Numbered from the stretch's first letter, positions 1 to 64,000 are shown. The stretch is 64,000 nt of DNA from Myxococcales bacterium (GCA_012744445.1 JAAYBZ010000097.1:4457-68456), one strand, 5' to 3'. Made by a program: numbers and translations. Notes: generated by a model from the letters alone, not told the origin.

Positions 1-204
1 GAGTGGCTCAAGCAGGAGGAGGCCAAGTTCAACCTCCGCTACGAGAAGGAGCTCATGAACCCGAAGGAGGCGCTCAGCCTCGGGTCCATCTCCGAGATCG
101 TCCAACCCGAGCAGCTCCGCGCGTCGCTCGCGCGTAGCCTCCAGTTCTATCTTCGCCACTACGTCCCCGGTCCCATGACGGGCGTGCAGAGGGAATTCCA
201 CTGA
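1..204 (+). CDS. acyl-CoA carboxylase carboxyltransferase (beta) subunit, C-terminal fragment (5' end outside window)
   Basis: Frame +1 is open from the window edge to TGA 202-204. The translation EWLKQEEAKFNLRYEKELMNPKEALSLGSISEIVQPEQLR... resembles C-termini of propionyl/methylcrotonyl-CoA carboxyltransferase-family proteins. The stop overlaps the ATG at 204 of the downstream biotin carboxylase (TGATG). Confidence 0.6.
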   Translation, partial: EWLKQEEAKFNLRYEKELMNPKEALSLGSISEIVQPEQLRASLARSLQFYLRHYVPGPMTGVQREFH

Positions 205-3017
205 TGTTGCGTCGCCAAGAGCTTGGTCCGATGAAGAATCCGCTCGTCCATTCCGATCGGCGACTCGGCCGCTCCTCGTCCGATTGGGTGAGCTCCTTCT
301 CCTGCGAGGACATGGGCGTCCTGATCGTCTGCCGCGGTCCCATCCGCAAGGAGGCGATCGACGTCTTCCGCGAGATGGGGATCTCGCGCATCGGCATCCT
401 CCTCTCCGAGAAGGACAGCATCGTCTATCCGCGCGCCCTCGCTCCGGAGATCCGCGACCTCGATCCGAGCCACGTGCACCCGGTGCCCGACTACACCGGC
501 GCGACGCGTGAAGAGCGCAAGCAGCGCATCGCGCAGATGATCGAGATCTGCCGCAAGAACGACTACGGCTACATCTTCGCCGGCTACGGCTTCATGGCCG
601 AGGACGAGGAGTTCGTCCGCAGCATCGAGGAGAGCGGGCTCAAGTTCATCGGCCCGTGCAGCTACACGGTGCACGCGGCGGGCTTCAAGGACGAGGCCAA
701 GCGCACCGCGCTCGAGAACGACGTCTCCGTCACGCCGGGCGTCAACGACGTCACCGTGCGCACGCTGATGCACAAGGCCGGCGACGAGGCGGGGCTCCGC
801 GCCATCGCCGACCAGCACGGCATCCAGGCCGCGGCCCTCGGCGACGCGTCCAAGTCCTTCGCCGAGAAGGCCGAGGCCGTGCTCCTCGGGAGCTACGAGA
901 AGCAGGTCGACCTCTTCACGATCGACGAGCTCGGCGAGCAGGTCGAGCGCGAGGTCGCGAAGATGCTCGCCGACTATCCCGGCAGCCGCGTGCGCCTCAA
1001 GGCCATCGGCGGCGGCGGCGGCAAGGGTCAGCGCATCCTGGGCGAGGCCAAGCTCGCCAAGTCGCTCGTCCGCGAGATCCTCAACGAGGTCAAGGCCACG
1101 GGCGTCGGCGACAACAAGAACGTCCTCATCGAGCTCAACATCGAGCAGACGCGCCACAACGAGATCCAGCTCGTGGGCAACGGCACCTGGTGCGTGAGCC
1201 TCGGCGGCCGCGACTGCTCGCTGCAGATGCACGAGCAGAAGCTCCTCGAGGTCTCGGTCACCCAGGAGATGCTCCGCAAGGAGATCGAGGCGTCCCGCGC
1301 GGCGGGCCTCACCACGCGTCAGAAGGCGCTCGAGGAGGACCTCGCCACGCTCATCCGCATGGAGGCCGAGGCCGAGCGCTTCGGCACCGCGGTGAAGCTC
1401 GACAACGTCAGCACCTTCGAGTGCATCGTGAGCGGTCCGCGCCACTTCTTCATGGAGGTGAACACGCGGATCCAGGTCGAGCACCGCGTCAGCGAGCTCT
1501 GCTACGCGCTCCGCTTCCGCAACCCGGAGAACCCGAGCGACTACTTCGACGTCGAGTCGCTCGTCGAGGTGATGGCGCTCCTCGCCCGCCACGGGCAGCG
1601 CCTGCCGCGCCCCGAGCGCATCCTCCGTGAGGGCGCCGCCGTCGAGGCGCGCCTCAACGCGACCAACCGCGCGCTCCGTCCGCATGCCGGCGGCGAGATC
1701 ATGAGCTGGTCGGATCCGATCCCCTGCGAGATCCGCGACGACCAGGGCATCAGCCGCAAGAACCCCGACACCGGGCTCTTCATGCGCTACCGCCTCGCGG
1801 GCGCGTACGACTCCAACATCGCGCTCCTCGTCACCACGGGCCGCGACCGCAAGCACAGCTACGAGAACCTCGCCGAGATCCTCCGCTGCACCGAGCTCCG
1901 CGGGCCGGATCTGGCGACGAACCTCGAGTTCCACTTCGGCCTCGTCCACTTCTTCCTCGGACAGGACGTGATGGCGAAGCCCACGACGGCGTTCGTGGTG
2001 CCCTACCTCACGCTCGTCGGGCTCCTCAAGGACGAAGCCAACCGCATCGACCTCGAGTACGCCTACGAGGCGATCCAGAAGCACGCGCTGAAGGGGCTCG
2101 ACCCGGCCGCGCAGAAGGCGGCGCGCGACATCTTCGAGCTCAAGCGTACGCTCATCACGCGCCCGCTCGAGAAGCTCTTCGCGGAGCCGCACTTCCTCAG
2201 CGCCTGGCTCAGCTTCTTCCGGCGTGACGTGGAGATCGTCGATGGACGCGTCCGGTTCCTGAAGAACCCGGTGCAGATCCTCGCCGAGACCTACCACCTC
2301 CTCCGCATGGAGCAGCGTCCCGGCGCGCCGGCGGCGCTCGCGATCTGGGATCACGACGCCGAGGTCCTCGACCAGGCGCTCGCGTTCTACGCGAAGCTCG
2401 CGAGCCGCGACGCGGGCCGTCCGTACTACGAGCTCGCCAAGGAGCTCGAGAGCGAGTCGCCGAAGCTCGGCTTCGACGCGGCGACCTGGGCGAAGGTGCG
2501 AGCGGCCCACCAGGGCTTCCAGCTCGGCCTCGAGCTCCTCGGCGTGCTGCCGGTCATCGGCCAGCGCGCGGGCTTCTTCGAGCTCCGCGTCGAGGACGAC
2601 CTCACCTGCACCATCCCGGAGCGCCTCCGCGATCCGGAGCTCCAGGCGCGCATGGTGAAGGTGCTCGTGCCGCCTCCCGTCATGAAGGACGACGAGATCG
2701 TCGCCGAGACGGGCGGCATGTTCTACGCGCAGGAGAGCCCGGGCTCGCCCCCGCTCGCGCCGGTCGGACATCACTTCGAGAAGGGCGATCCGCTCTACGT
2801 CCTCGAGGTCATGAAGATGTTCAACAAGGTGCTCGCGCCGTTCTCCGGCACCATCGACGAGGTCTGCGTCACCGGCGGCGACGGCGTGATCGTCTCGAAG
2901 GGGCAGGTCCTCTTCAAGGTCACGCCCGACGAGAAGACGGTGATCGAGGATCCGGCCGTCGTGGCGGCCCGGGTCCGCGAGAGCACCGAGTCGGTCCTGG
3001 CCCACATCCTCGGCTGA
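204..3017 (+). CDS. biotin carboxylase fused to biotin carboxyl carrier domain (acyl-CoA carboxylase alpha-type subunit, atypically long, 937 aa)
   Basis: It has the ATP-grasp glycine loop 'KAIGGGGGKGQRI' and the biotin carboxylase signature 'MEVNTRIQVEHRVSE'. The C-terminal biotinyl-lysine motif is 'LEVMKMFNKV'. It is translationally coupled to the upstream carboxyltransferase. Confidence 0.85.
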   Translation: MLRRQELGPMKNPLVHSDRRLGRSSSDWVSSFSCEDMGVLIVCRGPIRKEAIDVFREMGISRIGILLSEKDSIVYPRALAPEIRDLDPSHVHPVPDYTGATREERKQRIAQMIEICRKNDYGYIFAGYGFMAEDEEFVRSIEESGLKFIGPCSYTVHAAGFKDEAKRTALENDVSVTPGVNDVTVRTLMHKAGDEAGLRAIADQHGIQAAALGDASKSFAEKAEAVLLGSYEKQVDLFTIDELGEQVEREVAKMLADYPGSRVRLKAIGGGGGKGQRILGEAKLAKSLVREILNEVKATGVGDNKNVLIELNIEQTRHNEIQLVGNGTWCVSLGGRDCSLQMHEQKLLEVSVTQEMLRKEIEASRAAGLTTRQKALEEDLATLIRMEAEAERFGTAVKLDNVSTFECIVSGPRHFFMEVNTRIQVEHRVSELCYALRFRNPENPSDYFDVESLVEVMALLARHGQRLPRPERILREGAAVEARLNATNRALRPHAGGEIMSWSDPIPCEIRDDQGISRKNPDTGLFMRYRLAGAYDSNIALLVTTGRDRKHSYENLAEILRCTELRGPDLATNLEFHFGLVHFFLGQDVMAKPTTAFVVPYLTLVGLLKDEANRIDLEYAYEAIQKHALKGLDPAAQKAARDIFELKRTLITRPLEKLFAEPHFLSAWLSFFRRDVEIVDGRVRFLKNPVQILAETYHLLRMEQRPGAPAALAIWDHDAEVLDQALAFYAKLASRDAGRPYYELAKELESESPKLGFDAATWAKVRAAHQGFQLGLELLGVLPVIGQRAGFFELRVEDDLTCTIPERLRDPELQARMVKVLVPPPVMKDDEIVAETGGMFYAQESPGSPPLAPVGHHFEKGDPLYVLEVMKMFNKVLAPFSGTIDEVCVTGGDGVIVSKGQVLFKVTPDEKTVIEDPAVVAARVRESTESVLAHILG

Positions 3018-3034
3018 GCTCGAGGCGACGCCGG

Positions 3035-4804
3035 ATGCGACTTCGGCGCGACGCCGAGAACGAGGCCATCCGCGCAGGCGAGCGCGCCCCTTCTCCGGAA
3101 GCGGGCGCGTTCGCGCGTTCGTGGCCCGCGATCGTCGCGGCGGCCTTCGGCGTCGGCTGGTTCTACGCGCTGGGTTACGGTCCCACGCTCGATCCCCGGA
3201 ACGTCGACTGGATGTTCACGGGCGATTGGGCCGTCTACGCGCTCGGCTTCCTCTTCTCGCGGAACGCGGATTGGGGCTTCCCCGTCGGCGTGATCCCGGA
3301 CTGGCCCTACCCGGAGGGCACGAGCACGGGCTTCACCGACGCGAACCCGCTCCTCTCGGCCCTCTTCAAGCTCGTCTCGCCCTGGCTCCCGGAGGACTTC
3401 CAGTTCGCGGGGATCTGGTTCCTCCTCGCCTTCGTGCTGCAGGGGATCTTCGGCGCGAAGATCGCGGCGCTCCACACCGACGATCCCGTGCGACGCGCGC
3501 TCGGCGGGATCTTCTTCGTCGTGACGCCGCTCCTTCCGTTCCGGGCGATCCACGTCGCGCTCTCGGGGATCTTCTTCGTCACGGCGGCCCTCTACCTCGC
3601 GCTCCGTCGCCTCGAGCGGGCGAGCGAGCGGCGCCCCGCGATCGCGCTCGCCTTCGTGCTCCTCGCGAGCGCGGCGGGGACACACGGCTACCTCTCGGCG
3701 ATGACGCTCGTCCTGGTGACGGCGTTCTTCGTGCAGCTCCGCCTCGACGGCTGGATCTCGCGCGGCGGCGCCGCTGGCCTCGTCGTGGGCGGCGTGCTCG
3801 TCACGCTCGCCGTCTACGTCACCTTCGGCCTCGTCGGATGGCGGGACATGGAGCTCGGCGCCGAAGGGTTCGGCGACTTCTCGGCCGACCTCCTCGCGCT
3901 CGTGAACCCGATGTGGGGCACCTCGCGCTTCCTCCCCGAGCTCGCGCGCAACCACCGGCAGTACGAGGGTTACGCCTACCTCGGCCTCGGCGTGATCGCG
4001 CTCCTCACGATCGCCGTGGTCGGGCGACGCGCGCGCCCCGTCTTCGCGCCGCGGCGGCGGGCGCTCGCCCTCGCGCTCGTGGCCATGAGCGTCTACGCCC
4101 TCTCCGATCGCGTGACGATCGCCGGGCAGGAGCTCTTCGACTTCGGGCCGCTCTACGCCGGGCTCGGCGAGCTCACCTCGATCTTCCGTTCGTCGGGGCG
4201 CTTCCTCTGGCCCCTCCACCTCGCGCTCGTGGCGTTCGCGGTGGGCTTCGCGGGGAGGATCGAGCGCCGCAGGCTTGGGCGTGCCCTCCTCGCGCTCGCG
4301 CTCGCGCTCCAGATCGCCGACGTCGCGCATCCGATCGGGGGGATGTTCGCCGTCGGCCGCCTCGAGCGGCTGACCCACCCGGCCTGGGGCTCGCTCGGGC
4401 GCGAGTACGCGCACCTCTCGCTCCACCCACGGCAGCTCAAATGGGTCTGCCCCCGCTTCGACGAGGCGCTCGTGCACGCGCTCTCCTACGAGGCCTATCG
4501 GCGGCGCGTTACCTTCGACGGGGGCCACGTCATGCGGACGCCGCGAGGCATCGAGGAGACGTGCGACGGGCCCTTGACCGAGGCGCGCTTCGACGACGCC
4601 ACCGTCTACGTGCTCGGGCGGGCCTCGCAGACCAAGTCCACGCCCTTCACGCGGCTCGGCGCGCGCTGCGGCGTGATCGACGGGCTGCGCGTCTGCGTCT
4701 CCCCCAAGCGGCCCTCGGCCATGCTCGACGCGATCCTGGGGCGCGATCAGCGTCTGCGGCGCGAAGGGAACTCGTCCGGTGGGGGATCGAATCCCCCCGG
4801 ATGA
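3035..4804 (+). CDS. polytopic integral membrane protein (DUF6311-like / GT-C-like fold suspected), function unknown
   Basis: The 589-aa ORF has many hydrophobic segments. The N-terminal pattern '[28 protein letters not shown]...[16 protein letters not shown]...[20 protein letters not shown]' matches my recollection of DUF6311 membrane proteins, which I have not verified. The start codon is uncertain. Confidence 0.55.
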
Positions 4805-5016
4805 AAGGGGTGGCAGCGGAGGATCCGCCGCGCGCCGAGGTAGCCGCCCTTGAAGGGGCCGAAGCGTTCGATGCACGCCGCGGTGTAACGGCTGCACGAG
4901 GGATGGAAGCGGCAGACGTTCCCGAGCAGCGGCGAGAGCGTCACCTGGTAGAGCCGGATGAGGCCCAGGAGGAGGAGCCCGAGGCCGCGCTCGAAGAGGT
5001 GGAAGAGTGTCGCCAT
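4747..5016 (-). CDS. yidD: membrane protein insertion efficiency factor YidD
   Basis: This is the last 89 codons of the 4747..8394 minus ORF, starting at ATG 5016. The sequence '[62 protein letters not shown]' is the YidD signature. The remainder of the 1215-aa ORF is antisense to the yyaL-like gene. Confidence 0.8.
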
Positions 5017-5043
5017 GCCCTGCTTCCGTGGTAGGCCGAGATC

Positions 5044-8000
5044 ATGCGCGTCGAGGACGAGGGGCACCACCGAAATCGCCTGGCCGGCGAGGCCAGTCCG
5101 TATCTCCGGCAGCACGCTTCGAACCCGGTCGATTGGTATCCCTGGGGCGAAGAGGCCTTCGACAAGGCGCGACGCGAGGACAAGCCCGTCCTGCTCTCGG
5201 TCGGCTACGCCACGTGCCATTGGTGCCACGTGATGGAGCGCGAGTCGTTCTCCGACGAGGCGCTCGCGGCCTTCATGAACGAGCACTTCGTCAGCGTGAA
5301 GGTCGATCGCGAGGAGCGCCCGGACGTCGACGAGCTCTACATGCAGGCGACGATCGCGATGCACGGCCAAGGGGGATGGCCGATGACGGTCTTCCTCACG
5401 CCGGATCGGAAGCCCTTCTTCGCCGGGACCTATTTCCCGCCGGCGCCGCGAGGCGGGATGCCGAGCTTCCGCCAGGTCCTCGAGCACATCGCCGCGGGAT
5501 GGGCGCGCGATCGTGCGCTCCTCCTCGAGGGCGCCGAGCAGCTCACGAGCGTGCTCCGACGAGGGGCGGAGCTCCCGCTCCCCGCGAGCGTCGGCCCCGA
5601 GGGGATCGCCGCGCTCGTCGCCGAGCTCGAGCACGCGTTCGACGCGACACACGGCGGCTTCGGCACGGCGCCGAAGTTCCCACCGCACGCCGTGCTCCGG
5701 CTCCTCCTGCGACTCTCGGCGAATGGCGACGAACGCGCGAGGCGCATGGCGCTCGCCACGCTGGACGGAATGGCGCGAGGCGGGATCCGGGATCACCTCG
5801 CCGGCGGCTTCTCGCGCTACTCGACCGACGAGGCGTGGCTCGTGCCGCACTTCGAGAAGATGCTCTACGACAACGCCTCGCTCGCCGCGCTCTTCCTCGA
5901 GGCGCACCAGCTCACGGGCGACGGACGCTACCGCCGCGTCGGCGCGGAGACGCTCGAATTCCTGCTCGCCGAGATGCGCGACGACTCCGGCGCCTTCGTG
6001 AGCGCCTACGACGCCGACTCGGAAGGCGAGGAGGGCAAGTACTACGTCTTCACCTACGACGAGATCCTCTCCCTCTGCGGCGAGGATGGGCCGATCGTCG
6101 CGCGCGCCTTCGGCGCCACGCCGGAGGGGAACTTCGAGGGCAAGAACGTCCTCCACCGGCCGACACCGCTCGGGGCGCTCGCCGAGGAGCTCGGCCTCGA
6201 TCGCCTCGAGCTCCTCGCCGTCGTCGAGCGCGGCAGGCGCGCGCTGCTCTCGGCGCGGTCCGAGCGCGTGCGCCCCTTCTGCGACGACAAGGTGATCGCC
6301 TCTTGGAACGCGCTCGCGATCACGGCGCTCGTGCGCGGCCACGAGGTGCTCGGTGAACCGCGCTACCTCACCGCGGCGGAAGAGGCCGCCGAGGCGCTCT
6401 TCTCGCGTCTCTTCGACGGGAAGCGTCTCCTCCGTACCTTCCGCGGCCCGTCGATCGTCGGCGTCGAAGGCGTGCTCGAGGACTACGCGCTCCTCGGCGA
6501 GGCCGCGCTCGACCTCTTCGAGGCGACGGGGCGCGGTGTCCACTTCGACCGCGCGCGTGCCCTCGCGTCGCGCATCCGCGAAGCCTTCCGTGGCGAGGAG
6601 GAGGGCGCCTACCTCACCACGTCGCGCGAGGCGGAGGCGCTCGTCGCGCGCCGCACCGACGCGAGCGACGGCGCGCTCCCGTCGGCGCAAGGCGTGGCGG
6701 CGCGCCTCTTCCTCCGGCTCGCGCATCACCTCGGCGACGACGCGCTCGAAGACGAGGCCGCGGCGATCGTGCGCGCGCACGGTCGCCCGATCACGCTGGC
6801 GCCGAGGGCGTACGCCACCGTGCTCGAGGTCGCGCACGCCCTCCTCGAGGGGCCCGTGGAGCTCGTGCTGGCGGGCGAGGACACGAGCGCCTTCGACGCG
6901 GTGCTCCGCGGATGCTTCGTCCCCCATCGCGTAATGCTCCGCGTCCGCGTCGGCGATCCGGAGCGCCCGCTCTCCGAGGGGCGCGTGCCCGAGGAGGGCG
7001 ATCCGCCGCGCCTCTACCTCTGCCGGAAGCGGGTCTGTCTCGCCCCCATCACCGATCCCTCCTCGATCCCCGAAGCGCTCCATGCCGCTTCTCGGCGCGG
7101 CTCGCGGACCCGAATCGCGCGCCGCTCGACCCCCGGCGCGGCGACACGAGCGGGAACGGAAGCCGCTCTCGAGGCCCACGGCGTCCGCGAGGGCGCGGTC
7201 CTCGGCGGCGCGGCGGGTGCGCCGATCGCGCCGCGCCTGGTCCCCGATCTCTCGCGCATCCCCGACGTGGCGACGATGACCGCCGCGGTGGAGCGCGCCG
7301 TCCGTGCGGGCCTCACGACGCTCGACCTCACGCGCGTCGTCCACCGCGACGCGCTCGAGGCGGTCGGCGAGTCGATCGCCCGGGTGATCGCGCGCGGCGA
7401 CCTCACGCGCGACGCCCTCGTCGTGATGGCGGGCCTCGGACGGCTCCCGCGCGCGGAGCTCCGGGGCCTCGAGGCGGAGTCGACGCCGATCGACGAGCTC
7501 GAGGCGCGCTCCCTCCATCCTTCGGCGATCGAGCGAGGGCTCCTCCGCGCCAAGGAGGCGCTCGGCCTCGAACACGTCGACGTCGCGCTCGTCGAGCTGC
7601 CGACCCCAGAGGTCTCGCGCGAGATGCTCGTCGCTGCGTTCAACGTGCTCGAGGCGGATCGCGCGACGGGCACGCTCGGACGGTACGGTGTCTCCCTCAT
7701 GGCCACGGGCGAGGACCTCGAGGCCTTCGCCGAGCGCTGCCTCGACGCGGCCGAAGAGGTCGGAGGCGTTGAGCACGGCTTCTCCATCCTCGCGTTGCCC
7801 GTGAACCTCGCGCAGGGGCTCGACGTCATACGCGCCCTCGACGCATGGGCGCGCCGCGCCTCGGTGACGCTCGCTTCGAACTCCCCCGTCGACGTGCGCG
7901 GCGAGGTCCCTTTCCGGCTCGTGGATCCGCGAGGCGTGCACGAGCCGTCGCGCCCGACACACGAGACCCTCGCCGCCCTCGCTCGCGAAGAGGACGAGTT

Positions 8001-8562
8001 CGAGCGAGGCCTCGGCGCGACGCTCCGCTACCCCAATGGGACGCCGCTCGGGCGGTTCTTCGACTTCGCGCGCGCGTTCGAGGCGATCGAGACGGAGCTC
8101 GACGACCCGTCGGCCTATCGGGCGGTCGAGGAGACGGTCGTCGTGGCGCCCCTCCGCGAGCGCGTCCGCGTGCTCGATCGCGCATGCGGCGGTGCGCTCG
8201 AGCCGCGGTGGCGTGCGTTCAAGGAGCGCTACGCGAAGGCGCTCGACGCCCACCTCGAAGCGCTCCGCGCGGTGATGGACGCGCGCCTCGCCGCGCGCAC
8301 AGCGCCCTATGCCGATGCGCTCGCGCCCTTCCTCCCCCTCACGGTGGCCGGGGAGTCGCTCACGCGGAAGGCGCTCCTCTTCTTGCTCTCGCATCCAGGC
8401 ATCGACTTCGCGTCGATGCCGATCGAGGACGCAGCCGAGCTCGACGCGATGACCACGCTCTTCTCGCTCCCCAAGATCCGCGACGTCGAGGGCGCCGTCG
8501 ACGCGCTCCTCGCGGTGCGCGCCTCAGCCCTTCTTCCTCGAACGAGAGGCGACGGGACGTGA
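5044..8562 (+). CDS. thioredoxin-domain protein YyaL/DUF255 (N-acylglucosamine 2-epimerase-like fold) fused to a C-terminal aldo-keto-reductase-like domain
   Basis: The N-terminus '[59 protein letters not shown]' is the canonical YyaL/COG1331 start. That family normally ends near '[16 protein letters not shown]' (about aa 680). The same frame continues about 490 aa without a stop through an AKR-like region ('[15 protein letters not shown]...', C-terminal '[19 protein letters not shown]'). Confidence 0.75.
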
Positions 8563-9168
8563 CGCCTTCGCGGCACGGGGCGTGAGCACCCAGCCCTCCA
8601 CGAAGGTCATCGTCGCGTCGATGAGCTCCTCCGGCGTACGCTCGAGCGCGCCCGTGACGGCGTCGATGAGCAGCTCGCGGAATCCGCCGAGGCTCACCGA
8701 GGCCATCACGTGTCGATCGCCCTCGCGCACGACGCCGGCGCGCTGTCCTTCGGCGAGGCTCTCCACGAGGAAGAGGCGGAGGCGATCGTGGAAGTCACGG
8801 AGCTTGGCGTCGACCTCGGGATCGAGGCCTCGCGCCTCGAGGAGCGCGAGGCGGACGATGCCGGGCTCGGAGAGCGCCAGCCGGATGACGCGGCTGACGT
8901 TCGCGCGGAGCTGCGCCCGCGCGTCCTGGGACGGGTGCTCGAGATCGATGCCCTCGATGCACGCGCCGACGCGCTCGAGGAAGCCGTCGAGCAAGGCTTC
9001 GAATACGGCGCGTTTGTCACCGAAGTAGAGGTAGAACGTGCCACGCGCGACCGAGACGCGCTCGACGATGTCGTCGACGGTGGCGTACAGATATCCCTTC
9101 TCGGCGAAGACCTCGAGGGCGGCGTCGAGGATCTGTTTGCGACGCGCGGCGCGCCGATCGGTCGTCAT
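8524..9168 (-). CDS. TetR/AcrR family transcriptional regulator
   Basis: The N-terminal HTH '[51 protein letters not shown]' is a typical TetR_N domain. It is divergent from the KamA-like gene. Confidence 0.85.
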
Positions 9169-9380
9169 GGCGGGACTCTATCGCGACGCGCGCGGGCCGG
9201 GAATTCGTTGCAACTCGCGCGAGAATTCACTATGGGTGAGGCTCATCCGGGGACGTCCCAGCGTCCTGGCCTCGAGTGCGCGTCGCTCGGCCGGGCCGAC
9301 CCCTCGTCCCCCCTTCCAAGCTGGTGAGCCCGTCCGTGGGAAGATTCTCGCGACGGTTCGCCGCCCCTACGAGCAAGACC

Positions 9381-10724
9381 ATGTCCGAGATCCATACGGC
9401 GATCCCGTTCTCTTCGCGTCGCACCTCGCGCTTCGAGGCGCGGACGTACCGCGCGTTCACCGCCAAGCACCTCGACGAGATCCCCGAGCTCGAGCGACTC
9501 CCGCCGGCGCTGAGGGAGGAGATGCGCGTCGTCTCGAGCGTCCTCCCGTTCCGCGTGAACCGATACGTGATCGAGGAGCTCGTCGACTGGCGGCGCGCGC
9601 CCGACGACCCGCTCTTCCGGCTCGTCTTCCCTCAACGCGAGATGCTCGCGCCGGAGCACTTCGACGAGGTCGCCGCGGCGCTCGAGAGCGAGTCGAGCGA
9701 GCGCATCGCGGCCACCGTCGCGAAGGTGCGGAGCGAGCTGAACCCGCATCCGGCGGGGCAGCTCCAGTCCAACGTGCCCAGGATCGGCGGCCGGCGCGTC
9801 GAGGGGCTCCAGCACAAATATCCGGAGACCGTGCTCTTCTTTCCGAGCCAGGGGCAGGTCTGCCACAGCTACTGCACCTTCTGCTTCCGCTGGGCGCAAT
9901 TCATCGGAGACCCCGACCTCAGGATCGCTTCACGCGAGACCGCGGCGCTCACCGAGTATCTGGCCGCGCACCCCGAGGTGACGGACGTGCTCGTGACGGG
10001 AGGCGACCCGCTCGTGATGCGCACCAAGGCACTCCGCGCGCACCTCGAGCCACTCCTCGCGATCGAGAGCATCCGCACGATCCGCATCGGCACCAAATCG
10101 CTCACGTTCTGGCCGCATCGCTTCGTCACCGATCCCGACGCGGAGGATCTCCTCGCGCTCTTCCGAGCCATCGTCGCGAGCGGCAAGCACCTCGCGGTGA
10201 TGGCGCACTACAACCACCCGCGCGAGCTCGCGCCGGCGATCGCGCGGGAGGCCATCGCGCGCGTGCGCGCGACGGGCGCCCAGATCCGCGCGCAGGGCCC
10301 GCTCCTCGCGCACATCAACGACTCCGAGGAGACGTGGGCGCGCCTCTGGCAGGCGCAGGTCGAGCTCGGCATCGTGCCCTATTACATGTTCGTCGAGCGC
10401 GACACGGGCGCGCGGCGCTATTTCGAGGTGCCGCTCGTCGACGCCTACCGCATCTATCGCGGCGCGATGAAGCGCGTCTCGGGGCTGGCGCGGACGGCGC
10501 GCGGGCCGAGCATGTCGTGCCATCCCGGCAAGATCGAGATCCAGGGCGTTACCGAGGTCGGCGGCGAGAAGGTCTTCGTGCTCCGCTTCATCCAAGGGCG
10601 GAACCCCGACTGGGTGCAGCGGCCCTTCTTCGCGCGATTCGACGCGCAGGCCACCTGGCTCGATCAGCTCCGGCCTGCCTTCGGCGAGCCGCGCTTCTTC
10701 TTCGAGCGCGATCCGCTGAACTGA
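9381..10724 (+). CDS. KamA-family radical SAM protein (lysine 2,3-aminomutase-like), substrate unknown
   Basis: The radical SAM cluster motif 'CHSYCTFCFRW' is preceded by 'LQHKYPETVLFFPSQ' and followed by 'VTDVLVTGGDPLVM', which is the KamA family layout. I place the start at ATG 9381 (MSEIHTA...) rather than the GTG at 9276 used by the ORF track. Confidence 0.8.
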   Translation: MSEIHTAIPFSSRRTSRFEARTYRAFTAKHLDEIPELERLPPALREEMRVVSSVLPFRVNRYVIEELVDWRRAPDDPLFRLVFPQREMLAPEHFDEVAAALESESSERIAATVAKVRSELNPHPAGQLQSNVPRIGGRRVEGLQHKYPETVLFFPSQGQVCHSYCTFCFRWAQFIGDPDLRIASRETAALTEYLAAHPEVTDVLVTGGDPLVMRTKALRAHLEPLLAIESIRTIRIGTKSLTFWPHRFVTDPDAEDLLALFRAIVASGKHLAVMAHYNHPRELAPAIAREAIARVRATGAQIRAQGPLLAHINDSEETWARLWQAQVELGIVPYYMFVERDTGARRYFEVPLVDAYRIYRGAMKRVSGLARTARGPSMSCHPGKIEIQGVTEVGGEKVFVLRFIQGRNPDWVQRPFFARFDAQATWLDQLRPAFGEPRFFFERDPLN

Positions 10725-10793
10725 GCGTACACACGAGGCTCCTCGTCGCATCACCCGGGGGGGGTGGACACGACGAGGCGAGTCGCGATATCC

Positions 10794-10812
10794 ACTGACA
10801 CTGACGTCAGTG
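10794..10812. promoter_or_regulatory. candidate operator: ACTGAC-ACTGAC-GTCAGT hexamer array containing a perfect 14-bp palindrome CACTGACGTCAGTG
   Basis: The palindrome at 10799-10812 is centred on TGACGTCA. A further direct ACTGAC copy lies at 10794-10799. The site is 20 nt upstream of the activase ATG, within the 107-nt gap after the KamA-like gene. Confidence 0.4.
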
Positions 10813-10831
10813 ACGTAAGCGGCGGGGAGCC

Positions 10832-14452
<3,621 letters not shown>

Positions 14453-14459
14453 GGGGAGC

Positions 14460-16322
14460 ATGAGAGACGGATTGGACATCGAAGCAGAGCTCGCGGCCTT
14501 CGAGGCCGCGGAGCGAGCGCGGCTCGGCCTCGTCGAAGACGCGGCGCCGAAGCAGTGGTCGGATGCCATGATCGATCCGACCTTCCTCGCGAGCGAGCGG
14601 CCCAAGGTCACGCTCCTCTTCGGCGGGCTCACGGTCGCCCACGACTACCTCATCCAGGCTGCGCTCGAGGGCATGGGCTATCGCGCGCGGATGCTCGACT
14701 GCCCGGACAACGACGCGCTGCGCATGGGCAAGGAGTTCGGCAACCGCGGTCAGTGCAACCCCACCTATTACACGGTGGGGAACCTCGTGAAGGAGCTGAC
14801 ACGCCTGCGCGACGAGGAGGGCCTCTCCACCCAGGAGATCATCGACGGGCACATCTTCCTCACGGCGAGCGCGTGCGGGCCCTGCCGCTTCGGCATGTAC
14901 GTGACCGAGTACCGCAAGGCGCTCCGCGACGCCGGCTTCGACGGCTTCCGCGTGCTCCTCTTCCAGCAGACGGGCGGCTTCAAGCAGGCCACGGGCGAAG
15001 AGCTCGGCCTCGTGCTCAACCCGCCGTTCTTCATCGCGCTCCTCAAGGCGATGCTCGCGGGCGACGTGCTCAACGCCATGGGCTACCGCCTGCGCCCCTA
15101 CGAGCTCGAGGCCGGGGCGACCGATCGCGCGCTCGAGGCGGCCAAGGCCGATTGCTACGCCGCGCTCCAACAGAACAAGAGCGTGCTCGTCGCCCTCTTC
15201 CGCGCGCGGCGACACTTCGCGCAGGTGAAGGTCGATCGGCTGCTGCCCAAGCCCAAGGTCTCCGTCATCGGTGAGTTCTGGGCGATGACGACCGAGGGCG
15301 ACGGCAACTACCACCTCCAGCGCTTCCTCGAGCAAGAGGGCGCGGAGTGCACGATCCAGCTCCTCGCGAACCTGCTCCTCTACAACCTCTGGGAGTACCG
15401 CTACGACACGAAGGATCGCGCGCGGCTCCGCGACGCCGACGACGCGCACTACGGCCTCGCGGGCATCGACCCCGAGCTCCGCATGGCCGGACTCTGGTTC
15501 GGCCAGATGCTGCTCCGCGTGGCCTTCAAGGCGTTCTCGACGGCGGTGGGCCTCTACGGCTACGCGCTCGCCGACATGGACGAGCTCGCGGAGATCGCCG
15601 ACGAGCTCTACGACGTCGATCTCCGCGGCGGAGAGGGCCACACGGAGGTGGCCAAGGTCATCTACGACGTGAAGAAGAAGAAGTCGCACATGACCGTGAG
15701 CGTGAAGCCCTTCGGCTGCATGCCGAGCTCGGGCGTCTCCGACGGCGTGCAGAGCGCGGTCACCGAGCGCTACCCGGACGCGATCTTCTGCGCGGTGGAG
15801 ACGAGCGGCGACGGCGCGGTGAACTTCTACTCCCGCGTGCAGATGGTGCTCTTCAAGGCTCGCCTCCGCGCGCAGGAGGAGTTCGAGGCGGTGCTCGCCG
15901 AGCACGGCGTGACGCTCGAGCAGCTCCGCGAGGAGCTCGCCCGCTCGCGCTTCCGCAACGCCTTCCTCCGCCCCCCGCACGCGCTGGCGGGTTCGGCGGC
16001 CGATCTCGCGCACCACCTCGCGCCCCTCGTCGGCAAGAGCCCGGTGGAGCGCGCGCGCATCCACACCGAGCGCGCCGCGCGCCGCGCCAAGGAGATCGCC
16101 ACCGTCGACGCCCCGAAGGTCTGGCGGAAGACCAAGGAGATCGCGCCCTACGTGCCGTCGATGCTCCGCTTCCTCGCGCTCGAGGCGCGCGACATGATGC
16201 CGCGCCTCGAGTCCGCGTGGAAGGACGCCATCGAGAAGCTCGTGCCGCGCGCCGAGGCCGCCGAGCCCGCGCCCGAGCCCGTGCGGGCCGAGGGCTCGCG
16301 CTCGCTCCCGATCTACGCCTGA
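14460..16322 (+). CDS. 2-hydroxyacyl-CoA dehydratase-family / activase-associated (HgdB/DUF2229-like) protein
   Basis: This 620-aa ORF starts 8 nt after the activase gene. 'VTLLFGGLTVAHDYLIQAALEGMGYRARMLDCPDNDALRMGKEFGNRGQCNPTYYTVGNLVKEL' and 'ASACGPCRFGMY' resemble subunits that partner HgdC-type activases. The family assignment is from memory. Confidence 0.6.
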   Translation: MRDGLDIEAELAAFEAAERARLGLVEDAAPKQWSDAMIDPTFLASERPKVTLLFGGLTVAHDYLIQAALEGMGYRARMLDCPDNDALRMGKEFGNRGQCNPTYYTVGNLVKELTRLRDEEGLSTQEIIDGHIFLTASACGPCRFGMYVTEYRKALRDAGFDGFRVLLFQQTGGFKQATGEELGLVLNPPFFIALLKAMLAGDVLNAMGYRLRPYELEAGATDRALEAAKADCYAALQQNKSVLVALFRARRHFAQVKVDRLLPKPKVSVIGEFWAMTTEGDGNYHLQRFLEQEGAECTIQLLANLLLYNLWEYRYDTKDRARLRDADDAHYGLAGIDPELRMAGLWFGQMLLRVAFKAFSTAVGLYGYALADMDELAEIADELYDVDLRGGEGHTEVAKVIYDVKKKKSHMTVSVKPFGCMPSSGVSDGVQSAVTERYPDAIFCAVETSGDGAVNFYSRVQMVLFKARLRAQEEFEAVLAEHGVTLEQLREELARSRFRNAFLRPPHALAGSAADLAHHLAPLVGKSPVERARIHTERAARRAKEIATVDAPKVWRKTKEIAPYVPSMLRFLALEARDMMPRLESAWKDAIEKLVPRAEAAEPAPEPVRAEGSRSLPIYA

Positions 16323-16399
16323 GGTGCGGGGGAGGGCGCCCGTGTGCTCGGGCGCCCTCGCCGGGCGCTCGCGCGTGCGGCCCTTTGGCCGTAACGTGA

Positions 16400-18004
<1,605 letters not shown>

Positions 18005-18008
<4 letters not shown>

Positions 18009-20389
18009 GAGGGCTCCTTTCGTCCGGGTCCGACGAGCGCGATCGCGGAGGGTGCGAGCACGAGGCAGGCGAAGATCCCGACCGACGCCGTGAGGCCGAT
18101 CGAGGAGAGAACCGGATGCGCGCTCAGCGCGAGCAAGCTGAAGCCGAGCAGCGTGGACACCGCGGCGAGCACGATGGCGAGGAGCGAGGCGTCGCGGTGC
18201 GCTTCGTCCATGCGCTCGGCGTGGACGAGGAAGAGCCCGTAGTCCACGCCCATGCACACCACGATGAGGAGCGTGGTGAGCGTCACGAGATCTACGCCGC
18301 GCCCGGCGAGCGAGAGCGCGCCCAACGTGGTGAGCGCGGCGACGAGGGCCGGCGCGAGGGCAGCGAGCGCGCCGCGCAGGCTCCGCTGCTGGATGACGAC
18401 GAGGATCAACACCGCGAGGAGGCCAAGGGCGAGGAGCTCGAGCGTGTGCGCGCGGTAGGTGGACGCGGCGCGCCCGAAGAGCTCGCCCTGACGCAGGAAG
18501 GTGACCCCCTCGACGTCGGCGAGGTGCTGCGCGAGCGCGCCCTCGTCGCGGACGCCGTTCAAATAGGTGAGGAAAGCGACGCCGTCGGGGAGCTCGAGCC
18601 GAAGCGAGCGCACCATGAAGGCGAGCGGCGAGTCGAGCAGCGCCGCGTACTCGAGCGGCTCGGGCATCGGCTCCTCGAGGTAGGCGAAGAAGGGCGAGAA
18701 CGCCTCGGGCACGAAGCCCTCCGCGGCGAAGGCCGCCTCGAAGCGCGCGCGGAGCGTGGCGTCGCCGAGGAGCGCGGCCTGCGAGGCGCGCTGCGTAGCC
18801 GGGCTCGGGAGCAGGCGGTGGATGCCGTGGAATCCCTCGAGCGCGCCCTCCGTCTGGGCCTGTTCGAGCGCGCGCGCGGCTCGCTCGTTCGCCTCGAGCG
18901 CGCTCCCTTCGTCGGCGCCCCGAGCGACGACGAAGCGCATCTGCTCGAAGCGCGTCACGCGGTCCCGTACGCGCTCGTCCTCGGCGAGGAGCGCGGGATC
19001 GACGCCGCCCATCTCGCCAAAGCCCTGGCCCTCGGGCATGGACGGGACGGTGAGCGCGACGAAGACGAGGGCGCCGCCGAAGACGACGAGCGCCGCGCGC
19101 CGATTTCGCCGCAACGCGCCGAGCGAGGGGCGGAGGAGGGCGACGAAGCGCTCCCGCGCCGCGACGGGGCGCATCGTCGTGGGCAGCAGCGAAGGGATCA
19201 TCGCGCGCGTGATCGCGAGCGAAGTCCCGACACCCACGGCCGAGAAGAGGGCGACCTCGCGCAGCCCCGGGAGCGAGGAGAAGAGGAGCGCGACGAAGCC
19301 GAGGATGGTCGCGGCGGCGCATGTGAAGAGCGTGCGATCGATCTCGCGCAGGGTCCCGCGCGGGCCCTCGGGCGAGGGCGCGACGGCGTGGTGGCAGTAG
19401 AGGTGCACGACGTAGTCGACCGTCACGCCGATGAGGGAGGCCCCGAACGCGAGCGTGATGCCATGGACGCGGTCGCCCACGAGGAGCACCGCCGCGAGGC
19501 CGGCGAGCACGCCGCCGCCCACGGGGAGCGACGCGAGCGCGATGAAGCGCAGGCTCCGGAAGAGCGTGAGGAGGGCGAGCACGAGCGTGACGACGGAGAC
19601 CACGGAGATACGCGTGATGTCGCGCTTGATCGCTTCCTCGGCGTGGAGGGCGAAGCGGTGGATGCCGCTCTGGTCCATGGAGAGCTCGCCGCCGAGCGCG
19701 TGGTTCGTGCGCGCGAAGGCCTCCGCGATGGCCTCGAAGAGCGGCCGCTGCGCCGCCGTGTCGAAGGCTTCGGCGCGGGTGCCCATGAAGAAGACGGCGT
19801 AGCGACCGTCCTGGGTGAGGTATCGACCGTCGACGACGGAGAGGCTCCGCGCCTGCCCCTGCTCGAGCGACTCGAAGACACCCGGCACGACGAGGAAGGG
19901 GTCCAGGGGTGCGAGGCGCGTGAGGAGCGTGGAGGTGGGCTGCGAGAGGCGATCGCGGAGCGAGGACGCGGCGGCGCGGAGCCCCTCGTCCGAGAGGCGC
20001 TCGCGCGCTTCGTCGGGCGAGCGAGCGAAGAGCTGGGCGCGGTGCGGGAAGTAGAGCTCGAAGATCTGGCGCTCGAACTCCGCCGGCGGCCCGCCCTCGA
20101 GGAAGGCGAGCGCTTCCGTCACGAGGGGATCGCTCCGCAGCTCCGCCTCGAAGCGGCGGCTCGCCTCGAGGGCGACGTCGCGACTCGGCGCGCCGATCGT
20201 GATCACGATCGTACGGCTGAGCTCACCTCTGGCGATCTCGCGCGAGAGGCGACCGAGCTCGCGATCGTCTCCCTCCGGGAGGAAGGAGGTCACGTCGGTG
20301 TCCATCGCGAAGCGGCTCGCGACGAAGACGGCCGCGCCCGCGAGCGCGAGGAGCCCGAAGAGGAGGGCGAGACGATCCCGTCGGCTCAT
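18005..20389 (-). CDS. MMPL/RND-superfamily exporter (ApeM-like)
   Basis: This is a 794-aa polytopic protein with two blocks of TM helices separated by soluble loops. The N-terminus is 'RLALLFGLLALAGAAVFVASRFAMDTDVTSFLP'. It is collinear with apeM, between the LolA-like and DUF3261 genes. Confidence 0.8.
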
Positions 20390-21027
20390 GTCCCGTCGCG
20401 GCCGAAGAGCCGCTCCTTCTCGGCGGCGCTGAAGGTCCGCCGGGGGTCGGCGTCGAGGATCCGCGTGACGCTCCGATCGCCCGAGGTCTCGTGCACCTCG
20501 ACGGTGCGCACGGCGAGGCCCTCGCCCGAGAGGCGGATCTCGCGGACGAGCTTGTCGAGCGGCGCGCGGCGGGGCTTCATCGAGAGCGCCCAGGTGGCGC
20601 CGCCCGAGAACTCCAGGACGAACGCCTCCTCGAGGGCCGCGCGGTTGCCGGAGAAGAGCCAGAGCAGGGACTCGACGAGCGGGCGGACGTCGGGGCGTCC
20701 CGCGAGGTCGAGCTCCTGCACCTTCTCGCCTTCGCGGATGCGGAGCCGCGTGCCCGTGACGAGCAGCTCTTGCGGCTTGGGTGACTCGACGCGGCGGAGG
20801 AGCATCCCCGGCGGCGCGAAGAAGAGGGTGCCCTCACTCTTGAGCGGCACGGCGAGGAGGCTCATCGTCTTCTCCTCGACGAAGCGCGCCTCGAGCCCCG
20901 GCATCTCGGAGAACGCCCGAAGGAGGCGGTCGAGGCTCATCGGCGCGTCGGCCGCGGCGCTCCCGAAGAGGCCGAGGACGAGCGCGAAGAGCGCGACGCT
21001 AACCTTGGATGCGCGAGACGATCGCAT
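20386..21027 (-). CDS. LolA-like outer-membrane lipoprotein carrier family protein (ApeL-like)
   Basis: It has the signal peptide 'VSVALFALVLGLFGSAAADA'. The approximately 190-aa mature domain has a LolA-like pattern ('LEARFVEEKTMSLLAVPLKSEGTLFFAPPGMLLRRV'). An ATGA overlap links it to the exporter gene. Confidence 0.7.
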   Translation of the reverse strand: MRSSRASKVSVALFALVLGLFGSAAADAPMSLDRLLRAFSEMPGLEARFVEEKTMSLLAVPLKSEGTLFFAPPGMLLRRVESPKPQELLVTGTRLRIREGEKVQELDLAGRPDVRPLVESLLWLFSGNRAALEEAFVLEFSGGATWALSMKPRRAPLDKLVREIRLSGEGLAVRTVEVHETSGDRSVTRILDADPRRTFSAAEKERLFGRDGT

Positions 21028-21412
21028 CGGGGGTCTCCGGGAAGAGCTTGCCTTGGGCGTCGGTCGTGGCGAGCGTGGTGGAGGCGCGCGCGCTCTTCCG
21101 CCCGTGGGTGAGGTTCTTCACCTCGTAGGCGATGCGGAGGAGCGGCCGCGCCTCGACGATGCGCGCCGTGACCTCGAACGCGTCGCCGTAGTGCAGCGGG
21201 AACATGTACCGGCAGCGCGCCTCGGTGATGTACATGCGGAAGCCCATGTCGCGGATGCGCGGCACGTCGAGCTCGAGCTGCTCGAGGAGCTTCTGACGCG
21301 CCACCTCGAAATACTCGAGGTAACGCCCGTGCCACACCACGTTGAGCGGATCGCAGTGGTGGAAGGGGACGTCGAAGCGCGTGGTCCTCTCGAGAGCGCG
21401 GGGCGAGTTCAT
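20999..21412 (-). CDS. 4-hydroxybenzoyl-CoA-thioesterase-fold (YbgC/4HBT) thioesterase (ApeK-like)
   Basis: It is a 137-aa hotdog protein. 'FDVPFHHCDPLNVVWHGRYLEYFEVARQKLL' carries the 4HBT catalytic Asp context. The ATG at 21412 overlaps the stop of the ammonia-lyase gene (ATGA). Confidence 0.75.
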   Translation of the reverse strand: MNSPRALERTTRFDVPFHHCDPLNVVWHGRYLEYFEVARQKLLEQLELDVPRIRDMGFRMYITEARCRYMFPLHYGDAFEVTARIVEARPLLRIAYEVKNLTHGRKSARASTTLATTDAQGKLFPETPDAIVSRIQG

Positions 21413-22971
21413 GTGAGGCTCGGATCTCCCGTGGGAAGCGCGCCCTCGCGCATCATCGCGAGCACGGCGTGGACGTCGCGATCCATGCGGCGGTCCTCGA
21501 CGAGGCGCGGGACCTCGCGGCGGACCGCGTCCAGGATGGCGGTGGCGCGCCTCGAGCACGCGGTCTCGCCGCGGAGCTCGACGGCCTGGCAGACGGCGAG
21601 CGTGAGCATGGCGGCGACCTGCTCGGTGATCTCCACGATGCGCAGCAGGTCGCGCGCGGCGATGGTGGCCATCGGCACCTTGTCCTGGTTGTGGAGCTCG
21701 GTGCTGCGGCTGAACGCGCTCGCCGGCATCGTGAGCTTGAGCGCCTCGGCGGCGAGGCTCGAGGTGGCGATGGTCACGGCCTTGAAGCCGTTGTGGACGC
21801 ATGCGCCCTCGCCGTCCACGCCCTTGAGGTCGCGCGGGAGACCGTCGTTCTCCTCGGGGTTGCAGAGGAGGAGGAGCTGGCGATCGAGGAGGCAGGCCAC
21901 GTTGGCGACAGCGGTCTTGAGCGAGTCGCAGACGAAGGCGACGTGCCCGCCGTAGAAGTTGCCGCCGTGCAGGATGCGCTCGCTCTCCACGTCGACGAGC
22001 GGGTTGTCGCTCACGCCGTTGAACTCGGTCTCGAGCGTCTCGGCGGCGAAGCGGAGCGCGTCGACGAGCACGCCGATGACGTGGGGCGCGCAGCGGATCG
22101 AGTAGCGATCCTGGAGGCGCGCGATCGAGCGCGCGGGCGGGCGGTCGAAGACGAGGTCCTCGCGGATCCACGACGCCACGCGCACCTGGCCACGGTGCGG
22201 CTTCGCGTCGTGGATGAAGGCGTCGAAATGCGAGGGGTTCCCGTTGACCGCGAGGGAGGTCATCGCCGTGATCGACGAGGCGAGCCGCGCGAGCGCGCGG
22301 GCGCGCTCCCACGCGAGGCAGGCGATGGCCGTGGCCACGGCCGTGCCGTTCATCAGCGCGAGCGACTCCTTGGGTTTGAGCGTGAGCGGCTCGAGCCCGA
22401 GCGCCTCGAGGGCCTCACGGGCCGGGACCTCGCGCCCGCGGTAACTGACCTCTCGCTCGCCGACGAGCATGGCCGCGACGTAGGAGAGCGGCGTGAGGTC
22501 GCCGCTCGCGCCCACGGAGCCCTCCGCGGGGATGCGCGGCAGGACGCGCTCGTCGAGGAAGCGCACGAGGCGCTCCGCGAGCTCGACGCGCACGCCGCTC
22601 TTGCCGGCCGCGAGCGAGGCGATGCGCAGCGCGAGCACGGCGGCCGCTTCTTCTTCTTCGAGGATGCGGCCCGTCCCGCAGCCGTGCATGCGGAGGAGGT
22701 TGAGGGAGAGCTCGGCAGCGCGCTCCTTGGGCACCTCGACGCAGACCGACGCGCCGACGCTCGTGGTGACGCCGTAGATCGAATCGCCGCTCGCGTGGAG
22801 GCGCTCCATCACCTCGGCGCTCCGCCGCATCCGCTCGCGAGCTTCGGGGGCGAGCGCCGGGCGCACCGTCCCACGGGCGAGCGAGACGACGTCGTCGATC
22901 GAGAGGGGACGCGCGCCGATCTCGAGGGTGTCGGGCGCCGCATCGAGGCGCTTCAGGGCAATGGGGTTCAT
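21409..22971 (-). CDS. MIO-dependent aromatic amino acid ammonia-lyase (HAL/TAL/PAL family; tyrosine ammonia-lyase suspected from context)
   Basis: The MIO-forming triad sits in 'GSVGASGDLTPLSYVAAMLVGE'. Other family motifs are 'IYGVTTSVGA' and 'ESLALMNGTA'. The true start is ATG 22971 (MNPIALKRL...). The 877-aa track ORF carries a spurious N-terminal extension. Confidence 0.85.
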   Translation of the reverse strand: MNPIALKRLDAAPDTLEIGARPLSIDDVVSLARGTVRPALAPEARERMRRSAEVMERLHASGDSIYGVTTSVGASVCVEVPKERAAELSLNLLRMHGCGTGRILEEEEAAAVLALRIASLAAGKSGVRVELAERLVRFLDERVLPRIPAEGSVGASGDLTPLSYVAAMLVGEREVSYRGREVPAREALEALGLEPLTLKPKESLALMNGTAVATAIACLAWERARALARLASSITAMTSLAVNGNPSHFDAFIHDAKPHRGQVRVASWIREDLVFDRPPARSIARLQDRYSIRCAPHVIGVLVDALRFAAETLETEFNGVSDNPLVDVESERILHGGNFYGGHVAFVCDSLKTAVANVACLLDRQLLLLCNPEENDGLPRDLKGVDGEGACVHNGFKAVTIATSSLAAEALKLTMPASAFSRSTELHNQDKVPMATIAARDLLRIVEITEQVAAMLTLAVCQAVELRGETACSRRATAILDAVRREVPRLVEDRRMDRDVHAVLAMMREGALPTGDPSLT

Positions 22972-23909
22972 CGCGCGGGCTTCTCCCAGAAGTCGTAGAA
23001 GTTGAACCAGTTGTCGGGCGCCGAGCGGCAGCGCTCTTCGAGCGCGGTGGCGTATTTTTGCACGATCTCGGCGAGCGCGGCCTGGCGATTCTGCCGAGGG
23101 AGCACGATCCGTTCGGCGAAGGGTTCGCACGAGAGCTCGTAACGGTTGGGCTCGCGGTAGATGCCGAAGGTGAGGTAGACGGGGCACTTCAGCATCGAGG
23201 CGAGGAGGAAGGGCCCCGCCGGGAAGAGCGCCGGCTCGCCGAAGAAGCGCGCCTCGACCGTCTTGTCGTTGAGCCCGATGCGATCGCCCATCATCGCGAC
23301 CATTTCGCCGGCCTCGACGCGCTCGCGGAGCGTCATCGCGAAGCCGACGGGGTCGCCGCCCACGTGCAGCACCCGCGCGGCCATCTCGGGATCCAGGCGC
23401 TGGAGGAGCGCGTTGATCATCTTCGCGTTCTCGAAGTGACCCACGATCGTGATCGGGAATCGCTCGCGCGCCCCGGTCGCCCGCATGGCGTCGAAGCTGC
23501 CGAGGTGCGCCCCCAAGAGGATCGCGCCGCGCTTCTTCTCGGCGAGCTCGGCGAGGTGGTGGTTGCCCGTCCGCGTGACGACGAAGGGCGAGAATTTGCG
23601 CTGGAGGAGGAAGGTCCGGTCCAGCGTGACCTGCGCGAAGCGGTGGATGTTCGCGTAGACCTCGCGGAAGCGGGGCTTCCGGCCGTAGACACGCGCGAGG
23701 AACGCCTCGGAGGCCGTGCGGGCCCGCTTGTCGAAGAGCGCGTAGTAGAGCGCGACGAGGCGAACGATCTGCCGCGCCGGGAAGCGCCCGAAGAGCGTCG
23801 CGAGGAAGAAGACGATGCGGATGCCCAGGATCGCGCCGCGCTCCTTCTCGGTGAGCCAGGCGGCGCGCGGCTTCCGGGTCGCGTCGACCTCGGCGTTCGT
23901 CGCCGTCAC
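22968..23909 (-). CDS. LpxL/HtrB-like (lauroyl/myristoyl) lipid acyltransferase
   Basis: 'GAILLGAHLGSFDAM' gives an HX4D acyltransferase motif, and the length and layout match the lipid A late acyltransferase family. The GTG start at 23909 overlaps the stop of the upstream glycosyltransferase gene (GTGA). Confidence 0.7.
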   Translation of the reverse strand: MTATNAEVDATRKPRAAWLTEKERGAILGIRIVFFLATLFGRFPARQIVRLVALYYALFDKRARTASEAFLARVYGRKPRFREVYANIHRFAQVTLDRTFLLQRKFSPFVVTRTGNHHLAELAEKKRGAILLGAHLGSFDAMRATGARERFPITIVGHFENAKMINALLQRLDPEMAARVLHVGGDPVGFAMTLRERVEAGEMVAMMGDRIGLNDKTVEARFFGEPALFPAGPFLLASMLKCPVYLTFGIYREPNRYELSCEPFAERIVLPRQNRQAALAEIVQKYATALEERCRSAPDNWFNFYDFWEKPAR

Positions 23910-24658
23910 GAGCCCGCTCCGAGGAGCCGGCGCAGGCCGAGGAGTCGGAAGAAGAAGCGCATCGACGCCTCGGTGCAGAGCCGGCTGTGCAGGAGGCCGA
24001 GGCGGAGATTGTCGCGCACGGGCTGGAAGTGGGAGCGCCCACCCTCTTCGGCCGTGAGGTATCGGACCCCGACGGGGAGGTTCACGATGGGGATCCCCGC
24101 CCACGCGATGCGCACCGCGATCTCGACGTCGAAGTCCATACGATCGCTTCTGACGCGCAGCGCGCGGATCGATTCGACGGGGTAGACGCGGAAGCCCACC
24201 ATCGCGTCGCGGATCACGCCGCGCCCGGCCTCGAGGTCGACCCAGAACTTGGTGATGGCGCGCGCGCGCCTTCGCACGGCCGGGACCTCGCCCTCGTAGA
24301 CGGGGTAGCCGAGCACGCAGGCCGAAGGCGCCGCCTCGGCCGCCCGCAGGAACTCGGGCATCGCGTCAACGTCGTGCTGACCGTCGGCGTCGATCTGGAG
24401 CGCGTGCGAGAAGCCCAACGCGGACGCCGCGTCGAGACCCGTCTTCACCGCGGCGCCCTTGCCGCCGTTGCGATCGCGATGGACCACGTGGGCGAGGCCG
24501 CGTGTCGCGAGCGAGGCGCAGGCCGCGCGGCCCTCGGACCCGCTCCCGTCGTCGACCACGATCACGTCGCCGAGGTGCTCGCGCGCGCGGAGCACGACCC
24601 GCTCGATCGTGGCGGGGTTGTCGTAGGTGGGGATCAGCACGCAGGGGCGGAAGCTCAT
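23906..24658 (-). CDS. family 2 glycosyltransferase (ApeJ-like)
   Basis: GT-A motifs are present: 'CVLIPTYDNPATI', 'VIVVDDGSGS' and 'LQIDADGQHD' (DxD). The ATG at 24658 overlaps the stop of the ligase gene (ATGA). Confidence 0.8.
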   Translation of the reverse strand: MSFRPCVLIPTYDNPATIERVVLRAREHLGDVIVVDDGSGSEGRAACASLATRGLAHVVHRDRNGGKGAAVKTGLDAASALGFSHALQIDADGQHDVDAMPEFLRAAEAAPSACVLGYPVYEGEVPAVRRRARAITKFWVDLEAGRGVIRDAMVGFRVYPVESIRALRVRSDRMDFDVEIAVRIAWAGIPIVNLPVGVRYLTAEEGGRSHFQPVRDNLRLGLLHSRLCTEASMRFFFRLLGLRRLLGAGS

Positions 24659-26361
24659 CGGCCGACTCCGTGGAAGGCGACGGCGCCCGCGGTGCAGAGC
24701 TCTTCGCCCTTGCGGATCTCGAAGGTCGCGCCCGCCGCCGCGACCTCGAGGCGCACCTCGATCTCGTCGCCGGGCGTGATGCGCCCGAGGAATTTCAGCT
24801 TGGAGAAGGCCTTCACCGCGCCGAGCTCGGGATGGAGCGAGCGCAGCGGCTCGACGACGAGCTCGGTGAGCTGCGCCGCGCCGGGGAGGATGGGGTAGCC
24901 CACGAAGTGGCCGTCGAAGTAGCCGAGCGTCTCCGGGATCCCGAAGCGGAGCCGGTGCCTGAGCTTCGCGCCTTCGCGCGTGGACTCGGTGAAGCACGGC
25001 GCGACCGTCCAGACGATCGGCCGCTCGTCGGGCGTGAGGCCGAAGAGGCGGAGCGCGGCCCCGCGCGTGAGCTTGCCGTTCTCCTCGCGCGGGAGCGCTT
25101 CGACGAAGACGGTGCGGCGGGGGAGGCAGCTCGGATCGAAGCGATCGAGGAGCGCCGCGCGGATCGCTTGGGCGAGCGACTCGTCGGCCGCGACGGCCGC
25201 GAGGATCTGCGCGCCGCGGCCCGCGCCACCATCGACGGATAGGACGGCGGCGTCGCGCACGCCGGGGACGGCGCGGATCGCGTCCTCGAGCGCGGGGAGG
25301 GAGACGCGCTTGCCGCCCACCTTCACGACGCCGTCGGCGCGGCCGAGGTGGGTGAACGCGCCGTCGTCGTCGAGCGCGACCAGATCGGCGGTGCGGAAGG
25401 GGCGCTCCACACGCGCGTCGGCGTAGGGCGAGTCGACGAGGAGGCGACCCTCGTGGTCGACGGAGACCGCGACGCCGCGGAGCGGGGCGAAGCGCGTGCC
25501 GGGCCGGCGCTCGCGGTGTGCGATCCCGCCCGTTTCCGTGGAGCCGAGGACCTCGGTGACGGGGAGGCCGAAGCGCGCGAGGAAGGCTTCGGCGTGCGCC
25601 TCGGGGAGCGGGGCGGTCGACGCGAAGACGCGCGAGAGGCTGCGGAAGCTCTCGGGCGCTACCGCCTCGAAGCTGCGGAGATGCGCCGGGACCGTCACGA
25701 GCACGTCGGCCGCGTGCGCCTCGACGCGCGCGGCGATCGCCTCGGCGTGGAGCGGCGTCTCGCGGAGGAAGGCCGCGCCGCGGAGGAGGGGGAGGAGGAC
25801 GGTGTAGAGCAGGCCGTAGATGTGCCCCGGCGAGACGGTGGCGACGATCTTGGCGCCGCGCTCGATCGCGAAGGTCTCGCCGAGCATGGCGGCCTCGCCG
25901 AGGAGCTGCCCCGCGGTCTTGGGCCACGCCGTCATGGCGCGTGTGGTGCCGGAGGTGAAGAGGGTGGCGATGATCTCGCGCGACGGGATCCCAGCGGCTT
26001 CGAGCGGGGCCACGTCCGCGGCGCCTTCGAGGAGCGGCTCGATCTTGATGGCGATGCCGGCCTCGGTGTCGTGGAGGATCGCCACGGTCTCCGGGCGCTC
26101 GGAGAGCTCGAAGATGGTGTCGCGGCGCGTGTTCGGCGGGAGCGTCACCGCGTGCCCGCGGGCGAAGGCCGCGAGGAGCGCCACCGCGAGCAGGTAGCGA
26201 TCGTGCTGGAAGACGAGGAGGACGTGCGATCCGTCCGTCGGCTCGGGGAGCGCGGCGGCGACGCGGGCGGCGTCGGCGAGCAGATCGCGGCGCGTGCGCG
26301 AACCCTTGGCGCCGAACGCGACGAGGTCGTCCGGCGCGTGGAGGGCGAGGAGCTCGGTCAT
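24655..26361 (-). CDS. AMP-dependent synthetase/ligase (aryl-acid adenylase, ApeH-like) fused to a C-terminal FabA/FabZ-type hotdog dehydratase domain (ApeI-like)
   Basis: Adenylation-core motifs are 'FTSGTTRAMTAW', 'VLGSTETGGIA', 'VKVGGKRVS' and 'ENGKLTR'. The last 120 or so aa carry 'ETLGYFDGHFVGYPILPGAAQ', a hotdog dehydratase motif. The start is ATG 26361 (MTELLALH...). Confidence 0.8.
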   Translation of the reverse strand: MTELLALHAPDDLVAFGAKGSRTRRDLLADAARVAAALPEPTDGSHVLLVFQHDRYLLAVALLAAFARGHAVTLPPNTRRDTIFELSERPETVAILHDTEAGIAIKIEPLLEGAADVAPLEAAGIPSREIIATLFTSGTTRAMTAWPKTAGQLLGEAAMLGETFAIERGAKIVATVSPGHIYGLLYTVLLPLLRGAAFLRETPLHAEAIAARVEAHAADVLVTVPAHLRSFEAVAPESFRSLSRVFASTAPLPEAHAEAFLARFGLPVTEVLGSTETGGIAHRERRPGTRFAPLRGVAVSVDHEGRLLVDSPYADARVERPFRTADLVALDDDGAFTHLGRADGVVKVGGKRVSLPALEDAIRAVPGVRDAAVLSVDGGAGRGAQILAAVAADESLAQAIRAALLDRFDPSCLPRRTVFVEALPREENGKLTRGAALRLFGLTPDERPIVWTVAPCFTESTREGAKLRHRLRFGIPETLGYFDGHFVGYPILPGAAQLTELVVEPLRSLHPELGAVKAFSKLKFLGRITPGDEIEVRLEVAAAGATFEIRKGEELCTAGAVAFHGVGR

Positions 26362-26948
26362 CGCGAGACCTCCACGGCGCCACCGAAGCGGAGCCGGCGC
26401 AGGGTCCATTCGACGGCGAAGAGCACGCCCATGAGCCCGTAGGCCACGAGGCCGGTGTAGGCCGTCCAGACCTCGAGCGGGGCGGCCACCGCGAGGATCG
26501 CGGCGAGCCCACCGTTCACGACGAAGAAGCCGCACCAGATGCACGTCCAGGTGCGGCACCAGCGGACCTTCTCGGGGGTGAGGTCGGGCTCCTGGAGCCG
26601 CGCGAACCGCTCGATCATCGGCGGCCCGTAGCGGAGCGTGGAGCCGAAGGCCACGAGCAGGAGGAGGTTCATCACCGTCGGCACGGCGAGGATGAAGCCG
26701 CCGGCGTCGAGGAGCGCGCTGACCGTGAGCAGGCCCACGGTGACGAGGGGGAGGAAGGCGAGCGTGGAGAGCTTCTCACTCTTGAGCTTGGCGACTCGGA
26801 CGATCGCCGCGGGCACGAAGAGCGCGAGGAGCACGAGCGCGGCCGTGCGCGGCCCGAATTGACGGAGTCCGGCGTAAACGGCCACGGGGTAGGCGATCAC
26901 GGCGAGGCCCAAGATCGCGCCCGTGAGCTGCGCGAGACGGCGTCTCAC
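26358..26948 (-). CDS. small polytopic membrane protein of APE clusters (ApeG-like)
   Basis: It is 196 aa with about 5 hydrophobic helices. It sits between the ACP and ligase genes exactly as in ape clusters. An ATGA overlap links it to the ligase gene. Confidence 0.6.
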   Translation of the reverse strand: MRRRLAQLTGAILGLAVIAYPVAVYAGLRQFGPRTAALVLLALFVPAAIVRVAKLKSEKLSTLAFLPLVTVGLLTVSALLDAGGFILAVPTVMNLLLLVAFGSTLRYGPPMIERFARLQEPDLTPEKVRWCRTWTCIWCGFFVVNGGLAAILAVAAPLEVWTAYTGLVAYGLMGVLFAVEWTLRRLRFGGAVEVSR

Positions 26949-27011
26949 GACCCCCCTCCAGCCTTTGGTGTTCGCGCTGCGGGACGTGCGCCCATGCCTC
27001 GGCGCTCGCCC

Positions 27012-27293
27012 TCAGGCGACGGTGGCGGCCCCGGTCTCCGACCGGATGAAGTCGGCGAGGCTCTTCACCGAATAGAAGATCTCTCGGTTGCGCTCGTCCT
27101 CGGGCGAGGTCTTCACGCCGAATTCCTGATGGATGGCGAGCGCGAGCTCGAGGGCGTCGATGGAGTCGAGGCCGAGGCCCTCCACGAAGAGGGGCGCTTC
27201 GGTGTCGATGTCCTCCGGCTTGACGTCCTCGAGCATCAGCGATTCAACGATGAGCTTCTTCAGGCGAGATTCCAGGGAGTCGGACATGGTCAA
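27012..27293 (-). CDS. acyl carrier protein
   Basis: It is 93 aa. The phosphopantetheine attachment motif 'EGLGLDSIDALELALAI' is preceded by the helix-I pattern 'LESRLKKLIVESLML'. Confidence 0.85.
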   Translation of the reverse strand: MTMSDSLESRLKKLIVESLMLEDVKPEDIDTEAPLFVEGLGLDSIDALELALAIHQEFGVKTSPEDERNREIFYSVKSLADFIRSETGAATVA

Positions 27294-28098
27294 TTTCTGC
27301 GCCTCTCAGCGCTTCTTCGTTGGCGTGGAACGCCAGCCGGTTTCGGACCTGCGCCTCTACCATATCGCGGAGCTTGCGACTAGAGATGCCGGTCGGGCGG
27401 ATCGGATCGAGGACCTCGATGCGCAGCTTGGGCATCTCGGCGGGGGGATTGAGGATCCCTTGGCCGCGGATGAGCCACCGCGGATTACAGCGGGCCATGA
27501 TGGGTACGACCGGCACCCCGGCGCGCTTGGCGATCTCGAAGGCGGCGCGCCCGAACGGATGGATGCCGCCTTCGCGGGGTGAGCGCGTCCCCTCGGCGAA
27601 GATGAGCACGCGGTAACCGCGCGCGAGCCGGTCGCAGGCATTCTCGATGAGGCGCTCGAGCTCGGCGGGGCGCCCATCGCAGCCGGGGAAGTGCCCGGCG
27701 GCTTCGAGGAGCGGGCGGGCCCACCAGCGGTAGTAGACGCTGGGTTTGACGGCCGTGACGACGCCGTCGGTCGCCGCGACGATCGCGGGGAAATCGGTGA
27801 GCGTCGGATGATTGGTGACGAGGACGCAGGCGCCGTCGGGGGCGCGCCCCTGCACCTTCCTTGGATCGTAGTCCAAGACGCGGAGCGTGCGCACGGTGTC
27901 CAGATAGAGCCGGAACGCGCGCCGCATCACCCATTGGAGACGTCGCGCCCTCGCGTCCGGATCGCGGGTGGGGAGACGCGCATAGAGCGCGAACGCCAGG
28001 TACCCGAACGGAGCCAGCACGAAGTAGATCGCCAGGAGGGCGATGATGAGGGGGTAGCGTACGACGAGGGGCAAGGGGGTGCTCCGACGGCGCGCCAA
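27244..28098 (-). CDS. lysophospholipid (1-acyl-sn-glycerol-3-phosphate, PlsC-like) acyltransferase (ApeD-like)
   Basis: It has the HX4D motif 'VTNHPTLTDFP' and 'IFAEGTRSPREGG'. The TTG start follows the ORF track. The 3' end overlaps the ACP start by about 50 nt. Confidence 0.8.
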   Translation of the reverse strand: MARRRSTPLPLVVRYPLIIALLAIYFVLAPFGYLAFALYARLPTRDPDARARRLQWVMRRAFRLYLDTVRTLRVLDYDPRKVQGRAPDGACVLVTNHPTLTDFPAIVAATDGVVTAVKPSVYYRWWARPLLEAAGHFPGCDGRPAELERLIENACDRLARGYRVLIFAEGTRSPREGGIHPFGRAAFEIAKRAGVPVVPIMARCNPRWLIRGQGILNPPAEMPKLRIEVLDPIRPTGISSRKLRDMVEAQVRNRLAFHANEEALRGAEIDHVRLPGISPEEAHR

Positions 28099-28283
28099 AT
28101 AGCGCGAAAGTCGACGAAAGCCAGCCGACCTTAGAATAGTCGGGCGCTGAATTCATTCAATGCGAGCGTGAAGTCCCGCTCCTCGTCGTGGAGACTCGGA
28201 TCGAGACCCATCGCGACGGACGGTTCGGCACACACTCCCGCCCACCGGGCTTCGACCCAATGATCGTCTCGACGAGGTGGGGG

Positions 28284-28811
28284 ATGCAGGAAGCGGTCGA
28301 AGAAGAGCTCGCCATCATGGAGGAGAGGAGTCGCCAGGGGGCGGCGATCGAATTCGAGGATCTGCTCCAGCCGATCTCGGCCCTCTGCGCCGGGTCGCCG
28401 CCGATCCTCGGCGTCGGCGCGAGCGTGCGGGACGCGATCCAGACGCTCGCGACGAGGCCGGAGCATTGCGTGGTCGTCGTGGAGCGAGGTGTGGTCGTAG
28501 GGCTCGTCACCGCGCGGAACCTCACCAAGTGGCTCGCGGGGGGGGCGCCGATCGACCTCGACCGGCCGATCACGGATCTGATGACGCCGGATCCCGAGAC
28601 ACTGCGCCCGGACGACACCATCCTCTCGCTCTTGGGGAAGCTCTACGCGGCGGGGTTCAGCTGCGTGCCGATCGTCGACGAGCACGGCTTCCCCCTCCAC
28701 GTCCTGACGCTCCGGGACACGCTCGAGGGGGTTCTCATGCGCTTCGATCGCGAGATCCGCACGACGCCGCCCCTGCCGTACCACGGGGAGCCGTACGTCT
28801 GGGGCGGTTGA
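28284..28811 (+). CDS. CBS-domain pair protein
   Basis: Two CBS repeats are present ('VRDAIQTLATRPEHCVVVVERGVVVGLVTARNL', 'ILSLLGKLYAAGFSCVPIVDEHGFPLHVLTLRD'). I favour ATG 28284, which is preceded by GAGGTGG at 28274-28280. The track start is GTG 28188. Confidence 0.7.
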   Translation: MQEAVEEELAIMEERSRQGAAIEFEDLLQPISALCAGSPPILGVGASVRDAIQTLATRPEHCVVVVERGVVVGLVTARNLTKWLAGGAPIDLDRPITDLMTPDPETLRPDDTILSLLGKLYAAGFSCVPIVDEHGFPLHVLTLRDTLEGVLMRFDREIRTTPPLPYHGEPYVWGG

Positions 28812-28912
28812 GAGACGTCAACGGATCGGCTGGACTTTCCATGCCGCGGGTGGTTTAGATGCCCGCCGCGTGCGCGTGCCGTTTCGCGCGCCGCGGAGCT
28901 GGAGAGCGAGCC

Positions 28913-29644
28913 GTGGGGTTGAGTGGTACGCGAGCCCTGGTCACGGGCGGGAGCCGAGGCATCGGCGCCGCGGTCGCGCGGCGTCTGGCCGAAGACGGGC
29001 TCAAGGTCATCGTGAATTATCGGCGTGACGCGGAGGGGGCCGCCTCCGTGGTCGAGGCGATCGAGCGCGCGGGCGGGCAGGCGGAGGCGGTGGCCTTCGA
29101 CGTCACCGATCGCGAGGCGACCGCCGAGGCCATCGCGCGCCTCCTCGAGGCCCCGGAGCCCATCTCGGTCCTCGTGAACAACGCCGGCATCGCCGAGGAC
29201 AACGCCTTCCCCGCGATGACCTGGGAGCAGTGGGAGCGCGTGACGCGCGCGAGCCTCGACGGCTTCTTCAACGTCACGCACCCCCTCGTGATGCCCATGG
29301 TCCGGCGGAAATTCGGCCGGATCATCACCATGTCGTCCATCTCGGGGCTCCGAGGGAACCGCGGGCAGGTCAACTACGCCGCCGCGAAGGCCGGCGTGGT
29401 CGGCGCCACCAAGTCGCTCGCGATCGAGCTCGCCAAACGGAAGATCACGGTGAATGCCGTGGCCCCGGGCCTCATCGAAACCGAGATGGTCCAGAACGTC
29501 CCTGACTTCGTCGTGAAAGACATGATCCCCATGCGTCGGATGGGTCGCCCGGAAGAGGTGGCCGACTTGGTGAGCTTCCTGGCGAGCGAGCGCGCGTCGT
29601 ACATCACCGGCCAGGTGATCTGCATCGACGGAGGTCTGTCGTGA
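28913..29644 (+). CDS. 3-oxoacyl-ACP reductase (SDR, FabG/ApeQ-like)
   Basis: 'ALVTGGSRGIGAAVA' is a TGxxxGxG motif, with 'NNAG' and the catalytic 'NYAAAKAG' (YxxxK). GTG 28913 follows GGAGCTGGAGAG. The track start at 28859 is an alternative. Confidence 0.85.
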   Translation: MGLSGTRALVTGGSRGIGAAVARRLAEDGLKVIVNYRRDAEGAASVVEAIERAGGQAEAVAFDVTDREATAEAIARLLEAPEPISVLVNNAGIAEDNAFPAMTWEQWERVTRASLDGFFNVTHPLVMPMVRRKFGRIITMSSISGLRGNRGQVNYAAAKAGVVGATKSLAIELAKRKITVNAVAPGLIETEMVQNVPDFVVKDMIPMRRMGRPEEVADLVSFLASERASYITGQVICIDGGLS

Positions 29645-30885
29645 GCGCCCGCTTCGACGTGATCGTCGCCGGCGCGGGCCCCGCGGGTGGCGCCTCGGCC
29701 GCCTACCTCGCGCGCGCCGGTCACCGCGTGCTCGTGCTCGAGAAGGATCACTTCCCGCGCTTCCACATCGGCGAGTCCCTCCTCCCGGCGTCGACGCCGA
29801 TCCTGAAGGAGCTCGGCGTCGAGATGAGGGACGACGTCTTCCTGTTCAAGCGCGGGGCGCAATTCGTCTGCGAGCGCACCGGGCGCCTCCAGGCGTTCAG
29901 CTTCCAGGAGGCGATGCCCGGGCCGCCGCGCTCGGCGTTCCAGGTGGAGCGCGCCGGCTTCGACGCGGCCATCCTCGACCGCGCCCGCCTCTACGGCGCC
30001 GACGTCCGCCACGGAGTGCGCGTCGAGTCCGTCGAGATCGACGACGACGAGGTCCGCGTGAAGACGAGCGAGGGCCTCGAGCGCGCCCGCTACTTCATCG
30101 ACGCGACCGGCCAGGACCGCTTCCTCGCGCGCAAGCAGCGGACGGTGAAGCCCTACCGCCACTTCGGTCGCGCCGCGGTGTTCACGCACTTCGTCGACGT
30201 CACGGACGAGGGCTGGGCGCTCGTCGGCGAGGGCAACGACATCCGCATCATGATGGTGGACGACGGTTGGGCGTGGGTGATCCCGCTCGCCGGACAGCGC
30301 CTCAGCATCGGCCGCGTGCTCCGCGGTCAGGGCATCTCCAAGGAGCTCCTCGACGACTACCTCGCCTCCTCGCCGCTCATCTCCAAGATGATCGCGGGCG
30401 CGAAGCGGCTCGAGACGCGCATCCTCGGCAACTACAGCTTCAAGAACGCGGCGCCTTCCGGGAAGCGTTACGCCTGCGTGGGCGACTCGTCGTGCTTCAT
30501 CGACCCGGTGTTCTCGTCGGGCGTGACCCTCGCCCTCACCTCCGCGAAGGAGGCGACGACGCTGCTCACGAAGGCGCTCGAGGACGGGCGCGAGGCCGAT
30601 CCCGATCTGATGAAGCCCATCCACGAAGCGACGGCGCTCGGCTACGAGACCTTCGCGGCCCTCGTGCACCGCTTCTACAACACGAAGATCGTAGACAACC
30701 TGATCTTCGGCGCGCCGGCCGACGGCGAGCTCCGTCCGAGCGTCGTGAGCGTGCTCGGCGGCGACGTCTTCCGCCCGGACAACCCCTTCCGCGACATGCT
30801 GCTCAACTCCCGCGCCACCCCGTGGCGTGACGAGGAGAAGGCGGACGTGGCCTCGGAGGAGGCGATGCTGGAGAAGGTCCAGTGA
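29641..30885 (+). CDS. flavin-dependent halogenase (tryptophan-halogenase family)
   Basis: Evidence is the FAD motif 'DVIVAGAGPAGGASA', 'FPRFHIGESLLP', the halogenase-specific WxWxIP motif 'GWAWVIPL', and 'FIDPVFSSG'. It has GTGA overlaps with fabG upstream and the KS gene downstream. Confidence 0.8.
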   Translation: MSARFDVIVAGAGPAGGASAAYLARAGHRVLVLEKDHFPRFHIGESLLPASTPILKELGVEMRDDVFLFKRGAQFVCERTGRLQAFSFQEAMPGPPRSAFQVERAGFDAAILDRARLYGADVRHGVRVESVEIDDDEVRVKTSEGLERARYFIDATGQDRFLARKQRTVKPYRHFGRAAVFTHFVDVTDEGWALVGEGNDIRIMMVDDGWAWVIPLAGQRLSIGRVLRGQGISKELLDDYLASSPLISKMIAGAKRLETRILGNYSFKNAAPSGKRYACVGDSSCFIDPVFSSGVTLALTSAKEATTLLTKALEDGREADPDLMKPIHEATALGYETFAALVHRFYNTKIVDNLIFGAPADGELRPSVVSVLGGDVFRPDNPFRDMLLNSRATPWRDEEKADVASEEAMLEKVQ

Positions 30886-32051
30886 GCGTGACGCCCCGCC
30901 CGATCGCCGCGTTCGCGATCGCCAACGCGCTCGGTATGAACGAGGCCGAGGTCGTCACGGCGCTCCGCGAGGGGCGATCGGGGCTCGGCCCTTCGCCGAT
31001 CGCGTTGCCCTTCGAGACGGCGGTGGGCGCGCTCCCCGGTGAGCTCCCCGAGCTCCCGCCCGAGCTCGCCGGCTGGTCCACGCGCGCGGCTCGCATCGCG
31101 TTCCATCTGATCTCGCAATTGGAGGAGCCGCTCGCCCGCCTGCGCGCGCGCTACCGTCCGGAGCGCATCGCGATCCTCCTCGGCACGAGCACCGCCGGCG
31201 CCGAAGCCACCGAGGAGGCCTATCAACACTACCTCGCCCAGGGCAGTCTTCCGCCCGAGTACGACGTCTTCCGCCACCACACCTACGGCGCGGTTCTGAG
31301 CGTGGTGCGCGCGCTCACCGGCGCCGAGGGGCCGGCGTGGATGATCTCGACGGCGTGCACTTCGAGCGCCAAGCCCCTCGCGTCGGCGCAGCGGCTCATG
31401 GACGCCGACGTGATCGACGCGGCCATCGTCGGCGGGATCGACACGCTCTGCACGATGACGCTCCGTGGGTTCCACTCCCTCGACGCGCTCTCGACGCAGA
31501 TCTGCCGCCCCTTCAGCGCCGAGCGCGACGGGCTGAACATCGGCGAGGCCGGCGCGCTCCTGCTCCTCGCTCGAGACGGGGATGGCGTCGCGCTCCTCGA
31601 GGCAGTCGGGGAGAGCTCCGACGCCTACCACATCTCCGCGCCGCATCCGCAGGGGCTCGGCGCCAAGCTCGCGATGGAGCGCGCGCTCGCCCAGGCCGGC
31701 TGTGGCCCCTCCGACGTGGACCACGTGAACGCGCACGGCACGGGCACGCGCTTGAACGACACGGCGGAGGCGAACGCGATCTTCGAGCTCTTCGGGCCCG
31801 AGATCCCGGTGGTCTCGACGAAGGGATATACGGGCCACACGCTCGGCGCGGCCGGCGGGACGGAGGCCGTCTTCTCGATCCTCCCGTTCCGTGAGGGGTG
31901 GATCCCGGCGTCCATCGGCGCCGCGCCCGTCGATGAGGCGATCCGCGTGAACGTCCCGACGGAACGCACGACGGGGCGCTTCCGCCGCGTGCTCAGCAAT
32001 TCGTTCGCGTTCGGAGGGAACAACGTGAGCGTGCTCGTGAGGTCGGTATGA
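30882..32051 (+). CDS. beta-ketoacyl-ACP synthase (KS, FabF/ApeO-like)
   Basis: The active-site Cys is in 'ISTACTSSAKPL', with catalytic His motifs 'VNAHGTGT' and 'GYTGHTLGAAG'. Confidence 0.9.
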   Translation: MSVTPRPIAAFAIANALGMNEAEVVTALREGRSGLGPSPIALPFETAVGALPGELPELPPELAGWSTRAARIAFHLISQLEEPLARLRARYRPERIAILLGTSTAGAEATEEAYQHYLAQGSLPPEYDVFRHHTYGAVLSVVRALTGAEGPAWMISTACTSSAKPLASAQRLMDADVIDAAIVGGIDTLCTMTLRGFHSLDALSTQICRPFSAERDGLNIGEAGALLLLARDGDGVALLEAVGESSDAYHISAPHPQGLGAKLAMERALAQAGCGPSDVDHVNAHGTGTRLNDTAEANAIFELFGPEIPVVSTKGYTGHTLGAAGGTEAVFSILPFREGWIPASIGAAPVDEAIRVNVPTERTTGRFRRVLSNSFAFGGNNVSVLVRSV

Positions 32052-32836
32052 GCGGGACGATGGAAGCCGCGGTCGTCGGTCTCGGGCTCTTCGTGCCGGG
32101 GCATCCCACGCTCGCGCATTTCTCGACCGAGCCGGCCGACGAGGCGGCGCGGATCCCGGCGGGTGCGTTCCTCGATCCGCGCACGCGTCGGCGTGCGAGC
32201 GTCGTGACGCGCGCGCTCGCGGACGTCTACGGCGAGGCGCTCTCGCAGAGCGGGCTCGATCCGCGCGACGTCGCGTCCGTGTTCGGCTCAGCCCTTGGGG
32301 AAGCGTCGACGATGATCTCCATCCTCGACCAGATCTTCCGCGAGCACGGACCCGTCTCGCCGATGAAGTTCGTGACGAGCGTGCACAACACGGCCGCGGG
32401 GCTCGTGTCGATCGCCTCGAAGAACCAGGGCTTCGCGACGTCGATCGGCGCCGATTACGACACGCCGGCGATGGCGCTCGCCGAAGGGCTCGGGCTGGTC
32501 GTGGCGCGAGGGATGCCGTCCATCGTGGTCGCCGGTGAGGAGCCTTCGCCCGAGGGTCTCATCCCGGACGAGTCGACTTGGGGCCTCTTCGCGGGGGCGG
32601 TGGCGCTCGCACCGGTCGAGAGAGCGCCAAAGGAGGCGATGCGCGTGCGCGCGTTCGTCTCGGGGGAGCCGACGATCGCGCCGAGCGAGACGTCGCCCGC
32701 ACTCTCGCGGAGCCCGGTGACCGGAATCCTCGACTTGGTCGTGGCGCTCTCGCGTCGCGAGACGGGGCGGCTCCGTCTCGATCGGGGCCAGGGGCGAGGC
32801 TTCGTCGTCGAGCTCATCGATCCGACCCATGGCTGA
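32048..32836 (+). CDS. KS-like chain-length-factor protein (ApeC-like, no active-site Cys)
   Basis: It is 262 aa. 'SPMKFVTSVHNTAAGLVSIASKNQGFATSIGA' matches the Ketoacyl-synt_2 / CLF pattern. An ATGA overlap links it to the KS gene. Confidence 0.7.
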   Translation: MSGTMEAAVVGLGLFVPGHPTLAHFSTEPADEAARIPAGAFLDPRTRRRASVVTRALADVYGEALSQSGLDPRDVASVFGSALGEASTMISILDQIFREHGPVSPMKFVTSVHNTAAGLVSIASKNQGFATSIGADYDTPAMALAEGLGLVVARGMPSIVVAGEEPSPEGLIPDESTWGLFAGAVALAPVERAPKEAMRVRAFVSGEPTIAPSETSPALSRSPVTGILDLVVALSRRETGRLRLDRGQGRGFVVELIDPTHG

Positions 32837-33260
32837 GTATCCGCCGATCTCCGAGCTCGTGCCTCATTCGGGACCCATGGTCTTGCTCGACGCGATGCGT
32901 GCGTGGGCGCCCGGGGAGGCGACGTGCACGATGCGCGTGCGGGAGGGGATGCCCTTCGTGAAGGGTGAGCTCTTCGACGCGGTGGCGCTGATGGAGCCGA
33001 TGGCTCAGGCGGTCGCGGCGTGCCTCGGCTACGAGGCGTTCCAGGGCGGGGAGGGGGTCCGGGTGGGGATGATCATCGGGTGCCGGAAGTTCGAGGTGGA
33101 CGTCCCGGCGGTCTCGGTGGGCGAGGAGCTGGTGATCCGCGTGGCGCGGCTCCGCGGGTCGGATTCGTTGAGCCACTTCGAGTGTGAGACGTGGCTCCGT
33201 GAGGGGTCGATCGCGCGCGCGACGCTCACGCTCTTCCACACGGAGCGGCCGCCGGGGTGA
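32829..33260 (+). CDS. hotdog-fold 3-hydroxyacyl-ACP dehydratase (ApeP-like)
   Basis: It is 143 aa. The N-terminal 'ISELVPHSGPMVLLDAM' is typical of APE/xanthomonadin cluster dehydratases. It overlaps the CLF gene by 8 nt. Confidence 0.7.
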   Translation: MAEYPPISELVPHSGPMVLLDAMRAWAPGEATCTMRVREGMPFVKGELFDAVALMEPMAQAVAACLGYEAFQGGEGVRVGMIIGCRKFEVDVPAVSVGEELVIRVARLRGSDSLSHFECETWLREGSIARATLTLFHTERPPG

Positions 33261-33286
33261 GGAGCGAGGGGCTGGTGCTCGACGTC

Positions 33287-33623
33287 GACGGACCCAGGTT
33301 GAGTTTTCCAGTCGGCTGGGCGGGCCCGATGCGCGGCGCCTCGACGGACCCAGGTTGAGTTCTCGGCCCCCCAGTCGGCTGGACGGACCCAGGTTGAGTT
33401 CTCGCGGACGGCACCCCGCGACGCCGGACGGGCTGGACGGACCCAGGTTGAGTTCTCGCGGACGGCACCCCGAGACGCCGGACGGACCCAGGTTGAGTTC
33501 TCGGGACGAGGCTGGACGGACCCAGGTTGAGTTCTCGCGGAATTAGCTCCGAGTTCTCTGGACCGATGCTTTAGGGAGCGCACGGGCCCCGGCTCGGAGG
33601 AGAACGGTCCAAGGTTGAGTTTG
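33287..33623. repeat. array of REP-like direct repeats (consensus GACGGACCCAGGTTGAGTTCTC), 6 good copies plus 1 degenerate
   Basis: Copies start at 33287, 33343, 33382, 33436, 33481 and 33515, with a degenerate copy at 33602 (GAACGGTCCAAGGTTGAGTTTGG). Spacing is irregular, 34-56 nt. The copies at 33382 and 33436 belong to a longer unit of about 50 nt repeated with one mismatch. Confidence 0.8.
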
Positions 33624-33670
33624 GACGGGCAGGGCTGTTTGCCGAAACACGCGACTGGAGTGGACGACGA

Positions 33671-34582
33671 ATGCACATGTCGCGTCCCCGGCCAGTGTTT
33701 CCAGGCGATGTAATCCACATCCAACGTCGCACACGAGATGGGCGGTTCTTCCTCGTGCCTCGCGCGCGAACGGTTCAGCTCGTGCAGTACGCGTATGCTG
33801 TCGCGGCGGCTCGAACGGGCGTGCGTATTCACGCGCTGTGCATAATGAGCAATCACATTCACGCTGTCGCCACCGACACGGATGGGAGACATCCGGAGTT
33901 CACCGCCTACGCTCACCGTCTCATCGCCCTCGGCATCAAGTCGATGTTTGGCGTCGACGGGACCATTTGGAGTGAAGGCGGGGCGTCGGTGCAGCGACTG
34001 GTCGGGGAGACGGCAGTGGTCGAGGCTCTCGCCTACGTGGCCGTGAATCCGGTTGCTGCCGGATGCGTTCGGCACGAACGAGAGTACTCCGCGCTGTTCC
34101 TCTACGACGAGAGCGCTGCCAGACGTACACGCGTCGCGCGCCCGGCCTGCTTCGCGGAAGATTCCGTGCTTCCCTGTGAAGCCGAGCTCGTCCTGACCCC
34201 ACTGACGACGTCGATACATGTGACCGATCCCGTCGAGGCCGCGAGAAGGCTTCGATGCGCGACGCGCCGACGGCGGGAAGAGGCTGTCCGCGAGCTGACG
34301 AGCGCCGGCCGCCGGTTCATCGGTATGCGAGGTGTTCTAGCGGTGGATGTATGGACGCGCCCACGACGTCCCGTGAGACGTGGCGACCTTTCGCCGACGT
34401 TCAAGGGAGCGCTACGAGAGGCAATCCGCTTCGCGGCGGCGACCCTAAGGGCGTTCCGCCGTGCATATGCGGAGGCCATGGAAGCATTCCGCGCGGGGCG
34501 AAGGAACGTGAAGTTTCCGCCAGGCACGTACCTCATGCGGAAGCGCTACGGATGCGCCGTCGAAGTCGCGATCGCGGCCTAA
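33671..34582 (+). CDS. REP-associated tyrosine transposase-like protein (HUH / Y1 transposase, IS200-like fold) with C-terminal extension
   Basis: The HUH motif is in 'IMSNHIHAVATD' and the catalytic-Tyr motif is in 'LAYVAVNPVAAGCV', about 60 aa later. That is the same spacing as E. coli RayT as I recall it. The N-terminal strand is 'GDVIHIQRRTRDGRFFL'. GC is lower than the flanks, and REP-like repeats flank the gene. Confidence 0.75.
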   Translation: MHMSRPRPVFPGDVIHIQRRTRDGRFFLVPRARTVQLVQYAYAVAAARTGVRIHALCIMSNHIHAVATDTDGRHPEFTAYAHRLIALGIKSMFGVDGTIWSEGGASVQRLVGETAVVEALAYVAVNPVAAGCVRHEREYSALFLYDESAARRTRVARPACFAEDSVLPCEAELVLTPLTTSIHVTDPVEAARRLRCATRRRREEAVRELTSAGRRFIGMRGVLAVDVWTRPRRPVRRGDLSPTFKGALREAIRFAAATLRAFRRAYAEAMEAFRAGRRNVKFPPGTYLMRKRYGCAVEVAIAA

Positions 34583-34617
34583 CGCGTCCTCCGCCGGTAG
34601 CAATGTTCGGAGCGCAC

Positions 34618-35715
34618 CTAGGAGCGGCGGGCTCCGATCATGAGCCGAGTCGTTCCGGCGAGCTCCTGACTCGACTCGAGCCTCAGGCCCGCCGCTGCGA
34701 ACAGACGACGAAATTCGGGTTTGGTGCGCTCTCGTCCCGGCCCGAGAAGCGTCATCATTTCAAGGTCGAGTAGTCGAGTCCCATCCCGATACGAAGGCGG
34801 AAGCATGATCCCTTCGACGACGAGCACTCGACCCTGCGGCGCGACGGCGGAGGCGCAGTTGCGGAGGATGCGAACGGCGTGCTCGTCTGACCAGTTATGG
34901 AGCACGTGTTTGATGACGTAGACGTCGGCGCCGTCAGGGACGGACTCGAAGAAGTCGCCTACACGCACCTCTGCGCGCTCGGTGAGCATCTCACGCTCGA
35001 AGACCGCACGCGCAGCGTCCGCGACGGCGGCTCGCTCGAGCAATACGCCTGAGATGTGGGAGTGGCGCTTCAAGACCTCCACGAGGAGTGTTCCACGTCC
35101 CCCACCAACATCGACGACTCGACGCGTCGCGGAGAAGTCGAAGCTCGAGGCGAGTGCGATCGCTTCCAATCGCGTGAACGCGTCGACTGCTCGGTGATAG
35201 ACCTCGGCGTGTTCTGGATGGCGCTCGAGGTACTCGAAGAGTCCCGTCCCATGATGCAGCTCGAATGCCGTGTCCCCGTTGCGGATCGCGTCAGGCAAGC
35301 GCGACCAAGGGTCCCAGGAGAACGGCGCGCCCGTGAACGCAGCGAGCTCGCCGAGGACGCCACTTCGGAGTGGGGCTCCGAGAGGCGTCACCGAGAGGAT
35401 GCCGGTTGCATCAGACTCCAAGAGTCCTTCGGACTCCAGAATGCCCAGGAGTCGGGTCAGCATTCCGGTGTCGCACCGAAGCGCGACGGCTAGAGACGAG
35501 GCGGGCTGGGGGTGCTCGATGAGGACGTCGAAAACCCCCAGGTTGGCCGCCGTGGCGATCGCCGCGCTGATCCACTTTCCGCCGAGCAACTTGAGGACGT
35601 GAGCGGTCGGCTCGGTCGGCTCAACCTGGGTCGGTTTCTCGGCCGGCTCAACCTGGGTCGGTTTTTCGGCCGGCTCAACCTGGGTCGGTTTGGATTCGTC
35701 GCTCTCGCTCCGCAC
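34618..35715 (-). CDS. SAM-dependent O-methyltransferase (Methyltransf_2 / plant-type OMT family with dimerisation domain)
   Basis: The SAM motif is 'RRVVDVGGGRGTLLVEVL'. The N-terminal winged-helix/dimerisation region is 'LKLLGGKWISAAIATAANLGVFDVL'. I propose GTG 35715, preceded by GGGGGAGGGG directly after the halogenase stop. TTG 35589 is an alternative. The 518-aa track ORF is over-extended. Confidence 0.8.
   Translation of the reverse strand: MRSESDESKPTQVEPAEKPTQVEPAEKPTQVEPTEPTAHVLKLLGGKWISAAIATAANLGVFDVLIEHPQPASSLAVALRCDTGMLTRLLGILESEGLLESDATGILSVTPLGAPLRSGVLGELAAFTGAPFSWDPWSRLPDAIRNGDTAFELHHGTGLFEYLERHPEHAEVYHRAVDAFTRLEAIALASSFDFSATRRVVDVGGGRGTLLVEVLKRHSHISGVLLERAAVADAARAVFEREMLTERAEVRVGDFFESVPDGADVYVIKHVLHNWSDEHAVRILRNCASAVAPQGRVLVVEGIMLPPSYRDGTRLLDLEMMTLLGPGRERTKPEFRRLFAAAGLRLESSQELAGTTRLMIGARRS
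35611..35691. repeat. 27-bp tandem repeat x3 (minus-strand reading AAACCGACCCAGGTTGAGCCGGCCGAG, peptide KPTQVEPAE)
   Basis: The units at 35611-35637, 35638-35664 and 35665-35691 differ by 1-3 nt. Each contains CTCAACCTGGGTC, the reverse complement of the REP-like core found left of the RAYT gene. Confidence 0.85.
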
Positions 35716-35726
35716 GCCCCTCCCCC

Positions 35727-37538
35727 TCAGCCCCCGACCGCGGCCGTCTCGGCCTCGACCTCGACGAGCAACGACGACAGCGCCGAGCGCACGCGCTCTT
35801 TGCTCGTCACGTAGTTCGGCTGGCCCACGCAGCGATCCACGTCCCGCGCGATCGGGCTCAGCGTCCGCCGGCGCGTGAGGCCCACGGTGTCGTGCTGATC
35901 CAACCGATCCGCCGGGATGCGGAGGTCGAACTTCGCCGCCTGCGTCCGCTCCATGAACTCGTCGAAGAGCTCGTCGCCGATCTCGAACGCCGTCCTGAGC
36001 AGGAGCTCGCCCACCACCTCTTCGGCCTCGACGAGGCGCGACTGCATGTACGCGAGCGTCTCCTCGGGCGACCAGCGGTTCTGGAGCGCGAGGTGCGCCT
36101 CCACGAGCACCGAGGGGAACTTGGGCATCGGCGCGAAGCCGCCCTTGGAGAGCTCGGGCTTCAGCGTCGCCCACGTGGCGAGGAAGGTCTGCACGTAGTT
36201 CGAGAGCTCGACGAAGCGGCGCCCTACCGTCATCACCTCCTCGAGCTTCGGCCCGGTGAGCCGATAGAGCTCCTGGAGGAAATACTGGCAGGGGTACGAC
36301 CAGTACGAGAAGTTGTCCCAGTAGATCTTCGCGAGCATCGCGCGGCCGTGCCCGTAGATGGGCGCCGCCTGACGATAGATGTCCACGCTCCCGTTCACGA
36401 AGGAGCGGTACTGCAGGCTCAGGTCCCGCGCGCGCTGCTCGAGCTCCTCGCGGCTAGCACCTGCGTAGTCCGCACGGATGAGCTCCTCCGTGAACGAGTT
36501 GGCGTAGGCGATGAAGTCCGAGCCCGGGCTGTAGAGCGGATCGACGAACGCCCCCGCCTCACCGACGAGCGCCCAGCGATCCCCCGACCAGCCACGCGCG
36601 ATGTTGTGGCTGTACGAGCGGAGGCACTTGAAGTCCATCACCTCGAACTTCTTGATCTGCTCGGCGAGGTGTGGCTCGTGCTTCTCGAAGAACGCCATCA
36701 CGCGGTCGAGCGTGCGCACCTCCTCGAAGCCGTGCGGGGGATCGTGCACCACGAGGCCGATGCTCGTATTGCCGGTCGAGAGCGGGATGATCCACGCCCA
36801 ATAGCCCACACCCATGAGGTGGTTGGTCGAGCGCCAGCGATCCCCGGCCCACGACGCCTCGTGCCACACCTTCGCCTCGGGCGGCGCGAACTGCGTGATG
36901 TCGACGCGCCCACGGACGCGGAACCAACCCGAGTGCGCGTTGTGCCCGGAGCCGCGCGTGAGCTTCTGCTCGCGCCGGACGAGCGCCGCGCGCCCGCTCG
37001 CGTCGACGAGCCAGCGGCTCTCGATCCACGCCTCGTCGCCCGACGCACCACGGATGCGCGTGCGATGCGCCTCTCCACCCTTGCCGAGCACGATCTCCTC
37101 GACGCTCACCCCTTCGAGGAGCGTGACGCCGTCCTCTTCTTCGATCATCGCGCGGAGATCGTTCTCGAACCGACCGCGATCGAGCTGATAGGAGGGAACG
37201 ATGGGCTCCTGCGCCGCGCCGATCTCCATCCGCTCGTGGATCGGGAGGTGACCGCCACCGGGATAGAACCGAAGGCCGTGCTTGAAGATCTGGTTCTTCT
37301 TCAAGTACTCGACGAGCCCGAGGCTCTCGAAATACTGTGAACCGAGCTCGACGCTCGATTCACCCACCTTGTGGGCCGCGTCCGGCAACGGGCGAGCGAT
37401 CTTCTCCGCGACGAGCACACGGAGGTTCGGGTGCTTCCGGCGGAGCTGGCGGGCCAGCGTGAGGCCCGCGAGGCCGCCTCCGCAGATGACCACGTCGAAG
37501 GACTGCTTGTCGAACGGCGCGACGGAATCGAGGTTCAT
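35727..37538 (-). CDS. flavin-dependent halogenase-like FAD enzyme (long form, 603 aa)
   Basis: Evidence is the FAD motif 'DVVICGGGLAGLTLA', 'AAHKVGESSVELG', the WxWxIP motif 'GYWAWIIPL', and 'FVDPLYSPG'. A roughly 200-aa C-terminal extension has no motif I can recognise. Confidence 0.75.
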   Translation of the reverse strand: MNLDSVAPFDKQSFDVVICGGGLAGLTLARQLRRKHPNLRVLVAEKIARPLPDAAHKVGESSVELGSQYFESLGLVEYLKKNQIFKHGLRFYPGGGHLPIHERMEIGAAQEPIVPSYQLDRGRFENDLRAMIEEEDGVTLLEGVSVEEIVLGKGGEAHRTRIRGASGDEAWIESRWLVDASGRAALVRREQKLTRGSGHNAHSGWFRVRGRVDITQFAPPEAKVWHEASWAGDRWRSTNHLMGVGYWAWIIPLSTGNTSIGLVVHDPPHGFEEVRTLDRVMAFFEKHEPHLAEQIKKFEVMDFKCLRSYSHNIARGWSGDRWALVGEAGAFVDPLYSPGSDFIAYANSFTEELIRADYAGASREELEQRARDLSLQYRSFVNGSVDIYRQAAPIYGHGRAMLAKIYWDNFSYWSYPCQYFLQELYRLTGPKLEEVMTVGRRFVELSNYVQTFLATWATLKPELSKGGFAPMPKFPSVLVEAHLALQNRWSPEETLAYMQSRLVEAEEVVGELLLRTAFEIGDELFDEFMERTQAAKFDLRIPADRLDQHDTVGLTRRRTLSPIARDVDRCVGQPNYVTSKERVRSALSSLLVEVEAETAAVGG

Positions 37539-37625
37539 GTCTCGTTCAAACCTTGGGTGAAGGGTTCGAGACTATACCCCGGCGCCCCGGGCAGTCACGC
37601 CGTCTGGATCGACCTATGACGGAGG

Positions 37626-39032
37626 TCAATCGCGGAGGGCAAGCGCCGCGAGGACCCGGTCGTAGATGCCGCCGAAATCGCCGTTGCTCATGAGCACGAC
37701 CACGTCGCCCCGCTCGGCGCGCGCCACGATGGCCTCGAGGACCCCCTCGAGGTCGGGGGGAGCCTCGGCGGCGCCTCCATGGGCGCGGATCGCGGCGACG
37801 ATGCCGTCCCGGTCGAGGCGCTCGGCGTCGGGGATCTCCTTGCGACCCACGGGCGCGAGGATGGCGAGATCCGCGCACTCGAACGCCGCAGGATACTCGG
37901 CCTCGTGGGTCTTCCGGGAGGCGGTCGCGCTCCTCGGCTCGAAGGCCGCGACGAGCTTCCCATGGGGGTGGCGCTCCCGGAGGCCGCGCAAGGTCTCACG
38001 CACGGCCGTGGGGTGGTGCGCGAAGTCTTCGTAGACGTACACGCCACCGGCGACGCCGAGGAGCTCCTGCCGTCGCTTCACGCCGCGGAAGCGCGCGAGC
38101 GACGCGATGGCCCTGGGCAGCTCGAGGCCCGCGCCGAGGCTCGCGAGCGCGACGGCGCCCACCGCGTTCCGCAGGTTGTGCATCCCGGAGAGCGGCGTGT
38201 GGACGCGGCCGAGGTGGCTCCCCATGCCGAAGAGATCGAACGCCGAGGGGCCCGCCTTCGCGGCGAGGAACGCCGGCGTCTCCTCGCCCGTGTCGTCGCC
38301 CTCTGCGGCGTAGAACGTGACCGCGCAGCGGGCGCCCTTCGCTACCTCGCGCACCTTGGGATCGCCGGCGTAGGCGACGAGGTGGCCATCCTCCGGGATG
38401 CGCGCGACGAGCCCGCGGAAGGCGTCCACGTACGCCGCCTCGTCCGGGTAGATGTCCACGTGGTCGTGCTCGATGGAGGTGAGCATCACCGCGTGCGGGC
38501 GATAGCGGAAGAACTTGGGCGTCTTCTCGAAGAACGCGCTGTCGTACTCGTCTCCCTCGATGACGAAGGGGCCGCCATCGTGACCGAGCGCGAAGCTCTC
38601 CCCGAAGTTCGCCGGGATGCCGCCGACGAGGAAGCCGGGATCGAGGCCGCCGTCCGAGAGGAGCCACGCGACGAGGCTGGTCGACGTGGTCTTGCCGTGT
38701 GTGCCCGCGACGACGAGGCTCTTCCGCTTGGAGAGGAAGAGCCGCTCGATCGCCCCTGGCATGGAGTCGTAGGGGATGCCCTCGTCGATCGCGAAGCGCG
38801 CTTCGGGGTTGTCCTTACGGCAGACGTTCCCCACGACGACGAAGTCGGGCGCCGGCACGAGGTGGTTGGGGCTCCAACCCTTCATGGTCTCGACGCCCCA
38901 GCGCTCGAGCGAAGGGCCGATCGGCGGGTAGAAGGCCGTATCCGAGCCGGTCACGCGATATCCCGCCTTGACGAGCAGCCCCGCGAGCGCGCCCATGCCC
39001 GTGCCCGCGACCCCGATCAGATGAACGTGCAT
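37626..39032 (-). CDS. mpl: UDP-N-acetylmuramate:L-alanyl-gamma-D-glutamyl-meso-diaminopimelate ligase (murein peptide ligase)
   Basis: Evidence is 'MHVHLIGVAGTGMGALAGLLVKAGYRVTGSD...FYPPIGPSLE', the ATP site 'VAGTHGKTTSTSL', and a Mur-ligase length of 468 aa. Confidence 0.85.
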   Translation of the reverse strand: MHVHLIGVAGTGMGALAGLLVKAGYRVTGSDTAFYPPIGPSLERWGVETMKGWSPNHLVPAPDFVVVGNVCRKDNPEARFAIDEGIPYDSMPGAIERLFLSKRKSLVVAGTHGKTTSTSLVAWLLSDGGLDPGFLVGGIPANFGESFALGHDGGPFVIEGDEYDSAFFEKTPKFFRYRPHAVMLTSIEHDHVDIYPDEAAYVDAFRGLVARIPEDGHLVAYAGDPKVREVAKGARCAVTFYAAEGDDTGEETPAFLAAKAGPSAFDLFGMGSHLGRVHTPLSGMHNLRNAVGAVALASLGAGLELPRAIASLARFRGVKRRQELLGVAGGVYVYEDFAHHPTAVRETLRGLRERHPHGKLVAAFEPRSATASRKTHEAEYPAAFECADLAILAPVGRKEIPDAERLDRDGIVAAIRAHGGAAEAPPDLEGVLEAIVARAERGDVVVLMSNGDFGGIYDRVLAALALRD

Positions 39033-39320
39033 TCGTGACGAGCCTACCTGCTCGGCCGAGGGCGTGCATCAGGGCGCGGTCCCTCGATCGGCGACCTCAC
39101 CGTTGACATGGCGGTTTCTAACCGCATCATGGAACTAAGTGGCGAACGACGAAAAAAGGAAGGGCCGCCCGCTCGGTGAGCGTATCAAGGAGGCGATCGG
39201 CTCGTTTCTCGAAGACCTCGCCGGAGTCTTGACGCCCGAGCCTGCACTGGTCCCGGTCCGCGCGCCCGCGCGTCCGCGCCCGGCGCGTCCTCGTCGGCGC
39301 TAAGTGACAGGTGGCGCGGT

Positions 39321-39581
39321 TCAGCGCGCCGCCGCGTACTTCAGGCGGAGGTCGTAGAGCACACCGCTGAGGATCCGTTCCTCGTCGCCGGTGAGGTTGC
39401 CTCGCGTCTTGTCCTCGAGCATCGCGAGGAGATCGATGGTGTGCGCGGCGAGCGCGAGGTTCTTGGGCATGGGCTTCCCGTCCTCGCCCGGGATCTCGCC
39501 GAGGTGCATGAGCGCCGAGGTGCTCAGCGACAGGACCAGCGTGGTGAAATCGGCCGGCGTGGGGACGGGCGCGGAGCTCAT
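39321..39581 (-). CDS. DUF1844 domain protein
   Basis: It is 86 aa. 'ADFTTLVLSLSTSALMHLGEIP...NLALAAHTIDLLAMLEDKTRGNLTGDEERILSGVLYDLRLKY' matches the DUF1844 pattern as I recall it. Confidence 0.7.
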   Translation of the reverse strand: MSSAPVPTPADFTTLVLSLSTSALMHLGEIPGEDGKPMPKNLALAAHTIDLLAMLEDKTRGNLTGDEERILSGVLYDLRLKYAAAR

Positions 39582-39766
39582 TGCTGCTCTTCTCGAGGTT
39601 GCGTCTCGTCGGAGGCGTCGTCGCTTCCGTAGGTGAGGACTTCGCCATTCCCCGAGACGTCGGGGAGTTGCTCGAGGTAGCGCTGGTACTCCTCCTTGGA
39701 GAGGAGGCCCTTGCGCAGATTCCGTTCCACGACTCGCTTGTCCAGCTTGAGATCGACCGTCGACAT
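39578..39766 (-). CDS. small conserved hypothetical protein (62 aa)
   Basis: The ATG at 39766 opens MSTVDLKLDKRVVERNLRKGLLSKEEYQRYLEQLPD..., followed by an acidic tail. Its stop overlaps the DUF1844 start (ATGA), suggesting a coupled pair. It forms the C-terminal end of a spurious 1116-aa track ORF. Confidence 0.5.
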   Translation of the reverse strand: MSTVDLKLDKRVVERNLRKGLLSKEEYQRYLEQLPDVSGNGEVLTYGSDDASDETQPREEQQ

Positions 39767-39843
39767 GGCGCGCAGTTTGGTGCTTCCGTGCCCGCTCGTC
39801 CAGAGGTCCAGGGCGACGGGGCTCGCCGCATGGGCACCGAAGA

Positions 39844-42800
39844 TCAGAAGAGGCCGATCGTGAACGAGAAGGCCCCGAAATCCTCGCGAAGGATGCGGCG
39901 ATTGGGCTGATTGTAGAGGATGTTGATCCCGTAATCGAGCGCCACCGGGCCGATGGGCGTCTCGATGCGGATGCCCGCGCCGATGGTGGGCCGCAGCTTG
40001 AAGGGGTTGAGCGCCGAGGCGTCGCTCCATAGGTTGCCGACGTCGGTGAAGACGCCCGCGGAGATCTGGTCGTAGAGCGGGAAGCGGAGCTCGGCGCGGA
40101 AGAGGAGGAACGTGTTGCCGCCTTGGTTCACGACGCTGCTGAACTCGCCGCCGAGCTCGTTCGCGGCCTCGGCGACGTCCTGCGGCACCATGCGGTCCTG
40201 CTGGTAGGCGCGGATCGTGTCGACGCCGCCGAGGAAGAAGCGGCGGTTGGGGTAGGTCTCCGACGCGCGCGAGAGGTGGATCACGCGTCCGTACTGGCCC
40301 TGTAGCGCGAGCACCATACGATCGCCGATGGGGATGTAGCCGCTCCCGCGCACCACGAGGGAGAGGTGGTGGCTGAAGAACTCGTCGGTCGAGCCGTCGG
40401 GGCGGAGGACGGGCTCGGAGAGGAAGGTGCGCGCCCACTCGATCGAGGTGGTGCCGACGAAGCCGCGACGCGGGTTGAAGACGTTGTCGCGGTGGTCGAT
40501 CGTCACGCCGGTCTTGACCGCCATGAGGTTCGTGCGGCCCTCGGGCACGCGGAGGAGCCTCTGGAGCCGCGGGTTGTCCTGCACGCTCTCGAGGAGGTTC
40601 TGGTACTGGTTGTTCGGGTCGAAGATCTGGATCTGGTTGTTCTCGACCGCCGGCGTGATGAAGAACGAGCGGCTCCGGATCTTCCGCCGCGTCGCGGTCA
40701 TGTCGAAGCGGTTCTGGTCGATGCCGAAGGTGAGCTCGTTGTCCCGCATGTGGAGGAGGTTCAACGAGGTGCGCCAGTAGGGCAGGCGCGGGAACTCGGG
40801 GAGCATCACGCCGAAGCCGATCCAGCGCTCGAGGCGATCGCGGACGGGGAGGCTCTCGAGGTTCTCCCGCCGCTGCTCGTTGAGGAAGAGGAACTGCGCG
40901 GCGAGCTGGACGCGCAGGGTCGTCGCGATGGCGCGCCCGCCCACGTTGCGCGAGCCGTACTCGAAGCCCGTGCGGATGCCCTCGGCAGTCGAGAGACCGG
41001 CGCGCACGTCGAGATACTGGTTCTTGTGCTCGGAGACGCGGACCTCCACGGTCTTCACGCGCTCCGGGAGCTCGGGGTGCTGCACCGTCACCGAGACGCT
41101 GCGGAAGACGCCGAGCGCCATGAGGCGGTCCTGCGTACGCCGCGCGAGCGAAGGGCGGAAGATCTCGCCGGGCTTCACGAGGAGGAGCGCGCGGACGAGC
41201 GACTCGTCGGTGCGCGTCATGCCCTCGATGACCACCTCGCCCACGCGCACGGGGAAGCGCTCGCGGATCTCGAGCGTCACGCGGGCGCGGGTGCGATCGG
41301 CCGAGAGCTCCACGCGCCCGTCGACGCTGGCGAAGATGTGCCCCTTCTCGGCGTAAGCTTCGAGGATGCGCTTCCGCGCCGTTTCGAGCGCGCCGCGGCT
41401 CCACGGCATGCCCTCGCGGAGCTTGGAGAGCTCGGCGATCTCGCGCGTGGGGATCAGCTCGTTGCCCTCGATGGCGAGGCGGAACAGGAGCGTTCGCGGC
41501 CCTTCGTCGATCGGGATGACGACGGCGAAGCCGCCTTCCTCTTCTTCGAGCCGCGCGGGGCCCACGCGCGCGCTCGCGTATCCGGCGGCCGCATAGAGCT
41601 CCTCGATGTGCTCGATCGCGTCCTCGAACGCCGGGCGGTAGATGAGCTCCGAGACGTCCGGGAGCGACTCCTCGGGCTCTTCGTAGGCGGTGGACTTGCG
41701 CCCCTCGAGGAGGTTCGCGAGGGTGCGCTTGGAGACGGGATCCGCGAAGCCGCCGAGGGGCGACGCCTCGGAGACGTAGCTCTGCACCTGCTCGCGGAGG
41801 AAGCCCTCGGTGAAGTGGGTCGCGCCCGGGAATTCGAGGCGGGTCCTCCGCACGGCCTCGCCGCGCTCGATGTCCACCACGAGCCGCGCGCGCCCGTCCT
41901 CGGGGAGCGCGACGCGTCGGATCTCCACCTCCGCGTGTGGGTAGCCGAGGCGCGCGAGGCGGTCCTCCACGCGCTGGCGCATCGCGGCGAGGACGGGTGT
42001 GGTGAGCGGATCCTCGGTGAGCGCGAGCGCCGAGACGATCTCCTCGCGCGGCACGGGCTCGTGGCCGCGGACGAGCACGTCGTAGCGGTGGCCGAGGCGG
42101 CTCGAGAGCACGACGGTCGCGCGCTCTCCTTCGCGATCGACGCGGACGATCGAGAGGCGCGCGGCGAGGTAGCCGAGCTCCCGGAGTCGCTGCTCGGCGG
42201 CGCGGATGCCCTCGTCGACGCGGGAGACGTCGAGGACGTCGCCCTTCGAGAAGCCCAGCATGCGGCGCCGGAGCGCCCTCCGTGGCAGCGGATCGCCTTC
42301 GACGAGGATCTCGGCGATGCGCGTGGCAGGGCCCTCGACGACGACGACGCGGACGACCTCCTCGCCGGGCTGGTTCGTGGCGCGCGTCTCGATGCGTACG
42401 TCCACCGACTCGAAGCCGAGCGCGCGGTAGTGCTCGGTGAGCCTCGCGCGCGCGCCCTCGAGGCGTTCGGGGTCGAAGTCGTCGCCGGCCATCAGGCCCA
42501 TCGTGCGCGCGGCGTCCTCGTCGCTGATCTCGCGGTTGCCCTGGACCTCGATCCGCGCCACGCGACGGCGCGGCAGGAGGCGGGCGATCACCGTCACACC
42601 CTCGGGTGAGCTCTCGAGGAGGAGCTGGACGTCGGCGTAACGGCCCGACTCCACGAGGCGCCGGATGGCGTCGCGGAGGAGCGCGCGATCGAGCGGGGCC
42701 CCGACGGGGATGCCGACCTCGCGCGGCGAGATCTTGTGCGCGAGCCCGCCCTCGATCGTCACGTCGGCCACAGGGCGCCCGCGCAGCTCGGGCGGCAGCT

Positions 42801-42867
42801 CGGCGAGCGCCGTGGCGTTGCACGCGAGGAGGAGGGCGACGAGCGCGAACGAGAGGAGCCGACTCAT
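39844..42867 (-). CDS. Omp85-family outer membrane protein (TamA/BamA-like) with extended POTRA region
   Basis: It has the signal peptide 'LLSFALVALLLACNATALA' and repeated POTRA-like segments. The C-terminal beta-barrel ends in '...FGAFSFTIGLF' with a terminal aromatic. Its start overlaps the tamB-like stop (ATGA). Confidence 0.8.
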   Translation of the reverse strand: MSRLLSFALVALLLACNATALAELPPELRGRPVADVTIEGGLAHKISPREVGIPVGAPLDRALLRDAIRRLVESGRYADVQLLLESSPEGVTVIARLLPRRRVARIEVQGNREISDEDAARTMGLMAGDDFDPERLEGARARLTEHYRALGFESVDVRIETRATNQPGEEVVRVVVVEGPATRIAEILVEGDPLPRRALRRRMLGFSKGDVLDVSRVDEGIRAAEQRLRELGYLAARLSIVRVDREGERATVVLSSRLGHRYDVLVRGHEPVPREEIVSALALTEDPLTTPVLAAMRQRVEDRLARLGYPHAEVEIRRVALPEDGRARLVVDIERGEAVRRTRLEFPGATHFTEGFLREQVQSYVSEASPLGGFADPVSKRTLANLLEGRKSTAYEEPEESLPDVSELIYRPAFEDAIEHIEELYAAAGYASARVGPARLEEEEGGFAVVIPIDEGPRTLLFRLAIEGNELIPTREIAELSKLREGMPWSRGALETARKRILEAYAEKGHIFASVDGRVELSADRTRARVTLEIRERFPVRVGEVVIEGMTRTDESLVRALLLVKPGEIFRPSLARRTQDRLMALGVFRSVSVTVQHPELPERVKTVEVRVSEHKNQYLDVRAGLSTAEGIRTGFEYGSRNVGGRAIATTLRVQLAAQFLFLNEQRRENLESLPVRDRLERWIGFGVMLPEFPRLPYWRTSLNLLHMRDNELTFGIDQNRFDMTATRRKIRSRSFFITPAVENNQIQIFDPNNQYQNLLESVQDNPRLQRLLRVPEGRTNLMAVKTGVTIDHRDNVFNPRRGFVGTTSIEWARTFLSEPVLRPDGSTDEFFSHHLSLVVRGSGYIPIGDRMVLALQGQYGRVIHLSRASETYPNRRFFLGGVDTIRAYQQDRMVPQDVAEAANELGGEFSSVVNQGGNTFLLFRAELRFPLYDQISAGVFTDVGNLWSDASALNPFKLRPTIGAGIRIETPIGPVALDYGINILYNQPNRRILREDFGAFSFTIGLF

Positions 42868-45800
42868 TCGAATTCGAGGCGCCAGCGCACGTCGACGCCC
42901 ACATTGCCGAAGCTCGACGCGCTCTCACGGTCGATGTTGTCGTATTGGAGCTCGAGGCTCGTCTGCTCGCCGAGACGCCACTGGAGCGCCGCCGTCACGT
43001 CGCGCGTCTCGCTCGCGAGCCCCGTGGAGGCGCGGAGACGGACTTGATCGCTGAGGCGCTTCGAGACGGTCACCTGGGGCTCCGGGCGGTTCGTGACGGG
43101 ATGGTACGCCGTCGTCAAACTGATGTCGTCGATGACGCCGAGGGCGCTCGTGAGCTCGTCGTCCACGCCGGTGACGGCCGAGAGCGCCTCGAGCGCCGCG
43201 CCGCTGAACGCGCCGCCCTGGACGCTCTGGGCTTCGGCGCCCGTCATGCCGATGGTGAGCAGGAGCGCGATGTCCTGCGGCGTGAGCGAGGGCTCGCTCG
43301 TCGCGTCGAGCTGGAACGCGTCCATGGTGCCGTGCGCGCGGAGGAAGATCCGCCACATCGAGCGGCCGACGTCGGCGCGCACGATCTGCGTGGTGGCGGT
43401 GACGTCGAAGCGAGGGTCGATCTCGTTCGCCGACGCGAAGACGATCGTGCCGTCGCGAACGGCGAAGTCGGCGTTGCGGAAGCGGATGGAGCCGCGGGAG
43501 ATGCGCAGGCTGCCGTAGGCGCCGGGGCGCGCGTCGGTGCCCACGACGCGGAACTCGCCGCCTTGGTCGTCGACGACCACGTCCACGTCGGCGACGTTGT
43601 TCCGGATCTCGAAGGGGCGCGGCGCGCGGAGCACGAGGTCGAGGTCGACGTGCTCCTCCGCGGCGTAGGGATCGCGGATCGACTCGCGCTTGGGTCGGTT
43701 GAGCTCGCCGATCGTCGGCGAGAGGTTCACGGCGCGTGTGTACCGGAAACGCTCGACGTCGACGGCGCCGGTGAGCGTGGGACGCGCCTCGCCGTCCTGC
43801 CACTTGAGGCGGACGTCGCCGCCGAGGGTGAGCGAGGTGCCCTCTTCGGGCGAGTAGTTCACGCCGGTGAAGCTCGCGTCGATCGCGTAACGCTTGAGCG
43901 TGCCGCCGCGCACGTCGACCTTGCCCTCGATCTTGGTCTTGCCGCCGCCGACGCGCGCCGTGATCTCCTCGAGGAGGATCCGCCGATCGTCGAAGCGGAT
44001 CGTGCCCACGAGGTCGCGCACGGGCACGGGGATGTCGCGCGCGAAGAAGGAGATGTCCTCGAGCGACATCATGCCGTCGACGATCGGCTTGTCGGCGGAG
44101 CCACGGAGGCTCACGCCGAGGACGACGCGTCCGTCGCTCCCCTTGACGAGCGGCGTGACGGCGCCGAGCGCGTTCACGTCGACCTCGCCGTCGACGCGGA
44201 AGTCGAGCGCGCGCTGGGATCCCTCCCCGGTGAATTCGAGGCGCGTGCCGGTGCCCCCGAAGCGCGCGCGCCTGACGACCGCACGTCCCTCCTCGACGTC
44301 GATGCGCACGGGGCCGACGTTGCCGAACTTCACCTCGCCGAACGAGGCACGCACGCGATCGAGCGCGAGCGTCCCGCTCAGGCCCGAAGCGTCGGCGAGC
44401 CCGCCACCCGTCCACTGGACGCGTCCGGAGATCGACGCCTTGCCGACCGGACCATCTTCGCCGACGGGGAGGAAGGGCGTGAGGTCGAGCTCGCGCGCGA
44501 CGAGCTCGCCGCGGAGGGGCGAGCGCTTGTCCCAGCCGAGCGCGATGTCGGTGACGAGCGTGTCGCCGAAGGCGCGGCCGCAGACGAGCCACGCCATGGG
44601 CGGCGGGGCCTTGGCCCCGGGGGGATCCCCTGGCCGACGCCAGCGCGCGTTCGCGAGGCCTTCCCACGCCTTCTCGCAGCCGGCGGGCGCGGGGGTATCG
44701 ACCGTCTCGGATCGGTCGGCGAGGCGGACGTAGAAGAGGCCGTCGCCGAGGAGCGAGCGCTCGTACGCCACGTTGGCGAGGCGGAGCTCGAGGTCGAGGT
44801 GCGGGACGTCGAGCGTTCCGCCGATGCGCCCGATGCCGCCTGCATGCCCCGAGAGGTGCGGCGAGATCTCACGCACGTCCGGGATCCCGGCCAGGGGGAG
44901 GCGATCGAAGACGAGATCCATCGCGAGCTTGCCGCCGAGCAGGAGGCGCCCGCCGAGGCTCGCCGTGCCACCCTCCTTGGTGAGGAAGACGCGATCGAGG
45001 TCGAGCATCATGCCGTCGACGCCGCGCTCGAAGTCCTTCCACACGAGCCGCACGTTCGCTTCGCCGCCGTCGAAGGGGACCTCCAGCACCTCGGCGGAGT
45101 CGAGAACGGTGGCGATGTCGAGGCGGAGCGTGCCGGTCGGGGAGTCGCCGGGGAACCCTTGGGTGTAGTGCGCCGTGACGCGCCCGCGGCCGACGGCCTC
45201 GACGTCTTCGATGCCGGGCTCGTCCTCCAGGCGGAGCATCTGCCGCACGTCGGCGAGGGTGAAGCGATCGAAGGTGCCGGAGGCCGTGAGCTCGAACGCC
45301 TCCTCGAAGTCGAGGAGGAGATCGGAGACGCGATAGTCCGTGGCGCCCTTGGACCCTCGGATCTGGTGGAACCGGACGGCGATGCCGCCCTTCTCGAGAT
45401 CGGCCTGGCCCACGTGGATCCGCCCGAGCGGCATCTCGCCGAACTCGAAGTTCTCGATGGAGTACGCGGCGTGGAGCGCGACGTCGGAGTAGGTGTCGCC
45501 GATGCGGAGGTCGACGTTGGCGCGGCCCGAGATGGGGATGCCCACGAGCGGCGAGATCTCGGCGAGGTCGATGCTCCCCTGGTCGATGGTGAGCCAGAAG
45601 TCGTCCACGAAGCCGATGAAGAAGTCGACCGTCGCGCGCGAACGCCCCGTGTCGAGCTTCATCTTCTCGAAGCGGAGGCCGGTCTCCTGGATCTCGATGC
45701 GTCCGTCGATGTGGCCGCCCTTGGCCTTGAGGATCACGTCGCGCGGACGCGCGTGGTGCGGCCCCGAGGTGAGGATGAAGGCCCCCGAGCGCGCGTTGAG

Positions 45801-47027
45801 CGGGCCTCCGAGCGAGAAGGGGAGGATCTGGCCCTTGAGCTTCGACTTGCCGCCGAGCTCCCAGTCGATGATCGCGTCGGGCGTGACCCCGAGCTGCCAG
45901 AGGAGGCGCTCGAGCTTGAGCGTGACGATGTCGACGTCGAGCTCGATGGGGAAGCTCCCGCCGAGGCCGATGGTCCCGGTGATGGCGGCGCGGCCTCCGT
46001 CGTGCGCGACGACGTACTCGCTCCCGGGGCGGAGCCGCGCGCGCTCGGCGTTCACGTCGAGGTCGAGCAGGATGCGCCCGGCGACGCCGGTGCCTTCGAT
46101 GACGAGGTCTGCGACGTCGACCTTGCCGTCGAACTTGGGGCCTTCGTCGTCGAGCGAGAAGGCGCCGTCCACCGCGACGCGCCCGGTGATCTTCGGGACG
46201 CCGACGCTGGCGGGGATGCGCTCGAGCACGGCGAGATCGAGGTCGAGCTTCACCGATTGGGCCGCGCCCTGGGGGCCGGGCGGGAGCGGGAGCGAGGCGC
46301 CGTCGAGCTCGAGCGAGCCCTCGGGGAGCCGGATCGCGAGGTGATCCACGAAGAGCGCCTCGAGCGATGGGAGGCGCGCGCCGAGCGAGATGGACTCGAC
46401 GTCGCCGCTCGTATCGGGATGCTCGAGGTGGACCGCGCCCGTGTTCAGGAAGAGCGCGAGGCTCCCGCGGTCGTTCTCGAGGTCGACGCGGAGGTCACGG
46501 AGGGTGGAGACGTGTCCGTCGAGGTCGACGCTCACCGCGCCGTCGATGATGATGAGCCGCGAGAGCGGCAGGTCGAGCGAAGGGGGCTCCTCGTCGTCCG
46601 CGCTCGGCTCGGGGAGGCGTGGGCCGTTGAGGAGCTTCCCGTCGCGGACGATCAGCTGGACTTCGGGCTCGTCGAGCTGGACGCGCTTGAGGTGGAACTC
46701 GCCGCGGAGGAGGCCGAGCCAACCCGGCTGGACGAGGAGGCGCTTGGCCCTCGCGAGCGTCCCGTGCTCGGGGTGCACGACGTCGACGCCGTGGGCCGAG
46801 ACCGTGAGCGCGGGCGGCATGTACGAGACGTCGACCGACACGCCCGAGGCGCGGATCTCGAGCCCGAGCTCCTCGCGCACCACCTCCACGAGGGCCCCCT
46901 CGACCCAATCGGTCACGAGGGTCGTGTGCGCGAGCGTCACGTAGATGGCCCCGAGCAGGAAGCCGAGCATCAAGGCGATCCGCTGCCGTCGTCTGCGCGA
47001 ACGCGCTTTTCGCCGGTATCGTTGCAT
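42864..47027 (-). CDS. tamB: translocation and assembly module protein TamB-like (AsmA-like/DUF490)
   Basis: It is 1387 aa with an N-terminal anchor 'IALMLGFLLGAIYVTLA' and a long beta-rich repetitive body. The DUF490-type C-terminus is '...LELQYDNIDRESASSFGNVGVDVRWRLEFE'. It lies directly upstream of the Omp85 partner. Confidence 0.8.
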   Translation of the reverse strand: MQRYRRKARSRRRRQRIALMLGFLLGAIYVTLAHTTLVTDWVEGALVEVVREELGLEIRASGVSVDVSYMPPALTVSAHGVDVVHPEHGTLARAKRLLVQPGWLGLLRGEFHLKRVQLDEPEVQLIVRDGKLLNGPRLPEPSADDEEPPSLDLPLSRLIIIDGAVSVDLDGHVSTLRDLRVDLENDRGSLALFLNTGAVHLEHPDTSGDVESISLGARLPSLEALFVDHLAIRLPEGSLELDGASLPLPPGPQGAAQSVKLDLDLAVLERIPASVGVPKITGRVAVDGAFSLDDEGPKFDGKVDVADLVIEGTGVAGRILLDLDVNAERARLRPGSEYVVAHDGGRAAITGTIGLGGSFPIELDVDIVTLKLERLLWQLGVTPDAIIDWELGGKSKLKGQILPFSLGGPLNARSGAFILTSGPHHARPRDVILKAKGGHIDGRIEIQETGLRFEKMKLDTGRSRATVDFFIGFVDDFWLTIDQGSIDLAEISPLVGIPISGRANVDLRIGDTYSDVALHAAYSIENFEFGEMPLGRIHVGQADLEKGGIAVRFHQIRGSKGATDYRVSDLLLDFEEAFELTASGTFDRFTLADVRQMLRLEDEPGIEDVEAVGRGRVTAHYTQGFPGDSPTGTLRLDIATVLDSAEVLEVPFDGGEANVRLVWKDFERGVDGMMLDLDRVFLTKEGGTASLGGRLLLGGKLAMDLVFDRLPLAGIPDVREISPHLSGHAGGIGRIGGTLDVPHLDLELRLANVAYERSLLGDGLFYVRLADRSETVDTPAPAGCEKAWEGLANARWRRPGDPPGAKAPPPMAWLVCGRAFGDTLVTDIALGWDKRSPLRGELVARELDLTPFLPVGEDGPVGKASISGRVQWTGGGLADASGLSGTLALDRVRASFGEVKFGNVGPVRIDVEEGRAVVRRARFGGTGTRLEFTGEGSQRALDFRVDGEVDVNALGAVTPLVKGSDGRVVLGVSLRGSADKPIVDGMMSLEDISFFARDIPVPVRDLVGTIRFDDRRILLEEITARVGGGKTKIEGKVDVRGGTLKRYAIDASFTGVNYSPEEGTSLTLGGDVRLKWQDGEARPTLTGAVDVERFRYTRAVNLSPTIGELNRPKRESIRDPYAAEEHVDLDLVLRAPRPFEIRNNVADVDVVVDDQGGEFRVVGTDARPGAYGSLRISRGSIRFRNADFAVRDGTIVFASANEIDPRFDVTATTQIVRADVGRSMWRIFLRAHGTMDAFQLDATSEPSLTPQDIALLLTIGMTGAEAQSVQGGAFSGAALEALSAVTGVDDELTSALGVIDDISLTTAYHPVTNRPEPQVTVSKRLSDQVRLRASTGLASETRDVTAALQWRLGEQTSLELQYDNIDRESASSFGNVGVDVRWRLEFE

Positions 47028-47116
47028 CGGGGAGGGGCGGGTGGACGAGACGAAATTCTAGCAGGGTCGATTCAAAAACCCCATTTTTTCGGGCGTTTGG
47101 ACGGGGCGGCGGGCAG

Positions 47117-47142
47117 GACGCCCCGCACGTATGCGGGGCGTC
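47117..47142. promoter_or_regulatory. perfect 11-bp inverted repeat / hairpin (GACGCCCCGCA-cgta-TGCGGGGCGTC)
   Basis: It lies in the 138-nt divergent gap between tamB and the DUF1285 gene, 24 nt upstream of the DUF1285 ATG. No U-tract follows on either strand, so it is not a canonical terminator. Confidence 0.35.
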
Positions 47143-47165
47143 GGGCGAGGTGGTATGGAAGGAGC

Positions 47166-47648
47166 ATGGACCCGAGCTCGTTTCTTCAAGGCCGAACCCG
47201 AGAGACGAAGATCCGGCGCGATCGGCGCGGGCGGTGGTGGAACGACGGTGATCCCATCGATCACCCGAACCTCCGGACGAGCTTCGACGGCTGGGTCGAC
47301 GTGGCGGAGGACGGTCGCTACTGCCTCTCCAACGACATCAATTGGGCCTACATCACGCTCGAGGGGCCGCCCTATTTCGTGCGAAAGGTGACCCCCACGA
47401 GCGAGGGCCTCTCGGTCACGCTCTCTGGAGATCGGGTGGAGCCGCTCGACCCGGCGACCCTCCGCCAGACCCGCGCTGGCACGCTCTACTGCCGCGTGCG
47501 AGAGGGGCGCTGCGTCGCGGTCTTCGACACACACGCGGCGTCGCAGCTCGGCGAGCGCATGGGCGAGGACGAAGAGGGCGTTTACGTCGACGTCGGTGGG
47601 GTGAGGGTTCATCCTCCGGTCGAAGACCACGACTCCATCGACGATTGA
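47166..47648 (+). CDS. DUF1285 domain protein
   Basis: The ATG at 47166 follows GGAAGGAG. 'IRRDRRGRWWNDGDPIDHPNLRTSFDGWVDVAEDGRYCLSNDINWAYITLEGPPYFV' fits the DUF1285 pattern as I recall it. It forms the 3' end of a spurious 1680-aa track ORF. Confidence 0.65.
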   Translation: MDPSSFLQGRTRETKIRRDRRGRWWNDGDPIDHPNLRTSFDGWVDVAEDGRYCLSNDINWAYITLEGPPYFVRKVTPTSEGLSVTLSGDRVEPLDPATLRQTRAGTLYCRVREGRCVAVFDTHAASQLGERMGEDEEGVYVDVGGVRVHPPVEDHDSIDD

Positions 47649-48259
47649 TGCAGAAACGAAAGACCATCGAGGCGTTCGCGCTGACCGCCCTCCTCGGCGT
47701 GCCCTTGCTCGTCGCCTTCTCGGCCGCGTTCGCGGACGGGCACCGCCGCCACGTGGAGCTGCCCTTCCGGGCGATCTTCGGCGACGCGCGCTTCGAGGCG
47801 ATGATGCGCGGCGAGGGCGGCTTCCCCCACTACCTCGGGCGGGAGCGCCGCGCGCCGGACTTCGAGCTCGTCGATCGTCACGGGCGCACGTTCAAGCTGA
47901 GCGAGCGGCGGGGCCGGGTGGTGGTGATGAACTTCTGGTCGATCACCTGCCCGCCCTGCGTCGAGGAGATGCCCTCCTACGAGGCGCTCTCCGAGATCGC
48001 GGCGAAGTACGGCGACGTGGACGTGGTCGCCGTCTCCGCCGACGCCGGCTACGAGGCCGTGCGGTCGGTGCTCTCGCCCTCGTCGAAGGTGATCCACCTC
48101 TTCGATCCCGAGCGCGAGGTCATCACCGAGCGTTACGGCACGGAGCTCTTCCCGGAGACCTGGATCATCGACCGCGACGGCGTCGTGCGGCTCCGTTACG
48201 ACGGCCCCTTCGACTGGTCGAACCCCGTGGTGCTGAGCCTGATCGAGCGCTTCCGCTGA
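47648..48259 (+). CDS. TlpA-family thiol:disulfide oxidoreductase (thioredoxin fold, cytochrome maturation-type)
   Basis: It has an N-terminal anchor and the redox motif 'NFWSITCPPCVEEMP'. The start overlaps the DUF1285 stop (TGATG). Confidence 0.8.
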   Translation: MQKRKTIEAFALTALLGVPLLVAFSAAFADGHRRHVELPFRAIFGDARFEAMMRGEGGFPHYLGRERRAPDFELVDRHGRTFKLSERRGRVVVMNFWSITCPPCVEEMPSYEALSEIAAKYGDVDVVAVSADAGYEAVRSVLSPSSKVIHLFDPEREVITERYGTELFPETWIIDRDGVVRLRYDGPFDWSNPVVLSLIERFR

Positions 48260-48271
48260 AGCGCGCGGCGC

Positions 48272-48949
48272 TCATTCCTCGGTGAGGATCTCGAAGAGCC
48301 AGAGCCCGCCCGAGAGGAAGGTCGCGAAGAAGAGCGCGAGCAGGCCGTACCAGGACCCGAGCTCGGCGAGCGGTGCGCCCTCGAGCGCCTCGCGGCTGCC
48401 GACGACGCCAGCGAGGATCGCGGGCGCGAGGAGCGGGAAGAGCACGACGCTCAGCACGAGGTCGCGCGCCTTGGTGGTGACCGTGAGCGCGCCGAAGAGG
48501 CAGCCCGCCGAGACGAACCCCGCCGTGGAGAGCAGGAGGAAGGCGAGCACGTGGAGCAGGCCGAGGCCGGGCTCGAGGTGGAAGAAGAGCGCGGTCATGG
48601 CGAGGAGGCCGAGGTCGATGACGGCGAGCAGGAGGAAGCTCGCCGCGACCTTGCCGAGGTAGATCGCCGCGCGCGGGATCGGGCTCATCCGCAGGCCGGT
48701 GAGCGCGTCGAACTCGCGCTCCTTGGCGAAGGCGCGCCCGAGCGCGAGCACACCGGAGAACGCGGCTGCCACGAAGAGCACGCCAGGCGCGATCTGTCGG
48801 CCGTGCGCCGGATCGAGGTAGAAGGCCAGCGAGGCGATGAAGACCACGAGCGCCGCGAAGAGCGCGGAGGTGGTCACGATCTCCTTGGTGCGCCATTCGA
48901 CCCGGAGGTCCTTCTCGGCGACGAGGCGGGCGGCTCGGAGGAGGTTCAC
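48272..48949 (-). CDS. ccmB: heme exporter protein CcmB
   Basis: It is 225 aa with six TM helices. The N-terminal 'RLVAEKDLRVEWRTKEIVTTSALFAALVVFI' is typical of CcmB. It overlaps ccmA by 4 nt. Confidence 0.8.
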   Translation of the reverse strand: MNLLRAARLVAEKDLRVEWRTKEIVTTSALFAALVVFIASLAFYLDPAHGRQIAPGVLFVAAAFSGVLALGRAFAKEREFDALTGLRMSPIPRAAIYLGKVAASFLLLAVIDLGLLAMTALFFHLEPGLGLLHVLAFLLLSTAGFVSAGCLFGALTVTTKARDLVLSVVLFPLLAPAILAGVVGSREALEGAPLAELGSWYGLLALFFATFLSGGLWLFEILTEE

Positions 48950-49599
48950 GCGGCGCGCTCCAATTTTCCGCGGCGGAGGCAGAGGGTCTCTTGCGCGACG
49001 GACTCCGCGAACCCGCGATCGTGCGTGACGAGGACGACGATCGCGCCGCGCGCGCGCTCTTCTTCGAGGATGCGGCGGAGCCGGGCGACGCCCTCGTCGT
49101 CGAGGCCGGTCGTGGGCTCGTCGAGGAGGAGCAGGCGCGGCGAGGCGAGGAGCGCGCGGCCGATGGCGAGCCGCTGGAGCTGTCCGCGCGAGTAGGTGCG
49201 CGCGGGTCGATCGAGGTGCGCGCCGCCGCCGAGGCGCTCGACGAAGGTGGCGATGGCGCCCTCCGGGTCGGCGATGCCGTAGAGCGCGGCGAAGAGGCGG
49301 AGGTTCTCGCGCGCGGTGAGGTCGGGGTAGAGCATGGGCGCGTGCGAGACGAAGCCCACACGGGCGCGGATCGCGTCGCGCGCCCTCGGGCCGTGATCGC
49401 CGAAGCGGAGGGTCCCCCGCGTGGGCGTCGCGACGAGCGCGAGGAGGGAGAGGAGGCTGCTCTTCCCGCTCCCGTTCGGCCCCTCGACGTGGGTGATCAC
49501 CCCGGAGTGGAAGACGTGATCGAATCCACGGAGCGCCCGGGTGGCGCCGTAGGTCTTCGAGAGCCCGATGGCCTCCACACGGTCGAAGTCGATCGGCAC
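48946..49599 (-). CDS. ccmA: heme ABC exporter ATP-binding protein CcmA
   Basis: Evidence is Walker A 'GPNGSGKSSLL', the signature 'YSRGQLQRLAIG' and Walker B 'LLLLDEPTTGLD'. The GTG start at 49599 is proposed and uncertain. The 853-aa track ORF is over-extended. Confidence 0.8.
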   Translation of the reverse strand: MPIDFDRVEAIGLSKTYGATRALRGFDHVFHSGVITHVEGPNGSGKSSLLSLLALVATPTRGTLRFGDHGPRARDAIRARVGFVSHAPMLYPDLTARENLRLFAALYGIADPEGAIATFVERLGGGAHLDRPARTYSRGQLQRLAIGRALLASPRLLLLDEPTTGLDDEGVARLRRILEEERARGAIVVLVTHDRGFAESVAQETLCLRRGKLERAA

Positions 49600-49686
49600 G
49601 GGGCGTACGGTAGCACGCGCGCGCGGAGGCGAATCCGGACGCGTCGCGCGGCGGTCGTGACGCCCGGTTCGTGGTATCGTTTTTCG

Positions 49687-51441
<1,755 letters not shown>

Positions 51442-51524
51442 AAGGCGATTGACGTAGGCAGCCTCGAGCACCCCGTTAAGGGTGGGAGTGGGTGCACCTC
51501 GCCTCACCCCGGGAGGAAGGCTCC

Positions 51525-51929
51525 GTGCTCAACATCCCTGTCGAGACCGTCGCGTACATCGCGATGAAGGCGAAGGAGTGGGACACCAAGGTGGAGTCCC
51601 TCGAGCTCTCCGACGGCTCGAACCCGGCGGACGATCGCGAGGCCGTCGTCCTCGAGTACGACGGAGAGGATACGGACGCGTACGAGCTCGCGTCGGCCAT
51701 CGAGCGCCTCAACGAGGACGAGAAGGCCGACCTCATCGCGCTCACGTGGCTCGGCCGCGGCGACTTCGACTCGTACGAGGAGGCGCGCGAGATGGCGCTC
51801 GAGCGGATGAACGAGCGCACGGCGGCGTACCTCATGGGTGATCCACGGCTCGGCGATCACCTCTCCGAGGGGCTCGCGTTGCTCGGCTATTCGCCCGAGG
51901 AGCTCGAGGAATTGGAGCTCGCGACCTAG
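51525..51929 (+). CDS. DUF3775 domain protein
   Basis: 'LIALTWLGRGDFDSYEEAREMALERMNERTAAYLMGDPRLGDHLSEGLALLGY' fits DUF3775 as I recall it. GTG 51525 is preceded by GGGAGGAAGG. The track start at 51492 is an alternative. Confidence 0.6.
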   Translation: MLNIPVETVAYIAMKAKEWDTKVESLELSDGSNPADDREAVVLEYDGEDTDAYELASAIERLNEDEKADLIALTWLGRGDFDSYEEAREMALERMNERTAAYLMGDPRLGDHLSEGLALLGYSPEELEELELAT

Positions 51930-52051
51930 CCTCGGCGCGGCGTTTCGGTCTTTACAAGCGTCGTCCGCGGGCGATATGAATGGCCGTTCATTCAAGGGCG
52001 GGCATCCGTTCGCGGGTCCCGACCGGGCTTGCGCAGCTTGCGCATCGACGC

Positions 52052-53209
52052 ATGGAGGCCACCGTGGAACGCACCATCTTCTCCGAGGAGCACAAGCTCT
52101 TCCGCCAGAACGTCCGCACCTTCATCGAGCGCGAGGTGGTGCCGCACCAGGAGACGTGGATCGAGAACGGCTGCGTCTCGCGCGAGGTCTGGCGTGCCGC
52201 CGGCGAGGCCGGCCTCATCTGCCCCTGGATGGAAGAGGAGTGGGGCGGCGGCGGCGGTGACTTCCTCCACTCCGTCATCGTGATGGAGGAGCTCGCGCGC
52301 GTGTACGAGTCGGGCTTCGCCGTCAGCCTCCACGGCGACATCATCGTCCCCTACATCCACAGCTTCGGCTCCAAGGAGCAGAAGGAGAAGTGGCTCCCGA
52401 AGTGCGCGAGCGGTGAGGTGATCACGGCCGTCGCGATGACCGAGCCGGGCACGGGCTCCGACCTCGCGTCCATCGCCACCACGGCGCGGCGCGAGGGCGA
52501 CGAGTACGTCCTGAACGGCGCCAAGACCTTCATCTCCAACGGGATGCTCTGCGATCTGGTCGTCGTCGCGGCGCGCACGGGCGGCCCCGACACGCCTTCG
52601 CACCAGGCGCTCTCCCTCTTCCTCGTCGAGGCCGATCGGCCGGGCTTCAGCAAGAGCAAGAAGCTCAAGAAGATCGGCATGCACGCGCAGGACACGGCCG
52701 AGCTGGTCTTCGAGGACTGCCGGATCCCCGCGTCGAACATGCTCGGCGCCGAGGGCATGGGCTTCTTCATGCTCATGCAGAAGCTCCAGCAGGAGCGGCT
52801 CTGCGTGGGCATCTCCTGTCAGGCGGCGGCGCGCCAGGTGCTCGAGGACACCATCCGCTACTGCCAGGAGCGCCAGGCGTTCGGGAAACCCCTGACGAAG
52901 TTCCAGAACACGCAGTTCAAGCTCGCCGAGTGTGCGACCGAGGTCGAGGTGGGCCAGGCCTTCCTCGATCGGCTCCTCGTCGATCACGTCAAGGGCAAGA
53001 TGCTCGTGAAGGAGTGCTCGATGTCGAAGCTCTGGCACAGCGAGATGCTCGCGCGCGTGGTCGACACCTGCGTGCAGCTCCACGGCGGCTACGGCTTCAT
53101 GAGCGAGTACAAGGTCGCCCGGGCGTACATGGACGCGCGCGTGCAGCGCATCTTCGCCGGCACCAACGAGATCATGAAGGTGATCATCGCGAAGCAGATG
53201 GGCCTCTGA
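52052..53209 (+). CDS. acyl-CoA dehydrogenase
   Basis: It is 385 aa with 'FSEEHKLFRQNVRTFIEREVVPH', 'AMTEPGTGSDLASI', 'KTFISNG' and the C-terminal 'RIFAGTNEIMKVIIAKQMG'. Confidence 0.9.
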   Translation: MEATVERTIFSEEHKLFRQNVRTFIEREVVPHQETWIENGCVSREVWRAAGEAGLICPWMEEEWGGGGGDFLHSVIVMEELARVYESGFAVSLHGDIIVPYIHSFGSKEQKEKWLPKCASGEVITAVAMTEPGTGSDLASIATTARREGDEYVLNGAKTFISNGMLCDLVVVAARTGGPDTPSHQALSLFLVEADRPGFSKSKKLKKIGMHAQDTAELVFEDCRIPASNMLGAEGMGFFMLMQKLQQERLCVGISCQAAARQVLEDTIRYCQERQAFGKPLTKFQNTQFKLAECATEVEVGQAFLDRLLVDHVKGKMLVKECSMSKLWHSEMLARVVDTCVQLHGGYGFMSEYKVARAYMDARVQRIFAGTNEIMKVIIAKQMGL

Positions 53210-53262
53210 CCCGCCCCGGGGGGTGAACGCCCCCCGCGCGCCTTTGCTAGGTTGATCCTGGC

Positions 53263-54642
53263 ATGGCGCACCACCGGATCCGGAAGGGCCTCGATCTCCC
53301 CATCGACGGCGCCCCTGCGCGCCGCTTCGAGGAGGTCACGCGGGTCGACCGCGTCGCGCTCCTCGCCGACGACTACCCCGGCCTCTCGCCGCGGCTGCTC
53401 GTGACCGAAGGCGAGGAGGTGATGCGTGGGCAGCCGCTCTTCGAGGATCGCCACACGGGCGTGCGCTTCGTCGCCCCTGGCGCGGGCCGGGTCATCGGGA
53501 TCCACCGCGGGGAGCGGCGAGTGCTGCATTCGGTGGTCGTCCACCTCGCCCTGGCCGAGCGCGAGGGCGCGGGCGAGGATGCGCCGGCGGTCGCCCTCGG
53601 GTCGTACGCCGCGGCGAGCCGCGCGATGGAACGCGCCGCGCTCGTCTCGCTCCTCCGCGAGAGCGGCCTCGTGACCGCCTTCAGGACGCGCCCCTACGGG
53701 CGCGTGCCGAGCGGCGAGGTGCCACCCCACGCCATCTTCGTCACGGCCATCGACACCGAGCCGCTCGCGGCGCCGCCCGAATGGATCGTCGAGGGTCGCG
53801 AGGACGACTTCGAGCGTGGGCTCGCGGCCATCACCGCGCTCACCGACGGTCCGGTGTACCTCTGCGTCGCCGAGGGATCGCCCATCGGCCCGGGCGGCAC
53901 GCGCGCCCGGCGCGAGACCTTCTCGGGTCCTCATCCCGCGGGGCTGCCGGGCACGCACATCCACTTCCTCGATCCCGTACGTCGCGGGAAGGTGGTCTGG
54001 TACGTCGGCTACCAGGACGTGATCGCGTTCGGCGAGCTCCTCCGCACCGGTCGGATCCCGGTCGCTCGCGTGGTCGCGCTCGGCGGACCGCTCGTGCGCG
54101 AGCCGCGGCTCCTCCGGACCCGGCTCGGCGCGTGCCTCGAGCCCTGCGTCGAGGGCTCGCTCGTCGATCCGGACGTGCCGGCGCGGATCATCTCGGGCTC
54201 GGTGCTCTCCGGGAAGGCGGCGCTCGGCGAGGTCTACGGCTACCTCGGGCGCTATCACACGCAGATCAGCGTCATCCGCGAGGGGCAGGAGCGGAAGCTG
54301 CTCGGCTGGCTCGCGCCCGGGCGCGAGCGCTTCTCCGTCGTGCGGGCCTTCCTCTCGTCGTTCCTCCCGCCGCGTCGCTACGACTTCTCGAGCGCCACGC
54401 ACGGCAGCGCACGCGCGATGGTCCCGATCGGAACGTACGAGCGCGTGATGCCGCTCGACATCCTGCCGACCTTCCTCCTCCGCGCGCTGGTCTCCGAAGA
54501 CCTCGAGCAGGCGGAGCTCCTGGGCGCGCTCGAGCTCGAGGAAGAAGATCTCGCGCTCTGCACCTTCGTCTGCCCGGGCAAGACCAACTATGGCGCGATC
54601 CTGCGCCACAACCTCGAGGCGCTCGCCAAGGAGGAAGCTTGA
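53263..54642 (+). CDS. nqrA: Na+-translocating NADH:quinone oxidoreductase subunit A
   Basis: The N-terminus is 'IRKGLDLPIDGAP...LLVTEGEEVMRGQPLFEDR'. It is 459 aa and is the first gene of a collinear nqrABCDEF operon. Confidence 0.85.
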   Translation: MAHHRIRKGLDLPIDGAPARRFEEVTRVDRVALLADDYPGLSPRLLVTEGEEVMRGQPLFEDRHTGVRFVAPGAGRVIGIHRGERRVLHSVVVHLALAEREGAGEDAPAVALGSYAAASRAMERAALVSLLRESGLVTAFRTRPYGRVPSGEVPPHAIFVTAIDTEPLAAPPEWIVEGREDDFERGLAAITALTDGPVYLCVAEGSPIGPGGTRARRETFSGPHPAGLPGTHIHFLDPVRRGKVVWYVGYQDVIAFGELLRTGRIPVARVVALGGPLVREPRLLRTRLGACLEPCVEGSLVDPDVPARIISGSVLSGKAALGEVYGYLGRYHTQISVIREGQERKLLGWLAPGRERFSVVRAFLSSFLPPRRYDFSSATHGSARAMVPIGTYERVMPLDILPTFLLRALVSEDLEQAELLGALELEEEDLALCTFVCPGKTNYGAILRHNLEALAKEEA

Positions 54643-55850
54643 AGCCGCTGCGAAGAGCGCTCGACCGCGTGGCGCCGCACTTCCAGAAGGGAGGGCGGCT
54701 CGAGCGGCTCCATCCGCTCTACGAGGCCGTCGACACGATCCTCTACACGCCAGGCCGGGTCACGCGCACCGCGTCGCACGTGCGAGACGCGCTCGACCTC
54801 AAGCGCATGATGATCACGGTGGTGATCGCGATGCTGCCCTGCGTGGTCTTCGCGATGTACAACACCGGCTACCAGGCGGCGCTCGCCGTCGAAGCGGGCG
54901 CGCCGATGCGGGAGACCTTCCGCGAAGCGCTCTTCTCGGCCATGGGGCTCACGCTCGCCTCGGTCGACGTCTTCACCTGCTTCGTCTTCGGGGCGCTCTA
55001 CTTCGTGCCGGTGCTGATCGTCGCCTTCGCCGCGGGCGGGCTCGTGGAGGTGATCTTCGCGATCGTGCGCGGCCGGGAGGTTGCGGAGGGCTTCCTCGTC
55101 ACGGGCTTCCTCATCCCGCTCATCCTCCCGCCCACCGTGCCGCTCTGGCAGGTCTTCGTGGGCACGGTCTTCGGCGTGGTCTTCGGCAAGGAGGTCTTCG
55201 GCGGCGTCGGGATGAACTTCTTGAACCCCGCGCTCGTCGTGCGCGCCTTCCTCTTCTTCGCCTATCCCTCCGAGCTCTCGGGCGACGCCGTGTGGATCGC
55301 CGCCGTGACCGGCCCCGACGGGGTGAGCGGCGCGACGCCGCTCCTCCTCGCGCAGACCGAGCCCGAGCGATTCCAGCTCGACTGGATGCAGGCCTTCTTC
55401 GGCTTCATCCCCGGTTCGATGGGTGAGACGAGCACGCTCGCCTGCCTCCTCGGCGCGGCCCTGCTCGTCGCCACGGGGATCGGCTCGTATCGCACCATGC
55501 TCGGTGTCTTCCTCGGCACGGCCGCGCTCGCGTGGCTCTTCGAGCTCGTCGGTTCCGAGACCAACCCGCTCTTCTCGCTGGGGCTCGAGTGGCACCTCGT
55601 CCTCGGTGGGTGGGCGTTCGGGACCGTGTTCATGGCCACCGATCCGGTGAGCTCCACCTTCACCGACGTCGGGAAGTGGATCTACGGCTTCTGTATCGGA
55701 GCGCTCACGGTGCTCATCCGCGTCGTGAACCCGGCGTTCCCCGAGGGGATGATGCTGGCGATCCTCTTCATGAACATCTTCGCGCCGCTCATCGATCACT
55801 ACGTGGTGAAGGCGCACGTCCGGCGGAGGCTCGCGCGCCATGGCCTTTAG
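54639..55850 (+). CDS. nqrB: Na+-NQR subunit B
   Basis: TTG 54639 follows AAGGAGGAAG and overlaps the nqrA stop. Motifs are 'HVRDALDLKRMM', 'GVSGATPL' (the FMN-attachment SGAT motif) and 'GSMGETSTLACLLGA'. Confidence 0.85.
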   Translation: MKPLRRALDRVAPHFQKGGRLERLHPLYEAVDTILYTPGRVTRTASHVRDALDLKRMMITVVIAMLPCVVFAMYNTGYQAALAVEAGAPMRETFREALFSAMGLTLASVDVFTCFVFGALYFVPVLIVAFAAGGLVEVIFAIVRGREVAEGFLVTGFLIPLILPPTVPLWQVFVGTVFGVVFGKEVFGGVGMNFLNPALVVRAFLFFAYPSELSGDAVWIAAVTGPDGVSGATPLLLAQTEPERFQLDWMQAFFGFIPGSMGETSTLACLLGAALLVATGIGSYRTMLGVFLGTAALAWLFELVGSETNPLFSLGLEWHLVLGGWAFGTVFMATDPVSSTFTDVGKWIYGFCIGALTVLIRVVNPAFPEGMMLAILFMNIFAPLIDHYVVKAHVRRRLARHGL

Positions 55851-56622
55851 CACGCGCTTCACCGTCGGCTTCATGGCCACGATCTGTGTCGTGTGCTCGG
55901 CCCTCGTCTCCGTCGCGGCCGTGACGCTCCGCGATCGTCACCAGGTGAACGCGCTCCGCGACCGCCAGCGCAACGTGCTCGTGGCGGCTGGTCTCGTCGA
56001 GCGCGGCGAGAAGGTGAGCGAGGAGACCGTCGCGGAGCTCTTCGAGGCGCGCGTGAAGACGCTCGTCGTCGACCTCGAGGAGGGCACCATCGACACCTCC
56101 ATCGACCCCACCACCTACGATCCGCGCCGCGCCGCTCAGGATCCCGAGCAGCGGCGACGGCTCGCGGAGAATTCTGCGGGGCTCGTCGCGACGGCGCCGT
56201 ACGAGCTCGTCTACGAGCTGACCGACGAGGACGGAGAGCTCGACGCGATCGTCCTGCCGGTCGCCGGGCGTGGGCTCTGGTCGACGCTCTACGGCTACCT
56301 CGCGCTCGAGGCGGACCTCGTGACGGTACGCGGCATCGCGTTCTACGAGCACGCCGAGACGCCTGGCCTCGGGGGCGAGGTCGACTCGGCGCGCTGGCGC
56401 GCCTCGTGGAAAGGACGGCGCGCCTTCGACGAAGAAGGAAAACCCGTCATCGCCGTCACCAAGGGGCCCGCGCCCCCGCCCGAGGACGAGCCGCACGAGG
56501 TCGACGGGCTCTCGGGCGCGACGATCACCGCGAACGGCGTGACGGGGCTCGTGCGCTTCTGGCTCGGCGAGGAGGGGTTCGGCCCGTTCCTCGCGCGCTA
56601 CGCGAAGGAGAGAGGGCGATGA
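55840..56622 (+). CDS. nqrC: Na+-NQR subunit C
   Basis: It has a single N-terminal TM helix and the FMN-attachment motif '[14 protein letters not shown]'. Confidence 0.85.
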
Positions 56623-57287
56623 GCAAGGCCAAGGACGCGCTCCTCGAACCCATCGTCGACAACAACCCCATCGCGCTCCAGGTGCTCGGCGTGTGCTCGG
56701 CGCTCGCGGTGACGACGAAGCTCGCCACGGCCACCGTGATGTGCCTCGCGGTGATGGCCGTGCTCCTCGGCTCGAACGTCGCGGTGAGCGCGCTCCGCTC
56801 GAAGATCCCGCCGAACATCCGCGTGATCGTGCAGCTCACCGTGATCGCGTCGCTCGTGATCGTGGCCGATCAGGTGCTGAAGGCCTTCCTCTTCGACATC
56901 AGCAAGCAGCTCTCGGTCTTCGTCGGCCTCATCATCACCAACTGCATCATCATGGGGCGCGCCGAGGGCTTCGCGATGCAGCGCGGTCCGCTCGAGAGCG
57001 CCGCCGACGCCGTGGGCAACGCGGTGGGCTACTCGCTCGTGCTCGTCCTCGTGGCCTTCTTCCGCGAGCTCTTCGGCAGCGGCACGCTCTTCGGCTTCAC
57101 GGTGCTGAGACCCGTGAGCGAAGGGGGCTTCTACCAGCCCAACGGGCTCATGCTGCTCGCGCCCGCCGCGTTCTTCCTGATCGCGGTGTTCATCTGGGTG
57201 ATCCGCACGTTCAAGACCGAACAGGTCGAGGAGGAGATCCATGCTCACGCACTACTTGAGCTTGGCGACGAAGGCGATCTTCGTTGA
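56619..57287 (+). CDS. nqrD: Na+-NQR subunit D
   Basis: Evidence is '[19 protein letters not shown]' and '[17 protein letters not shown]'. The 3' end overlaps nqrE by 47 nt. Confidence 0.85.
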
Positions 57288-57852
57288 GAACATGGCGCTC
57301 GCCTTCTTCCTCGGCATGTGCTCGTTCCTGGCCGTGTCGAGGAGGGTGGAGACGGCGCAGGGGCTCGGCCTCGCGGTGATCTTCGTGCTGAGCGTGACGG
57401 TCCCGCTGAACCAGCTCCTCCAGGTCTACGTGCTCGCGCCGGGCGCGCTCGCGTGGCTGGGCCTCCCCTACGTCGACCTCGGCTTCCTGGGCTTCCTCGT
57501 GTTCATCGGCACCATCGCGGCCGTCACCCAGGTCGTCGAGATGGTCGTCGATCGATACTCGCCCGGGCTCTACAACGCGCTCGGCGTCTTCCTTCCGCTC
57601 ATCGCCGTGAACTGCGCCATCCTCGGCGGCGCGCTCTTCATGCGCGAGCGGAACTACACCTTCGCCGAGGCGGCGGTCTTCGGCTTCGGCTCGGGCGTGG
57701 GGTGGTGGCTCGCCATCATCGCGCTCGCCGCGATCCGCGAGCGCCTCAAGTACAGCGACGTCCCCGAAGGCCTCCGCGGGCTCGGGATCACCTTCATCGT
57801 CGTGGGCCTGATGTCGATCGGCTTCATGGCCTTCAGCGGGATCCAGCTCTAG
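57241..57852 (+). CDS. nqrE: Na+-NQR subunit E
   Basis: Evidence is '[30 protein letters not shown]' and '[16 protein letters not shown]'. Confidence 0.9.
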
Positions 57853-57861
57853 GAGGCCGAC

Positions 57862-59085
57862 GTGGCGACCATCGTGGCAGGCATCGTCGCGTTCACGATC
57901 ATCGTGATGATGCTCGTGGTCGTCCTCATGATCGCCAAGTCCAAGCTCGTGCAGTCGGGCGACGTGCGGATCGTGGTGAACGACGACGAGGCCCGCGCGA
58001 TCTCCACGCACGCCGGCGGGACGCTCCTCGGGACGCTCGCCGAGCAGAAGATCTTCATCCCCTCGGCGTGCGGCGGGCAGGGGACGTGCGGTGTGTGTAA
58101 GGTCCGCGTCCTCGAGGGCGGCGGCGCGCTCCTCCCCACCGAGCGGGGGCACGTCTCCCGCGCCGAGGCGCGGCTCGGCACGCGCCTCTCCTGTCAGGTG
58201 AAGGTGAAGGGCGACCTCCGGATCGTGATCCCCGAGTCCGTCTTCGCCGCGCGCGAATGGCGCTGCAAGGTGCGCTCCAACGAGAACGTCGCGACGTTCA
58301 TCAAGGAGATCGTCCTCGAACTCCCCGAGGGCGAAGAGGTCCCGTTCCGCGCCGGCGGCTACATCCAGCTCACGGCGCCGCCGCACCACGTGCGCTATCG
58401 CGACTTCGACATCCCCGAGCGCTACCGCGCGGACTGGGAGAGGTTCGGCCTCTTCCGCTACGAATCGAAGACCGACGAGGCGGTGAGCCGAGCCTACTCG
58501 ATGGCGAACTACCCCGACGAGAAGGGCGTCATCATGCTCAACGTCCGCATCGCCTCGCCGCCGCCCACGGCGCCCGACGCGCCGCCGGGCATCGTGTCGA
58601 GCTACATCTTCTCACTCCGCCCCGGCGACGAGGTGACGATCTCGGGCCCGTTCGGCGAGTTCTTCGCCAAGGACACCGACGCCGAGATGATCTTCATCGG
58701 CGGCGGCGCGGGCATGGCGCCGATGCGCTCGCACATCTTCGACCAGTTCAAGCGCCTCCACACCCACCGCAAGGTCTCGTTCTGGTACGGGGCGCGGAGC
58801 CTCAAGGAGGCCTTCTATGTCGAGGAGTTCGACGCGCTCGCGCGCGAGCACCCGAACTTCGAGTGGACGCTCGCGCTCTCCGAGCCGCTCCCGGAGGACG
58901 AATTCGACGGCCCCACCGGCTTCATCCACGAGGTGCTCTACGAGCGGTATCTCCGGGATCACCCCGCGCCGGAGGAGGTGGAGTACTACCTCTGCGGGCC
59001 CCCGATGATGCTCACCGCGTGCCTCGCGATGCTCGACTCGCTGGGCGTGCCCAAGGAGAACATCGCCTTCGACGACTTCGGGTGA
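57862..59085 (+). CDS. nqrF: Na+-NQR subunit F (2Fe-2S ferredoxin / FAD / NADH domains)
   Basis: It has an N-terminal TM helix, the 2Fe-2S motif '[17 protein letters not shown]', FAD-binding 'RAYSMANYP' and NADH-binding '[13 protein letters not shown]'. Confidence 0.9.
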
Positions 59086-59117
59086 GGATCGAGGTCGCGC
59101 GGCGCTAGAGTCGGATC

Positions 59118-59318
59118 ATGGAGGTCTTCGCGCTCAGCTTCGTCGTGGTCGCCGCGGTGGTGGCGTTGCTCTCCATCGGGACGATCTTCGGGCGTCGCCT
59201 GAAGGGCTCGTGCGGCGGGCCCGACGGCTGCGCGTGCACGCCGGACGAGCGCGCGCGGTGCGAGCGACGTGACGCGCCGATCGCGCTCAGTCGTCGAACT
59301 CCGCGTCGAAAGCCCTGA
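59118..59318 (+). CDS. nqrM: (Na+)-NQR maturation factor NqrM (DUF539)
   Basis: It is 66 aa with one TM helix followed by 'LKGSCGGPDGCACTPDE', the conserved GSCGG...C.C pattern of NqrM. It lies immediately downstream of nqrF. Confidence 0.65.
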   Translation: MEVFALSFVVVAAVVALLSIGTIFGRRLKGSCGGPDGCACTPDERARCERRDAPIALSRRTPRRKP

Positions 59319-59550
59319 TGTCCTCCTCGATCTCGCGCTGATCCGGCCCTGGCAGGAAGGCCGTGGCGTTGAGGCCGAGGAAGACGAGGACGAGCGAGAC
59401 GACCAGGGCGCCGATCCACGCGCTCCGCGGGAGCCTCGCGAGCCCTCGCTTCTCCGCGCCGGCGCTCCGCGCGTGGGTGAAGATCGCGACGAGGGAGATC
59501 ACGAGGAGCACACCCCCGACGACCCCGAGCGCGTTCAAGACGATCCACAT
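59287..59550 (-). CDS. small two-TM membrane protein, hypothetical
   Basis: It is 87 aa with two clear hydrophobic helices ('LNALGVVGGVLLVISLVAIF', 'WIGALVVSLVLVFLGL') and an acidic tail. I recognise no family. Confidence 0.45.
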   Translation of the reverse strand: MWIVLNALGVVGGVLLVISLVAIFTHARSAGAEKRGLARLPRSAWIGALVVSLVLVFLGLNATAFLPGPDQREIEEDIRAFDAEFDD

Positions 59551-59622
59551 GCGTCCTTTCTAACATGCTGCTCCGGCCTCGAACGAGGTTTCCCCCGGCG
59601 GGACGTAACTAGGAGCGTGAAC

Positions 59623-60387
59623 GTGCAAGAGCTCCGCGAGTCGCCCATGCGGCGGCTCATCATGAAGAATGGCCGGCGCGTGCTCGATCGTGCGAACCGG
59701 CGCCTCGCCCGCTCCTCCCCGCTCGGGGACAGACCCGTCTTCGATCCGCGCGCCTTCGATTGGATCGAGCGGGTGGAAGCGGCGACTCCGCTGATCCGGA
59801 GCGAGCTCGACGAGGTGCTCCGCGAGCCCGCGCGCATCCCGGAATTCCGCGACGTCTCGAAGGATCAGGCCCACCTCGCGCCCGAGGGCACGTGGAAGAC
59901 CTTCTTCTTCCACGCCTACGGGCATCGGGCCGAGCGCAATTGCGCGCGATGCCCGATCACGGCGCGCGTCGTCGAGTCGATCCCGGGGATGCAGACGGCC
60001 TTCTTCTCCATCCTCGCCCCGGGCGCGCGCATCCGGCCGCACCGCGGCCCGCACGCCGGCGTGCTCCGCTACCACCTCGGCCTCATCGTCCCGGCCTCGG
60101 ACGAGCGCTGCGCGATCCGGGTCGACGACCAGATCCTCCATTGGCGGGAGGGCGGGAGCCTGGTCTTCGACGATACCTACGAGCACGAGGCGTGGAACGA
60201 GACCGACCAGCCGCGCGTGGTGCTCTTCGTGGACTTCGAGCGCCCGCTCCACGGCGTCGCCCGCAGCCTCAACCGCGGCTTCACGCGGCTCGTGGCGATG
60301 AGCCCCTTCGTGCGCGAGGGCGTCGAGAATTTCGAGCGATGGGACGAGGCGGAGCGGGCCCGCGAGCGCGAGGCGCGCGCCTCGTAG
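59623..60387 (+). CDS. aspartyl/asparaginyl beta-hydroxylase family 2OG-Fe(II) oxygenase (LpxO-like)
   Basis: Evidence is 'WKTFFFHAYGHRAERNCARCPITARVVESIPGMQTAFFSILAPGARIRPHRGPHAGVLRYHLGLIVP' and 'VFDDTYEHEAWNETDQPRVVLFVDF'. GTG 59623 lies 7 nt after AGGAG. Confidence 0.75.
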   Translation: MQELRESPMRRLIMKNGRRVLDRANRRLARSSPLGDRPVFDPRAFDWIERVEAATPLIRSELDEVLREPARIPEFRDVSKDQAHLAPEGTWKTFFFHAYGHRAERNCARCPITARVVESIPGMQTAFFSILAPGARIRPHRGPHAGVLRYHLGLIVPASDERCAIRVDDQILHWREGGSLVFDDTYEHEAWNETDQPRVVLFVDFERPLHGVARSLNRGFTRLVAMSPFVREGVENFERWDEAERAREREARAS

Positions 60388-60388
60388 C

Positions 60389-61537
60389 TCAGAAGAGGTC
60401 GACGACGATCGCGTCGAGCGAGAGCCAGCGCGAGCGCGGGACGCGGAGGTGGCCGTCCTCGACGACGAGATCGCCAAGCTCCATCCGGCGCGCGATGGGC
60501 GCCCGCCGCGCCTCGAGGAGATCGAGGCCGGTACGTTCGCGCACGTCGGCCAGGTCCACGCCGCGGCTCGTGCGGAGCCCGAGCATGAGGGCCTCGCGGA
60601 GGAGGTCCTCGGCGTCGAGGCGCTCGCTCTCGGCCGGCGGCGCGAGCGGATCGCGGAGGTAGGCGTCGGGCTCGATCACGTTCTTCCGCCTCCGCGCGCG
60701 CCCCACGCCCTCGTCGAGGCAGCCCACCGCCGCGGCGCCGAGGCCGAGGTAGGCGTGGCCGCGCCAATAGTGCGCGTTGTGCCGGCTCTCGCGGCCGGGC
60801 CTGGCATAGTTGCTCACCTCGTAGTGCTCGTAGCCGAGCGCGCCGAGGGCCTCCTCGGCCGCGAGGAAGAGCGTGGCGTACTCGTCGTCGGTGGCGACGG
60901 GCAGCCGCCCCTTCTTCCGCAGCTCGTGGAAGGGCGTCCCCTCCTCGATGGTGAGCGCGTAGAGAGAGAGGTGCTCGAGCGAGAAGGGCCGCAGCGCGTC
61001 GAGCTCGGCGAGGAGGGCCGCGCGATCCTGGCCCGGCAGGCCGAAGATGAAGTCGACGCTCACCCGCTCGACGTGCTCGCGCGCGGCCTCGATGGCGCGG
61101 ATGGCCCCTCGGGCGTCGTGGAGGCGCCCGAGGAAGCGGAGGCGCTCGTCGGAGAGGCTCTGCACGCCGATGGAGAGGCGGTTCACGCCGGCGTCGGCGA
61201 GCGCGCGCGCCTTCGCCCGATCGAGCGAGCTCGGGTTGCACTCGACGGTGATCTCCAGCTCGTCCTCGGCCGTCGGAAAGGCGGCGCGGATTGCCGCGAG
61301 CACGCGCCCGAGCGCCTCGGCGTCCCAGAGCGTCGGCGTGCCGCCGCCGAAGAAGATCGAGGCGAGGTGTCGTCCCTCGAGCTCCGTGTGGCGCCCTTCG
61401 AGCTCGCGGAGCACGGCGTCGGCGTAGGCGCTGCCGGGGACCTCCTGAGGGCTCCGCGCGATCGTCGCGAAGTCGCAGTACGGGCAGCGCCGCGCGCAGA
61501 ACGGGAAGTGGACGTAGACGGAGGTGCCTCGGCGCAT
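60389..61537 (-). CDS. hemW: radical SAM heme chaperone HemW (HemN-like, oxygen-independent coproporphyrinogen oxidase family)
   Basis: It has 'VYVHFPFCARRCPYCDF' (CxxxCxxC) and is 382 aa, the HemW length class. Confidence 0.85.
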   Translation of the reverse strand: MRRGTSVYVHFPFCARRCPYCDFATIARSPQEVPGSAYADAVLRELEGRHTELEGRHLASIFFGGGTPTLWDAEALGRVLAAIRAAFPTAEDELEITVECNPSSLDRAKARALADAGVNRLSIGVQSLSDERLRFLGRLHDARGAIRAIEAAREHVERVSVDFIFGLPGQDRAALLAELDALRPFSLEHLSLYALTIEEGTPFHELRKKGRLPVATDDEYATLFLAAEEALGALGYEHYEVSNYARPGRESRHNAHYWRGHAYLGLGAAAVGCLDEGVGRARRRKNVIEPDAYLRDPLAPPAESERLDAEDLLREALMLGLRTSRGVDLADVRERTGLDLLEARRAPIARRMELGDLVVEDGHLRVPRSRWLSLDAIVVDLF

Positions 61538-61544
61538 CCGCGTC

Positions 61545-62408
61545 TCAGCCCCGCTCGCCCACGATGGGGAGGCGCTTGGCGACGGGCTTGGCCTCCGCGT
61601 GCTTCGGCGTGACCTTGGGCACGATGGGGCGCACTTCGGCGGGCCGGTTGGCCCAGACCTCGGCCACCTCGCGATCGAGGAGGTGGCTCGGCCGCACGTT
61701 GGAGAGCGCGGCGAGCATGATCTGGCGGACGTTCGGGATCTCCTTCTCGAGGTCGGAGAGGAGCGTCGTCATCCGATCGCGCTTGAGGCCGTCTTGCGAG
61801 CCGCAGAGGTTGCACGGGAGGATCGGGAATTCCATCGCGCGCGCGTACTCGGCGATCTGGTCCTCGGCGCACTCGACGAGCGGGCGGATCACCTCGAAGC
61901 GGCCGTCGTCGGTGACGTAACGCGCCGGCATCGCCTGGAGCTTGCCGGAGTAGAAGAGGTTGAGGAGGAAGGTCTCGAGCGTGTCGTCGCGGTGGTGTCC
62001 GAGCGCGATCTTGTTGCAGCCCAGGCGCTCGGCGGCGGTGTAGAGGATGCCGCGACGGAGGCGGGAGCAGAGCGAGCAATACGTGCCGCCCTCTTCGACG
62101 TGGTCCACGACCACGCTGTAGGTGTCCTCGCGGAGGATCTCGTACTCCTTGCCGCGCGCCTCGAGGTAGCGGCGGAGCGGCTCGCCGTCGTAGCCCGGCT
62201 GCGCCTGGTCGAGGTGGACGGCGATCACGCTCACCTCGAAGGGGAGGCGCGGGACGAGCAGATCCAAGAGCCGGAGGAGCGTGTAGCTGTCCTTTCCGCC
62301 GCTCACGCCGACGAGGATGCGATCGCCGGGGGCGAGGAGCCGGAAGTCCTCGCACGTGCGCTTCATCCGCTGGAGGAGCTTCTTTTCGAGGCGGGCGAGC
62401 TCGGTCAT
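61545..62408 (-). CDS. ttcA: tRNA 2-thiocytidine(32) synthetase TtcA (PP-loop ATPase)
   Basis: It has the PP-loop 'LVGVSGGKDSYTLL' and Fe-S cysteines in 'CSLCSRLRRG' and 'PCNLCGSQ'. Confidence 0.85.
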   Translation of the reverse strand: MTELARLEKKLLQRMKRTCEDFRLLAPGDRILVGVSGGKDSYTLLRLLDLLVPRLPFEVSVIAVHLDQAQPGYDGEPLRRYLEARGKEYEILREDTYSVVVDHVEEGGTYCSLCSRLRRGILYTAAERLGCNKIALGHHRDDTLETFLLNLFYSGKLQAMPARYVTDDGRFEVIRPLVECAEDQIAEYARAMEFPILPCNLCGSQDGLKRDRMTTLLSDLEKEIPNVRQIMLAALSNVRPSHLLDREVAEVWANRPAEVRPIVPKVTPKHAEAKPVAKRLPIVGERG

Positions 62409-62451
62409 GCGGCCGGAGTCTGGGGCAGAATCGCCGGACGGCCAAGCGCGC

Positions 62452-63018
62452 TCAGGGCGACGCGTTCGAGCGCTCGATCTCGGCGAGCACGTGGTCGATC
62501 CAGCGGCCCACGACGCGCGGGAACGGGAACATGTAGCCGTACGCGGGCCCCGTGAACTGGGCGATCACGTACTCCCGCAGGCGAGGGCACTTGGCCGCCT
62601 CGAGCCCGAATACCTCGGCCGTGGCGCGGAAGGTCTCCGCGTAGGCCTCCCACTCGATGCGGGCGCGCGCCCAGGAGAGGCCCATCGGGAACGGAAGGAG
62701 GAGGTAGGCGAGGGCCATCGGGACGAGCCCGAAGCGCGCGAACTGCCGCAGGTGCACCGCCTCGTGGCGGAGCGTGACGTAGCGATCGCGCGGTGAGCGG
62801 GCGTCCCAGCCGGCGGGGAGGTAGATGCGCGTGCCGATCACCGTCGTGTAGCGGCTGACGTACTCGGCCTGTCCTCCCAGCGTGAGGACGCGGAGCGCGA
62901 GATCGATCGCCCGCGAAAAGGCGTCGCGCTCCTTGTGGATGATCTTCAGCGAGGGGATCTCGCGCCGGAGCTCCTCGAGGAACCGTTCGGGGGAGTGGGC
63001 CTCGGACATCGCGCACAT
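62452..63018 (-). CDS. hypothetical protein with HExxH motif (possible zinc metallopeptidase-like fold)
   Basis: It is 188 aa. 'YVTLRHEAVHLRQFARFG' contains HEAVH. I recognise no other family signature. Confidence 0.5.
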   Translation of the reverse strand: MCAMSEAHSPERFLEELRREIPSLKIIHKERDAFSRAIDLALRVLTLGGQAEYVSRYTTVIGTRIYLPAGWDARSPRDRYVTLRHEAVHLRQFARFGLVPMALAYLLLPFPMGLSWARARIEWEAYAETFRATAEVFGLEAAKCPRLREYVIAQFTGPAYGYMFPFPRVVGRWIDHVLAEIERSNASP

Positions 63019-63088
63019 CGTATCGCGAGCGGCGGCGCGGGCGCGTCTCCTTTCCGGATCGTCCCGGGGGCCTATACTCGATCATCCC

Positions 63089-64000
63089 ATGCAGTATTCG
63101 GCCCCCGCGACCGCGTTCCCCGTCCTCCGAATCGAGCGCCGAGGGATCTCCGCCAGAGGCAGTTTCGCCGAGGCGCAGGCGAGCTACCTCCGCCCCGATC
63201 CCCGCCTCGTGCAGAAGCTCGACGACCTCCTCTCGAAGAAGCGCATCGGCGTCGTCGCGCACTTCTACATGGACCCCGAGCTCCAAGGCGTCCTCGCCTC
63301 GTGCAAGCATCCGCACATCCACGTCTCCGACTCGCTCGTGATGGCGGATCGCGCGGTGCAGATGGCGAAGGAAGGCGCCGAGCACATCGTCGTCCTCGGC
63401 GTGGACTTCATGAGCGAGAACGTGCGCGCGATGCTCGACGTCGCGGGGTTCGAGCACGTGCCGGTCTATCGCGCGGCCGAGGCCGAGATCGGCTGCTCGC
63501 TCGCGGAGGCGGCGGAGTCGCCCGCGTATCGCGCCTACCTCGAGCGCGCCCATTCGCGTCCGCACGCGCTCCACGTCGTCTACATCAACACGAGCCTGCG
63601 CACGAAGGCCCTCGCCGAAGGGCTCGTCCCGACCATCACCTGCACCTCGTCGAACGTGGTGAAGACCATCCTCCAGGCCGCCGCGCAGGTGCCCGAGGCC
63701 GAGATCTTCTTCGGCCCCGACACCTACATGGGCGAGAACCTGAAGGCGCTCTTCACCTCGCTCCTCGACCTCGACGAGTCGGCGATCCGCGCCCTCCACC
63801 CGGCGCACGATCACGCGAGCATCCGCGCGCTGCTCGAGCGCTACCACTACTTCGAGGAGGGCGCGTGCATCGTCCACCACATGTTCGGCGAGGACGTCGC
63901 GCGGCGCGTGCGCGAGGAGCACCCGGACGCCTTCGTGACGGCGCACCTCGAGGTGCCCGGCGAGATGTTCCGCCTCGGTCTCGAGGCGCAGCGGGTCGGC
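63089..64000 (+). CDS. nadA: quinolinate synthase NadA (long-type), 3' end outside window
   Basis: The frame is open from ATG 63089 to the window end. Motifs are 'IGVVAHFYMDPELQG', 'VLGVDFMSENV', 'VVYINTSLRTKA', 'ITCTSSNVV', 'CIVHHMFG' and 'AHLEVPGEMF'. This ORF is not listed in the track because it has no stop within the window. Confidence 0.85.
   Translation, partial: MQYSAPATAFPVLRIERRGISARGSFAEAQASYLRPDPRLVQKLDDLLSKKRIGVVAHFYMDPELQGVLASCKHPHIHVSDSLVMADRAVQMAKEGAEHIVVLGVDFMSENVRAMLDVAGFEHVPVYRAAEAEIGCSLAEAAESPAYRAYLERAHSRPHALHVVYINTSLRTKALAEGLVPTITCTSSNVVKTILQAAAQVPEAEIFFGPDTYMGENLKALFTSLLDLDESAIRALHPAHDHASIRALLERYHYFEEGACIVHHMFGEDVARRVREEHPDAFVTAHLEVPGEMFRLGLEAQRVG

Follow-up and report, generated by a model that had tools for sequence, protein, structure and literature searches.

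The closest described systems to the locus analysed here are REPtrons, in which a TnpA_REP (RAYT) gene is associated with REP/BIME repeats (Nunvar 2010; Bertels & Rainey 2011; Ton-Hoang 2012), and TIRtrons, in which genes for RAYT-like tyrosine transposases (TIRYTs) are flanked by terminal inverted repeats (TIRs; Di Nocera et al. 2013, PMC3733652). TIRtron repeats may form small families organized in dimers or clusters, and some genomes have the gene without dispersed repeats (PMC3733652). REPs of the GTAG and CGTC types are also found inside genes (PMC3733652). Two subclasses of TnpA_Y1 proteins, 2.1 and 2.3, have large C-terminal domains and no REPs, and were described either with single TIRs or with no flanking repeats at all (Quentin et al. 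2018, PMC6006769).

We analysed a 64-kb stretch of DNA from a Myxococcales bacterium (hereafter the window), in which a RAYT/TIRYT-like gene (33671..34582, + strand) lies within an aryl-polyene pigment cluster. The gene encodes a protein of 303 amino acids, although homology points to the ATG at 33677 as the possible true start. The N-terminal HUH/Tyr domain carries the class-2 signature Y---NP. The HUH (SNHIHAV) and Y1 (YVAVNPVAAG) motifs named in the original prediction are both present and conserved in the family: in an alignment of 30 members H62, H64, N126 and P127 are invariant, Y122 is found in at least 90% of the sequences, and H54 is conserved. The preservation of the HUH histidines and the tyrosine across the family implies that catalysis has been retained. 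The C-terminal domain of ~150 residues is conserved along its full length, and no HTH, DnaA_C or other Pfam match was found in this half of the protein.

The assignment to the RAYTs holds for the Y1 HUH fold, but not for membership of the RAYT family as defined by its profiles. No Pfam domain, PF01797 included, matches the protein at E≤0.01, and the NCBIfam model REP_Tyr_transpos (NF047646) scores 35 bits, below its cut-off of 80. When the 30 aligned family members were scanned singly with PF01797 at E≤1, 19 others matched (best E=5.6e-6), whereas the window protein did not. By sequence profile, the best match of the family in the PDB is E. coli TnpA_REP (4ER8, E=0.002), which is also the top Foldseek match (E=1e-5, TM 0.70) of an AlphaFold2 model with a pLDDT of 90. 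The gene thus encodes a genuine RAYT-like Y1 HUH protein. Its family is large, with at least 1,500 sequence clusters in metagenomes. Homologues are found as one copy per context, each in one fixed context, and the sites differ between related genomes. No tnpB-like ORF adjoins the gene. In strain L026 it is split by an IS21 element, and it is therefore dispensable.

The non-coding region upstream of the RAYT-like gene contains an array (33287..33536, + strand) of six direct copies of the 22-mer GACGGACCCAGGTTGAGTTCTC, which start at 33287 (with one mismatch), 33343, 33382, 33436, 33481 and 33515, where 0 are expected by chance. The start-to-start spacing is uneven (56, 39, 54, 45 and 34 nt), and a 54-nt higher-order unit occurs twice. 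A further, degenerate copy (ACGGTCCAAGGTTGAGTTT; 33604..33622, + strand) is promoter-proximal and ends ~50 nt 5' of the start codon. Repeat counts confirm the six near-identical copies and the degenerate one that had been noticed upstream of the HUH/Y1 gene. Copy number in the array varies between strains, with six copies in the window, five in L026, where the array is exactly one 54-nt unit shorter, and four in L004. The strains that differ in this way are near-identical, and we propose that the arrays expand and contract by slippage.

The original prediction had taken these repeats for REPs and had suggested folding them as single-stranded DNA. Folding produced no hairpin, with a minimum free energy of 0 kcal/mol for the 22-mer, and the predicted single-strand structure of the arrays did not differ significantly from that of shuffled sequences (z-scores −1.3 to +1.5). 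The repeat unit GGCTGGACGGACCCAGGTTGAGTTCTCG lacks a GGGGWSAS motif, and the GTAG tag is likewise absent from it. A search of Rfam over positions 32800-36000 returned nothing at E≤1. One form of the motif, AACCTAGGTT, is a palindrome in duplex DNA, as is typical for sites bound by dimers. The 13-mer GACCCAGGTTGAG occurs six times on the + strand and three times on the − strand of the window (9 matches against 0.01 expected), and neither strand has a copy beyond the two arrays. An 18-mer from the repeat gave three single matches, in the unrelated taxa Planctomycetota, Dehalococcoidia and Geobacter, across 185,579 species genomes, among which the source genome is not included; a simple size estimate gives ~17 matches by chance. 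In the metagenome collection the 18-mer was found only at the present locus (L026) and as chance singles. With neither a single-strand hairpin nor a sign of dispersal in the 64 kb or the collections scanned, the repeats do not qualify as REPs.

The next gene, 36 nt from the RAYT-like gene, encodes an O-methyltransferase (OMT) of 365 residues (34618..35715, − strand, GTG start at 35715; PF00891 and PF08100, Pfam E=1e-41). The second array (35611..35691, − strand) consists of three 27-nt tandem units, each with an inverted copy of the 13-mer GACCCAGGTTGAG (at 35620, 35647 and 35674; span 35620-35686). The tandem repeat is near-perfect, with 96% matches and 0 indels. The number and orientation of these copies are as originally described. 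Their position, however, is not beyond the OMT gene but inside its 5' end, where they are translated in frame as KPTQVEPAE-type units of the N-terminal tail. Relative to the related enzymes, the array is an insertion between codon 8 of the OMT and the conserved HVLKLLGGKW; the start and first eight codons fall outside the array and are homologous to those of the relatives. The RAYT-like gene is thus flanked, as had been claimed, by inverted arrays of a shared motif, with seven copies on the + strand upstream and three on the − strand downstream. The inverted copies are found on the far side of the OMT because there is no intergenic space downstream of the RAYT-like gene.

The OMT tail varies between strains: the number of PTQVEP units ranges from 2 to 5, and a unit spans 21, 27 or 36 nt, in every case a multiple of 3. 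The enzyme itself is under purifying selection; among strains, 10-13 of the codon differences are synonymous and 2-4 non-synonymous. It could be argued that the tail is just a common coding repeat with no relation to the upstream array, since it is translated, in frame and variable by whole codons, and since Pro/Glu-rich linker repeats are common. We consider such a coincidence extremely unlikely. The two arrays match at 13 of 13 positions (15 of 16 if extended), for which ~0.01 occurrences are expected in the window, the PTQVEP block is entirely absent from the orthologous OMTs, and the same core flanks homologues elsewhere, also in inverted orientation.

In other genomes, the 11-nt core ACCNAGGTTGA flanks homologues of the RAYT-like protein with 50-55% identity, in direct orientation upstream and inverted downstream. 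In L037, a homologue with 51% identity is immediately preceded by three direct copies and followed by 3-4 inverted ones. Locus L035 has 1-3 motif copies, the homologue, a gene of the MPAB family and then eight inverted copies, with this last array located 1.4 kb downstream of the homologue; the homologue and the MPAB gene have the lowest GC content at third codon positions (GC3) of the locus (0.65-0.66 against 0.70-0.76). Locus L014 has eight copies in 13 kb where 0.3 are expected, and is an exception to the orientation rule. The core is also found in several nearby intergenic regions of L010, L014 and L037, and L007 has a diverged version. The canonical motif is absent from the homologue loci L017 and L036, the latter having only a CAGGTTG-type variant. 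One intragenic match in L010, at 7167, represents codons of a GYGNLG Rossmann motif and was discarded as a copy of the element. On the basis of these co-occurrences the motif would belong to the RAYT-like family, and we predict a cognate pairing of protein and motif, in an arrangement that resembles TIRtrons and REPtrons.

Such a pairing could also reflect regulation, with a domesticated protein that neither cleaves nor mobilizes DNA and uses the arrays as operator- or iteron-like sites for its own gene or the neighbouring ones, the copies in the OMT tail being a by-product. In the window, L010 (at −56, with another at −101) and L014 (~−77), a motif copy precedes the start codon by 55-80 nt, at comparable sites, and the duplex palindrome AACCTAGGTT, the lack of single-strand structure, the size of the family and the conservation of the C-terminal domain over its full length would all suit a DNA-binding regulator. 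The conserved HUH histidines and tyrosine speak against this explanation, as does the position of the eight-copy array of L035 so far downstream of the gene. A scan of the window locus for a sigma-70-like promoter and an intrinsic terminator detected neither, and the missing promoter is a further point against regulation. Moreover, foreign composition together with differing locations in related genomes implies mobility or transfer of the RAYT-like gene. We therefore regard a purely regulatory role as quite improbable.

The locus combines traits of several known systems. Like REPtrons, it has an N-terminal domain for which 4ER8 is the best match by structure and by sequence, the class-2 signature Y---NP and inverted flanking repeats (found also in L037 and L035), and it looks single-copy. 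It differs from REPtrons in that the repeats have no hairpin, no GTAG tag and no high-copy dispersal in the 64 kb, the metagenomes or the species genomes scanned (the last without the source genome), and the protein is twice as long as RAYTs and below the cut-off of the RAYT equivalog. As in TIRtrons, the Y1 HUH protein is longer than RAYTs and inverted repeats unrelated to GTAG REPs are present on both sides. In contrast to the single long TIR of TIRtrons, each end is built here from a short, non-palindromic unit of 11-22 nt that occurs 3-8 times, and a non-transposase gene is located between the ends. Two traits of the majority type of TIRtron (subclass 2.1) are also absent: the repeat lacks GGGGWSAS, and the C-terminal domain matches neither an HTH nor any other Pfam model.

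The TnpA_Y1 proteins of subclasses 2.1 and 2.3 share with the window protein the NH[VIY]H and Y---NP motifs, a size that clearly exceeds the core, a conserved C-terminal domain, low copy number and a patchy distribution that is consistent with horizontal transfer. By their descriptions, these subclasses differ in lacking cognate motif arrays; in addition, the window protein has neither the DnaA_C/HTH domain of 2.1 nor the core insertions of 2.3. The elements of the IS200/IS605 group differ from the window locus, with a TnpA of ~150 residues, the signature Y---Q, subterminal hairpins, multiple near-identical copies and often tnpB, in contrast to 303 residues, Y---NP, no hairpins, no tnpB and one copy per context here.

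The OMT has orthologues of 337-339 residues at the same site and in the same orientation in four related clusters (L029, L031, L033 and L038), in which the gene order with the halogenase, ApeP dehydratase, KS/CLF and KR genes is also kept. None of the related clusters (L029/30, L031, L033/34 and L038) has a RAYT-like gene, and a scan of L029, L031 and L033 for the motif gave zero matches. The segment missing from them corresponds to the left array and the RAYT-like gene (33261..34617), between the convergent stops of the OMT and of the ApeP-like dehydratase (32829..33260, + strand), the native left flank. These stops are 8-30 nt apart in L029/30, L033/34 and L038, whereas a ParDE pair occupies the junction in L031. 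On the right, the OMT is preceded in the same operon by the native FAD-dependent halogenase gene (35727..37538, − strand); in the relatives the halogenase stop codon overlaps the OMT start, and the OMT is translationally coupled to the halogenase. The amino-acid identity of the OMT to its relatives (59-73%) is comparable to that of the neighbouring DH and CLF (54-78%), with values of 71-73% for the OMT beside 75-78% for DH and CLF at the upper end. Judged by synteny, the OMT belongs ancestrally to the aryl-polyene (xanthomonadin/flexirubin-type) pigment cluster.

These comparisons bear on the first of the two options in the original prediction, that a REP/RAYT element had delivered the OMT into the pigment cluster. 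Because the OMT is present at this site in all four related clusters, none of which has a RAYT-like gene or, in the three that were scanned, the motif, the element did not deliver the OMT function, and this option is not supported. Multi-site transposon ends are known from the TnsB sites of Tn7 and the L1-L3 and R1-R3 sites of Mu, and capture of adjacent genes by HUH elements from IS91 and ISCR; Tn7 and Mu use DDE transposases, and IS91 and ISCR use two-tyrosine rolling-circle Rep enzymes. As a functional analogy only, the window locus resembles Tn7 and Mu ends, with several direct units of the size of a binding site at one end, inverted ones at the other and a passenger gene between them. Array, RAYT-like gene, OMT and inverted array could then be a transposon that moves as one and brought the OMT as cargo. 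The inverted arrays do bracket both genes, which are both foreign in composition, and L035 represents a second case of a non-transposase gene between a RAYT-like gene and an inverted array. Nevertheless, the relatives offer no empty site, as the OMT is there in identical position and orientation, and its start and first eight codons lie beyond the right array. No collection searched contains the unit or the 18-mer a second time, and each homologue occupies a single fixed context. In contrast to Tn7, Mu and IS91, there is no sign that the unit has moved, and the 'passenger' OMT is at its ancestral position. Synteny already largely refutes a cargo transposon, which we consider very unlikely.

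Although the OMT is ancestral by position, its allele looks foreign in composition. The lower GC content originally noticed for the two genes is borne out by a formal analysis, in which GC3 breaks to 0.70 in the RAYT-like gene and 0.75 in the OMT, compared with 0.907±0.051 (minimum 0.80) for 37 genes of the window, 0.92 for the dehydratase, 0.91 for the halogenase and 0.90-0.94 for the OMT orthologues. Change points were located at the dehydratase stop and at ~35496, the latter, within the OMT, not being significant by itself. The low-GC3 tract (33671..35496) extends over the RAYT-like gene and the greater part of the OMT, and the first ~70 codons of the OMT look native (GC3 0.85). Its right edge falls somewhere in 35496-35727, and the right array may be inside or outside the imported tract. 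At four-fold degenerate sites, the A+T fraction is 0.28 in the RAYT-like gene, 0.28-0.31 in the OMT and 0.06 in eight host genes; the values of both genes fit lower-GC genomes in which the RAYT-like family has native composition.

Deamination of cytosines in situ, for example upon exposure of single-stranded DNA, was rejected as the source of the low GC3, because transversions prevail among the changes at conserved four-fold sites (14 from C to G and 10 from C to A, beside 8 from C to T). Synonymous divergence gives no date, as every comparison is saturated at four-fold sites. A search for a donor-like OMT allele found none.

Since the two genes match in composition and the break points coincide with the arrays, it is likely that they were imported in one event, by allele replacement. 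The same observations could be explained by two independent events, in which the RAYT-like gene and its arrays inserted next to the resident OMT and a low-GC3 OMT allele arrived by ordinary homologous recombination with a divergent population, the arrays and the protein playing no role. The synteny of the OMT and its congruent protein distances would be expected in this scenario, a hot spot of strain-level SNPs at 34590-35122 suggests recombination in the 3' half of the OMT, and the native-looking first codons indicate that the tract may end within the OMT and not at the array. We find two separate events unlikely, because the genes are only 36 nt apart and their four-fold compositions are indistinguishable, at about five times the host A+T. 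In addition, the left break is exactly at the dehydratase stop and the array, whereas random crossovers would predict a break inside the homologous dehydratase gene.

Our preferred reading, to which we assign a probability of roughly 55%, is that the RAYT-like gene and its cognate motif were acquired horizontally into the pigment cluster, and that the OMT allele was replaced with them in one import of ~2 kb. The suggestion in the original prediction that repeats had come to occupy an acquired OMT at both its ends agrees best with the evidence, in that the OMT would have been acquired, but as a replacement allele and not as a new gene. According to this reading, a single-copy RAYT/TIRYT-like gene would have lodged in the convergent junction of the cluster, bringing with it the short motif with the core ACCNAGGTTGA. 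The layout would be that of a TIRtron or REPtron with multi-site arrays in place of hairpins, direct upstream and inverted downstream, and the inverted copies would have been inserted, in frame, into the OMT that belongs to the cluster, within its disordered N-terminal tail. The tract probably came from a lower-GC relative with the same cluster, and replaced the resident allele. We note separately, as a point against import in one event, that OMT protein distances are congruent with those of the cluster, so that the donor would need to be at about the same distance as the recipient.

We hypothesize that the motif arrays serve as binding sites for the protein, which plausibly contacts them as duplex DNA via its C-terminal domain, and that the HUH/Tyr centre nicks and rejoins one strand. 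Nicking and rejoining may seed or remodel motif copies nearby, while slippage would also expand and contract the arrays. A further-reaching and rather improbable idea is that the two-domain RAYT-like family represents an undescribed Y1-HUH mobile unit, with ends made up not of hairpins but of a non-palindromic motif in arrays of multiple copies. A gene next to such a unit could become enclosed by it and be exchanged; in the present case the unit would have exchanged one allele of a tailoring enzyme for another inside the biosynthetic cluster and left the enzyme with an in-frame repeat tail derived from the motif.

With these results, a motif can be provisionally assigned to a large, unstudied branch of the RAYT-like HUH proteins, with the 22-mer and its 11-nt core as the candidate substrate. 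The long, C-terminally extended subclasses 2.1 and 2.3, which the window family resembles, had been reported without associated repeats. As judged from the related clusters, no new tailoring function was delivered to the cluster. The locus indicates, nevertheless, that a RAYT-like element can reside in a biosynthetic cluster and equip one of its tailoring enzymes with a variable peptide tail. The presence of the element coincides with replacement of the OMT allele, which may represent a route of cluster diversification.

The gene for the 303-residue RAYT-like HUH/tyrosine protein (33671..34582, plus strand) is preceded by six plus-strand copies of the 22-mer GACGGACCCAGGTTGAGTTCTC between positions 33287 and 33536, five exact and one with a single mismatch, and by a degenerate plus-strand copy at 33604-33622, as originally predicted. 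Allowing up to one mismatch, the 13-nt core GACCCAGGTTGAG has nine matches in the 64-kb window, all exact, compared with 0.01 expected; six are on the plus strand, and the three predicted reverse-complement copies were recovered on the minus strand at 35620, 35647 and 35674. Outside the two arrays, the core has no match in the window. The left array cannot be coding, is unevenly spaced (56, 39, 54, 45 and 34 nt) and contains a 54-nt higher-order unit. Near-identical strains carry six, five or four copies, one strain being short by exactly one 54-nt unit, and some of these counts may reflect assembly, because the left array is the usual end point of short-read contigs (L001, L002 and L006 stop ~150 nt before the RAYT-like gene begins). 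Since a break within the array recurs in several independent short-read assemblies, the array is likely to be lost or collapsed in public MAGs of the lineage.

The RAYT-like product has no Pfam match and scores 35 bits against the NCBIfam RAYT model, which has a cut-off of 80. Together with other proteins of ~300 residues it forms a coherent family, with 1,532 representatives of 50%-identity clusters at E≤1e-30, of which nearly all of the best 150 matched over their full length. The HUH histidines, the tyrosine and the NP of the Y---NP motif are conserved in the alignment, as is a C-terminal domain ending in FPxGTYxM. E. coli TnpA_REP (4ER8) is the top solved-structure match of the family profile (E=0.002) and also the best match of the AlphaFold2 model (pLDDT 90; E=1e-5, TM 0.70), followed by the TnpA structures of IS608 and ISDra2; the C-terminal half of the model found no structural match. 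Quentin et al. (PMC6006769) use Y---NP as the mark of their class 2, which is TnpA_REP-like, and describe long TnpA subclasses with C-terminal domains as being without REPs. The gene is dispensable, since in strain contig L026 (SMEH01000749.1, 97-99% identical) it is split into fragments of 182 and 154 residues by a 2.76-kb IS21-family element (L026:1591-4355) encoding IstA (522 residues) and IstB, inserted at the equivalent of window position ~34137-34142.

The repeats had been taken for REP-like sequences, a view that folding does not support: the 22-mer forms no structure as single-stranded DNA (minimum free energy 0), and the arrays are no more structured than shuffled sequence. Though not REPs, the repeats belong to the RAYT-like gene family. 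The core ACCNAGGTTGA adjoins homologues of 50-55% identity that are located in unrelated housekeeping contexts. In locus L037 three direct copies precede the gene and three to four inverted ones follow it immediately, and in L035 one to three upstream copies are followed by the gene, an MPAB-family gene and eight inverted copies. L010 has copies at -56 and -101, L014 has eight copies in 13 kb (0.3 expected) spread over four intergenic regions, and L007 has arrays of a diverged form; the motif scan found no canonical motif in L017 and L036. The consensus pooled over the loci is (C/G)G-ACC-N-AGGTTGA-(T/G), and the orientation rule, direct upstream and inverted downstream, holds in three loci. 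In the metagenome collection the 18-mer core was found at this locus only, via strain contig L026; other matches in the genome and metagenome collections are single, in unrelated taxa or in low-GC contigs dissimilar to the window. Downstream of the 61%-identical homologue in L007, a 16-nt tandem array of GTGGCCGGGCCAACGT (7135-7326, ~10 copies) precedes repeats of the GCCAACGTGGGTC type, which are a diverged version of the inverted motif. Five more motif copies in L037 (12-124 and 1209-1270) lie beyond the adjacent tRNA-synthetase gene (168-1145); this housekeeping gene is thus also bracketed by arrays, and 'bracketed' should not be read as 'cargo'. TIRtrons are RAYT-like genes whose flanking inverted repeats have no relation to REPs and in some cases make up small families in clusters (PMC3733652). 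The family described here matches this idea in its RAYT-like gene and inverted flanking motif; its ends consist of a short unit arrayed in multiple copies.

The surrounding cluster is of the aryl-polyene type and comprises an LpxL-like acyltransferase, AMP-ligase, acyltransferase, KR, halogenase, KS, CLF, ApeP-like dehydratase, O-methyltransferase (OMT; 34618..35715, minus strand) and a second halogenase. The gene order Mur ligase, halogenase (603 residues), OMT, convergent ApeP dehydratase, CLF, KS, halogenase and KR is conserved in four related loci, where the OMT start overlaps the halogenase stop and the OMT and dehydratase stops are 8-30 nt apart. None of the four contains the RAYT-like gene, and a motif scan of three related loci (L029, L031 and L033) gave no match. 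The proposal that an element delivered the OMT into the cluster is therefore not upheld: relatives have the OMT at this site without repeats or RAYT-like gene, an arrangement that the original prediction had itself named as contrary to it. OMT protein identity to the relatives (59-73%) tracks that of the adjacent dehydratase and CLF (54-78%), and the sequence comparisons indicate that the OMT is ancestral to the cluster. Relative to these loci, the window carries two insertions, one of the left array and RAYT-like gene between the convergent stops (33261-34617) and one of an in-frame repeat block in the OMT tail. A ParD/ParE toxin-antitoxin pair occupies the OMT/dehydratase junction in L031 (2461-3026) and L032 (2447-3039), and accessory DNA seems to have landed repeatedly at this convergent junction. 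In MAG contig L004 (SMEK01002095.1), 26 nt of the 603-residue halogenase are missing (window 36387-36412) and gene calls split there; the allele is frameshifted or the assembly is in error.

The inverted copies had been placed on the far side of the OMT gene, but they lie in frame within it. The right array (35611-35691, minus strand) consists of three tandem copies of a 27-nt unit, and the GTG at 35715 is the only usable OMT start. This GTG and the first eight codons align with the N-terminus in relatives, and the units read as KPTQVEPAE-type repeats preceding the conserved HVLKLLGGKW; the alignment identifies the block (~84 nt) as an insertion into the OMT tail. The nearest homologues (337-339 residues) are without this N-terminal extension. 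Near-identical strains have two, three, four or five PTQVEP units, in blocks of 21, 27 or 36 nt, all multiples of three. At 35716-35740 the coupling of halogenase stop and OMT start seen in relatives is lost: their overlapping GTGA is replaced by TGA and an 8-nt spacer, GGGGGAGGGGC, which yields a strong Shine-Dalgarno-like run directly ahead of the OMT start.

The enclosed DNA is foreign by composition, as predicted. GC at third codon positions (GC3) is 0.70 in the RAYT-like gene and 0.75 in the OMT, against 0.907±0.051 in 37 host genes (minimum 0.80), 0.92 in the flanking dehydratase and 0.91 in the halogenase; A+T at four-fold sites is 0.28 and 0.28-0.31, respectively, against 0.06 in eight host genes. 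OMT orthologues in relatives have GC3 of 0.90-0.94, equal to their neighbours. The foreign values are akin to those of lower-GC genomes in which the RAYT-like family has native composition. Change-point analysis places the left boundary at the dehydratase stop and the right boundary near 35496, not distinguishable from sites as far as the halogenase stop. Local deamination was rejected as the source of low GC3, because changes at conserved four-fold sites are mainly transversions. The lowest GC3 among native-looking window genes (0.80) belongs to a 1,279-residue ORF (18116-21955) for which Pfam gave no hit at E≤1e-5. Among strains, purifying selection acts on the OMT.

The simplest reading, and a probable one, is that a ~2-kb tract was imported once, carrying the RAYT-like gene together with the greater part of an orthologous OMT, and replaced the resident allele. 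Insertion of the gene and change of the OMT allele may possibly have been two independent events, in keeping with strain-level recombination of the OMT gene: ~20 SNPs in 530 nt separate the window from five strain contigs (L001, L003, L004, L005 and L026) at 34590-35122, across the OMT 3' half and spacer, compared with ~0.2% in flanking genes, which suggests a recombination tract.

The analysis established the enzyme class, the association of gene and motif across the family, the insertions relative to related loci, the foreign composition and the copy-number variation of both arrays. We propose array recognition by the RAYT-like protein, probably on duplex DNA and via its C-terminal domain, because hairpins are absent and a palindromic variant, AACCTAGGTT, occurs. 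The HUH/tyrosine centre would nick DNA nearby and thereby seed motif copies in neighbouring DNA that tolerates them; where intergenic space is lacking, a copy would survive only in frame and within a disordered tail. The arrays may also have served as marks for the recombination by which the tract was imported, or have promoted it. That an array-ended HUH element exchanges neighbouring genes seems unlikely. The RAYT-like unit, inverted cognate arrays and foreign enclosed DNA of the original prediction stand, and its REPs and delivered OMT function do not; the locus is best regarded as a variation on the TIRtron/REPtron theme, linked to a probable replacement of the OMT allele.
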